A stretch of DNA of 64,000 bases from positions 68,324,001-68,388,000 of the forward strand of contig OX597822.1 of NCBI GenBank assembly GCA_951406725.2. Reading direction: 5' to 3'. The notes beneath the pieces were generated by a model, which did no database searches, was not told the origin of the DNA, and saw nothing but the letters and a program-made list of their open reading frames with translations. The stretch is from Octopus vulgaris (lineage: Eukaryota). Position numbers and translations under genes: made by a program. Below, one piece after another: positions 1 through 64,000 of this stretch. Every line of letters begins with the position of its first letter. Positions within the stretch are counted from its first letter, which is position 1.

Positions 1-11
1 TCGTACACTCT

Positions 12-52
<41 letters not shown>

Positions 53-56
<4 letters not shown>

Positions 57-163
57 GTTAATCCAAACAAGAAAACACCAAAAAACAACACAACGCGAGG
101 ACGTGGAACAAATATAGTATTATTGGACGCTCAGGAAAGAAGGAAAGAAGGAGGGTTTAACGT
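53..163 (-). mobile_element. Probable PLE pseudo-LTR fragment between (AT)n tracts
   Basis: gtattattggacgctcaggaaag resembles gtattagtttgacgctcgggaaag at about 2074, which lies beside a hammerhead-like motif; flanked by (AT)n. Confidence 0.4.
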
Positions 164-169
164 AATATT

Positions 170-242
<73 letters not shown>

Positions 243-304
243 AGAGAGAGAGATAGAGAGAGACAGACAGACAGGCAGGCAGACAGGCAGGCAGACAGGC
301 AGAC

Positions 305-367
<63 letters not shown>

Positions 368-1406
368 GATCTTAATCTAGAGCTGTTCCTGTCGCTAGAT
401 TTTAATATGAATATTCATATATATGTATGCATATGTGTATGCACATCTCTCTATGTATATATGTGTGTGTGTATGTGTACGTATGTAGGTAGGTATGTAG
501 ATAGGTTGGCAGGTAGGTTGGTAGGTAGGTAAGTAGGTAAGTAGGTAGGCAGGTACGCACGTGCGTACGTAGGAATAGATGTGTGTGTATGAGTATTTAT
601 GAGTGTGCATATGTATATGAACAGACATAGATTTATGGACACATACATTCACATGTATATACATACGTACCTACATACATTCGTATATACGACATACATG
701 CATCACAGTGGTATAAACAACATACACCTGTCTTAAATCATTTGAAACATTGCCAAAAAGACGAATAGATTCAATCAATTTTCTACCAGACTGGGTCGCA
801 GTAGACAAAATAACTTTGCCCAAGGAATTACCCTCTCACCTTTGAGACACCCTAGGATGTCACCAGGTCAAACGCAATACGTTAATCAACAAAGCAGACG
901 TTCCTTAATACTTATCGTCTGCTTTCTAGTCAATCTAAAAACTTCCTCGGGGAAAAAAATATAAACAAATAAACCGTATAGCCACCTACGTAAATTTATT
1001 CATTTATATTCCTCCTTACTATATTTCTGAAGTTAAAGCCGGAGAAATTTTTTTTTTATTAAGATTGTTTTTATTTTTCTTTGGTTTTGTTGTTTTGGGG
1101 GTTGTTTGTTTGTATTTTGTTGGGGGTTTCTTTTCTATATTTTGTTCTGTTCATAGAATATTGTTTTATATGAATCTACATAAAATGGAAATTGCGCGTC
1201 ATAATCAGAAATATTTTACTGTAATGCTTATTATCTCATCTTTCTTTAAAAATGTATGTGTGTACACCTATTTACCTGTTCATCTCAAGTATAATATATA
1301 CATACTATATATTTTTTATATATAATTATATATGTATATATAAATATTCTTATTTCTTATTCCCCGTCTGTCTTGATATATATATACGTATAGATAGATA
1401 GATACA

Positions 1407-1440
<34 letters not shown>

Positions 1441-1656
1441 CGTATAGATAGATAGATACACGTGTATATATATGGAGAGAGAGAGGCAGGTAATTGAATG
1501 AATTATCTTATTAAGAATAATTCGAAAGATAACCGATACCTGGGTAGCAAATTCACATCAGAAAGAACAAGGAATATGCAGCCTTCGAAACATATGTCGA
1601 GAATAAAGGATATTTGTTAACTAGTCGTTCAACTCCATTCTTTCATATACTTATAA

Positions 1657-1719
<63 letters not shown>

Positions 1720-1829
1720 GTTTATCTATGTAGCCAACATATACATACACGAACACATACATACAAACATATACCAGAGTAAACACAAACACATACATGC
1801 GAAAAAGAGGTGGAAAAAATTGTAGAGAA

Positions 1830-2007
1830 ATATGCTTTATTAAAAAGCAGCAACAATATCACAAAAAAACTATTACTCAGAGTTTCAGGTTCCCGTTCGT
1901 CGGACAGTTTTGTTTATCATTCTAAATAAAACTGTCTGACGAACGGGAACGTGAAACTCTAAGTAAGAGTTTTTGTGATATTTTTGATACTTTTTAATAA
2001 TGCATAT
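1830..2007. mobile_element. Fold-back (inverted) PLE pseudo-LTR carrying two hammerhead motifs
   Basis: Imperfect inverted arms 1830-1911 and 1928-2007, each containing a hammerhead core. Confidence 0.7.
1928..1973 (+). ncRNA. Minimal type I hammerhead ribozyme motif (PLE type), slightly decayed
   Basis: aaaactgt-CTGACGA-acg ggaa cgt-GAAA-ctctaagta-agagtttt. Mirror copy on the minus strand at 1866-1911 has core CCGACGA. Confidence 0.65.
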
Positions 2008-2032
2008 ATATGTATAGTAGAAATTTACAGAA

Positions 2033-2200
2033 AAAAACAAAATACGAATACAGGTGTATGAACAAGAAACAGGTGTATTAGTTTGACGCTCGGGAAAGTG
2101 AGAAAGTATTTTACGTTTCGAGCCTTCGCTCTTCAACAGAAAGGAATAAGAGAAAATATTCAGTGAGAATAAAAAACGTGTGGATTTAGTGATCAAGCAT
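2033..2200 (-). mobile_element. PLE pseudo-LTR fragment with variant hammerhead-like motif
   Basis: Minus strand 2111-2139 reads CTGTTGA-a-gagc gaag gctc-GAAA-cgta; a second copy of this family is at about 60280-60450. Confidence 0.55.
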
Positions 2201-2225
2201 GTGTATATATATATATATATATATA

Positions 2226-2402
2226 GGCGTAGGAGTGGCTGTGTGGTAAGTAGCTTGCTTACCAACCACATGGTTCCTGGTTCAGTCACACTGCGTGGCA
2301 CCTTGGGCAAGTGTCTTCTACTATAGTCTCGGGCCGACCAAAGCCTTGTGAGTGGATTTGGTAGGCGGAAACTGAAAGAAGCTCGTCGTATATATGTATA
2401 TA

Positions 2403-2457
<55 letters not shown>

Positions 2458-2687
2458 GGGGGGGTTATGTGTATGTTTGTGTGTCTGTGTTTGTCCCCCC
2501 AGCGTCGCTTGACAATCGATGCTGGTGTGTTTACGTCCCCGTAACTTAGCGGTTCGGCAAAAGAGACTGATAGAATAAGCACTAGGCTTACAAAGAATAT
2601 GTCCTGGGGTCGATATCTGCTCGACTAAAGGCGGTGCTCCAGTATGGCCGCAGTCAAATGACTGAAACAAGCAAAATAGTAAAGAGT
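2226..2687 (+). mobile_element. SINE family A (tRNA-like head, internal microsatellite), full length
   Basis: A-box-like tggctgtgtggt, B-box-like ggttcagtc, ccttgggcaagt motif, internal (AT)n, 3' part ending gactgaaacaag...aaagagt; about 18 related copies or fragments in the window. Confidence 0.9.
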
Positions 2688-2909
2688 ATATATATATATA
2701 TACACGTATATGCATATACGTATTGCAGTTTGTATATCTGTCAACATATTTTTATCTCTTCACCGACCCACCTCCCTCTGTCTGCCCTGCCTCTGTCCCT
2801 CTCTCTGCGCATAGCCGTCTTCCTGTCTTTTATATAATCAGATCATAATATAGCATCTCCTCTTTCTCTTTCTCCTCCTCCTCCCTAATATATACATATA
2901 CATATATAT

Positions 2910-3118
2910 ATCACTTTGATCACTTTGACCGACCAGTCCGTCAGGCGTCCATTTGACACCGCTGGTCACAGCACGCTGTCCACTCCTCTCTGGATCGCGC
3001 CTTTCTCATCCACGTGATCCCTAGACCATCAGATGTTGTTACACATCGCTGGTCACAATGCGTTCGCATTGTTTTAGCCTTCGAATGACGCCACCCCGCT
3101 GGATAAGCGAGCAGGCCA
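2910..3118 (-). mobile_element. 3' end of an RTE-like LINE
   Basis: Minus ORF ends ...ITWMRKARSREEW..., a typical RTE ORF2 C-terminal W..A..R..W pattern, followed by a short tandem tail caaagtgatcaaagtgat. Confidence 0.55.
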
Positions 3119-3339
3119 ATATATATATATATATACATATACATATTACTCTGGCTATTCCTCAACAGTTAATTCTTACCATTTATCATCATTTACAGCC
3201 TAATCGAAACAGATCAATCAGTCCAGGCATCCGCGCCCCAACTACTCATTTTTTTTTTCAACTGAATTATTTTGATTGTTTGTCTGTTTGTTTTATCATT
3301 TTCCTGCTGTTGCTTTTGTATGTTGTGTACAATTTTACT

Positions 3340-3940
<601 letters not shown>

Positions 3941-4302
3941 AACGGTGTCAAAAAATAAAGCACCTCTGATAAGAGAGCGAACCGTACGAGGTCCTATCTT
4001 ATTTGAAAGCTGGCTGACATGTAATTTAACAGACGCTTTTAAAAGGAATGCTGCCAAAACGAATACAAAGACTTGATCTTCAGTGACGTAACAGTGCTGC
4101 CATTAATAATACGGATTTTACTTATCACATTATTGGTTCCGTGCCAGAAAGTTGCTGGATTTGGATAAAACAATCGATAGAAATCGATTTGATCCCAGGT
4201 ACTTAGACTGGCTGGCATTTTATTTCATTTATTTCATTTAGAAACCAGTCCGAACTTCTATCTGGTGAGTCGACCTGCTGCAATTAGCAACCAAATCTCC
4301 AT

Positions 4303-4505
4303 CATGACAGAATCGTAAGCACACCGGGCGAAATGCTTAGCGGTATTTCGTCCCTTTTTATGTTCTAAGTTCAAATGCCGCCGGGGTCGACTTTGCTTTT
4401 CATCCTTTCAGGATCGATAAAATAAGTACCAGTTAGATGCTGGGGTTAGAATGGCCGACTTACATCCTCCTTTGAACTTTCTGGCCTTGTGCCAAAATTT
4501 GAAAT
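4303..4505 (+). mobile_element. SINE family B, tail type 2
   Basis: Head gcagaatcgtaagcacaccgggcgaaatg-like, body gtcgactttgctttcatcc, tail ggccttgtgcc. Confidence 0.8.
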
Positions 4506-4654
4506 TATCCTAACAGAAGCGTTAATGCATTTGACCAAAAGCCTTACGATAATTTTTCCGATTCATTGCGTTCTGAGTTCAAATTCTGCTAAAGTTCACT
4601 TTGTGCTTCTGCCTTCTTGGGAGAAAAAGGAATAATAGTAACAATAATAATAAG

Positions 4655-4878
4655 CCTTTCTACTAAAGGCACAAGGCCTGAAATTTTAGGGGAGGGGACT
4701 AGTCGATTACATCGACCCCAGTGTTTCACTAGTACTTAATTTATCGACCCCGAGAGGATGAAATGTAAAGATGTAAAGTCGACCTCGGCAGAATTTGAAC
4801 ACACACAAAGCAGTGACGGACGAAATACCGCTAAGCATTTTCGACCGGCGTGCTAACGACTCTGCCAGCTCACCGCCT
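4655..4878 (-). mobile_element. SINE family B, tail type 2
   Basis: Reverse complement of the family B consensus seen at 39872-40457. Confidence 0.85.
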
Positions 4879-4908
4879 TAATAACAATAATAATAACAAT
4901 AATAATAT

Positions 4909-4965
<57 letters not shown>

Positions 4966-4987
4966 AATAATGATAATGATGATGATG

Positions 4988-5076
<89 letters not shown>

Positions 5077-5077
5077 C

Positions 5078-5290
5078 CTTTCTACTATAGACACAAGGCC
5101 TGAAATTTGGGAGAGGGGATGAGTTGATTACAATCAACCCCAGTGTTTGACTGGTATTTAATTTATCGACCCCGAAAGGATGAAAGGTAATGTCGACCTC
5201 GGCGGAATTTGAACTCAGAACGTAGCGACAGGCGAAATAACGCAAAGCATTTCGCCTGGCGTGCTAATGATTCTGCCAACTCACCAGCCT
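5078..5290 (-). mobile_element. SINE family B, tail type 2, abutting an (AAT)n tract
   Basis: Reverse complement of the family B consensus. Confidence 0.85.
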
Positions 5291-5395
5291 AGATGAGCTG
5301 GCGGAATCCTCAAAGCATTGGACGGAGTATTTGGGGTTATTAGATCCAAATCTATGCGTTCTAAGTTCAAATTCCACTGAGATTAATTTCATCAT

Positions 5396-5760
5396 CTTTT
5401 ACTTGTTTCATTCATTGGACTGCGGCCATGCTGGGTCAGCACTTGGAAGAGTTTAGTCGAGCAAACTGACTCCAGCGTTTATATATTTTTAAGTCTGGTA
5501 CTTATTCTATCGATCTTTTATGCCAAGCTGCTAATTCACGGAGACTTAAACAAACCAACAAGCGGTGGGAGGACAAACACAAACACTCACACACACACAC
5601 ACACACACATATATATAGACATGTGAACCATGACGTTTTCCTCACTCCGGTTGTAGAGCGGTTATGTGCTCCGGCCATTTGAATCTGACGAGTCGCCTAT
5701 ACAGCTGAGCGCCTTGTAGGTGCGACACTAATGGTCGGTCTCTGACCGGTCATATCAAAC

Positions 5761-5855
<95 letters not shown>

Positions 5856-5995
5856 TATGATGGATTTCCGTCTAGCAAATTTACTCACAAGGCATTTATC
5901 AGTCTAGGTCTATTGTAGAAGACACTTGTCGCACAGTGGGACTGAACCTGAGTTCGCGTGGTTGCAAAACGAGCTTATTAACCACAGTCATGCCT
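5396..5995 (-). mobile_element. Diverged SINE family A with an insertion in its internal microsatellite
   Basis: 3' half at 5396-5585, 5' half at 5860-5995; unrelated segment at about 5620-5763. Confidence 0.75.
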
Positions 5996-6229
5996 CATGC
6001 TCCCGATGTCTATAAATGAAATATTACTCTAAGGTGTTTGATTGGTGGGACCCTCAACGCATTGCTTCCATTCTGAATTCAAATCCCACCGTGACCTACT
6101 TGAGTGAAACAGTTTGTCACTCCGTTTAATTTCAAACTCCTGCACACTTTGTCATTTGGGCCTTTAATATTGATAAGAACAGAAACAACAACGACAACAA
6201 CAATAACAACAATAATGATAATAATAATC

Positions 6230-6635
6230 TTTTCTACTACAGGCACAAGATCTGAATTTTGTGGAGAAGGGGACAGTCAATCACATTGACTCCAGTACTC
6301 AACTGGTACTTGATTTATCGATCCCGAAAGGATGAAAAGGAAAAAGTCGACCTCGGCGGAATTTGAATCCATAACGTATGGACGGACGAAATGCCGCTAA
6401 GCATTTTGCCCGGCGTGCTAACGATTTTGCGAGCTTTAAGGCTCGCTGCCTTAAAGATTAAATATTAATTTCTAATATAGGCACAATGCCTAAACTGAAA
6501 TTTTGGGGGGAAATTTCAGTTTTACATCGACCCCAATGTTCAACTGGTTCTTATTTTATCAACCCCAAAAGATGAAAGCCAAATCGACCTCGGCGGGATC
6601 TGAACTCATAACGTAAGGAGGGGCGAAATGCCATT
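6230..6635 (-). mobile_element. Two diverged SINE family B copies
   Basis: Two occurrences of atcga(c/t)cccgaaaggatgaaa...gacctcggcgg-like body. Confidence 0.8.
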
Positions 6636-6717
6636 AAGATTAAAATGATAATAGGCATTTGAGTTAATTGTTCTTTTTCCCACCGAATATTTTAATTAGA
6701 CCTTTGGTACTGCATTC

Positions 6718-7285
6718 CTTTCTACTCTAGGCACAAGGCCTGGCCTGAAATTTTGTGGGAAAAGGGCAAGTCGATTAGGTCGACCCCAGTACTCAACTGG
6801 TACTTAATTTATCAACCCCAACAGGATGAAAGGCAAAGTCAACCTCGGCAAAGTCAACCACCAGACGAAATACCTATTTCTTTACTGCCCGCAAGGGGCT
6901 AAACACAGGGGGGTCAAACAAGAACAGACAAACGGATTAAGTCGATTATATCGACCCCAGTGCGTAACTGGTACTTATTTAATCGACCCCGAAAGGATGA
7001 AAGGCAAAGTCGACCTCGGCGGAATTTGAACTCAGAACATAAAGACAGACGAAATACCAATTTCTTTACTACCCCCAAGGGGCTTAACACAGAGGGGTCA
7101 AAGAGGACAGACAAACAAGGACAGACAAAGGACAGACAAAGGACAGACATACTTACTTTATCGACCCCGAAAAGATGAAAGGCAAAGTCAACCTCGGTGG
7201 AATTTGAACTCAGAACGTAACGGCAGACGAAATACGGCTACGCATTTCGCCCGGCGTGCTAACGATTCTGCCAGATCGCCGCCAT
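6718..7285 (-). mobile_element. SINE family B multimer: head, two tail-1 units, terminal tail-2 unit
   Basis: Repeated body; junctions read gacgaaatacc-tatttctttact on the + strand. Confidence 0.85.
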
Positions 7286-7841
7286 AAAGATTAAAATACT
7301 AATAGGCATATGAGCTAATTGTTATCTTTTTCTCATCGCATAAATATTTTAATTAAACCTTGGGCACTAACTTTATTCTGTCACTTCATGTACCATTTCC
7401 AGAAAATGTATTTTCATGCCAAACTCTGAAGTTTCAGAACTTATCTTGGAAAAGATACAGCCTTCTGCAAACTTAAAAAAACTCTGTTAGCTTCCTGCTT
7501 TCTGTAATGCGCAGGGTCTATTTGTCCTTTAGGCAGGGGAGCTGGTTCACGAGACATCAGGGCATGTCCACCCATAGGTGGGCCTGTGTCACATGTCTAG
7601 TGGCTCAGCTCTCCAAGTCGTGCATGCCTTAACTACAAGACCACCTTCAGTTATTTGACCGGCAACTGGTTTTACTACCCAAGGTCAGAGTGGATGCAAA
7701 TGTATTGGTGACTAAGGGATAAGTCCATTCCCTTCAAAACTCCTGAACTCTTCAGCTGAAACCCCAAGATCGGATAGTTTAATGTTTTGCCCTGAATATG
7801 ATTGTATTAAATATGTTAAATAAGTTATAACTAAAGTGATA

Positions 7842-8018
7842 GATGCAGGTTTGAATGTGTAATAAAGAAGCTTACTTCCCAACCATGTAGTCTTCGGTTC
7901 AATCCCACTGCGCACCACCTTGGACAAGTATCTTCTTCTATAGCTCCGGGTTGACCAAAGCCATGTGAATGAACTTGGGAGTCGGAAACTGAAAGAAACC
8001 CTTCGTGTATTCATGTAT

Positions 8019-8080
<62 letters not shown>

Positions 8081-8129
8081 GGATGGATGGATGGATGGAT
8101 GGATGGATGGATGGATGGATGGATGGATG

Positions 8130-8189
<60 letters not shown>

Positions 8190-8427
8190 TGTGTGTGTGT
8201 TTTTGTGTGTGCCTTTGTATTTATGTTTGTCCCCCACCACCACTTGACAACTTGTGTTGGTTTGTTTATGTTCCCCTGACTTTGCAGTCCGGCAAAATAA
8301 ACCGATAGAATAAGTACCACACTTAATAAAAAATTAAACTCCGGGTTCGATTTGCTCAACTGAATCCTTCAAGGCGGTGTCCCAGCAGGTTCGCAGCTCA
8401 ATGACTGAAACAAGTAAAAGTAAAAGA
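7842..8427 (+). mobile_element. Diverged SINE family A with internal (AGAT)n/(GGAT)n
   Basis: Head, body and tail match the 2226-2687 copy. Confidence 0.8.
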
Positions 8428-9284
8428 TATGAAAAGCAAAATTAATTCTTGCAAGATCTGAACTTTAAAAAATGGACGAGGAATGATCTGTCTTCTCTTG
8501 AAACTAAGCCTTTAACTATTGATTTATAACAAACATTTGTAACAAAAAAGAAAACACCCTTAACGCTAAGTGATACTGCTGATACAGAAACGTTTGTCTA
8601 ACCTTTCGTTGCATTTGACTGACAGCAGGCGACCTTGTGTCGTCTGCTTATTCAAAAACAAATAAAATGCTCTCTCATTAATTTCGTAGTTCTTTAGCCT
8701 ATCTTTTTGCTTTGTTGTCTTCTTTCTTCTGTATGTCAACTAAACAGTCAACAGTGATATGGCTCCCTTGCAATCCGTTTCTCTAAGAAGTCTATTTTGG
8801 CCATTTTCCATGCAGTCTAGTGAAAAATCTTACGCAAAATTGCCAGCCAACTTACTTCGAGTTGGCTGGGATTTGTTATCACTCATGACGCCCACCACTG
8901 GAAGTGACGTTTTATTTTGGCCTCGTCCATTTGGAACAGCTCCAAAATCTTCAACCCATTTCAAGATAGTTGTTAAATCTTTGCATTTCTCTAATGCTCG
9001 CTTTCTTTTTCGTTGATATTGTCGCTGTGGTTGTATTTTAGGTGGGGGTTGAGGTTGATTGCGTTTTATAGCAACCATTATTCTCGTTTATTTTTCCATC
9101 CATTATGACGTCAGATAAATACGATTTCATTCTTAATATGAAACATATACACATATATGCATATATATATATATATATATACGCATACTTCTGTATGTGT
9201 GTGTGTGAGCGTATGTCAGTGTGTGTGTTTACAAATATACATGTACAAATATATATATATATATATATATGCCTATATTTACAA

Positions 9285-9332
<48 letters not shown>

Positions 9333-9477
9333 TTACATATATACACATGTATGCGCGCGCGTGTGTGCGTATATATATATATGTACACATACACATATGT
9401 GTATTTATGTATAAATATGTATATTCTTCTATACAAAATCATACACATCAGTGTATGTGTGTGTGTCTGCATGTGTC

Positions 9478-9521
<44 letters not shown>

Positions 9522-9754
9522 TACATACAAATGTGTATATATGTACATATATATATATAGATAGATAGATAGAGAGAGAGAGAGGGAGAGAGAGAGAGAG
9601 AGAGAGAGAATCATACATATATACATGCATACATACATACATACATACATACATATGCATATATATTTATAAACATATATGTTTGTATATAAATGTGCAT
9701 GTATCACTACCCCCACCACCCCTCCCACATCTAGCTCATCCACCCCCTCCCCAC

Positions 9755-10324
9755 TTCAATAAGGGTCTGCGCTTCATTCACCCCCTCCGCTCCATCCAGT
9801 AACGAATTTCAGAACTGTGCTGATATTCATAGCTAGGCTATATGCACCATTCCAAAACACTCCACCTCCATCTAATGAAGAGGACTGCTTCGCCGACCTG
9901 GGCGCCGACCATCCCACTGGACGCCAGCTCCTGGCCAGTTCCAAGCAGTTGATCACTTTACAAGCAGCTACCAATGTGTTGTGGGGCTGGTTTAACTTTC
10001 GCAGGCGCCCCCCGACATTTTTAACATCTCCTCCGCCGAACACTCGGCTCTTCGTTGTCTCCGACGCCGCAAAGACATCATCATAAAACTGGCTGACAAG
10101 GGTGGAGACTTGGTGGTGTGGCGCGCAGACCTCTACAAGGCTGAAGCTCTCCTCCAACTTCAAGACACCTCCTTCTATTGACCCCTGCCCTCTGGACCCA
10201 TGCCCAACTACCAACAGACTGTGTCCTCCACTATCCATGACCTCATCTCCTCTTCCCGTCTCCTTTCCAATGCCTCCAATCTCATTGTCCACACTCCACG
10301 CATCCCACCATTTACTTCCTTCCC
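9755..10324 (+). pseudogene. Penelope-like element reverse transcriptase N-terminal fragment (Neptune-like), with stop and frameshifts
   Basis: Manual translation from 10023: NISSAEHSALRCLRRRKDIIIKLADKGGDLVVWRADLYKAEALLQLQDTSFY*PLPSGP...TIHDLISS...PR, then TIYFLP after a frameshift. Matches the PLE motif DIVIKPADKGGAVVV..Y..EA..QL.D..FY. Upstream FNKGLRFI matches L.KGL.F.P. Confidence 0.85.
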
Positions 10325-10342
10325 ATATATATATATATACAT

Positions 10343-11695
10343 AGCAATAATAATTCTCTAAAAGAGATATAGACAGTAACTGCTCGATAACATAAGGGAC
10401 TAAAGCCATCTGAATATGGCTAGGGACAAGGCAGGGTGGTGGGGGTGTTACTGTTGCATTTAGCCCCAGGCGAACATCGACGTCACCAGAAAGGCTCGAC
10501 ACCGTCACGGTGTCCTTATCCTGCAAAGGGAGGTAATTCTCCGATGAAGCGGAAACCACACACGGACCATGGTTTCAAGGTGTATTGCCTATCGTCGGCG
10601 TGTGGTAGGCTTCCGCTTCCTCGACGAATTCTCACTCTGCAGGATATTCATATATAGATTTTCAAGCAAAATACATTTGCTGATTTCGAAAATCTGTTCG
10701 AAAGCAATAATAATTCTCTAAAAGAGATATAGACAGTAACTGCTCGATAACATAAGGGACTAAAGCCATCTGAATATGGCTAGGGACAGGGCAGGGTGGT
10801 GGGGGTGTTACTGTTGCATTTAGCCCCAGGCGAACATCGACGTCACCAGAAAGGCTCGACACCGTCACGGTGTCCTTATCCTGCAAAGGGAGGTAATTCT
10901 CCGATGAAGCGGAAACCACACACGGACCATGGTTTCAAGGTGTATTGCCATATTCAGATGGCTTTAGTCCCTTATGTTATCGAGCAGTTACTGTCTATAT
11001 CTCTTTTAGAGAATTATTATTGCTTTCGAACAGATTTTCGAAATCAGCAAATGTATTTTGCTTGAAAATCTATATGAATATCCTGCAGAGTGAGAATTCG
11101 TCGAGGAAGCGGAAGCCTACCACACGCCGACGATAGGCAATACACCTTGAAACCATGGTCCGTGTGTGGTTTCCGCTTCATCGGAGAATTACCTCCCTTT
11201 GCAGGATAAGGACACCGTGACGGTGTCGAGCCTTTCTGGTGACGTCGATGTTCGCCTGGGGCTAAATGCAACAGTAACACCCCCACCACCCTGCCTTGTC
11301 CCTAGCCATATTCAGATGGCTTTAGTCCCTTATGTTATCGAGCAGTTACTGTCTATATCTCTTTTAGAGAATTATTATTGCTTTCGAACAGATTTTCGAA
11401 ATCAGCAAATGTATTTTGCTTGAAAATCTATATATGAATATCCTGCAGAGTGAGAATTCGTCGAGGAAGCGGAAGCCTACCACACGCCGACGATAGGCAA
11501 TACACCTTGAAACCATGGTCCGTGTGTGGTTTCCGCTTCATCGGAGAATTACCTCCCTTTGCAGGATAAGGACACCGTGACGGTGTCGAGCCTTTCTGGT
11601 GACGTCGATGTTCGCCTGGGGCTAAATGCAACAGTAACACCCCCACCACCCTGCCCTGTCCCTAGCCATATTCAGATGGCTTTAGTCCCTTATGT

Positions 11696-11698
<3 letters not shown>
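10343..11698. repeat. 360-bp tandem array with internal inversion (about 1.7 units in one orientation, about 2.1 units in the other)
   Basis: 10343-10949 has period 360; 10947-11698 is the reverse complement with periods 358 and 360; GCC microhomology at 10947-10949; (AT)n on both flanks. Confidence 0.95.
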
Positions 11699-11760
<62 letters not shown>

Positions 11761-11761
11761 G

Positions 11762-11808
<47 letters not shown>

Positions 11809-11972
11809 TTATATATACATATATATACACACATATATATGTATGTATACATTTATATATACACGTATGTTATATACGTATATGTACATATGTATCTGTA
11901 TATATATACATACATATCTTTATATACACATAAATTTACATATATACATATACTTACATATATATGTTTGCG

Positions 11973-12015
<43 letters not shown>

Positions 12016-12022
<7 letters not shown>

Positions 12023-12415
12023 GTAAGTAGCTTGCTAACCAACCACATGGTCCCTGGTTCAGTCCCACTGCATGGCATCTTGGGCAAGTGTCTTCTGCTA
12101 TAGCCCCGGGCCGACCAATGCCTTGTGAGTGGATTTGGTAGACGGAAACTGAAAGAAGCCCGTCGTATATATGTATATATATATATATATGTATGTGTGT
12201 GCTTGTGTGTCTGCTGTGATTGTCCCCCTAGCATTGCTTGACAACCGATGCTGGTGTGTTTACGTCCCCGTAACTTAGCGGTTCGGCAAAAAGAGACCGA
12301 TAGAATAAGTACTGGGCTTACAAAGAGTAAGTCCCGGTGTCGATTTGCTCGACTAAAGGCGGTGCTCCAGCATGGCCGCAGTCAAAATGACTGAAACAAG
12401 TAAAAGAGTAAAGAG

Positions 12416-12417
<2 letters not shown>
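12016..12417 (+). mobile_element. SINE family A, slightly 5' truncated
   Basis: Matches the family A copies. Confidence 0.9.
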
Positions 12418-12446
<29 letters not shown>

Positions 12447-13059
12447 AAAAAATGAAGTTCGAAAATGCTGCTGTATTATACAATTTTTAATTTTTATATA
12501 TACATTATAACATGTTTCAGTTCCTGAAATGAACCTTATCAAAAAAAAGTTATATATAAAAAGAGACAGCTCATGCCGTCAAACACAAGAAATTCATTTA
12601 TAATACACAACGGAGTCAGACATCTTAGAGTTCATGTATAGTTGATATATAGTTTGAAGTATATTTCAAAGTGTTCGATGCAGTGGCCCACGGTGGCGAT
12701 ACGTATTCAATACAAAAAACAGATCAAAGTGGTGGAAAGCGGTCAATACAGAAGATTGATGTTTCCGAAAGAGCGAGGAATTCATTTTTACCTTAAGCAA
12801 TTGTGATGACCCATGGTGGAAGTTCGCTGGGTGGTTCTAGTGATTTTTTGTGACATGCTTGGTTTTATAATGCCTGTTAGGTGGTCAATCTAGCGTAGCG
12901 TGACGTCATCAATGTTTTGACCAATCGTTTCGTTAGGTGGCTTTAATCAAGTGGAACGGGACGTCATCATTATTTTGACCAATCGCTGCATTATAACTCC
13001 CTCTTGTTTGTTTCCTGTCTTGACCAGTCGCTTCGTTAGTCAAGCATAGCGGGATGTCA

Positions 13060-13233
13060 TATATAATATTAATTAGAGACAAAACCACTATTTTGCAAAA
13101 CAAACAAGGAAAGACTTAATCAATACATAAAATTTTAATAAAAAGTCTTTTTTATAAAAATTTTATGTATTGATTAAGTCTTTCCTTGTTTGTTTTGCAA
13201 AATAGTGGTTTTGTCTCTAATTAATATTATATA
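13060..13233. repeat. Near-perfect 174-bp palindrome, probably a fold-back PLE terminus
   Basis: Arms 13060-13136 and 13157-13233 are exact reverse complements; the centre also largely pairs. Confidence 0.85.
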
Positions 13234-13306
13234 ATATTTTACTATAAAATTGGATTTAATCCTAAATCTGATTTTTCCCTGTAAATTTGGATTTATTCCC
13301 TAATAT

Positions 13307-13356
<50 letters not shown>

Positions 13357-13619
13357 GCACACACACATACACACACAACACAACGCATGATAAATTTCAC
13401 AGGATCAAAAGTAAAGAAAAAAACAATTAATAGCAAGTGAATAATTAATTAGGAAAAGGGAAATCTTTTATAATTATCTGTTTCGTTGGTCTGCTCTTTT
13501 TTCGACGTCCATTTTCTTCATTGGGTATTTCATATTTCTCAAACAGGTGCCGAAATCTCTCGTCCTGCATTATTTGTACCTGTTGGGAGCTGTAACATTA
13601 TTAGCAGACACGTGACTGG

Positions 13620-13819
13620 TTGTCACCACCACCACCACAACAACAACAACAACTATTACTACTAATGCCATCATCATCATCATCGCCGTCAGTATGGTCA
13701 GCAGCAGCAGCAGTAGTAGCAGTAGCAACCCCGTTATCATACTCAACTTCATCATCGCCATCATCATCATCATCGTCGTCGTCGTCGCCATCATCATCAT
13801 CCCCATTATCATAAGGAAC

Positions 13820-13858
<39 letters not shown>

Positions 13859-14155
13859 GTTATCGTCATCATCATCGTCATCATTATCATCATCATCATT
13901 GCCGTCAGCATTATCAGTAGCAGCAGTAGTAGCAGTAGCAACCCCGTTATCATACCCAACTTCATCATCGCCATCATAATCATCATCATCGTCATCATCA
14001 TCATCATTATAATCGTCACTATCATAATCATCACCATCACCATCATCATCATCATCATCATCACCGTTATTACCATCGTTGTCATCATCATCATGAACAT
14101 CGTCGTCATCATCATCACCATCACCATCATCATCATCAAACATCGCCATCATCAA
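13620..14155. repeat. (CAT)n-based low complexity with an internal duplication
   Basis: gccgtcag...agcaaccccgttatcata..caacttcatcatcgcc occurs near 13685 and 13901. Confidence 0.85.
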
Positions 14156-14373
14156 TGTCGCTCTTCCACATAAATGGGTGTAACCCTCCATTGAATTTCC
14201 TAACACTGATACAACATCCAATGTCGACACTTCTGTTCCACTCACCGTCAACTGCTACTACAACTGCAACCACAACCACTACGACAACCGCCCCTATTCT
14301 ATTATACTAACACCGCTACTGCCGCCTACCATCACAATACCTGTCATTACTACCACCATCATCGTCACCAATA

Positions 14374-14427
<54 letters not shown>

Positions 14428-14689
14428 TACTACTAACACCATCACAATAACTACATCTACCACAACCAGCACAATAACGACCGCTACCACCATCACTACT
14501 ATAACCACTACTACTGCCACCACCACAATAACGACCGCTACTACACCACCATAACCACTATCAATACCACCACCACGGTAACTACCACTATCACCACTGC
14601 AGTAACTACCACTGCCACTACTACCATAATAACTACTACTACAGCCACCACCACAATAACTACTACTACAACCACCGCCACAATAACAA

Positions 14690-15430
14690 CCACCCCACTA
14701 CCACCACCACAATAACTACCACCACCACTACCACAATAACTACCACCACTACCACAATAACTACAACCACGTCCACCACTACCACAATAACTACCGCCAC
14801 CACAATAAGTACTACTACCACCACCACTATCACAATAACTACCACCACCTCAATAAGTACTACTACCACCACCACTACTACAATAACTACCACCACGTCC
14901 ACCACTACCACAATAACTACCAGCACCACCACCACTACCACAATAACTACAACTACGTCCACCACTACCACAATAACTACCGCCACCACAATAAGTACTA
15001 CTACCACCACCACTACCACAATAACTACCACCACCTCAATAAGTACTACTACCACCACCACTACCACAATAACTACCACCACGTCCACCACTACCACAAT
15101 AACTACAACCACGTCCACCACTACCACAATAACTACCGCCACCACAATAAGTACTACTACCACCACCACTATCACAATAACTACCACCACCTCAATAAGT
15201 ACTACTACCACCACCACTACCACAATAACTACCACCACGTCTACCACTACCACAATAACTACAACTACGTCCACCACTACCACAATAACTACCGCCACCA
15301 CAATAAGTACTACTACCACCACCACTACCACAATAACTACCACCACCTCAATAAGTACTACTACCACCACCACCACCACAATAACTATCACCACGTCCAC
15401 CACTACCACAATAACTACCACCACCACCAC
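14690..15430. repeat. Higher-order minisatellite (about 156-bp unit) built from ACC/ACT triplets
   Basis: accgccaccacaataagtac at 14793, 14979, 15135 and 15291 (spacings 186, 156, 156). Confidence 0.9.
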
Positions 15431-15881
15431 AATAACTACTACTACAGAAACAACCACCACCACTACCACAATAACTACCATCACCACTACAATAACTACT
15501 GCTACCACCACCACCACTACCGCCACCACCACATCATTCTCTGCATCAAGCTTATCTGGCATCTTTGTTTATTTTTCTAATATTTGGATGAAAGAGTGAC
15601 CGAGGTGGAAAGAGAGGAGAGACATTTGGCGAACTTCTATCATTTACTTTACCAATTTCTATTCAAAAGTCTCCCTTCGCCCCCGTTCCCACCCGTTTCA
15701 CTGCTCCTTCACTCCTCCGCTCCTAGGATCCCCTCGCCTTCATCGTCTCACATAGGTTTGATCCACTTCGTCGCTTCTATCCACCCGTTCAGCGGTTCTT
15801 AAACTGACAAATAACAGGAGTCCCCACCCACCCATCCCTGCCCGCGAAAAAAGAAACAAATGAAAAAAAATTAACGAAATA

Positions 15882-16058
15882 GGCGCAGTCATGGTTATGT
15901 GGTAAAGAAGATCGCTTTTGAACCATGTGGTTTCAGGTTCGGTCCTACTGCTCAGTATCTTTGGCGAGTGTCTCCTACTACAGCCTCAGGCCGATCAAAA
16001 CCTTGAAAGCTAATTTGATAAACGGAAACTGCGTGGAAGCCCGCCGTTTGTATGTGTA

Positions 16059-16099
<41 letters not shown>

Positions 16100-16283
16100 T
16101 CCACGACCGCTGCTTGATAACCGGTGTTATTTTGTTTATATTCTCATAAATTAACTGCTCGGCAAAATTGGCCGATCGAATAAAGTACTCAATTAAGTGC
16201 TGGGTTGATGTTCTTTTCGACTAAAACCCTTCGAGTGTGAGCTCAAGCATAGCCGCAGTCCAATTACTGAAAATTGTAAAAGA
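15882..16283 (+). mobile_element. Diverged SINE family A
   Basis: Head ggcgcagtcatggttatgtggtaa, internal (GT)n, tail gccgcagtccaattactgaaa. Confidence 0.8.
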
Positions 16284-16707
16284 TAACAGATTAAGATAAA
16301 TATTTTAGCCCGCCTTTCGTCCTTTTTTATTAATGAAAAAAACAAAATAGATACCAGAGACTTTTAAAAAATTTATCTCAGGAGAAAATAAGAGTTATAT
16401 ATTTATAAGAGTTATATAGAGTTATATAAGAGTTATATAGTTATATATAAGAGTTATATATTTATCGGTCTTCTTTTTTTCACCCTCCTCACGACCGAGG
16501 GTTCGTGAGGTGGTTGTGATCTGTCAACAGTTTTGGGTAGGAATCGGAAAGAGAAGTATGAACACGAAATGCGCATGTGCACACTGGATTCGTAAAACGG
16601 AAGATAAAAATGAAAAGGCAATGCGTATGTCAAACAAGTTATATGGATGTCTGCATGCCACGTCTGAGACCACTATGACACAGCTTTGCTGCAGTTTTCT
16701 TGTTGAT

Positions 16708-16866
16708 GAGTGGTTGTGTAGTAAGTAGCCTGCTTACGAACCACATGGTTCCGGGTTCTATCCCACTGCGTGGCACCTTGGGCAAGTGTCTTCTACTATA
16801 GCCACGGGCCGACCAAAGCTTTGTGAGTGGATTTGTCAGACAGAAACTAAAAGAAGCCCGTCGCAG

Positions 16867-16932
<66 letters not shown>

Positions 16933-17160
16933 GTGTTCGCGTGTGTATGTTTGTGTGTCTATGTTTGTCCCCCCAACATCGATTGACAACCGACGCTGGT
17001 GTGTCTACGTTCCCGTAACTTAGCGGTTCGACAAAAGAGACCGATGGAATAAGTACTAGGCTTACAAAGAATAAGTCCTCGAGTCGATTTGCTCGACTAA
17101 AGGTGGTGCTCCAGCATGGCCACAGTCAAATGACTGAAACAAGTAGAAGAGTAAAAGAGT
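16708..17160 (+). mobile_element. SINE family A with internal (GT)n
   Basis: Matches the family A copies. Confidence 0.9.
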
Positions 17161-17419
17161 ATAAGAAAGATAAACTTACAAGTGATTCTCTCCCGTTAAA
17201 TAGCAGTTCTCAGTAATTCCACCACACGAAAACAGAAATTGCTTCCAGGCAATTCTTTTGTTTCTCCATGGTGTTGGACGAGTTTACAAAGTTTAAAACC
17301 TTCTCAAATTTTAATATGGCAGTTCATCTACCTTCTTAGCAACCCTGACTGGCTCCACCTGGATGGAGGTCCTCCACTGTGTGACTCACTGCTCCAGTTC
17401 ACATACGAGCCAACATAGA

Positions 17420-17632
17420 GATCCACTCTGTGGTCACTCGATATGCTAGAAATCGCAGTTGAATTTTCCTTAAATCACGCCCCCGTCTTATTGCCTTAGA
17501 AAAGGACAAGTTAAATATTGTAGTTCTGGATTCCTTGTATATAGGAGGGTGAGAGAAGCTGGTTGGTCACGAATGGAATGCCTTTGATCATAGGTCTGCT
17601 CGATCAGGGTTGACCTGGGACTAAACAACAAA
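17420..17632 (+). mobile_element. Interspersed repeat family D (retroposon-like 3' end with stem-loop and CAA-rich tail)
   Basis: ggaatgcctttgatcataggtctgctcgatcagggttgacctgggactaaacaac; diverged copy at about 34185-34250; upstream motif tgctagaaat.gcag recurs near 4275 and 30976. Confidence 0.55.
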
Positions 17633-18173
17633 AACTGCGACTATAACAATAACAACCAGCACACAGCCTTATCCGACTCCGAGAATTCAACCGCATTCTG
17701 CAACCAGCATCACCACCACCACCACCACCACCAGTACTACTACAACCTCTACTATTATTACTACTTCTGTCATCATCATCGTCGTTGTCATTATCAACAT
17801 CATTATCATAATCGCCGTCATCGTCATCATCATCATCATCGTCGTCGTCGTCGCCGTCGTCATCATCTTCACTAAGAATTCGACCAACACCACTATCATC
17901 ATCATCATCATCACACTACAACCAATAAACAAACACCACCGACGCCACCACCACCATCAACACTAACGTCATCGCCACCAGCGACATCACCACTAACACT
18001 GTTACCATCCTCACCGTCACATTTATCCCCACCATCATCACCACTGCCACCACATCACCCGCACCACCACCACCATCACCACCAATACCATCACTACAAC
18101 CACCAACATTATCACCACCACCATTAACACTACTATCACTTCCTTCACCACCTCCAACAGCGCCGACATGATA

Positions 18174-18205
<32 letters not shown>

Positions 18206-18368
18206 CATCATCATCATCATCATCATCATCATCGTCATCATCATCATCATCGTCATCGTCATCATCATCATCATTATCACAGTCTTTCTCAGACAAAGGC
18301 CAATACTTTCCAATTCGTCACGTATTTATTTGTCAATGGACGACCAAAGTTAGTTTATGAAATTAACG

Positions 18369-18440
<72 letters not shown>

Positions 18441-18747
18441 TCTATCTATCTATCTATCTGTCTATCTATCTCACTCTTTCTTTCTCTCTCTTTCACTCTC
18501 TCTCTCTTTCTCTATCTTCCTCTCTCACCCTCATTCTCTCATCCTCTCTATCTCACTTCTCTTTCGTCCATTTTCTCCCTCTCTCTGTTTTATGTATATG
18601 TCTCAATCTACGTCTCTCTCTCTCTCTTTCTCTCTCTATCTCTCTCTCTATCAATCTATCTATTTATCTATCTATGTGTATGCGTTTGTAATGTATATAA
18701 ACTTATATATCTATAATCGCTTACGTTTATATATATATATATATATA

Positions 18748-19033
18748 TGCGCAGGCGCGGCTGTGTGGTGAGAAGCTTGCTTCCCAGCTGCATGGTTCTG
18801 AGTTCAGTCCCACTGCGTGACACCTTGTGTGTATATATATATATATATATATACCACCGATGTTGGTATGTTTACATCCCCGTAACTTAGCAGTTCGGGA
18901 CAATAGACCGACAGAATAAGTACTAGGCTTACAAAGAATAAGTCCTTGGGGCGATTTCTTCGACTAAAGAAAAATCCTTTAATGAGATGCTCCAGCATGA
19001 CCGCTGTCAAATGACTGAAACAAGTATAAGAAT
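18748..19033 (+). mobile_element. SINE family A, internally deleted
   Basis: Head 18748-18826, tail 18856-19033. Confidence 0.8.
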
Positions 19034-19087
19034 AAATGCACACATATACAAACATAAATATAAATTTTATTTCGCTTTTAGTTTCTT

Positions 19088-19454
19088 TTATTACCTCCGC
19101 CCTCGCTAGGGCGGGGGTATTGTTTCAGTCGTGTTTGTTTGTTTGACTGTAGACAAGATATCTCAAGACATGCTGGATGGATTCGGATGAAACTTTCGGG
19201 GATGTTTGGCCTCGTGACTGACACAAACTGATTAGATTTGGGGATCGATCCGGTACCGGAAAAGGATTCTGGATTATTTTTCCTGTTATTTTACTTAATT
19301 TTTGAGAGCGGTGGGGTTCATATTTAGTATTCTCGTTTATAAGAGCAGTCGAGTTTATTTCAGATATTCTCATTTTAGAATCATCTCTGGCTATTCGTTG
19401 AGAGTAGGTTGGTGATGCCTTGGCGGAGGTTTGCGCTCTCTGAGTGCTCTTGTT
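19088..19454 (+). mobile_element. Non-autonomous Helentron-type (HINE/DINE-like) element
   Basis: Subterminal inverted repeats acctccgcc (19093-19101) and ggcggaggt (19422-19430), 5' hairpin, (GTTT)n near the 5' end, 3' hairpin gcgctc tct gagtgc, T-rich ends. Confidence 0.75.
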
Positions 19455-19762
19455 GTTATTATTATTATTATTGAATTAAAGATAAAAAATAATAATCTTA
19501 ATGCATACGCGCGCATACACATATACATACACACATAATAAACATGACTATATATTCTTAGTATTCCAGACGGATCATAATGTAATCCCTGTATTGTCCT
19601 TTGTACAAACTGATGATTTTCCATCCTAGGTTAATTATATATCTATATATGTTTTGTAATTTTCATTTTGTCTGTGAAATGAAACAATTGTAGATGAATA
19701 TGTTAATTAATTAATTAATTGATTGATTAATTAATTTGTATCCATTCTAACTTAATATATAA

Positions 19763-19870
<108 letters not shown>

Positions 19871-20052
19871 ACTTACTTGGAAATGGATGCGTGGTGTTCA
19901 ATCAAATAATAAGATAAATAATATATATATGTATATATATATATATAATTATTTATGTATATATATATACATACAATATATATATATATATAAATAATGT
20001 ATATATATATATATACATACATATATACACACACACACACACACAAACACAA

Positions 20053-20121
<69 letters not shown>

Positions 20122-20124
<3 letters not shown>

Positions 20125-20260
20125 GACGGGCTTCTTTCAATTTCCGTCTACCAAATCCACTCACAAGGCTTTGGTCGCCCCGAGGCTATAGTAACACACA
20201 GTGGGACTGAACCCAGAACCATGTGGTTGGTAAGCAAGCTACTTAACACACAGCCACTCC
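20122..20260 (-). mobile_element. SINE family A, 5' half
   Basis: Reverse complement of the family A head and body. Confidence 0.85.
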
Positions 20261-20703
20261 TATATAAATGAAACATGTATGGTAAATGAACAAACGACAT
20301 AGCGTATACTGAATGTACATCCGGACGGGAGACAAACACAGAAGTTCCCTAACTATCAATCAATTTAGTAATATTCAGTTTCGCGCCGTAAATGATAAGG
20401 CTGAGAACTTCCTATACTGGCTGTGCCCGAAACAATTTTTTCTGGAGAATTTAGGGCCGAATGTAAACAAAACAAAGCAAAGCAGTACAAAATGGACAGG
20501 CGAAAGTGAATAAGTGTGATTTAGAAGGGTAGACAAAGACGAAATATATATATATAATTAATAATAAAAGGGTAAAATTAATTGATTCAATTAATTAATT
20601 AATCAATCAATGAATTAATTAATAATTTTACGAAGTAGATCGGTACGTTAAAATAACCTTTATAGTTAAAATTATACAAATATTCTATAATTATAAACAT
20701 ATA

Positions 20704-21068
20704 GGCGCAGGAGTGGCTGTGTGGTAAGTAGCTTGCTAACCAACCACACGGTTGCGGGTTCAGTCCCACTGCGTGGCATTTTGGGCAAGTGTCTTCTGCT
20801 ATAGCCCCGGGCCGACCAATGCCTTGTGAGTGGATTTGGTAGACGGAAACTGAAAGAAGCCTGTCGTATATATGTATATATATATGTATGCGTGTGTTTG
20901 TGTGTCTGTGTTTGTCCCCCTAGCATTGTTTGACAACCGATGCTGGTGTGTTTAGGTCCCCGTCAATTAGCGGTTCGGCAAAAAGAGACCGATAGAATAA
21001 GTACTAAAAGGTGGTGCTCCAGCATGGCCGCAGTCAAATGACTGAAACAAGTAAAAGAGTAAAAGAGT
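20704..21068 (+). mobile_element. SINE family A nested in the left arm of the fold-back
   Basis: Matches family A; absent from the right arm. Confidence 0.9.
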
Positions 21069-21227
21069 ATAATTATAATTAGCGGTCAGCTATTTGCTTC
21101 ATCACATACCGAATTTAGAAATAGGAGTTAAGATTTCCTTTTCTACTTCTGTAAGAATCTCCACGACAGTAACACACTTTTTTACGTAGGCAAAGAGAAA
21201 AGCAATGAATCAACACGACTCCGATTA

Positions 21228-21288
21228 GCCACAGACGCGTTTCGAGATTAAAGTGTTTTTAATTACTTACTTCTCTCTTCAGTGTAGC
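21228..21288 (-). ncRNA. Minimal type I hammerhead ribozyme (PLE type), intact core
   Basis: Minus strand reads gctaca-CTGAAGA-gaga(loop)tctc-GAAA-cgcg-TC-tgtggc: 6-bp stem I, 4-bp stem II, palindromic stem III acgcgt. Confidence 0.8.
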
Positions 21289-21739
21289 ATTTCCAATTAT
21301 AAAATTTGAAAGTGCTAGGGTTAAATATGCACACGATCTCGAAACGCGTCTGTGGCTAATCGAAGTCGTGTTGATTCAATGGTTTTTCTCTTTGCCTACC
21401 TAAGAAGTGTTACTGACGTGGAGATTCTTACAGTAGTAGAAAAGGAATTTTTAACTCCTATTTCTAAATTCGATATGTGGTGAAGCAATTAGCTGGCCCC
21501 TAATAATTATGTTTATAATTATAGAATATTTATATATATATATATATATATATATTTGAGGGCCTTCTACATAGTTCGCATTTATCAGATCCACTCACTA
21601 AGCATTGGTTAGCCCCGAGCTATAGTCACTATAGTATAGAAGAAGGAATTTCTCAAGGCACTGTGTCGTAGGTTTGAACTTGAAAGCACGTGATTGCAAA
21701 GCAAGCTTCTTTACCACACAGTCATGCTTATGCTTGATA

Positions 21740-22465
21740 AATTGTAAAACTAAGCGAAACACTTGGACATCGTATTTGATTAGAAATATGGCTACGGAAG
21801 GTTTAAAGGGTTCTCTTCAAATAAATATGAAATTATTGACATTAATATGGATTATGTGTGTAGAGTTCCGTCACTTAAGGAAACGCTGTCTGTTCTTTTC
21901 CTTCCCAAGATGTGCTCAACCGTATCGAAAATGCAGCAGATATTGATCAAGTTACAGTTTCTGATGATGCTTCTGGATGTATACCCGATTCTGAATACAA
22001 GCCAAAAGAGAGTATAGCTCATATTCTTATCGCACGGGAAAGTTTGAGCGATCGTGTGAAGGATTTAAAACATCTGAAAGATAAGGCAGAGCTTCTCACT
22101 ACTGGTTTGAATGAAACACATTTGTTCGAAGAAAACGCAGTAGAAAGGTACAATAATACGCGAAATTTTGATTTAGCGGTTTATTTTAAAGTGGATAAAC
22201 CTTTCTGTTGTTGTTGTTGTTGTTGTGACATAAATGGAGACTTTGTAAGTTCATCTGAAAGGCATGTTACAAATGAATGGTTATGTTTTAAAGATTCATT
22301 ACTAAGAAGATTACAAAATGTTTTATTGCGTAGTGGAAACTTAAAGTCATCTATTCTCGTCGTTCATTCAGCGCATTGAAAAGAATCTTGTGTTAAAATG
22401 GAAATTTCTTTAAATGAAATTCTATACAGTGAGTCTTCGTGGAGATCTTAAAGTAATCGCTATCA
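21740..22465 (+). pseudogene. Decayed DNA transposase, CMC/Chapaev3-like
   Basis: SLSDRVKDLKHLKDKAELL, CDING, EWLCFKDSLLRRLQNVLLRSGN..SILVVHSAH and (next frame) RGDLKVIA parallel recalled motifs ELNDLVRDL.LSK.KAELL, WRLFIDSS..SLKAVLLHNGN and CGDLKV; superfamily name is from memory. Confidence 0.7.
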
Positions 22466-22516
22466 AGAATTCTAGAATGATGACAAGCTACTACTATATA
22501 CATAATAAATTTATAA

Positions 22517-22579
<63 letters not shown>

Positions 22580-22644
22580 CATATATACATGTGCCAGTAC
22601 GTACACAGGCACTCATAGATATTTTCATACATATTTTATTATCT

Positions 22645-22955
22645 GAGGGTGTGACCATGTTGGTAGAACCGTAGTTTAAAAGTGTTCGCTGTCGATCGTT
22701 GTTGCTTGCATTAAAGTCGCAGTATTTGTATTTTTCCACAAATACAGTCACAGTGTTGATGTTGTTTCCTAGATATTAGTTTGTTGATTTTTCGACCCTT
22801 GAGGTTATTTTATCTGGGATTATCTTCTTTAATCTACGGATTCCTCTTCGTGAATTGAATAGTCTACACTTAAATTTGTGGTGAAAGTTTACTTAACTGT
22901 TCCTTGAATTTTGCGATCAATTAGCAGGTTATTGATATCATTCAGCTTCTTGGAT
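22645..22955 (-). mobile_element. Possible highly decayed PLE C-terminal / GIY-YIG region
   Basis: Minus-strand peptides FHHKFKCRLFNSR and YKYC...NYGST weakly recall PLE FP..HK...IFN and Y.GST motifs. Confidence 0.3.
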
Positions 22956-23103
22956 CATGGACATCAAGGAGCTACACTAGCAGGTCTTGTATGTATTTTT
23001 TATATGTGTTTGTTACGTACCATGAGTTTGTTTCATAGAAAGGTACAACTATATTTCGTATTTTTAGTATATATGCGTGTGTGCGTGTGTATGTGCATCC
23101 ACA

Positions 23104-23368
23104 TATCACCTGTGTCATCTCTTGTGAAAGGTAGGAGAGTCCAATTTGCTGGACATTGTTGTAGAGCTGAAAAAGAGGTAATTTCTACTCTCCTCCTCTG
23201 GAAGCCATCTACTCGCAATGCCAGAGGGCGCACACTCTCCTACCCCGATGTAATCTCCAGGGATACAGGCATCCAGCAACAGGACCTCCGTAATGCTATG
23301 ATGGACCGTGAAGTCTGGCGTAAATTCCATTGTCTCGACCACGGTCGAACAATGATGATGATGATGAT
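23104..23368 (+). mobile_element. 3' end of an RTE-clade LINE with (ATG)n tail
   Basis: RRVQFAGHCCRAEKE...LLLWKP...RGRT..YPDVISRDTG...LRNAMMDREVWR, the RTE ORF2 C-terminus, then an ATG-repeat tail. Confidence 0.8.
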
Positions 23369-23770
23369 GCATCCATATATGCAAATATGTGAATGTGAAT
23401 CTATATGTATATATATGTATGTATATATATAGTTATGTCTGTAGGTGTGTAGGTGTGTCTTTGAAAATATGTATATATGTATTATAGTTTAACAATAAAT
23501 TTGACTAACTTAGTGTTGTACTCGGATACACACACACATGTATGTTTGTGTGCATGTATGCGTAAACTCAGTCTACTGGTTTACTCACACCGTATCACAG
23601 TTATTTTGTGTCTTTTCACAGTACACACACACGCACACACAAACACACATACAAATATGTCACATACGCATACATATATATATATATGTACGTAGATATA
23701 GCTGTTATATATACACAACATAAATATTCATTCATTCATATGCCTATATATGTTAGCGTATATATATATG

Positions 23771-23802
<32 letters not shown>

Positions 23803-23903
23803 CGTGTGTGTGTATACAAAATATATATATGCGTGTGTATATATATATAATATTATATTTATATATACATGCAGCCATCTATATATACGTGTATATGTAT
23901 GTA

Positions 23904-23960
<57 letters not shown>

Positions 23961-25360
23961 TTATTTATATGCATGTGTATATACGTAATAATATACATAC
24001 GTATATCTATGCATCTATACATATATCTACATTGAAAGCCACATATATTCTCTGCACGTGTGTATATGTATATAATATATGCATTTGTATTTGTGTACGT
24101 ATGATTTTGCGTGTATGTAAATGTATACACGTATACTTATGTGTGTATGTGTGTGTATGTGTATGTGTTTCTCTGCTCCTCCTTCTCACCTCTAATATCC
24201 ATCGAAGTTCCAATCCACCAGCTACCACCACCACCACTCACCACCCACCATCCGCCTCCAACTGCCAACCTGTACCCCCACCCCTCCTGCGCGCTACCTT
24301 CCAACCCTTTACATTTATCGCCATCCCCCTCTACCTTTTCCACAGAATTCAGCCTCTTGTCAAAATAAGCTGACTCATACCTTTTGAAAAAATCAAGATG
24401 GCGTTCCCAGATTTTTACAAAGAGGAATTAGCGGTCTTCCCTTCAAACGTACACACCTCTTTCTTCTCTCCTCTTTAAGGAGAGTGTTGATAAAGGTATG
24501 TGTGTGTAAGGAGCGAAGAAAGGTTTGGACGATACACAGCGCGGTGGTGGTGGTGGTGGTTCTTGTGGTTGTGGTTGTGATGGTAATGGTAGTGGTTGTG
24601 GTGCTTGTGGTGGTGGTGGTGGTGGTGGTGGTGGTTGTGGTGGTGTTGACGGCGGCGGTGATGGTAGTCGTCGTCGTCGTCGTATGGTCGTGATGGAAGC
24701 GGCGGCGGCGGCGGCAGAGGCGGAGGCGACGGCGATGGTCTAAGGGCAAGCGGAGGAGGAATGCTCAGTGCAAGGTGGACGGAACGGGGGAAGCGGCGGG
24801 GGTGGGGGTGGGGGTAGCTGGTTAATGGACAACAACTGTGCCATTGGAGAATAATCACTTTGGTCAATAAGACGAAGGAAACAGAATGAACGAAGGAATG
24901 AATATATAAATAAATACATAAATACATAAATAAATAAATAAATAGATAAAAAGTTCCAAGCAATGGAGATTCGGTGAATGCCTATAAGGCACAATCAACA
25001 CACAAGGTACGCCCCCCCCCCCACTCCCCTGTATCTCTCTTTCCCTTCTTCCTTTTGCTATTCCTTGCCTCGCTCGCATCAGCCAAAAACCAACCGACGC
25101 CGCCGCCGCCACCAACACCACCACTGACATCCTTCTTTAAATCAGTTGGCATCGGTGTCGGTGGTGACGGGATGAGGTGAAGGAAATATGGAACTGCTGG
25201 GGTGTCGGGGTTGGGGTGTCGGAGAGATTATGGAAAAATTGGTTGGTGTTGAAGAGCAACAGGTCCAGCCGTCTGAAACAGCGTTTTCGGATGACGGCGA
25301 AGGCGTCGACAGAAACGGCAATGCCGATGACAACGATCGGGACGATGGAGGGGAGGGGCG

Positions 25361-25392
<32 letters not shown>

Positions 25393-25897
25393 GGTGGTGG
25401 TGGTGTTGGTGTTGGTGGTGGTGGTGGTGGTGGTGATGGTGGTGGTGGGTTTTGGAGACGTCGACGATGATGATATTGTTGGTTTTGATGGTAGTAGTGA
25501 TGATGATGATGATGATGATGATGAGGAGGAGGAGGAGGAGGAGGAGGAGGAGGAGGAGGAGGATTGCGATTCAGAAGATGAAAAGGCGACGAATGTAGTG
25601 CTGGTGCTGATAATGAGCAAGATGGTAATAATTGTAGTGGTGGAAGTGGTGGTGGTGGTGGTGGTAGTGGTCATAAAGATGATGATGATAATGATGGTGA
25701 TGGTGATGGTGATGGTGGTGGTGGTGGTCATGAAGATGATGATCATATTAATGATGGTGGTGATGGTGGTGGTCGTCGTCGTCATCGTGACGATGACAGT
25801 GGTGATGATGATGGTTATATTACTGGTGACGATGCTAGAGATAATGATGTTGCTGCTGGCGTTGTCATGCTGCTGATGATCATGATGATAATGATGC

Positions 25898-25939
<42 letters not shown>

Positions 25940-26007
25940 GGATGATGATGACAACGACAAATCTGATGAAAAATGAGGTGGTAGGTGGCACATACGTGTG
26001 TGCGCGC

Positions 26008-26088
<81 letters not shown>

Positions 26089-26379
26089 GATATAGTCAAG
26101 AATATGAATATAGCAAGTGTGCAAGGAGTGTGTGAGAGTGTGTCATTGAATGAGCGTGTGTGTGTGTATTATTTAAAGAGTCAACGTGGTGAAAGCTGTA
26201 TAAAGCGACAAATTGGGAGGTGACGGTGGGGAAGGGGGAGAGATGGGTACAATAGCAATGACGATATAATGAGGAGGAAGATGAGGACACAGAGAGGAGG
26301 AGGCGGAGGAGACTGTGGACTAAAAGAAAAGATGATGATGATGATGATGGGGAGGGGAGTAGGAGATTGGGAGTAGAAG

Positions 26380-26822
26380 AAGAAAATGATGATGATGATG
26401 ATGATGATGACTACGACAACGACGACGAGGAGGAAGAAGAAGAAGAAGAGAAGAAGAAGAAGAAGAAGAAGAAGAGGAAGACGAAGAAGAAGAAGAAGAA
26501 GAAGTAGAAGAGCAAGAAGGAGAAGAAGAAGAAGAAGAAGAAGAAGAAGAAGAAGAAGAGGAAGGCGAAGAAGAAGAAGAAGAAGAGGAAGGCGAAGAAG
26601 AAGAAGAAGAAGAGGAAGGCGAAGAAGAAGAAGAAGAAGAAGAAGAAGAAGAGGAAGACGAAGAGGAGGAAGAAGAAGGAGAAGAAGAGGAGGAGGAGGA
26701 GGAGGAGGAGGAGGAGGAGGAGGAGGAGGCCTGGATATAGAGTCTGAGGAAGGAAGTTCACGTTGATGATGGTGATGGTGACGTTGCCGGCAACGACCAT
26801 GACGTTGGCGATGATGATGATC

Positions 26823-26857
<35 letters not shown>

Positions 26858-27000
26858 GAAGAAGAAGAAGAAGAAAAAGAAGAAAAAGAAGAAGAAGAAG
26901 AAGAAGAAGAAGAAGAAGAAGAAGAAGAAGAAAGAAGAAGAAGAAGAAGAAGAAGAAGAAGAAGAAGAAGAAGAAGAAGAAGAAGAAGAAGAAGAAGAAG
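26380..27000. repeat. (GAA)n/(GAG)n/(GAT)n purine-rich tracts
   Basis: Direct reading. Confidence 0.9.
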
Positions 27001-27308
27001 CCTGTAGTGCTGGTGGTGGTGGTGGTGGTATTACATTAACAAGTCTATACGCTGCAACAGACGGAAACAACGGGGTGAGGAATGCAAATGAGTTTGCATT
27101 TGTTGGTGTCAGGAAACGTGCTGCTTCCCGCACTTCCATACGAACTGAATAAACATGGCGGTTATGACCTTCTGCAACGAGGTTATGTATATGTATAAGC
27201 AGAGATGTGCGTTGGGTAGCGGGTAGGGACGTAGGTAGACACACACGTACACAGATATATATACACACATGTACATAAATATATATACATATACATTTAT
27301 ATATATCC

Positions 27309-27343
<35 letters not shown>

Positions 27344-27605
27344 TGTATGTATGTATGCATGTATGTATGTATGTATGTATGTATGAATGTATGTATGTGT
27401 GTGTGAGTGGTGTGTGTGTGTGTGTAGTGAGAGAGGAGCAAAGAGTGACATCATATACTCACAGACAAATTATTTATAATCTTTATATATAACTGTGTGT
27501 ATACAAATGTAAGCGTACGTGTATATATATGTATGTGTATGCGTGTATGTGTCTCTGTGTGTCTGTGTGTGTTTGTGTGTATGTTTGTGAGTATGTGTAT
27601 GTGTG

Positions 27606-27770
27606 CATACAGGTGTGGCTGAGTGGTAAGAAGCTTTGCTTCCCAATAACATGGTTCCGGGATCAATCCCACTGCGTGGCACCTTGGGCAAGTGTCTTCT
27701 ATTATAGCCTCGGGCCGACCAAAGCCTTTTGAGTAGATTTGATAGACGGAAACTAAATGAAACCTGTTGC
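27606..27770 (+). mobile_element. SINE family A, 5' half
   Basis: Matches the family A head and body. Confidence 0.8.
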
Positions 27771-27863
27771 ATATTGGAGGGAGATAGGGAGAAGGTCGAG
27801 GAGGAGGTAACCTCCTCAAGAAAAGGTACCAAGAGAAAGAACCCCTGTGTTCGTTAGTATACC

Positions 27864-28095
27864 TATTTCTTTTCTACCCACAACGAGCTAAACACAGAGA
27901 GGACAAACAAGGACGGATAAACAGATTAAGTCGATTACATCGACCCCAGTACGTAACTGGTACTTATTTAATCGACCCCGAAAGGATGAAAGGCAAAGTC
28001 CACCTCGGCGGAATTTGAACTCAGAAAGTAGCGGCAGACGAAATACCGCTAAGCATTTCGCCCGATGTGCTAACGATTCTGCCAGCTCGCCGCCT
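27864..28095 (-). mobile_element. SINE family B, tail type 1, full length with 37-bp target site duplication
   Basis: Flanking direct repeats at 27827-27863 and 28096-28132 (one mismatch). Confidence 0.9.
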
Positions 28096-28558
28096 TACCA
28101 AGAGAAAGAACCACTGTGTTCGTTAGTATACCGGTCGAACGAAGCAAAATGCCGCTAAGCATTTCACCCGGTTCGCCCGGTAATGCTAACGAATCTGCCA
28201 CCTCGCAGCATATAATAATGGTTTCAAATTTTGGCAGAAGGCCAGCAGTTTTAGGCGGAGAGGGTTAATCGATGCCATCGAACCCAATACTTGACTAGGA
28301 TTTGATTTTATCGATCCTGGAAGGATGAAAGGTTAAATTTAATCTCGCAGGGATTTGAACACTGAAAGTAAAGCGCCAAAACAAAAGCTGCAAGGTTCTT
28401 TCTTTCCCCCCGATGCTCTAACGATTAGGATAATTCCTGGCTTTTCGTGTCTCAATCTGGCACAAGTCCAGAAATTAAAAAAAAAAAGGGAGGTGAGTCG
28501 ACTAAAATCAACCCCAGTTCGTCTGTGGCGGGAATTGAACGTAGCTAACATATTGCTG

Positions 28559-28625
<67 letters not shown>

Positions 28626-28629
28626 TGTG

Positions 28630-28665
<36 letters not shown>

Positions 28666-28667
<2 letters not shown>

Positions 28668-29069
28668 CGTAGGAGTGACTGTGTGGTAAGTAGCTTGCTT
28701 ACGAACCACATGGTTCCGGGTTCAGTCCCACTGCGTGGCATCATGGGCTAGTGTCTTCTACTATAGCCTCGGGCCGACCAAAGCTTTGTGAGTGGATTTG
28801 GTAGACGGAAACTGAAAGAAGCCCGTCGTATATATGTATATGTGTGTGTCTATATTTGTGTGTCTGTGTATGTCCCCCCCCCCCAACATCGCTTGATAAC
28901 CGATGCTGGTGTGTTTACGCCCCGTAACTTAGCGGTTCGGCAAAAGAGACCGATAGAATAAGTATCAGGCTTACAAAGAATAAGTCCCGCGGTCGATTTG
29001 CTCGACTAAAGGCGGCGCTCTAGCATGGCCACAGTCAAATGACTGAAGCAAGTAAAAGAGTAAAAGAGT
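28666..29069 (+). mobile_element. SINE family A, full length
   Basis: Matches the family A copies; inserted after (AT)n. Confidence 0.9.
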
Positions 29070-29074
29070 ATACC

Positions 29075-29642
29075 AAGCAAAATGCTTAAAGGCATTTCGT
29101 TTCGTTTTTATACTCTGAGTTCAAATTCCGCTGAGGTCGACTTTGCCTTTCATCCTTTTGCAATGAGGCCCCCATACCCAAAATTGCTGGCCTTGTGCTA
29201 AAATTTGAAACGAAAATCGTTAGAGAATCAGACAAAATGTGTAACGGCGTTTCTTCCGGCTCTTTACGTTCAGGACTTAAAAACCGTCGAGGTCAACTTT
29301 GTCTTTCATCCTTTCGAGATTGATAAAATAAAAGGATCGACTAATCTCCCTCCTCTAAAACAGCGATGAAAAAATCCCAGCCGCAGGCGCAATTGCGCCC
29401 GCAAACCCATCTTATTTCGCCCATAGTCTGGCATACTCGTACGTACAAAATATGTACAAAAAAATTTTCAATTATAAAACTTCTACTCTAGGCACAAGAC
29501 CCGAAATGTTGGTGGGAGGAGGCCAGTCGATTAGATCAACCCCAGTACGTAACTGGTACTCAATTTATCGATCTAAAAAAGGAAAAGTCAACCTCGGCGG
29601 AATTTGAACTCAGAACGTAAAGACAGACAAAATACCGCTAAA
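29075..29642. mobile_element. Cluster of SINE family B fragments (+ strand 29075-29345, - strand 29480-29642)
   Basis: Body motif gaggtcgactttgcctttcatcc in both orientations. Confidence 0.75.
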
Positions 29643-29832
29643 CCCATTCATTCCAATAATCAATTCCTGAGGAAAAGCCTAATTTGTGATTTCATAAGGA
29701 TTATATTTCGTTTTGTTTTGAATTAATTAGGCTTGGAAAAAACTTGCCGAGTTTTTATTGGCTGTGTACCAACTTGGAATAAAGTAACGTCTACACTTGT
29801 TTTTGCCTTTCCTTACACTTTATATATATATA

Positions 29833-31625
29833 CTAGCAGAATGACCTCTCTCCGGACGGTTTTCTGCTAGCCACTTGATGATATTTTTACATTTGATTCT
29901 CATTCTAATAATTTTTATATTTTGCGTCTAATTATTTCTTGGCACTCACTTGTTTAGTAAATATTGCTTTCATTATTTTATCAGTCATAGTCTCACTTTT
30001 TTTAACAAACATCAAGGTAGTCCAACTACAGAAGGGTAACAGTTTGTCAAGTTTTACCTCATAGCAACTTAGAGATTTCAATTCAGCAGTATGAACAAAC
30101 ATTGTCAAAGAGAATCCCTGCATTATGTGACTGTACAATAGACAGGACAGCTTATTCTTGAAAATTATCGAAACTGGCTTCCATTGCTAATCCTTTAACA
30201 GAATTCTTCCTAATTTGAAATTTTTTTCGTCTGTACTTCTGCTGTATATATTCGGTTTCTGCTCTCAGCAACATGTTTGTTAGCACTGGTGATTCTGTTT
30301 GTATCTCACTGAAGTTTGGAAGGCTTCCCATTTGATACTGATTGTCGATAGGCAGCTGAACAGCCACAGACTCAGTGTCTTATTTTAAAGTAGAATATTC
30401 TCCTCTCGAGATACCCTAACCAGTCGGCCATGTGTAGCGGAAACAGAATCATCTCTACGCCTACATGCATATTCAGACATTTGTTTCAGTTGCTTTGCCC
30501 TGGTTTTATCTGATTCAGTTGCCCGTCTTTCTCTCTGCCGTCGTGCCTTTGCTGCTAAATGTTCTTTTTCTGTCGCATATATTTTTGGACACCCCATGTT
30601 GAATTGCAAAATTCTAATGTGACATTTGTGTAATAACGAAATCAAACCTGGCGTGTGTGTGTGTTTATATTAGAGAGACAGTATGTGTGTGAGTGAGAGA
30701 CAGAGAGAGAAGGAGAGAGAGAGGAGAGAGAACATTGCAAACAGCGAATGAAATAAGCATGAAATGAAAAAATCGTATAAATAAAGCTCGTTAAAAACTA
30801 TCTTGTACTGAATATTCAAATTTCTGAACTTGAAATATTTAAAAATAAAAGGAAGTTCAAAAAGTAAATTTTCCTGAAAACTTCGATGTATAAAAAATCT
30901 CATTTGCTCAGTAAATATTTCTTTCAGTAATTTATCGTAGTAACAAATTTCAAGGTAACCTGACTATCTTTAGCGTGCTAGAAATAGCAGCGATCACATA
31001 GTTATTGTTGTAAGGCTTATAGCGTTCTAAACAGCCATACTAACAAAATCACTTCTTTATTTTGTTTTTAAATTATACCGGTGTGTTAAAAAATATTCAT
31101 TTTTATCAAAAATATCCATTTAGCAAACTCCGGAAATTGATATTATTCTTGAAATTGTGCCTCATATCATAAGCTTCAAAGTTATACAGCAATTCTTTAT
31201 AATAGTATTCATTCATTTAATAAATAAATTTTTACATTACGTCTATAGAATAAACTGTGGGTTTTGAAATAGCGAATTAAAACTTGAAATGAGAACATTG
31301 AAATAAATATATATTAAATTATCATTAATGAAAATAGAGGCGAGAGTGAGTGAGAGGCCATTGCAAATGAACACGGAAAATTTCGACTGCAACGAATTAA
31401 TATTGTTTATTAAACATTAAAATCTATCTGCAACGAATATTTAAATTTGTGAAAAACTTGTTGTTCAAATAATCAATAAACCTCAGAAATCGAAATAGCA
31501 GGAAAAAATTTCCAGACAGTCAAGCCTTTCATAGACTTCCAGATGGTCAAGCCTTTGATAATTGTTTTCTTTTAGTAACTGTTATACACCTAATTAATAA
31601 GCAGCTTTCTCCATTATTATATAGA
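29833..31625 (-). mobile_element. Non-autonomous / internally deleted Helitron
   Basis: Minus strand starts A|TCTATATAATAA (31625) and ends hairpin plus CTAG|T (29833). Internal decayed ORF ARRQRERRATESDKTRAKQL resembles the charged N-terminal repeats of Rep/Hel proteins. Confidence 0.7.
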
Positions 31626-31731
31626 TAGAAGGTGGTGCTCCAGTATGGCCGCAGTCAAATAACAAGAACAAGTAAAAGACAGCAGATAAAAGATATGACA
31701 CTGAAATAGAGGAACTGCAAAAGAAATATTC

Positions 31732-32095
31732 TTTTCTACTCTAGGCACAACGCCCGAAATTTGGGGGGAAGGGACCAGTCGATTGGATCGATCCCAGTAC
31801 GCAACTGGTACTTAATTTATCGACCCTGAAAGGATGAAAGGCAAAGTCGACTTCGCGGAATCTAGAAATAGAAGAAGAAAAATGTTTTCTACTCTAGGCA
31901 CAAGGCTCGAAATTTTGGAGGAGGGGCCGGTCGATTAGATCGACCGCAGTACTCAACTGGTACTTAATTTATCGACCCCGAAGGATGAAAGGCAAAGTCG
32001 ACCTCGGCGAAATTTGAACCCAGAACGTAAAGACAGACAAAATACTGCTAAGCATTTTTTGCCCGACGTGCAAACGATTCCGCCAGCTCACGGTC
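31732..32095 (-). mobile_element. Two tandem SINE family B tail-2 copies
   Basis: ttttctactctaggcacaa occurs twice, each followed by the body. Confidence 0.85.
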
Positions 32096-32195
32096 TTACT
32101 GCAAAAGAAATATTGCAGTGGCCAGAAGAAATATAAGGCAGGTTTCACTGAACAAAGAAACCCGTTAAAGACAGGAGCGGAAGATTCGTGGCCCA

Positions 32196-32600
32196 AGGCT
32201 GTATCCTTAAGAAGCTCGCTTTTCCACCAAGTGGCTTCGGGTTCAGTTCCACTTGAGCATGTATCTTTCACTATAAACCCGGACCGACCAATGCCTTGTG
32301 AGTGAACTTGGGAGACGGAAACTATGTGGAAGCTCGTCGCATGCATGTATGTATGTGAGTGTGTATGTATGATTCTGTGTGTGTGCACTTGCTTGGGTGT
32401 GTCCCTCCCCACCTCACCGCTTTAGAACTGGTGTTAGTGTGCTTACGTCCGACCCCATAACTTAGCGGTTCGGCAAAATGTGACGGATAAGGTAAGTACC
32501 AGGCTTTTAAGAAAGTAATAGGGTCGATTCAGTCGACTAAAAAATTATTCAAGGCACTGCCCCAGCTTGGCCGCAGTCGTATGACTGAAGCAAAAGAAAT
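32196..32600 (+). mobile_element. Diverged SINE family A
   Basis: Body and tail motifs recognisable. Confidence 0.75.
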
Positions 32601-32747
32601 AAATAAATTAAATAAATGATTTTGTAGTCTTAGGGGAGTCATTGCGTCAATACAAAAAGAAATAAAAAGAAGCTATATATGTGCGTGTATGTGTGTGTGC
32701 GTGCGTGCGTGCGTGTGTGTGTGTGCGTGTGCATAAAGACAAGTGTG

Positions 32748-33530
32748 AAGGCGCATGGCTCAGTGGTTAGAGAGTCGGGCTCACAATCATGAAGTAGTGA
32801 GTTCGATTCCTTGACCGGGCTGTGTGTTGTGTTCTTGAGCAAGACACTTTATTTCACGTTGCTCCAGTTGACTCAGCTGTAGAAATGAGTTGCGACGAGC
32901 TGGCAGAATTGTTAGCACGCCAGGCGAAATGCTTTGTGGTATTTCGTCCGCCGCTACGTTCAGAGTTCAAATTCCGCCGAGGTCGACTTTGCCTTTCATC
33001 CTTTCCAGGTCGATAAATTAAGTACCAGTGACGCACTGGGGTCGATGTAATCGACTTAATCCGTTTGTCTGTACTTGTTTGTCCCCTGTATGTTTAGCCC
33101 CTTGTGGGCAATAAAGAAATAAGAAACGTTGACACGCCAGGCGAAATGCATAGCGGTATTTCGTCTGCCGCTACGTTCTGAGTTCAAATTCCGCCGAGTC
33201 GACTGTGCCTTTCATCCTTTCGGAGTCGATAAATTAAGTGCCATTTACGCACTGAGGTCGATGTAATAGACTTAATCCCTTTGTCTTTCCTTGTTTGTAC
33301 CCTCTGTGTTTATCCCCTTGTGGGCAATAAACAAATAAGAAATGAGTTACGACGTTACTGATGCCAAGCTGTATCGACCTCTGCTTCTTTGAATAACATT
33401 GGTAGCATGGAGAGGAGAGGCTGGTAGGTTGGGCGACTGCTGGTCTTCCATAAACAGCCTTGCCCGGACTTGTGCCTCAGAGGGGTAACTTTCTAGGTGC
33501 AAACCCAGAGTCATTCATGACCAAAGTGGG
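32748..33530 (+). mobile_element. SINE family C interrupted by a SINE B dimer
   Basis: tRNA-like head ggcgcatggctcagtggttagag...gagttcgattcc; resumes at 33338; collinear with the copy at 63703-64000. Confidence 0.9.
32898..33337 (+). mobile_element. SINE family B tail-1 dimer with 17-bp target site duplication
   Basis: agaaatgagtt(g/a)cgacg at 32881-32897 and 33338-33354. Confidence 0.9.
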
Positions 33531-33670
33531 GCCTATGAAGTCAGGTAAAGACAAAGGAAGTTCAGACATTGATACTAACAGAGAGCGGCAATACTTCATC
33601 AAATAAACTGAGTGTTTATATGTGCCTGCTCAATCTGCTACAAACGGCAATTAAATTCCCCTGAATTTAT

Positions 33671-33819
33671 AGGCACAGACATGATTGTGTGGTTAAAAAC
33701 TTCGCTTTACCTTCACGTGGGTTCACGCGGTACCTTCGACAAATATTCTCTGCTTTAGCCCTGTGAATGAAACAGTACGGAAACTCTTCGTGTATATATA
33801 TATTTGTTTATTTATTTAT

Positions 33820-33879
<60 letters not shown>

Positions 33880-34100
33880 GTGTGTGTGTGTTTGTCTCAC
33901 TACCACCATCGTCACTGCTTGACTGCCAGTGTTGGCCTATTTACGTCCCCATAACTTAGCGTTTCAGCAAAAGAGACTGGTATAATAAGTACCAGACTTT
34001 AAAAATATAAATACGAGAGAGGATTTGTTCGACCAAAAGAAACCTTCACGGTAGTGCCACAGCATGGCCGCAGTCCAATGATAGAAACAAATAAAAGATA
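33671..34100 (+). mobile_element. Diverged SINE family A
   Basis: Head-like ggcacagacatgattgtgtggt, internal microsatellite, tail cagcatggccgcagtccaatga. Confidence 0.7.
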
Positions 34101-35574
34101 GAAGATAAATGTACTGTTATAAAAACAAGCAAGATGAATACGTTGGATATTGCGTCTTAAGAGACTCCTAAAAAGAACGGAATTGTTACGGTTGGAATGT
34201 CTTTCATTATAGATGCACTTGATCAGAATTGACTTGGGGTTAAATTACAACGAATAGAGACTATGGATAGAACAGATAAAAAATATGGTAAACAAGCAGA
34301 CAGAAAAGATTTATTGGTACAAGGACAAAACGAAGGAGATATAGAATGATAGATTTACAGATAGATACACAGACCGATAGCTTTACACACGTACAGACAC
34401 ATACGGTCACACAAACAGCTATAAACAAACGGAGAAAGAGACAGACAGTGAGATGAAGATGTACAGACAGACTTATTAATGGGTGTTAAGACACTCAATT
34501 CACTGTAGAAAAAAAATGGGTTCTAATTAGCAAGTCATTAAGGGAAGAGCTAGGATGACGGTAGCCTTGAACAAATGTTCTCAAATTTTGGTCACAGCCA
34601 ACCGCTTCAAGCTCTATCACTAATCTAATTTCTCTACCAAATCTCTGCAATGAACGTGTTCCTAGCTTACACAACCGACTTCATTATTTGCTTCATTCGT
34701 TAATATCGTCTGCGTCTTATATTCCTGTCGTCTGCGTTATTCATTTTTTTACGTTATGGCCGTACGTACAAGTCATTAGCAGAAACGATGTTTTCTTGAA
34801 GGATTTTTTTTCTTCGTCTATTCTAACTACGTCTCTGTAGAAATAAAGGGTCAGGCTTAATTAGCACTTATTTAGGTCCACTATATTGTTTCGATCTCGC
34901 TACTGCTTATTTGTTGTAATTGTTTGTGAGTATTTGCTGCGTTTTGTTTGTTGGAATAAATAAATAATATAAAAATAAACTATTCTCATTCAAGATATCA
35001 CCACAACTGTATGTGCGCCTGAGTTTATGTGTATACATATGTAGTATATGCTCGTGAATCATGTATGTATATGCATGTATGAGTATATGTGTATAAGGAT
35101 GCATTTAAACGTACATTGAATTCGTATTTACGTAGCCAATTTAGAGGTTCCAATTTGAAGTCTTTGTTTGCGCCTCGTTTCTACGTTTTTGTTATGAATA
35201 AACAACAATTGCAGGAACCTTTCTTTCCTTTTCTTCTTTCCTCTCTCTCTCTCTCTTTCTCTTCTTTCTCCCTTGTTCTCTTTCTCTCACTCTTTTCTCC
35301 CTCTCTCGCATCTCTCTGCCTTTGTGCTCCAGTGAGTGTACGCGTATATATATATATGCGTGTATGAGTATATAACTTAATGTCTATGTGAGTGCGCATG
35401 ACATAAAGTATACATAACTATATATGTAGAATTAATCTTATAACAGGTATGTATGCATGAAGTAGTAGTGGTGGTGGTGGTGGTCGTGGTGGTCGTGGTG
35501 GTGGTGGTGGTGGTGGTCGTCGTCGTCATCATCATAAAACATGCTGTCGATACTAGTATATGGTGGTAGTACAT

Positions 35575-36273
35575 GAGGAGGAGGAACGGGAGGGTGGAGG
35601 CGGGGAAAGGGGGAGGAGGGGTGGAAGAGGGGGAAGAGGAAGAAGAGGAGGAAGATAAAGGGGAGGAAGAAGGGGAGGAAGAAGAATGGGAGGAAGAGAA
35701 AGAGGAGGAGGAAGAAGAATAGGATAAAGAGGAAGAGGAGGAGGAAGAGGAAGAGAAGAAGAGGAGGAGAAGGAGGAGGAGGAGGAGGAGGAGGAGGAGG
35801 TAGGGGAGGAGGAAGAAGGGGAGGGGGGAGAAGGGGAGGAAGAGGAAGAGGAGAAGAAGAGGGGGAATATGGGGAAGAGGAGGAAGAAGAGGAGGAAGAA
35901 GAAGAGGAGGAAGATGAAGAGGAGGAAGATGAAGAGGAGGAAGAAGAGGAGGAAGATGAAGAAGAGGAGGAAGAAGAAGAGGAGGAAGATGAGGAAGGAC
36001 GAGAGGAGGAGGAAGAACGAGGAGGAGGAGGAAGATGGGAGAAAGAGGAAGAAGGGGAAGAAGAAGAAGGGGAAGAGGGAGAGGAGGAGGAAGGAGAGGA
36101 GGAAGAAGGAGAGGTGGAAGAAGGAGAGGAGAAAGAAGGGGAAGAGGGAGATGAGGAGGAAGGAGAGGAGGGAGAGGAGGGAGAGGAGAGGAAGGAGAGA
36201 AGAAGAAGAAGAAGAAGAAGAAGAAGAAGAAGAAGAAGAAGAAGAAGAAGAAGAGGAGGAGGAGGGGAGGAGG
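35575..36273. repeat. About 700-bp almost pure polypurine (GA-rich) tract
   Basis: Direct reading. Confidence 0.9.
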
Positions 36274-36324
36274 AATAACTTCAAAATCATTCTGAAATTA
36301 CACATTTTTTAAAACCTGAAGGCT

Positions 36325-36541
36325 AGAAACGTTAGCACGCCGGGCGAAATGCGTAGCCGTATTTCATCTGCCGTTACGTTGTGAGTTCAAATTCCGTCGA
36401 GGTCGACTTTGCCTTTCATCTTTTCGGGGTCGATAAATTAAGTACCAGTTTCCAACTGGGGTCGATGTAATCGACTTAATCCCTTTGTCTGTCCTTGTTT
36501 GTCCCCTCTGTGTTTAGCCCCTTGTGGGTAGTAAAGAAATA
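36325..36541 (+). mobile_element. SINE family B, tail type 1
   Basis: Matches consensus and ends tagccccttgtgggtagtaaagaaata. Confidence 0.9.
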
Positions 36542-36675
36542 TATATTGGACAGTTTAGTCCTTGACACACAAGGCCGGACAGTAACACATCATATACACA
36601 CACATACACATAAACACACTGCCATACGTCTGTCTGTGTGTTTATGATATATGGATGTGTGTATGCACGCTTGTG

Positions 36676-37280
36676 CGAGGAGGTACCCAAAAGGAACCGG
36701 AATTTTATAAAATTATTCTATTCTCTTAGTTTTACATGTTTACACTTTTTATCACCTTCAAAGTATTCTCCATTTGAAGCAATGCATCGCTCCGCCGTTT
36801 TTTTTTTTTTTTTTTTCTTCACCTCCAGGACATATTAGTCATATCAACAAGTTCGTCAATGTTCAGTGATGGTCCTCCAAGTTCAGTTCAGGAATTTTCA
36901 TGATGTTTTCATTCGTTCGAGAAGCCGACGGTCGCCCTGAACGAGGCTGGTCCTCAAACAACAAGTGACCATTCCTAAAGCGTGAAAACCGCTCGTAAAC
37001 TTGTGTGTTGTTTATGGCAGCGTCCTTGTAAGCTGTTTGAAGCATGACAACTGTTTCGGCCGCCGTTTTTCCCAGCAGAAAACAGAATTTCACGGAAGCA
37101 CGTTGTTCCTTCGTTTCAGCCATCGCAGAAATCGACGAACAAGACGAAGACGTACCACGTGAGAGTACGATTCCACTGGACAACGCCGATCAGCAGACTG
37201 ATGTCTGAGGGTCGCATCTAGCGGCGGAAGTCAGGTTATCCTACAGAGAATGTTTCCGCTTACTTTTCGGTCCCCCTTCA
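36676..37280 (-). mobile_element. Internally deleted mariner (Tc1/mariner) transposon
   Basis: Degenerate 27-bp TIRs (36676-36702, 37254-37280, 20/27 match). N-terminal HTH MAETKEQRASVKFCFLLGKTAAET...RFRNG..FEDQPRSGRP (ATG at 37123). C-terminal ERCIASNGEYFEGD at about 36751-36792. DDD core missing. Confidence 0.9.
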
Positions 37281-37334
37281 AATGGATGGATGGACGAACG
37301 TATGTATGTATTCATATATGTATGTATTACGTAT

Positions 37335-37527
37335 GTATGCTCACTTCTGTTTTTAAGTATTTAAGTATTTTTTTCCTCTGAGGAAGGAGTTGGTTTGTAA
37401 CAAAGAAACAAAACTCCATCGTTAGAACGTACAAAACGAAAAGAGTGTCACATTTTAAACTTCTTCTATAGCTTCAGGGTTATCCTTCCGACGGATTTCA
37501 TTATACAGTGTCTTTGCTACAACATCA
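37335..37527 (-). mobile_element. RLE-type (R4/Dong-like) LINE fragment in (ATGT)n
   Basis: Minus peptide HDVVAKTLYNEIRRKDNP (RHD.VA motif after the CCHC knuckle) joined to a 3' UTR motif shared with 37670, 60165 and 60525. Confidence 0.55.
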
Positions 37528-37644
37528 TGTATGTATGTATGTATGTATGTATGTATGTATGTATGTATGTATGTATGTATGTATGTATGTATGTATGCAT
37601 GTATGTATGTTATGTATGTATGTATGTATGTATCGTTCCCTTAT

Positions 37645-37865
37645 ATTTTCTATTATTTCTTCATGTAAGAAAGGAGCTGAATTTTAACAATGATACAAAG
37701 CGACATCATTGGAATGTAGATTAAAAAAACAAATTAACATTTTTCGCTTAGAAAAAGTCTTGCATATCTTTACTGTTCCACAAACGGATTTTATTCGTAA
37801 TGCGCGTGTTAGCTGGTTGCTCACTTTCTTCTGAAAAGCACAGCTTATTCAAATTGTCCCTTGTA
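37645..37865 (-). mobile_element. RLE-type LINE 3' end in (ATGT)n
   Basis: Minus peptide LRIKSVCGTVKICKTF matches [16 protein letters not shown] at 60780-60830. Confidence 0.6.
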
Positions 37866-38545
37866 TGTATGTATGTATGTATGCATGTACGTACGTATGT
37901 ATGTACGTATATATGTATGAATGTACGTATGTATGTACGTACGTATGTATGTATGTACGTACGTATGTATTTACGCATGTAAGTATGTACGTCCGGATGT
38001 ATGTTTGTATGTATGTATGCATCTGCGTACGTATGTATGTATATATGTATGTACGTACTTATGTATGTATGCGCGTACGTATGTATGTATTATGTACGTA
38101 TGTAATTTGTGTGTGTGTGTATGTGTGTGTGTGTGTGTGTGTGTATTCTTCGGTCTACACGATTCTCGGTGTCTACCGTTTCACTTTAGTTCGGTTTTTG
38201 TTTGGATATTGTTTTGGTTGTTTTCTTTTTGCCGTTTCCATTTCAGTTCCTCTCCCCCCACCCCATCACATTACTTTTATTTCACTTCTCCAACATTGAG
38301 GTAGATCACTCGATAAAGCCAACACTGAAATTAGAATTATTATCTTCTTTAATATTTTTCTGAAATTATTTTCGAGATTAAATAATAGAGTTTCAAGTGT
38401 CAAGAAAGTTGATTTTGCTTACAAAAAAAAAGATGGTGGGGGTAATAATTTATACATTAAATAAACTACAATATGGGGAAAATTCTAGAAACTACAAAAC
38501 AGTTTAATGGAAGCAAAGTAACTGTTAGAACAATCAAAACAACGT

Positions 38546-39156
38546 TTTCTTAATTGCCCCCACGGAGCCAAACATAGAGGGACGGTACAAATGAGGGAGG
38601 GGTCGATGGTGCTTATGGTTTTTACACAGAGGTGTAAAGTTAAAAATTTATATAATCGAATGATAAACAAATACACAGACAATGAAGTGGGGGTTGGTTT
38701 TGCTTCGTCCCCGCAAGCCCCGTGCCATCACAGTACCTTATAACCTTATGGGTATACTATATAGGCTCATTCAGCCGCATCAAACTCGCCACAGCCTTCC
38801 ATCTTTTTCCATATACATCAGGTGACAAGCATTTTCAATCCACCCTTATTTTCTTCTTAAGGTGGTAGATGAGGTAATGGACCAGTCCAAGGTTAGAGAT
38901 GAAGGTGCCTGTCAGGATTCCTTTCACGCGGGTCTTCTATGCCGTTTCTTTCGCTATAGCGACCACAGAGAGAAAACAAGCCTTGCTTTCTTTGTTAAAA
39001 GAGGCAGGAGGAACAATCTTTACAATCGACTCGGAAGACAGTTACTTGTACTCTTCCCAGCCGTGACAGCAGATGTTCAACGTAAACCCACATGTCAGAG
39101 GTTTTGGGGCCTTGCACAATTGCGTGCAGAACGGTTTCCCTGACCTGCTCGCAGAA
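38546..39156 (-). mobile_element. L1/Tx1-clade LINE 3' end (zinc knuckle, ORF2 C-terminus, 3' UTR)
   Basis: Manual translation: FCEQVRETVLHAIVQGP..DMWVYVEHLL, then LSSESIVKI...VVAIAKETA*KTR...YHLKKKIRVD*...YGKRWKAVA; stop near 38760. Confidence 0.75.
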
Positions 39157-39316
39157 CAATTAAAACAATGTAGAAAATATACCTACAGTTTGTTCAGTCG
39201 CTGAATCTATTGTAACTTTAAAAGACAAGTAATACAAAGGCAATAAGGATGTGGAAACAACGTAAAAAGCTGTATTATTTTGGATAGAAGATATAACCCA
39301 GTGTTACGACAGTACA

Positions 39317-39415
<99 letters not shown>

Positions 39416-39871
39416 CACACATACACATGCACTCTGACATAGTACATGCACGTGCACACACATATATATATATATATACATACATGCACGCAAGCACACG
39501 ATCTCGCAAAATAATCGTTTTTATTACCCCCATTTCAATTAATAAATTTAGCATTTTGTTTGGGTTACCTGCAATTAAGCAGCAACTACAAGGACATGAA
39601 AGAGCAGGAAGCTATCATTAAGAGTTCAAAGATCTCAACAGATGAGAGATGATGCTATGTGACAACGCTTTCTTTGTTTTTCTTCAGAAGTTGCCCACTC
39701 GTTTTTATTTTTTTTATTCTGTTTTTTTTAATTTTTTTTATTTTTCATTATTTAAAGAAACAAGAAAATTAACGATATTTACTATTCAAGACTCTTAAGC
39801 AATGCTTGGACAAATTTCTGCCCAACATCAGAAACAGGCTATATTTTCAGTTATCATGTAATCAAATTCGA

Positions 39872-40457
39872 AGGCAACGAGCTGGCAGAAACGTTAGCAC
39901 GCCGAGCGAAATGCTTAGCGGTATTTCGTCTGCGTTACGTTGTGAGTTCAAATTCCGCCGAGGTCGACTTTGCCTTTCATCCTTTCGGGGTCGCTAAATT
40001 AAGTACTAGTTACGCACTGGGATCGATGTAATCGACTTAATCCGTCTGTCTGTCCTTGTTTTTCTCCTCTGTGTTTAGCCCCTTGTGGGTAGTAAAGAAA
40101 TAAGTATTTCGTCTGCCGTTACGTTCTGAGTTCAAATTCCGCCGAGGTCGACTTTACCTTTCATCTTTTCGGGGTCGCTAAATTGGGTACCAGTTACGCA
40201 CTAGGATCGATATAATCGACTTAATCCGTCTGTCTGTCCTTGTTTTTCTACTCTGTGTTTAGCCCCTTGTGGGTAGTAAAGAAATAGGTATTTCGTCTGC
40301 CGTTACATTCTGCGTTCAAATTCCGCCGAGGTCGACTTTGCCTTTCATCCTTTCGGGGTCGATTAATTAAGTACCAGTTGCGTACTGAGGTCAATCTAAT
40401 CGACTGCCCCCCACTTCCCCAAAAAATTTCAGGCATTGTGCCTATAGTAGAAAGGAT
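39872..40457 (+). mobile_element. SINE family B trimer: head, tail-1 unit, tail-1 unit, tail-2 unit
   Basis: Junctions aagaaata|agtatttcgtc (about 40102) and aagaaata|ggtatttcgtc (about 40286). Confidence 0.9.
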
Positions 40458-40954
40458 CATATGATCAATATGGAACAATTGACTGAAACTTCTACTACAA
40501 CATACCGACACTGAAGGGTCATCCACTGTGTCTCTGTGATCGTTCAACCAGATAAAAACAGCAATAGTATGTGTGTGTATCTCGGTGTATGTGTATGTGA
40601 GCGGGTTCACACCTCCCATCATCATTTCCGTTTTTATCGGAAATGATTGTGGCAATCTCCTGTTCCTAGATTGCAAAAGCATAGCCTTCAAAGTGTGTTG
40701 TAATAGAGTGGTCTTGTGTCCAAGAGAAGTTGCGATTCGCGTCAATTCTACTGTATTTTTCAAGATTCCGGGCAACATACCCATGCATAGTCTTGTTTTG
40801 TTTTGTTTTTTTTTGTTTCTTTGTTTTTGTTTTGTTTTTTGTATGCTGAGTGCTTTCCATCCAAGTCTTCTCTGAGGTAAGAGAGCCCAGCTGTTTGGGG
40901 ACCAATTAGGAGATCATCAGGAAGAGTCCTTCTTGAGTAGCTCACTGCATACAT

Positions 40955-42001
40955 ATGTATGTATGTATGCATGTATGTATGTATGTATGTATGTATGCAT
41001 GTATGCATGCATGTATGTATGTGTGTATGTATGCATGCATGTATGTATGTATGCATGCATGTATGTATGTATGTATGTATGTATGTATGTGTGTATGCAT
41101 GCATGCATGTATGTATGTATGTATGCATGCATGTATGTATGTATGCATGCATGTATGTATGTATGTATGTATGCATGTATGTATGTATGTATGCATGTAT
41201 GCATGTATGTATTCATGTATGTATGTATGCATGCATGTATGTATGCATGCATGTATGTATGTATGTATGTATGTATGTATGCATGTATGTATGTATGCAT
41301 GTATGTATGTATGTATTCATGTAAGTATGTATGTATGTATGCATGCATGTATGTATGTATGTATGTATTCATGCATGCATGTATGTATGTATGTATGTAT
41401 GTATATATGCATGCATGCATGTATGTATTTATGTATGCATATATGTATACATGCATGTATGTATGTATGTATGCATGCATGTATGTATGTATGCATGCAT
41501 GTATGTATGCATGCATGTATGTATGTATGTATGCATGCATGCATGCATGTATGTATGTATGTATGTATTCATGTATGTATGTATGCATGCATGTATGTAT
41601 GTATTTATGTATGTATGTATGTATGTATGCATGCATGCATGTATGTATGCATGCATGTATGTATGTATGCATGTATGTATGTATGTATGTTATGTATGTA
41701 TGTATGTATGCATGCATGTATGTATGTATGTATGCATGTATGTATGTATGTATTCATGTATGTATGTATGCATGTATGTATGTATGTATGCATGCATGCA
41801 TGTATGTATGTATGTATGTATGTATGTATGTATGCATGCATGTATGTATGTATGTATGTATGTATGTATGTATGCATGAATGTATGTATGTATGTATGTA
41901 TGTATGTATGTATGTATGCATGCATGCATGTATGTATGTATGCATGCATGAATGTATGTATGTATGTATGTATGTATGTATGTATGTATGTATTTATGTA
42001 T
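40955..42001. repeat. About 1-kb (ATGT)n tract interspersed with ATGC units
   Basis: Direct reading. Confidence 0.95.
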
Positions 42002-42069
42002 GAAGTAAGTAAGCTTATGGATTTTAAGCCTTTCACTATAGAACTTTAAATAGTAATGAGTACCTCTTT

Positions 42070-42253
42070 ACACACGCATGCACATACACACACATAAAAG
42101 CTAGCACGCACTCATACACACATGCACGCACCCTCTAATTCATACATCCGTGTGTACATCCACATGAGCATGTACAAACATAACTTTTGCGTGTGTGTGC
42201 ATATGTGAGTGTGTGTATAAGTATGTATGAATGTATGCATACGTTTATTGTTT

Positions 42254-42293
<40 letters not shown>

Positions 42294-42339
42294 ATGTGTA
42301 TTACATAAACACCACCTTCTTTACATGTGTGAGTGCACG

Positions 42340-42390
<51 letters not shown>

Positions 42391-43314
42391 ATGCGTGTGT
42401 GTGTGTATATGTATAGAAATGTATACATATATCTATATACATATATACATCTATACATAAATATATATATGTATGTATATGTATATATATACACACATAC
42501 GCACACATACATAAAATATATACACACATACACAGATTTATACATGTGCGTATCTATTATAGATACGCATCCACACGGGATAAACACGCGTGCAGTGCGC
42601 GAATGTACGCGTGCATGCGCATGCGTCTTTGAAACGCGCATGTGTACGTGTACATAGGCGTACGTATACATATATTTGTATATGCACATATATATTTGCG
42701 AATACGCGAATGCGTATGAAGGTGCGTGCATGTGAATAAGCGTACTTCTGTTGGCTTGGCAACCGAATTTCTAAGGTTGTTGCTTTTCTGTGAGGTTTTC
42801 TGAAGGAAAAATTTCAAATTCTATTTTGGCACTATTTTTACCATCCAATCGCAACCATATCGATTCCCACACCACTTCCTCTTTCACAGGCCACCTGAAG
42901 CAGCTAATCTTCATATTGATTATTTAAATAACGCACGCGGAACATGCATACACACATTTATATATATATACATGTTCCCACATTAACTCGCGCTTGTATT
43001 CCGACCGACATTCATGTATACACCTATGCAGGTACCTGTGGCCTCACAAATACACACTCACACACACACGCACACACACACACACACACATACACGCTCA
43101 TACACATACGCACATATACACATGGAGATGCATATACATGCATACACACTCATACACACACAATGCACACACACACATACACACACAAACTTTATCATAC
43201 ACCACACATTTCATGCATAAACACACATACACGCTCATACACAAACGCAGATATACGCATACACGCGTACACACACGCATACGCACATACATGCATATGA
43301 ATGCAAACACACAC

Positions 43315-43362
<48 letters not shown>

Positions 43363-43501
43363 ACTTGTAGTACACGCGCAACATATGAACACGCATATAG
43401 AGTAATATCCACACGCTACACAGAAATATACTCACACAAACATTTTAAAACACACTTGTACTTATACACACACACACATACATACACACACACACATACA
43501 T

Positions 43502-43578
<77 letters not shown>

Positions 43579-44108
43579 TGTATGTATGTATGTATGTATG
43601 TATGTATGTATGTATGTATGAATGCATGTATATATATATATATATGTGTGTTTGGATGTATGCATATATATATATATGTATATTTAGGTATATATGTGTG
43701 TATATATATATGTGTGTATATACGAATGCACACGGTGCTTCAAATAGAAACACACATATATAAGTACACATGATTGGGTAGTGTAAACACACACACATTC
43801 ATGTACATATACAGGCATACATACTGATGTGTGTGTGTGTGTGTGTGTGCGTGTGTATGCATAACTCTTCAATACATTCAAAAGTAACACTGGCACGCAT
43901 TGACACGCACACAATGATACACACACACACACACACAAACACACACTGACACTGATGCATATACATTCACAAACACACACACGCACACGCACACAGGCAC
44001 AGACACATGCATAAACATACAAGCATTCACACCATTACTTACATATATATATATATACACATGCAAGTCTATGTATGCACAGATGTATCTGCACACATTT
44101 CGAAAACT

Positions 44109-44154
<46 letters not shown>

Positions 44155-44167
44155 GTATGTGTGTGTG

Positions 44168-44225
<58 letters not shown>

Positions 44226-44341
44226 GATTTTGGATTTGGTTTGCAAGATTCTTTATGTGAGTTCGTGTGTTGAAGCATATACCGTTGTGTCTGAGGAGAG
44301 TCATTTTCTTCTCGTGCCTTATAATTTAACACACTCACCGG

Positions 44342-44383
<42 letters not shown>

Positions 44384-44865
44384 GTATATACATACATACA
44401 TACATACATATATACATACATACATACATACATACATACATACATACATACATACATACATACATACATACATACATGCATACATATATAAATACATACA
44501 TACACACACAAACACAAATACATATCAACACATACATAAGCATAAACTTGGAAATCACACACAGGCGCATAGACATCAAGAACACACGCATGCAGACACA
44601 CACAAACACACGAACACACAAACACTCACACAGAGTAAGAACACATATCGCACGTCTTTTACACATACATTCATATGCATAGACGTAGGAGTGGCTGTGT
44701 GGTAAGTAGCTTGCTTACGAACCACATGGTTTCGGGTTCAGTCCCACTGCGTGGCACCTTGGGCAAGTGTCTTCTGCTATAGCCTCGGGCCGACCAAAGC
44801 CTTGTGAGTGGATTTGGTAGATGGAAACTGAAAGAAGCCCGTCGTATATATGTATATGTGTGTGT

Positions 44866-44907
<42 letters not shown>

Positions 44908-45945
44908 TTGTGTGTCTGTGTTTACGTCCCCATAACTTAGCGGTTCGACAAAAGAGGCCAATAGAATAAGTAGTAGGCTTACAAAGAATATGTCCTGGGA
45001 TCGATTTGCTCGACTAAAGGCGGTGCTCCAGCATGGCCACAGTCAAATGATTGAAACAAGTAAAAGACTAAAAAGAGTTAAGAATATACACATATACATA
45101 CGCCCACATATATACACACATCTACAAGAACACACATACTACAAGAGCATACATGTCACACACACACAGATATACACGCATGTATACACATATACACAGA
45201 CATACACACACACATGCATCTCACACACATATACATATATACATTTATAATATACACACACATGCACACAAACCATAAGAACATATACCGCACATCCATA
45301 TGCATATACACACACACAAATATACACTACAAGAAAACGTCACACACATGCAGGAATACACATACACTTACACACACATGTACACACATCCTGCATATAC
45401 ATATAAATATACATATATATATACACAAACGTACACCACAATAAGACGTCACACACATGCAGGCAAATACATACACATACACACACATACACACATGCAC
45501 ACTTACACGCACGCACGCACGCTTACACGCACACAAACACACACACACAAACACCCAAGTACACAGATCAGCATATATACACATATAAATATATATACAT
45601 GTATACACAACCACACACCATAAGAAAGCGTCAGACACACTCATGAAGGCAAATACATACACTTACACACGCATATGCACACTTATACACATGTATATAT
45701 ACACTCACACATGTACACACATCATGCGTCTCAAGCATATATACGCATAGGCAAATAAATATACATATATATATACACAACCATGTACCACAAGAAAATA
45801 TCACACACACATACACACATATAATATACGTAGACACACAAAATATACGTATACTTAGACATACCGACACACAGAACACAGCTCGTACGTCTCATCACAC
45901 ACACACACACACACGCACACATACATGCATTTGTATACATGCACA
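42070..45945. repeat. Long degenerate alternating purine-pyrimidine (AC/AT/GT) field
   Basis: Direct reading; interrupted by short unique islands and one SINE A. Confidence 0.85.
44680..45078 (+). mobile_element. SINE family A
   Basis: Matches the family A copies. Confidence 0.9.
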
Positions 45946-46936
45946 AGGCACCGCCATATTTCTTGGCAACAAATTACGAAAGCAAACACCGTGTTGCAAT
46001 GAAAATCACTTCAGCCATTTTGGAGAACACCAGCTTCTACGCTTTCATTTTGGATCTATAATGAGTCGTAAAGTACTCCATGGACGTTGAGACCCACCAC
46101 CACCGCCGCCGCCACCTCCACCACCACCACCGGCACCACCGCTGCAGCCGTCACCGCCTCCACTGTTTCAGTGACATCCTCTACTTCTACTCTCACCAAC
46201 ATCAACACCACCACCACCAGCCAATACCTTTACAACCTTGCAATCTGTTGGATTGCTTGTGTTGAAGGCGGTTAGTTGAATAGAGATCACGAGTTTGCAA
46301 AGCCCAAGACACATCTAATCTATATACATCGTAGATGGCGTATTTGCATATATGCATATATGCATACACACACACACACATATACACATGTATACATACA
46401 CACATATATATATACACATATACATGTATACATATATACATATGTACATATACACACATATATACATAAATAACTGTATATATACATATACACATGTATA
46501 CATATACACATATATGCATATATACATATATATACATATATATACATTTATGCATATATATATACATAGATACATACACGCATAAATATACACTTATATA
46601 CATATGTGTATATGTGCATATATGCATTCGTACATATATGCATAAATGTATATACGCATACATGCATATATTGATATATGCACATATATATACATATATA
46701 TAGGTATATATATATATACATATATACATGTATACATACATACATACATATATGCATATATATACATCGATACATATACACATAGATACGTAGACACTTA
46801 TATGCATATGTACATATATACACATATGTATATGTGCATATATGCATATATACATATATATACATAAATGTATATACGCATATATGCATATATTGACATA
46901 TGCATATATACATATTATGCCTATATACATAGGCAC

Positions 46937-46967
<31 letters not shown>

Positions 46968-47261
46968 CATATATGTATTTATTCTGTTCCTAGGGTTGAA
47001 GGGTCAGAGCGGATGAATGGCTGGCTGGCTTATGGCGTGTTTTCAACAAAAATGGTGGTAGAACAGCTAATTTTGTATTCAAAATGCTTGTTGGGGACCA
47101 GCAAAATGGCGGATGTGAGATGTGCCCGTGAACTCTGTATTCTGTACTGCGTTGTATTTTAATGTACTGCGATGTTGTAGCAGTTAGTAGCAGTGGTGGT
47201 GTTGGTGTTGGTGGTGGTGGTGGTGGTGGTTGTTGTGGTGGTTGTGGTGGTGGTGGTGGTG

Positions 47262-47310
<49 letters not shown>

Positions 47311-47699
47311 AAGAAGAAGAAGAAGAAGAAGTAGTAAAGTGGTGGGAGGGTTTCCGTCGCCGTGGTTGTGATCGTATTCATGGTAGTAGTGGTAGTGGTA
47401 CTACTAGTAATATTAGTTGTAATAATAGTAGAAGTAGTAGTAGTGGTCGTTGTTTTAATGCTGGTGGAGCTGGGGATAGTATTAGTTGAGGTGGTGATGG
47501 TGGTGGTGGTGGTAGGTTGAGGTAGTAGTACTGGGGGATGGAGCTAGTAGTGGTGGTGGTGGTGGTGGTAGTGGTGGTGGTGGTGGTAGTAGTAGTAGTA
47601 GGAGGAGGAGGAGGAGGAGGAAGAGGAGGAATAATAGTCGTAATGGTGGTGGAGCTGGGGATAGTATTAGTAGAGGTGGTGGTGTTTGTAGTAGTAGTG

Positions 47700-47767
<68 letters not shown>

Positions 47768-48288
47768 GGTGGTGGTGGTTTGCGATCATGCATTGTGTTG
47801 CGTCGTGCTGGTTGACGGCCAGATTTTAGGCCGCCAGGTTGTATGACTGAATAAACAGTTGTGCCTCGTGGAATCAAATTAGCCGGGCTTTCTTCGGTTA
47901 TTAAATTGTATCTTAATGATACAGCTCCTGCGATTCGTCACCGCCATTTGCTATAACAAAGCCAACAGGTTTAGATCTATCACCACTCGGGATTTTGATC
48001 ATAGATTATGGAACTTAAAGGGGAATAGAGTTAGATGGTAGTGTATCGGGGGTCAGGGATTGTTTGTGATTGATGTTGCTGTTGGCAGTGAAGGAGCGCC
48101 ATTTTGGGTTGTTGTTGTTGTTGTTGTTGTTGTTGGTAGTGGTGGTGGTGGTGGTGGTGGTGGTGGTGGTGTTGGTGGTGGTGGTGGTGGTGATAGGGGT
48201 TTGTTTTCTTTTTTTATTACTATTCTGGTGTTATATAGCAATGTAGATTAGTAACTAAATTTTAAGGTAGACAGACAGACAGACAGAC

Positions 48289-48419
<131 letters not shown>

Positions 48420-48428
48420 GGCAGGCAA

Positions 48429-48489
<61 letters not shown>

Positions 48490-48725
48490 TAGATTTTTAG
48501 ATAGAGAGAGAGAGAGAGAGAGAGCAGACAGGTAGGCAGGCAAATAGATAGATAGATAGATAGATAGATAGACAGACAGACAAACAGTCAGACAGACAAC
48601 AGTCAGTCAGACAGACGGACAGATAGATAGATACATACATGCATATATACATATATAGGCAGATAGATGCATACACATGTACGTGCATAGTGAGAGAATA
48701 AACGTAGTAGTAGTAGTAGTAGTAA

Positions 48726-48795
<70 letters not shown>

Positions 48796-49349
48796 TGTTG
48801 TTGTTGTTGTTGTGGTGGTGGTGGTGGTGGTGGTGGTGGTGGTGAGGCAAAGATGAATAGAACGGAAATAAATAGATAAATAAATAAATAACTGGACCGA
48901 CACTGACCAATCACAAAATGACGTTGACCTCAGCGTGTGAAATGTATTGGCTGGAGTTTAAAAGACATAGAAATAAGCAAAAATAACCGAAATGGCAATT
49001 TTGAAAAATTTGGACATTGCTGAGGGAAGTGCACGAGCAAAGAGAATATATTAGAAAGGAAAGAAGGGACGAAAGGAAGGGAGAAAAAGAAGACGGGAAG
49101 GTAAATAGGGAGGGAGGGATGGAGAGAGGGAGGGAGAGAGAGAGAGGGAGAGAGGGAGGGAGGGAGGGAGAGAGGGAGGGAGGGAGGGAGGTAGAGCCTA
49201 CAAACAGGAGGTTGCAGAGCGTATTACTTAGCCGCAAATGCACACACACACACATACACACACACACGCACACACACGCACACGCACACACACGTACATA
49301 CATACATACATACATACATACATACATACATACATACATACATAACGGG

Positions 49350-49846
49350 TAAAAACATCCTTCGGCCACGACACTGACCATGGGATTGCACCTAGAAAGT
49401 TACTCTCCGAGGCACAAGTCTGGGCAAGATTGTTTATGGAAGACCAACAATCGCCCATGTATACCAGCTACCCCTCTCCACACCATTATATATATACATA
49501 GGGTAAAGGGTAAAGACCCTTTTCGGTCATGAATGACAATGGGATTGCACTTCGAAAGTTCCCTTCCGAGGCACAAGTCTGGGCAAGATTGTTTATGAAA
49601 GACCAGCAGCAACCCATGCATACCAACCTCCCTTCTCCACGCCTCCCAATGTTATCTAAAGGAACGGCAAAGGTCGATATGGCTTGGGCACCAGTGACAT
49701 TGCACCTTATTTCTACAATTGAGTGAACTGGAGCAATGTGAAATAAAGTGTCTTGCTCAACAGCACAACGTACAGCCCAGTCCAGGAATTAAGCTCACTA
49801 CCTCATGATTGTAAGCCCGATGCTCTAACTACGGAGCCGTGCGCCT
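49350..49846 (-). mobile_element. SINE family C (49511-49846) plus an extra 3' fragment (49350-49484)
   Basis: Reverse complement of 63703-64000; tgggattgcac...ccgaggcacaagtctgggcaag present twice. Confidence 0.85.
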
Positions 49847-50147
49847 AAAACCAAATAATTATTTTGTTTGACAAACTGCAAAAAAAAAAGAAAGAAAATA
49901 TTTTTGATGATGTACCAGTTTCCGTGTTCTTTATAATTGTTTTGAAGTCTACACTCTTGATAATTTTCATAATCCAGTGAAAGGAACATGGAGTTACCCA
50001 TGAAGAATTGCAGCGAGATTGCTAATACTTTGAGATCATTGACGCTTATTCCTACTTGATGCGGTTAGCCGTAAGCTGGAACATACTTGAGACCTACTAT
50101 GGTATACGCCAGGATGATTTTATCCTTATGCACTCACGCTATATATT

Positions 50148-50543
50148 CTTTTCTACTATAGGCACAAGGCCCGAAATTTTGGGGGAGGGGCCAGTCGATT
50201 AGGTCGACCCAGTACGTAACTGGTACTTAATTTATCAACCCCGAAAGAATGAAAGGCAAAGTTGACCTCGGCGGAATTTGAACTCAGAACGTAGCGGCAG
50301 ACGAAATACCTATTTCTTTACTACCTACAAGGGGCTAAACACAGAAGAGACAAACAAGGACAGACAAACGGATAAAGTTGATTGCATCGACCCCAGTGCG
50401 TAACTGGTACTTAATTTATCGACTCCGAAAGGATGAAAGACAAAGTCGACCTCGGCGGAGTTTGAACTCAGAACGTAACGGCAGACGAAATACGGCTACG
50501 CATTTCGCCCGGCGTGCTAACGTTTCTGCCAGCTCACCGCCTT
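50148..50543 (-). mobile_element. SINE family B dimer (tail-1 unit then tail-2 unit)
   Basis: Junction gacgaaatacc|tatttcttt at about 50310. Confidence 0.9.
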
Positions 50544-50601
50544 ACAAAAATTATATATTCTATGAACTTCTTTCTTTTAACACCTCAAATATAAGCTCTC
50601 T

Positions 50602-50691
50602 TCCCTGAAGACGGAGGCTCATCTCATCCTATATTGGAATTAATCTAAAACATTGTTTCGGACCACCAGGCCTCTAGAAACAGGTGTTGGA
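50602..50691 (+). ncRNA. PLE-type hammerhead motif with long stem II loop, decayed
   Basis: tcc-CTGAAGA-c-ggaggc...gcctct-a-GAAA-caggtg-TT-gga. Confidence 0.5.
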
Positions 50692-50822
50692 TTTGTAATA
50701 CTTTACTTCAACCTCTTTAATTTTCTCTATTATTTGTATTCTGTGTAAGTCAGACCTTTATGTATGTAAACATACATACATTTTTTGTATTTCATGTATT
50801 TAATATATTTTATATATTAGTT

Positions 50823-50874
<52 letters not shown>

Positions 50875-50900
50875 TATGGCTTGTTAAATATATATATATG

Positions 50901-50951
<51 letters not shown>

Positions 50952-50962
50952 ACAAGCCACCC

Positions 50963-51011
<49 letters not shown>

Positions 51012-51064
51012 ACATGGTATAAATAATGGTCATTAAATATTTTTCGTTTATTGCAGCAAATTTG

Positions 51065-51182
51065 TCTTACAGCTGTTTCCAGTAGCCATAACAGGTTCGT
51101 TACTGATAGGTTTCTCAATTGATCTATTGATAAGTTGAAAAATGTTGAGCGACCTAAGAAATTAATGCTACTTTCTTCAGAG
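51065..51182 (-). ncRNA. PLE-type hammerhead motif with long stem II loop
   Basis: Minus strand CTGAAGA-a-agtagc...gctact-g-GAAA-cagctg-TA; palindromic stem III acagctgt; stem I weak. Confidence 0.5.
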
Positions 51183-51195
51183 CTATTTCTGGTTC

Positions 51196-51289
<94 letters not shown>

Positions 51290-52559
51290 GAAAGTGAGAG
51301 AGAGACAGAGAGAGATTTATGTGACATGAACTACATGCCTCTGACTTATATTAATAACTCAGCTTTATTTCGAGATCCACTGGTATAAAATGGTGGCTAT
51401 AATTTAATTTTTCCGAAGCAGATGAACTTTTAAAATGGAGTGAACGTTATACATTGTGTGACTCGAACGCAAAACAGAGAACGGTCATTATTTTCAATGT
51501 AATTAGTTATAATTGCATCTCCTTTCCTTTTGAAAGAAAATTAAGAAAATGAATATATATTAGAACATTTGCAGTTTTAATTAGATTTTAAGAGAGATTG
51601 TTTAATGAGGAGAATAATTTCTTATTTGCATAATGAATGCGTGTGTATTAACCAATACATACGTGTGCGTGTATTCGTGTGTATGTGTGTGTGTGTGTGT
51701 TAGAATGTGTGGGGGTATTTTTTGTGTTTGTGTGCGAACATGCATGATTGTATGCACACATGTGCAGAGTGTGTGTGTGCGCGCTCGCATTGGTGTGTTT
51801 GTTTGAATTGATAGATAGATAGAGAGAGAGGGGGGAGAGAGAGAGAGAGTTTAGAAAAGAGTGTTTTTTAAGCATAAAATCAGCAAATTTTAATTGAAGA
51901 AAAAAGTCACTGCAAAAATAGTGCTTGATATTTTTAATCATTTTTTTTACAGTGACTTCGAAATTTCGTCAGGTGTATGCCCTATTGAAATCACATAATA
52001 TAAGGGCCAGTATTGAACTTAAGTAACATTCTATAGGCACAAGCCTAGCTGTGTGCATAATAAGTCCACTGGCCTTATTCTTCCGATCTCTTACTCTCCT
52101 TCTCTCACTAGCTTCTTGTCTTCTCTCTCTCTTTCTTTCTTTCTTCCTATCTACATTTCTGTCTTTCTTTATTCTTTCTCCTCCTCTCTCGCTCTCTCAC
52201 TCACACGCATTCTCTCCCCTCTCTCTCTCTCTCTCCCGCTCACACACACACTCTCTTTGCCTCTCTCTCTCCAGCTTTCTCTCCCCCTCTCTCTCTCACA
52301 AACACACACACTCTATCTCCCTCTCACACACTCACACACTCACGCAACACGCACACATTCTCTCTGCCTCTCTCTCTCCATCTTTCTCTCCCCCCCTCTC
52401 TCTCTCTCACACTCTGTCTCCCTCTCTCTCTCTCTCACACACACACACAGGCACACATTCTCTCTGCTTATTTCTCTCCCCCTCTCTCTCTCACACACAC
52501 ACATACACAGGCACACACTCTCTCTGCCTGTATGTATGTATGTATATGCTTCTGTGTTT

Positions 52560-52752
52560 ATCGTCCCTCCCCGCCCCAACATCGCTGTGTGTTTGCGTCC
52601 CCGTAATTTAGCGGTTCAGCAAAAGAGTCCGATAGAATAAGTACTAGGCGTACAAAGAATAAGTCCCGGGGTCGATTTGCTCGAATGAAGGCGGTGCTCC
52701 AGCGTGGCCGCAGTTAAGTGACCGAAACAAGTAAAAGAATAAAAGAATAAAA
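52560..52752 (+). mobile_element. SINE family A, 3' half
   Basis: Matches the family A tail. Confidence 0.85.
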
Positions 52753-52944
52753 GAACATGGAATCACACACACACACACACATTCATACACACATACGCAT
52801 GTGAGAGCAAACATACATATGCATAGATGCATAGTCTACCTACACCCATGAATATGCACGGACGCAAACGTGCGTGTGCAGAAAGCAAACAAATAAGAGC
52901 GCTATTTTATAAGTTCAATTTAGAATGTCAATAAATTATACGAT

Positions 52945-52988
<44 letters not shown>

Positions 52989-53202
52989 TGGCGATGATAA
53001 CGATGACACGAAGACCTTGAAAAACAGAAGAGATAGGCAGAAGAAAAGTTAGCAGAAAAAAGAAAAAAAAAACAATGAATGATTCTTAAATAAAGACGAC
53101 AAAATTAACCCTAGCAGGAACTGAACTCAGAACATAAAGATTCGCTTGACTACGTACAGAAAAGCTTTAAGGATTGTCAACACATATACATGCTCTCACA
53201 CA

Positions 53203-53298
<96 letters not shown>

Positions 53299-53340
53299 AC
53301 AGCAATGTCAAAAATCTTCATCGTACATCTACATGATCGT

Positions 53341-54052
53341 TCTTTTCTACTCTAGGCACAAGGTCCGAAATTTGAGAGGAGCGGCCAGTCGGTTAGATCG
53401 TAGCAGCAGACGAAATACCGCTAAGCATTTCGCCCGGCGTGCTAACGTTTCTCATTTCTTTATTGCCCGCAAGGGGCTAAACATAGAGGGGAAAATCAAG
53501 GACAAACAAAGGGATTAAGTCGATTACATCGACTCCAGTACGCAACTGGTACTTAATTTATCGATCCCGAAAGGATGAAAGGCAAAGTTGACATCAGCAG
53601 AATTTGAACTCAGAACGTAGCGGCAGACGAAATACCTATTTCTTTACTACCCACAAGGGGCTAAACACAGAGAGGACAAACAAGGGCAGATAAACGGATT
53701 AAGTCGATTACATCGACCTCAGTGCGTAACTGGTACTTATTTAATCGACCTCGAAAAGATGAAAGGCAAAGTCGACCACGGCGAAATTTGAACTCAGAAC
53801 GTAGCAGCAGACAAAATACCTATTTCTTTACTACCCACAAGGGGCTAAACGCAGAGGGGACAAACAAGGGTAGACAAATGGATTAAGTCGATTACATCGA
53901 CACCTGTGCGTAACTGGTACTTAATTTATCGACCCCGAAAGGATGAAAGACTAAGTCGACCTCGGCGGAATTTAAACTCAGAACGTAACGGTAGACGAAA
54001 TAACGCTGAGCATTTCGCCCGGAGTGCTAACGTTTCTGCCAGCTCGCCGCTT
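53341..54052 (-). mobile_element. SINE family B tetramer (three tail-1 units, terminal deleted tail-2 unit)
   Basis: Tail-1 starts at about 53455, 53637 and 53821; tail-2 at 53341. Confidence 0.9.
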
Positions 54053-54092
54053 TAATCTGATCATTGACAGTTTCACGAGATCTTAGAGACGT

Positions 54093-54640
54093 CGAGCTGG
54101 CAGAAACGTTAGGTCGAGGTCGACCTTTCCTTTCATCTTTTCGGTAAATTAAGTACCAGTTGTGTACTGGGGTCGATCTGATCGACTGGCCCCCCTCCCC
54201 CAAAATTTCGTGCCTTGTGCCTAGAGTAGAAAAGAATTTCACGAGATTTCAAATGCCACTCCCTAATATACAAAGTATTGGTCACAAATTTTTAGACAAA
54301 GGCTGCAACTTTATGGAAAAAGGTAAAACGATCACATCGACTCCAGTACACAACTGGTAATTATTTTATCGACCCCCGAAAGAATGAAAAGGAAAAGTCG
54401 CCCCCGGTGGTATTTAAACTCAGAGCATAAAGACGGAACTATGTCCCTATGCATTTTGTCCGGTGCGGTAGTGATTCAGCCAACTTGCCACCTTGATATA
54501 TACAAAATGTCCCATTCTACTATTGACACAAAGCCTGAAATTTGGGTAGGGGAGTAGCTTGTTGGTTACATTGACCCCAGTGCTCAACTGGTACTTATTC
54601 TATCGATCCCGAGAGAATGGCAGGCAAAGTCGACCTCAGC
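54093..54640. mobile_element. Further SINE B copies (+ 54093-54237, - 54270-54493, - 54515-54640)
   Basis: Body and tail-2 motifs. Confidence 0.8.
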
Positions 54641-54877
54641 TGAATGAAATATGCACAATGTTGAGATATAAAACAGATGGATATATAACGATGTACTTGT
54701 GATATTTATATACGCGTATGTATGATTGTATGTGTATGTGTATGTATGTATGCATGTATGTGCGTATATATATATATATATATATATGCATGTATGTACA
54801 TGTATGTATTAATACGTATGCGTGCGTATATGTTTGTGTATCGATGTATATATGCACGCACACACACATACACTCAC

Positions 54878-54952
<75 letters not shown>

Positions 54953-55196
54953 ACACTTGAATGATGAAATTCGTAGGTAGAACTGTAAGTACAACTATTA
55001 TTACGACAAACAACAGTTCATTGTAAAAGTGCTTTACCTTTGATGTAAAATCTCACATCACATGACTTCAATATGGCTACCGGCTTACGAAAATGAAAAA
55101 TAGAAACAAACAACCAAAATAGATATATAGAAAATAACTGGAAAATAAAAAATATTATTTTCAAAAGTAATCAATACTTCATATATATATACACAC

Positions 55197-55265
<69 letters not shown>

Positions 55266-55288
55266 CGTACGTATGTTTGTAAGTGTGC

Positions 55289-55321
<33 letters not shown>

Positions 55322-55477
55322 GGTGTGTCATGTCTCTGTGTGCGTTTATGTATGTATGTATGTATGTATGTATGTATGTATGTATGTATGCATGTATGTA
55401 TGTAGCTATGTACGTATGCATTCATGTATGAATGTATGTAACGTATGTACTATGTTCATATCATGTATATATTTATA

Positions 55478-55517
<40 letters not shown>

Positions 55518-55561
55518 CGTGTATGTATGCATGTATATACATACACACAAACACATATACT

Positions 55562-55623
<62 letters not shown>

Positions 55624-55892
55624 TACATATACATATATATATACATACACACACACACACGTAGAATTCGAAAAAGGTAATAAAATAACAAACCACACAC
55701 AAATACATCAAAACCGTATAGAAATGAAAGTAATTTTATTGAAAATATAATTTCCGGTGGTGAAATCGATGGAAAAAGTACGAAAAAACATTCAAGTAGA
55801 TTGTTGTGTTGTTGATGAGAGAGATAGAGCGAGCCTTTGCTGGTCGTTGCCTGTTTGATTATTGGGTTGGATTTGGTTGATGACGGGGTTGC

Positions 55893-55961
<69 letters not shown>

Positions 55962-56212
55962 CGTCGTTGCTGTTGAAGGAAGGAAAGCGGGGGGTGCGGG
56001 ATGGGGCGAAGGTCGTAGTGCTGTTTGTTGTTGTTGTTGTTGTTGTTGTGGTGCTGGTAATGGTGGTTGTTGTGGTGCTTGTAGTGGAAGCGATTGAAAT
56101 ACTAGTTACTGTTGTTGCTGTTGTTATTGTTGTTGTTGTGGTGGTAGTGGTTGTGATGGTGGTGGTGCTGGTGCTGGTGCTGGTGCTGCTGCTGCTGTTG
56201 CTGGTAGTAACT

Positions 56213-56244
<32 letters not shown>

Positions 56245-56516
56245 GGTCCTGGTTGTGTTTGTGGGGGTTGGCTGGATGCTATTGTAGATTCCGGAAGTAG
56301 TGGTCGTGACAGTGTTGGTGATGTTGTTGTTGTTATTGCTGTTGTTGTAGGTGGTGGAGGTGGTGGTGGTGGTGGTTGTGGTGGTAGTGGTAGTGATGGT
56401 AGTAGTGGTGGTGGTGGTGGTGGTGGTGGTGGTGGTCCTGGTTGTGTTTGTGGAGTTGGCTGGATGCTATTATAGTGTCGGTAGTAGTGGTCGTGGCAGT
56501 GGTGGTGATGTTGTTG

Positions 56517-56554
<38 letters not shown>

Positions 56555-56989
56555 GGTGGTGGCGGCGGCGGCGGCGGCGGTGGTGATCGTCGTGGTGGTG
56601 GTCGTCGTCCAGTTGATAGTGATGCTGCTAGTAATGGTGGTGAAAATGGTGATGTCGAAGGTGGCACTGGTGTTGGTGCTGGCTGTAGTCGAAACCATGA
56701 TTTTGCTATTTAATCTTACTCTCGACTCTAACTCTATGAAATATCACCATGAACATCACTATAATAGCCACTCCCACTATCACCACTACCACCAACCTCA
56801 ACATCACCACCGCTACCATGACTCACTTCTTTAATAAAGATGAGTGAAAATATTTGAGCAGATCGTTCAGCATCTACTAAACACACATATGATGGAGTCC
56901 CTTCATATCTCTGTATCACATACGAGTGATCCTACATCGCTTTCACTATTTAGATTCTTAACAAACATTCCACTGCTACCATCACCGGA

Positions 56990-57350
56990 TTTGTTGGATC
57001 CAGGACTCACTCGATGCTGAGGAGGCTTGGGATGGCTGCGAAGGAGAGAAAAGATGTTGCTAGAAAACTGTAAAAAAAAAAAAACCCCCGCTGAGAAAGT
57101 AAGTCATTACATTTGGTCCAAGAAAGAGCGCTGACGTTGGTAGAAACATCTGGCCAAGAGTCACGACATCTGACTCGCCAAAACGCATGCTGTTGTGCGT
57201 AAGTTTGTCGTCTACATAGGTGCTGACCCCGGACAGCCTTGGTGTTGAGGTAGAAGGGAGCCGAAACATTACAGAGCTGCTTCCCCACATGATGAGACAT
57301 CCATCTCTTGCATTCGGAGACAGAGTACAGAAGTGCCCTTAACAAATGTT
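56990..57350 (+). mobile_element. 3' end of an RLE LINE, HERO/NeSL-like
   Basis: FVGSRTHSMLRRLGMAAKERKDVARKL...AEKVSHYIWSKKER* parallels the recalled HERO C-terminus GF.G.S...L..LG...AE..S.W.W; the GC-richer sequence after it is a putative 3' UTR. Confidence 0.6.
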
Positions 57351-57659
57351 TTTGAGATTCCCTACTGAATATCGCTTTCATTACCTACACCCTTTCCAAC
57401 TGCTATCACTGCAACTGTAACCGCCAATATTACCACCGACACCTTCATCCGTATCCATCTCCTACCACCAACACCCTCGTCCCTTCTCCCATTACAACTA
57501 ATTCCATCAATGACAATATCAGTTCCACTGCAGCCACTGACATGTATCATACCCTCTTTCAATTCACTATCACCTCCATCACCATCACCATCAAGACTAA
57601 GACCACGTGCATATGTGAAAGCGCATGGCTCAGTGGTTAGGGATCGAGCTTACAATCGT

Positions 57660-58470
57660 TTCACTGAATATCTTTCCTGCCTTTGTTTTAGGGAGTAGAG
57701 TCTTAACTTTTTTCAGCCTTTCCACGATCTTCTTTCTGTAGCTTCGCTGGATTGCTTCGTGTTTCGCCGTTAATTTTATACTGTCTGATAACCATAGCTG
57801 GGAGCTGTAGTCTAAGTGGCTGAGGACATATGTCCTCCAGAGGACTATCCTGGTTTTCTGTTCTCTCGCACTGAACGTTCGGAGGATCTCTCCGGCCAGC
57901 CGTTTGCATTTTATTGACAACTTAGTAATATGCACATGGAAAGATGCATTCAGGGATTGCTAGTCCTTCTGGGTCAGAATATCCTGTCTACATTTCATTC
58001 AGCTTCATGTGCTGTTTGGTAGGGCATGGAACATTCCAGCATTAAATGCATGTTATTGTCCTCAATCCACCATATATTGCGTCAAACTCCTGTTGCATGT
58101 GCGCAACATCTCAAGGGTTCTGTATCTTCTGAGAGACAGTTTTATTATCTGCATAATTAGCAATATGTCTATCTGAGCAGCTGAGTGAATGTCTGAGACG
58201 GTGACTATGTGTTGTGCGGAAGTAGAACATCCCTATTGGTTGGATCCTAATGGACTGTGCCACAATATAAATGGACATACGCAGAGAGCCTTCAGAGTAG
58301 TGTAAAGTCGAGAGTTGCGTATTGTCGAGGGTTATTACCAGTATCTTGAGTAGAACGATTTGCGAGAACATTATTATTATCCCGTTATATCGTACGTCGC
58401 ACGTGCGATACAACTCTACGAATAGCAGTGGCCCCAAAATAGTGCACTGTAGGACACCACTCATTATTTA
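57660..58470 (-). pseudogene. CR1-group LINE reverse transcriptase fragment
   Basis: SGVLQCTILGPLLF (SGVPQG..LGPLLF), NYADNK (YADD), LRTFSARE...LWRTYVLSHLDYSSQLW...EAIQRS...ERLKK. Confidence 0.85.
58201..58414 (+). mobile_element. Insertion in the CR1 RT, possibly a solo LTR
   Basis: Separates motifs that are normally about 15 aa apart; tgttg near the start, caac at the end, tataaa at about 58266; no clear TSD. Confidence 0.35.
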
Positions 58471-58789
58471 CGTTTCCTTGGAGGAAACTCCGTTGGCTGC
58501 AGCTACCTGGTTTCTATCTTCTTGTAATTATATGCCCTCTCTAGTCCAGTGGTTAAATGTTAACGAATTGACTAATGATAATAGCAGAAATAAATTAGAA
58601 TCAGTGCGTGTGTTTATTACTGGTCTAATGACCCTCAACAGAAAGAAAAATGTTTCAGCGCACGAGTTCGCATCGAGGATCTTACACACTAAATACAAAA
58701 GCGAACTATAACAATTTTTAAAATATAAAAAAATTAAAAAGTATTGTACAGACCCATCATCCTTTTATGCACAGCATCAAAAATCATAG

Positions 58790-58975
58790 GAAGGCCAATC
58801 GTTGGCATCATTAATGTCCCAATAACCGTAGGTAATGTTGTTTTGATATGCCACATTCTTCCTATTTTACTTTCCAGATCCATATATTTACTCAGTTTTT
58901 CAAATGTTTTCAGGGATTTTGTTGTTGTTTTTTTTCTCTGCTGGGGCTTCAACGTCAATCAGAAGACGTCTTTTC
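58790..58975 (-). mobile_element. R4/Dong-type restriction-like endonuclease fragment
   Basis: LLIDVEAPAE then KTFEKLSKYMDLESKIGRMWHIKTTLPTVIGTL, matching the RLE motif ID..P...K..EK..KY.DL...I.RMW....P.V.G.LG. Confidence 0.75.
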
Positions 58976-58999
58976 AATATAATTTTTCACAATTAGATT

Positions 59000-59250
59000 C
59001 AGATTCCGCCGAGGTCGACTTTGCCTTTCATCCTTTCGGAGTTGATAAATTAAGTACCAGCTACGCACTGGGTGGATGTAATCGGCTTAATCTCTTTGTC
59101 TGTCCTTGTTTGTCTCTTCTATGTTTAACCCCTTGTGGACAATAAAGAAATATAGATATTTAGCTAAAGGCAGTTACGTACTGGGTGTCGATCTAATCGA
59201 CTGGCCCCGCTCTCCAAAAATTTCGGGCCTTGTGCCTAGAGTAGAAAAGG
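59000..59250 (+). mobile_element. SINE family B partial dimer (tail-1 then tail-2)
   Basis: Body plus both tails. Confidence 0.8.
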
Positions 59251-59289
59251 ATATAGTAGGGGTGTGATTTCAGGGAGAACTAGCAGGTT

Positions 59290-59342
59290 GAGTGACGACG
59301 ATGATGATGTTGATGATGATGATGATGATGATGATAATGATA

Positions 59343-59414
<72 letters not shown>

Positions 59415-59651
59415 GCGTCGACGACGACGATGACAAAGCTGATAACGACTACGTCCTTAATGACAACGATGATGACAACGAAGACGACGAGGTGGAAGAA
59501 GAAGAAGAAGAAGAAGAAGAAGAAGAAGAAGAAGAAGAAGAAGAAGAAGAAGAAGAAGAAGAAGAAGAAGAAGAAGAAGAAGAAGAAGAAGAAGAAGAAG
59601 AAGAAGAAGAAGAAGAAGAAGAAGAAGAAGAAGAAGAAGAAGAAGAAGAAG
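59290..59651. repeat. (GAT)n and pure (GAA)n tracts
   Basis: Direct reading. Confidence 0.95.
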
Positions 59652-60279
59652 CAGTAGCGGCGGCAGTTGCTGACAGCGCATGTTGCTGTCTGTGTGTTAT
59701 AGCGAATGAACTAAATAAAATACAATGAAATCGAAAGACAGCGTTGACCTGTGGAAGCCATCTTGGAATATGTCAATAGAAAACAAAGAAACCGTTTGTG
59801 ATTAGATCAGTAAGAGACATGCATTAATTTATTGATTAGAAGAGGATAAACCGACTTTAGCGGAAATCTTTTCATACAAAATTGTTTTGTTTTCTTTTGA
59901 AGACGGTGAAGAAATCCTTTGGAATTATATAACTGTCGATATTCTCTCTGTGAAATAGTGTGTGTGATGTGTGTAGCTGTGTGTGTGTGTGTGTATCTGT
60001 ATATGTATATTTGTATATATGTGTGGACGTGTGTGTGTGTGTGTGCATATGTATGTATCTGTGTGTGTGTGTGTGTGTATATGTGTGCGTGGACGTGTGT
60101 GTGTGTGTGTGTGTGTGCAAGTATGCTCTTCTGACTTTATTTTTCAAATTTTTCATCAGTATAGAGCAAGAATCGGTTTCTAACCCAGAAACAAGGCTTT
60201 CTCATCGGATTTTACACATGAACTAAATACACATATAAGAGTGTGTGTGTGTGTGTGTATGTGTGTGGTGAGAATTTAC

Positions 60280-60450
60280 AAAAAAAAAAAACAAAAGACG
60301 AAGACGGTTGAGTAAATAACTAACAGATGTATTAGTTTAATGCTCGGGAAGTGAGAAAATCTTTTACGTTTCGAGCCTACGCTCTTCGACAGAAAGGAAC
60401 ACAGAAATAAACAGGGAGAGAAAACAGAAAAAGGTTTAGTGGCTAGTGAA
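60280..60450 (-). mobile_element. PLE pseudo-LTR fragment, same family as 2033-2200
   Basis: Minus strand 60364-60392 reads CTGTCGA-a-gagc gtag gctc-GAAA-cgta. Confidence 0.55.
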
Positions 60451-60482
60451 ATCTGGAAGGTATGTGTGTCTGTGGATGTATG

Positions 60483-60875
60483 TATGTCATTGTTCAGTTT
60501 TATTTCAAGAGTTCTTGCCAATAGAGAAAGAGCCGGTTTCTAACCTACACCAAAGGCTCCTTCATTGGAATTTCGACATCGACAACAGGGTATTTTTTGT
60601 ATTGTATGTATGTATGTATGTATGTATGTATGTATGTATGTATGTATGTATGTATGTATGTATGTATGTATGTATGTATGTATACGTGCAGATTTGTCTG
60701 TTTTGTTTTTATGTATGTATTCTCATGCATATAGTTGCATATCTAGACATGCTCATATATATTTAAAAGATAAAATTCTGGAAAGTTTTACGGATTTTCA
60801 CAGTTCCAGTGATGGATTGGATCTCTAGTCTTCGAATTAGCTTTCTCCTTTCCGATTTTGAGAAGCCTAATTCGT
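60483..60875 (-). mobile_element. RLE-type LINE 3' end (C-terminus plus 3' UTR) in (ATGT)n
   Basis: [36 protein letters not shown], then UTR with aataaa and ACAT repeats; another UTR copy at about 60140-60222. Confidence 0.6.
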
Positions 60876-60920
60876 ATGTATGGATGGATGGATGGATGGA
60901 TGGATGGATGGAGAAGCCTA

Positions 60921-60955
<35 letters not shown>

Positions 60956-61671
60956 TGTATGTATGTATGTATGTATGTATGTATGTATGTATGTATGTAT
61001 GTATGTATGTATGTATCTGTAATTTCGTTGATGCATATATCTATATATCTATAATATGTTATGTATATGCGAATCCTTTCGTATATGCGTTCGAGCCTGT
61101 ATCGGTGTGTCTGATTGTGCATGTAATTCTGAGTGTGATGGCCTACGTTTATGTGTATGTATGTGTGAATATGTGTTTGTGTGCGCGTGTGTTAATCCTT
61201 CTGTGAGTCTGTATGCGTGTGTGGGTGTATTAACGTGTGATTTTGTGTGTCGTTCCTTGTGTGTGTAATGTGTGCGTTTTGAATACATCGTTATTTTTCC
61301 TGGCAACACAAACGATCAAAGTTTAACTAAGGCAAAGCGGTCGATAGCGAAGGGGTGGGGGAGAATGAGGTGGTGGGGGTAGCGATGTAGAACGAGAAGG
61401 ATTTTTGGTCGATGCTGAGTGGATGGAATCGAGACAGTATTTCGAAGAATTGGAACAATCGCAGTGGAATCTTCAACAGAGATTTGCTGACATAAACGTA
61501 TCTTTCAGTGGAGTTTTAAAAAGTTTCACAGACACAAAGAAAATAGGTCTTTGCAGAGTCTAACGGTATGACATTTAAAGACGCATACACACACACACAG
61601 TTGTATGCACACACACGCTCACATGCACACACGACAAAGGCAAACACACATGCTCACACACTAACACAATC

Positions 61672-61739
<68 letters not shown>

Positions 61740-61779
61740 GTATATATATATATATATATATATACATATATATATGTGT

Positions 61780-61847
<68 letters not shown>

Positions 61848-62250
61848 TATATGTATATTATATATGTATATATGCATTTATATATACACACATATGTATA
61901 CACACACACACACACGTATGCGCGAGCCCAATCAACAAATGAATCCTCAAAAAATCACACAGAATTTCACACAAGAATACACTCAATCACATTACGCCTG
62001 TACACGGCACATACACATACACACACGCACGCACGCACGCACGCACGCACACATACACACACACACACGATTGCAATAACACGTACACACATTCCTATAG
62101 ACATAATCACACGCAATCCCATGGCACATGCACACAAATTCATTTAATCTTAATCTTAATCTCACACACATGTATAGTCGTACACACTCTCACAATCACA
62201 CACAAAGAATCTAATACACATACTACCATAAATACACACAAAATTATACA

Positions 62251-62327
<77 letters not shown>

Positions 62328-62548
62328 TACATACATACATACATATATACATACATACATACATACATACATATACACATACATACATCGTCAGATTCAC
62401 ACATACACGTGCGCACACATACACACGCATACGATCACTGACACACACATGCACACGCATCTACGCACGCAAATACGCGCGCAACGTAGCGAGTTTGTAG
62501 CAAGCTTCAATAGTTTCTAGCAGCAGCAGCAGCAGCAGCAGTAGCAGC

Positions 62549-62630
<82 letters not shown>

Positions 62631-62641
62631 GTAGTAGTAGT

Positions 62642-62714
<73 letters not shown>

Positions 62715-62821
62715 ATTGTAGTTGTTGTTCACAGAAAACAAGTACAGAAAAGAGGAAAAAAGAGTGAATATCTGAGTTTAAATGAGAAACTCTGTACAAA
62801 ATGTTATTCTAATTACTAAAC

Positions 62822-63009
62822 TCCTTCGCTTGCTTCAGTCATTTGATTGCGGCCATGCTGGAGCACTGCCATTTAGTCGAGCAAATTGACCCCAGGACTT
62901 ATTCTGTAAGCCTAGTACTTATTTTATCGGTCTCTTTTGCCGAACCGCTAAGTTACGGGGACGTTGTCAAGCGATGTTTGGAGGACAAAGACAGACACGC
63001 AAACACACA

Positions 63010-63070
<61 letters not shown>

Positions 63071-63240
63071 CATATATACGACGGGCTTCTTTAGGTTTCC
63101 GTCTACCAAATCCACTCACAAGGCTTTGTTCGGCCCGAGACTATAGTAGAAGGCACCTGCCCGAGATGCCACGCAGTGGAACTGAACCCGGAACCCTGTG
63201 GTTGATAAGCAAGTTACTTAACACACAGCCACTCCTGTGC
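62822..63240 (-). mobile_element. SINE family A
   Basis: Reverse complement of family A. Confidence 0.9.
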
Positions 63241-63289
63241 CTTTTGGAATAGTTTGAATATTGAATCTTTTATAGCTTGCTTTTCTCAC

Positions 63290-63323
<34 letters not shown>

Positions 63324-63595
63324 GCTTTTATCATTGTTGTTGTTATAGTTGTTGCTTTTGTCGCTGTTCTCTTTGATGCCTTCATTGTCTTATGGATGAT
63401 AATGTAATTATTATCGACGTTATTGCTGCTGGTGGCGAACTGGCAGAGCCGTTAACGCACCGGACATTGGTACTTATTCTATCGTTACATTTTGCCGAAC
63501 CGCTACGTTACAGAGACGTAAACTCACCCACATCGGTTGTCAAGCGATGGTTTATAACAAAACATATGCAAACACACATGCACACACACACACAC

Positions 63596-63691
<96 letters not shown>

Positions 63692-63702
63692 TTACATTTT
63701 GT

Positions 63703-64000
63703 GAAGGCGCATGGCTCAGTGGTTAGAGCGTCGAGCTTACGATCGTGAGGTTGTGAGCTCGAATCCCGGACCGGGCTGCGTGTTGTGTTCTTGAGCAAGG
63801 CACTTTATTTCACGTTGTTCCAGTTCACTCAGCTGTAGAAATGAGTTGCGACATCACTGGTGCCAAGCTGTATCGACCTTTGTCTTTCCCTTGGATAACA
63901 CTGGTGGCGTGGAGAGGGGAGGCTGGTATGCATGGGCGACTGCTGGTCTTCCATAAACAACCTTGCCCGGACTTGTGACTAGGAGGGTAACTTTCTAGGT
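63703..64000 (+). mobile_element. SINE family C, runs off the window
   Basis: tRNA-like head ggcgcatggctcagtggttagagcg...gagctcgaatccc, then ttgtgttcttgagcaaggcacttta; follows (AT)n. Confidence 0.9.

What the first reader, a model, noticed from the sequence alone, without database searches (positions are those of the whole stretch)
10343..11698. Structured 360-nt multimer with fold-back: a retrozyme-like PLE passenger with no recognisable ribozyme
Seen: about 3.8 almost identical 360-bp units (differences I could find: one A/G site and one TA indel). They form a 607-bp arm and an inverted 752-bp arm joined at a GCC microhomology (10947-10949), with (AT)n on both sides. The unit is packed with hairpins: a 130-nt rod, the palindrome gacaccgt-c-acggtgtc (10498-10514), agccat/atggct, agattttc..agcaaa/tttgct..gaaaatct, and a stem at 10462-10496. 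Most wobble positions read as G-U on the strand that is + at 10947-11698, so the arms probably point outward with 3' ends at the (AT)n. The hammerhead-bearing fold-backs at 1830-2007 and 20545-21535 have the same geometry. Established: metazoan non-LTR retrozymes are tandem arrays of a few hundred bp carrying type I hammerheads, produce circular RNAs, and are thought to use PLE machinery; PLEs often leave inverted termini. Inference: this is a multimeric cDNA of a small structured, perhaps circular, RNA copied by a PLE RT. I find no canonical CUGANGA...GAAA hammerhead in either strand, so processing may use an unrecognised self-cleaving motif or a protein.
Basis: partly seen in the sequence, partly recalled or inferred. 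Interest (0 to 1): 0.75.

Follow-up and report, generated by a model that had tools for sequence, protein, structure and literature searches.

The report
Penelope-footprint retrozyme with U4C hammerhead

Summary
The repeat and fold-back are real, but the claim of no ribozyme is wrong. Each unit has a type I hammerhead at the tip of the 130-nt rod (+11121-11166, +11481-11526, -10604-10559). Its core is CCGACGA (U4C) with a palindromic stem III. No shuffle of 1000 gave such a motif, and 8 of 14 pairs change on both sides across subfamilies and two sister families. A 33-nt unit motif has 2107 genomic matches. In 50 of 53 fold-back loci one arm ends at each of two fixed sites 44 nt apart, mostly in (AT)n; five informative loci show 12-13-bp duplications. 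Two young autonomous Penelope-like (PLE) families show the same one-of-each rule (12 of 12). Older subfamilies have U4; the C4 clade is the youngest. A U2-promoter-like ATCAG lies about 80 nt before the core in three families. Verdict: a non-LTR retrozyme with a variant hammerhead, likely moved by a PLE enzyme. Cleavage, circles and the partner element are not shown. This scan noted the same or sister families on other DNA of this genome.

The parts
10343..10949 (-). Left arm, 1.7 units; RNA 3' end at 10343 (the tail-bearing terminus, unit position 1)
10947..11698 (+). Right arm, 2.1 units; RNA 3' end at 11698 (the tail-less terminus, unit position 45); holds promoter-like motif plus two complete hammerheads, enough to release one 360-nt monomer (11161-11520) if it cleaves
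10947..10949 (.). Junction of the two 5'-truncated arms, 3-nt microhomology
   Evidence: overlap 3 in L001
10343..10386 (-). 44-nt 'tail' between the two fixed termini, present on this arm only
   Evidence: concept from PMC11167929 and PMC8557442
11121..11166 (+). Type I hammerhead, U4C core at 11127-11133, GAAA 11149-11152, palindromic stem III, predicted cut after 11160
11481..11526 (+). Second hammerhead, predicted cut after 11520
10559..10604 (-). Hammerhead of the left arm, core starts at 10598
10919..10949 (-). Hammerhead cut off by the junction (3' half only)
   Evidence: sequence
11439..11568 (+). 130-nt rod = extended stem I carrying the hammerhead at its tip (same at 11079-11208 and, on -, 10517-10646)
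11401..11405 (+). ATCAG, like the conserved pentamer 57-61 nt upstream of this genome's U2 genes; 81 nt before the core (also 11043-11047 +, 10680-10684 -); predicted start near 11458-11462 (inferred)
10498..10514 (.). 17-nt hairpin palindrome downstream of the rod; sister families have a different palindrome at the same place
10332..10343 (+). Left copy of a 12-nt target-site duplication, marked by a single C in the AT run
11696..11707 (+). Right copy of the 12-nt duplication
11699..12007 (.). (AT)n-rich flank
9777..10325 (+). Bystander: frameshifted fragment of a PLE reverse transcriptase (53% identity to an intact family), head-on to the left arm, not continuous with it

Best explanation
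The locus is a young insertion of a 360-nt tandem repeat that carries a predicted type I hammerhead with a U4C core and has the two-ended footprint of Penelope-like elements, so it is likely a non-autonomous retrozyme copied by a PLE enzyme. Likely cycle: an snRNA-type promoter in one unit starts transcription about 25-30 nt before the next hammerhead and reads through the array (inferred); pairs of hammerheads, joined through the palindromic stem III, would cut out 360-nt monomers that a host ligase would close (by analogy, untested; the U4C core is probably slow); a PLE RT-endonuclease would nick both strands of (AT)n about 12 bp apart, prime one cDNA at each of two fixed sites 44 nt apart, copy one to many units, and the two 5'-truncated cDNAs would be joined by short microhomology (inferred from the footprints).
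For: Hammerhead: 3 hits in the locus, 0 of 1000 shuffles. On 14 sequences (7 of this family, 7 of two sister families) 98.5% of cells pair, 8 of 14 pairs change on both sides, 0 of 500 shuffles reach the covariation score, slid controls pair 26-42%; this includes the 3-8 core pair (CG, UG, UA) and the palindrome centre (AU to UA). Family: 2107 matches of a 33-nt motif and 404 exact matches of the hammerhead 33-mer. Ends: one terminus of each kind in 26 of 28 fold-backs among 39 position-ordered loci and 24 of 25 among 32 other loci, none with two alike; 62 of 66 termini of the ordered set abut (AT)n, five informative loci show 12-13-nt duplications. Autonomous PLE families show the same rule: 9 of 9 and 3 of 3 fold-backs with both ends readable. 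PMC11167929 shows a PLE protein nicking and extending both strands and starting at two internal sites. Arrays are homogeneous (L099: 13 units, 12 shared differences, 1 singleton; 5 loci have a variant private to the locus in all units) and 5' ends do not pile up at the cut site (14 in that window against 26 in a control window), as expected of a circular or uncut template. ATCAG: 17 of 20 U2 upstream regions at -57 to -61, and 74-82 nt before the core in all three families.
Against: Self-cleavage was not tested; U4C 'considerably decreases activity in vitro' (PMC3088659, passage), and the active folds are 12-18 kcal/mol above the minimum-energy fold. No pile-up of 5' ends at the cut site, so no genomic sign of cleavage. 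None of four intact PLE families checked shares 3' sequence with the unit (135-297 of 300 shuffles score as well). Outside the hammerhead there is little two-sided covariation inside the family (1 compensatory, 13 one-sided, 8 breaking). Some arrays are mosaics (L128, L131, L136) and this locus has an AG|GA pattern, which a single monomer circle does not give. The promoter rests on a 5-nt motif; an unaligned profile of U2 upstream regions found nothing, and runs of four T in the unit argue against RNA polymerase III read-through.
Confidence: 0.8

Rival explanations
1. Same element, but the hammerhead of the youngest clade is a vestige: uncut linear multimeric transcripts of existing arrays are the templates and no circle is needed.
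For: U4C is fixed in the youngest clade; hammerhead mutants do not affect PLE insertion in vitro (PMC11167929); 8 of 9 Xenopus retrozyme dimers showed no cleavage (10.64898/2026.07.22.740005); no 5'-end pile-up; mosaic arrays and the AG|GA pattern.
Against: The 3-8 pair was restored to C-G in the same clade and 102 of 122 units in the near-identical set keep the whole motif unchanged; arrays of 10-13 units are almost free of unit-specific variants and some carry private variants in all units. U4C supports viroid infection in vivo (PMC3088659, passage).
Confidence: 0.3
2. The unit is the pseudo-LTR of an autonomous PLE not yet found, and these loci are its truncated copies, expanded in place as a satellite.
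For: Same footprint as autonomous PLEs; retrozymes resemble pLTRs in Xenopus (10.64898/2026.07.22.740005).
Against: None of 71 loci parsed runs from the unit into an ORF; arrays of up to 13 units are bounded by the exact fixed termini on both sides; four PLE families have unrelated pLTRs.
Confidence: 0.07
3. One reading: processing uses an unrecognised ribozyme or a protein nuclease.
For: Rfam finds no ribozyme family.
Against: Rfam also misses the canonical-core sister hammerheads at gathering score, so that blank says nothing; the hammerhead is shown by covariation.
Confidence: 0.03
4. The inversion is a sequencing or assembly fold-back chimera.
For: Near-perfect 563-nt inverted arms.
Against: 53 loci with different junctions obey one asymmetric end rule and carry target duplications; a chimera would mirror one end and its flank.
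Confidence: 0.01

Closest known systems
Metazoan non-LTR retrozymes (Cervera and de la Pena 2020, PMC7229834; mussel 350-390-bp repeats, axolotl HHR_Amex2)
   Same: Tandem non-coding units of 150-450 bp, GC under 50% (45.8% here), one type I hammerhead per unit, long target duplications; HHR_Amex2 also has a U-U mismatch at the base of helix II.
   Different: Core is C3-C4 (U4C) in the youngest clade and U3-G8 or U3-A8 in older ones; two-armed inverted insertions with two fixed termini were not found in the parts read (no hit for 'inverted' or 'opposite'); expression and circles are shown there, not here.
Penelope-like elements with 'tail' (PAc, PMC11167929; structure summary in PMC8557442)
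   Same: Tandem plus inverted 5'-truncated copy, a tail on one end only, AT-rich targets, hammerhead upstream of the start sites.
   Different: No ORF; tail 44 nt rather than 30-40; here one end of each kind is close to a strict rule.
Minimal PLE hammerheads (Cervera and de la Pena 2014, PMC4209133)
   Same: Short palindromic helix III predicted to work as a dimer, extra base after A9, U3-A8 covariation.
   Different: Long extended stem I; U4C core.
U4C hammerhead variant of a viroid (cited in Perreault 2011, PMC3088659)
   Same: Same core change, reported weak in vitro but sufficient in vivo.
   Different: Here fixed in a clade of a genomic retroelement with hundreds of copies.

Membership tests
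Non-LTR retrozyme | Tandem units of a few hundred bp, no LTR, no ORF | tested here: met
   360-nt period, arrays up to 13 units; longest stop-free frames about 90 aa
Non-LTR retrozyme | Type I hammerhead in consecutive units | tested here: met
   with the non-canonical U4C core, which strict descriptors would miss
Non-LTR retrozyme | Dispersed, mobile copies with long target duplications | tested here: met
   2107 motif matches; 12-13-nt duplications at five loci
Non-LTR retrozyme | Self-cleavage of the RNA | not testable with these tools
   Only indirect: covariation for, no 5'-end pile-up
Non-LTR retrozyme | Expressed as circular RNA | tested here: inconclusive
   Only assembled contigs of runs guessed to be RNA were available
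Canonical hammerhead core | C3-U4-G5-A6-N7-G8-A9 ... GAAA ... UH | tested here: not met
   Position 4 is C in the first 100 of 404 listed exact matches; the one CTGA hit of this family among 13 (L038) is made by an inversion junction
PLE-mobilised element | Tail between two fixed termini, inverted 5'-truncated partner arm, AT-rich target | tested here: met
   same in autonomous families
PLE-mobilised element | Sequence shared with the pLTR of an autonomous partner | tested here: inconclusive
   No similarity to four intact families; other families not enumerated
Autonomous PLE | RT plus GIY-YIG ORF | tested here: not met
   No ORF in the unit; the flanking RT fragment is broken and head-on
snRNA-type promoter | PSE-like motif about 55-60 nt before the start | tested here: inconclusive
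   ATCAG at a conserved distance in three families and upstream of 17 of 20 U2 genes; start site not mapped

The most novel reading that the evidence does not exclude
The youngest, most successful clade spreads with a catalytically weakened (U4C) hammerhead, having passed through U3-A8 and U3-G8 cores, because slow or protein-triggered cutting keeps RNA circles closed; a dimeric PLE enzyme then primes both target strands at two fixed sites and rolls round such circles, each insertion recording both priming events.
Probability: 0.3. Interest if true: 0.65.

Novelty: new variant of a known kind. Interest (0 to 1): 0.42.

Why it matters
How animal retrozymes get back into the genome is proposed but not shown: PMC7229834 names PLEs as a candidate, and a 2026 preprint adds sequence kinship. 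A young family with hundreds of insertions that carry exactly the footprint of co-resident intact PLEs gives a ready substrate and candidate enzymes for an in vitro test. The natural series of cores (U3-A8, U3-G8, C3-G8 with C4) in one background lets one ask whether retrozyme spread needs fast self-cleavage. It also shows that strict CUGANGA searches and Rfam miss such families. It is not a new ribozyme class.

Tried and rejected
Rfam: no ribozyme at E up to 10 on 9500-12500 or 11075-11600, nothing at gathering score in the window or in six related loci; uninformative, since canonical sister hammerheads are missed too. Expression: no RNA holder listed. Contigs from runs guessed to be RNA include 390-nt pieces (unit plus 30) in X1, X5 and X6, which any tandem or circular 360-mer would give; depth on the unit was no higher than on neighbouring repeats; no conclusion drawn. 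Pieces of the unit were laid from two other organism labels (X5, 5 differences in 390; X17, 9 in 359). An apparent excess of 5' ends at the cut site (5 loci) vanished genome-wide: 14 of 20 matches were true ends in the cut-site window (6 indels or substitutions dropped) against 26 of 40 in the control (14 dropped); I sorted these by eye. The 'canonical' copy L038 is a junction artefact. Partner search: four intact PLE families, none similar. An unaligned U2 upstream profile gave no hit. One search had mis-set columns and was redone. HDV-like, twister, pistol and hairpin motifs were considered by eye from recall only and dropped once the hammerhead was found. Paper searches: 'hammerhead ribozyme' + 'U4C' gave 1 paper; 'octopus' + 'hammerhead ribozyme' gave 5, none on this family by the 4 titles and abstracts listed; 'Penelope, inverted, tail, twin priming' gave 1 unrelated review. 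Supplements were not read; those of PMC7229834 and of the 2026 preprint may list such families.

Full report
Observation. The locus is as described: a 607-nt arm (10343-10949) and an inverted 752-nt arm (10947-11698) of a 360-nt unit, over 99% alike, sharing 3 bases at the junction, with (AT)n outside. The strand that is + in the right arm folds better (z -6.41 against -4.51). Unit positions below (u) count from 10343.

The ribozyme is there. On that strand each complete unit reads as a type I hammerhead: stem I 11121-11126 with 11161-11166, core CCGACGA, a 3-bp stem II closed by a U-U mismatch, GAAA, an 8-nt palindromic stem III and UC at the cut site. A relaxed descriptor over the window found this motif three times in the locus and one canonical hammerhead at -21282; 0 of 1000 shuffles of the unit gave any hit. 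The deviation is C for U at position 4. I aligned 7 distinct motifs of this family with 7 from two older sister families, chosen from the 33 distinct motifs listed by dropping junction-cut and damaged copies. There 98.5% of cells pair, 8 of 14 pairs change on both sides, and no shuffle of 500 reaches the covariation score; slid controls pair 26-42%. The rows are related and hand-picked, so this is support, not a probability. Rfam misses both this and the canonical sisters.

History of the core. In 68 units from 29 position-ordered loci the core was CCGATGA 39, CCGACGA 17, TTGATGA 5, TTGATAA 4 and TTGACGA 3; the palindrome centre switches between AT and TA. On a tree of 58 loci (of 71; those with a full 264-nt stretch) the two C4 types form one clade (100/99) with nearest-neighbour differences of 0.1-0.2, against 2.0-4.0 for the U4 types (CCGACGA is oversampled, the root is a midpoint). 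The sisters have C3-U4, so C4 is most likely derived and recent. PMC3088659 (passages) says U4C lowers activity in vitro yet allows viroid infection. The double-hammerhead fold is 12 kcal/mol, and two single hammerheads 18 kcal/mol, above the unconstrained fold. Activity is therefore open.

Family and footprint. A 33-nt motif from the 3' part has 2107 matches (2 of the first 100 belong to a sister family); at about 2.4 matches per locus that suggests some 850 loci, an estimate. I parsed the 39 family loci behind the first 100 matches and 32 loci picked by similarity. RNA 3' ends fall at u1 or u45. Of 28 and 25 fold-backs, 26 and 24 have one end of each kind, none has two alike, and three have one irregular end. 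Of 66 such termini in the ordered set 62 abut (AT)n; loci with a marker base show 12-13-nt duplications (L001, L028, L029, L099, L136; four further matches were uninformative), here 10332-10343 and 11696-11707. Junction overlaps are mostly 0-4 nt. This matches the PLE pattern of an inverted truncated copy and a tail at one end (PMC8557442, passages), which PMC11167929 (parts 1-2 of 4) traced to two internal start sites of an enzyme that nicks and extends both strands and is predicted to be a dimer. Two young intact PLE families in this genome follow the same rule in 9 of 9 and 3 of 3 readable fold-backs. None of four intact families shares 3' sequence with the unit, while the sisters do (0 and 1 of 300 shuffles), so the partner is unnamed.

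Template. Arrays are homogeneous for subfamily haplotypes, five loci carry a variant private (within my sample) to the locus in all units, and 5' ends show no pile-up at the cut site. That fits a monomer circle copied repeatedly, but also uncut transcripts of homogeneous arrays. Mosaic loci (L128, L131, L136) and the AG|GA pattern here need mixed templates, template switching or later conversion between arms.

Promoter. Following a lead from earlier scan notes, I compared U2 upstream regions: ATCAG lies at -57 to -61 in 17 of 20 (one more has ATTAG, two lack it). The same pentamer ends 79-82 nt before the core in 64 of 85 distinct upstream stretches of this family (many of the rest are cut by junctions) and 74-79 nt in intact sister copies. 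This would put the start about 25-30 nt before the hammerhead core. It is a 5-nt motif and remains a hypothesis.

Comparison. This meets the sequence-level definition of a non-LTR retrozyme (PMC7229834, parts 3-4 of 6 and passages; 10.64898/2026.07.22.740005, parts 1-3 of 5; PMC4209133, parts 1-2 of 4) except for the canonical U4. Cleavage and circular RNA were not testable. Shown here: repeat, hammerhead fold by covariation, core series, end rule, duplications, co-resident intact PLEs with the same footprint. Inferred: promoter, cleavage, circularisation, rolling copy, identity of the enzyme. Earlier notes of this scan describe the same or sister families on other DNA; they are not independent evidence.

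Verdict. Interest 0.42.

Noticed in passing
L164 (G000:C8:53365500-53375400) and 11 more loci: Very young intact PLE family: at least 150 copies identical over a 100-aa RT stretch, 4271-bp tandem unit, two overlapping ORFs (about 454 and 775 aa, sometimes one frame of 1136-1199 aa), two termini in (AT)n; no hammerhead found by my pattern.
   Followed up: partly
L176-L182: Second young intact PLE family (784-aa frame); by eye its pLTR holds a hammerhead with a U3-A8 core and palindromic stem III; two termini 34 nt apart.
   Followed up: partly
L089-L098; window 9777-10325: PLE family with an RT and GIY-YIG frame of about 1100 aa and a single fixed terminus; the window holds a broken relative next to the finding.
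   Followed up: partly
L031, L037, L040, L139-L163; L032, L033, L035, L041, L043: Two older sister retrozyme families (about 80% identity among copies of the first) with canonical cores and the same order of hairpins, 3' motif and tail.
   Followed up: partly
window 1830-2007: Fold-back with two hammerhead cores, one canonical and one CCGACGA; L094 holds another CCGACGA copy of that unrelated family, so U4C occurs in more than one family.
   Followed up: partly
L136: The two arms of one insertion belong to different subfamilies (three diagnostic sites), suggesting two RNA molecules were used in one event.
   Followed up: no
L104 (G000:C1:42381200-42387800): A retrozyme fold-back and a fold-back of the young PLE family sit side by side in one (AT)n run.
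   Followed up: no
L198, L205: Two U2 genes share an upstream sequence unlike all other U2 promoters and lacking ATCAG, possibly an element inserted at the U2 start.
   Followed up: no
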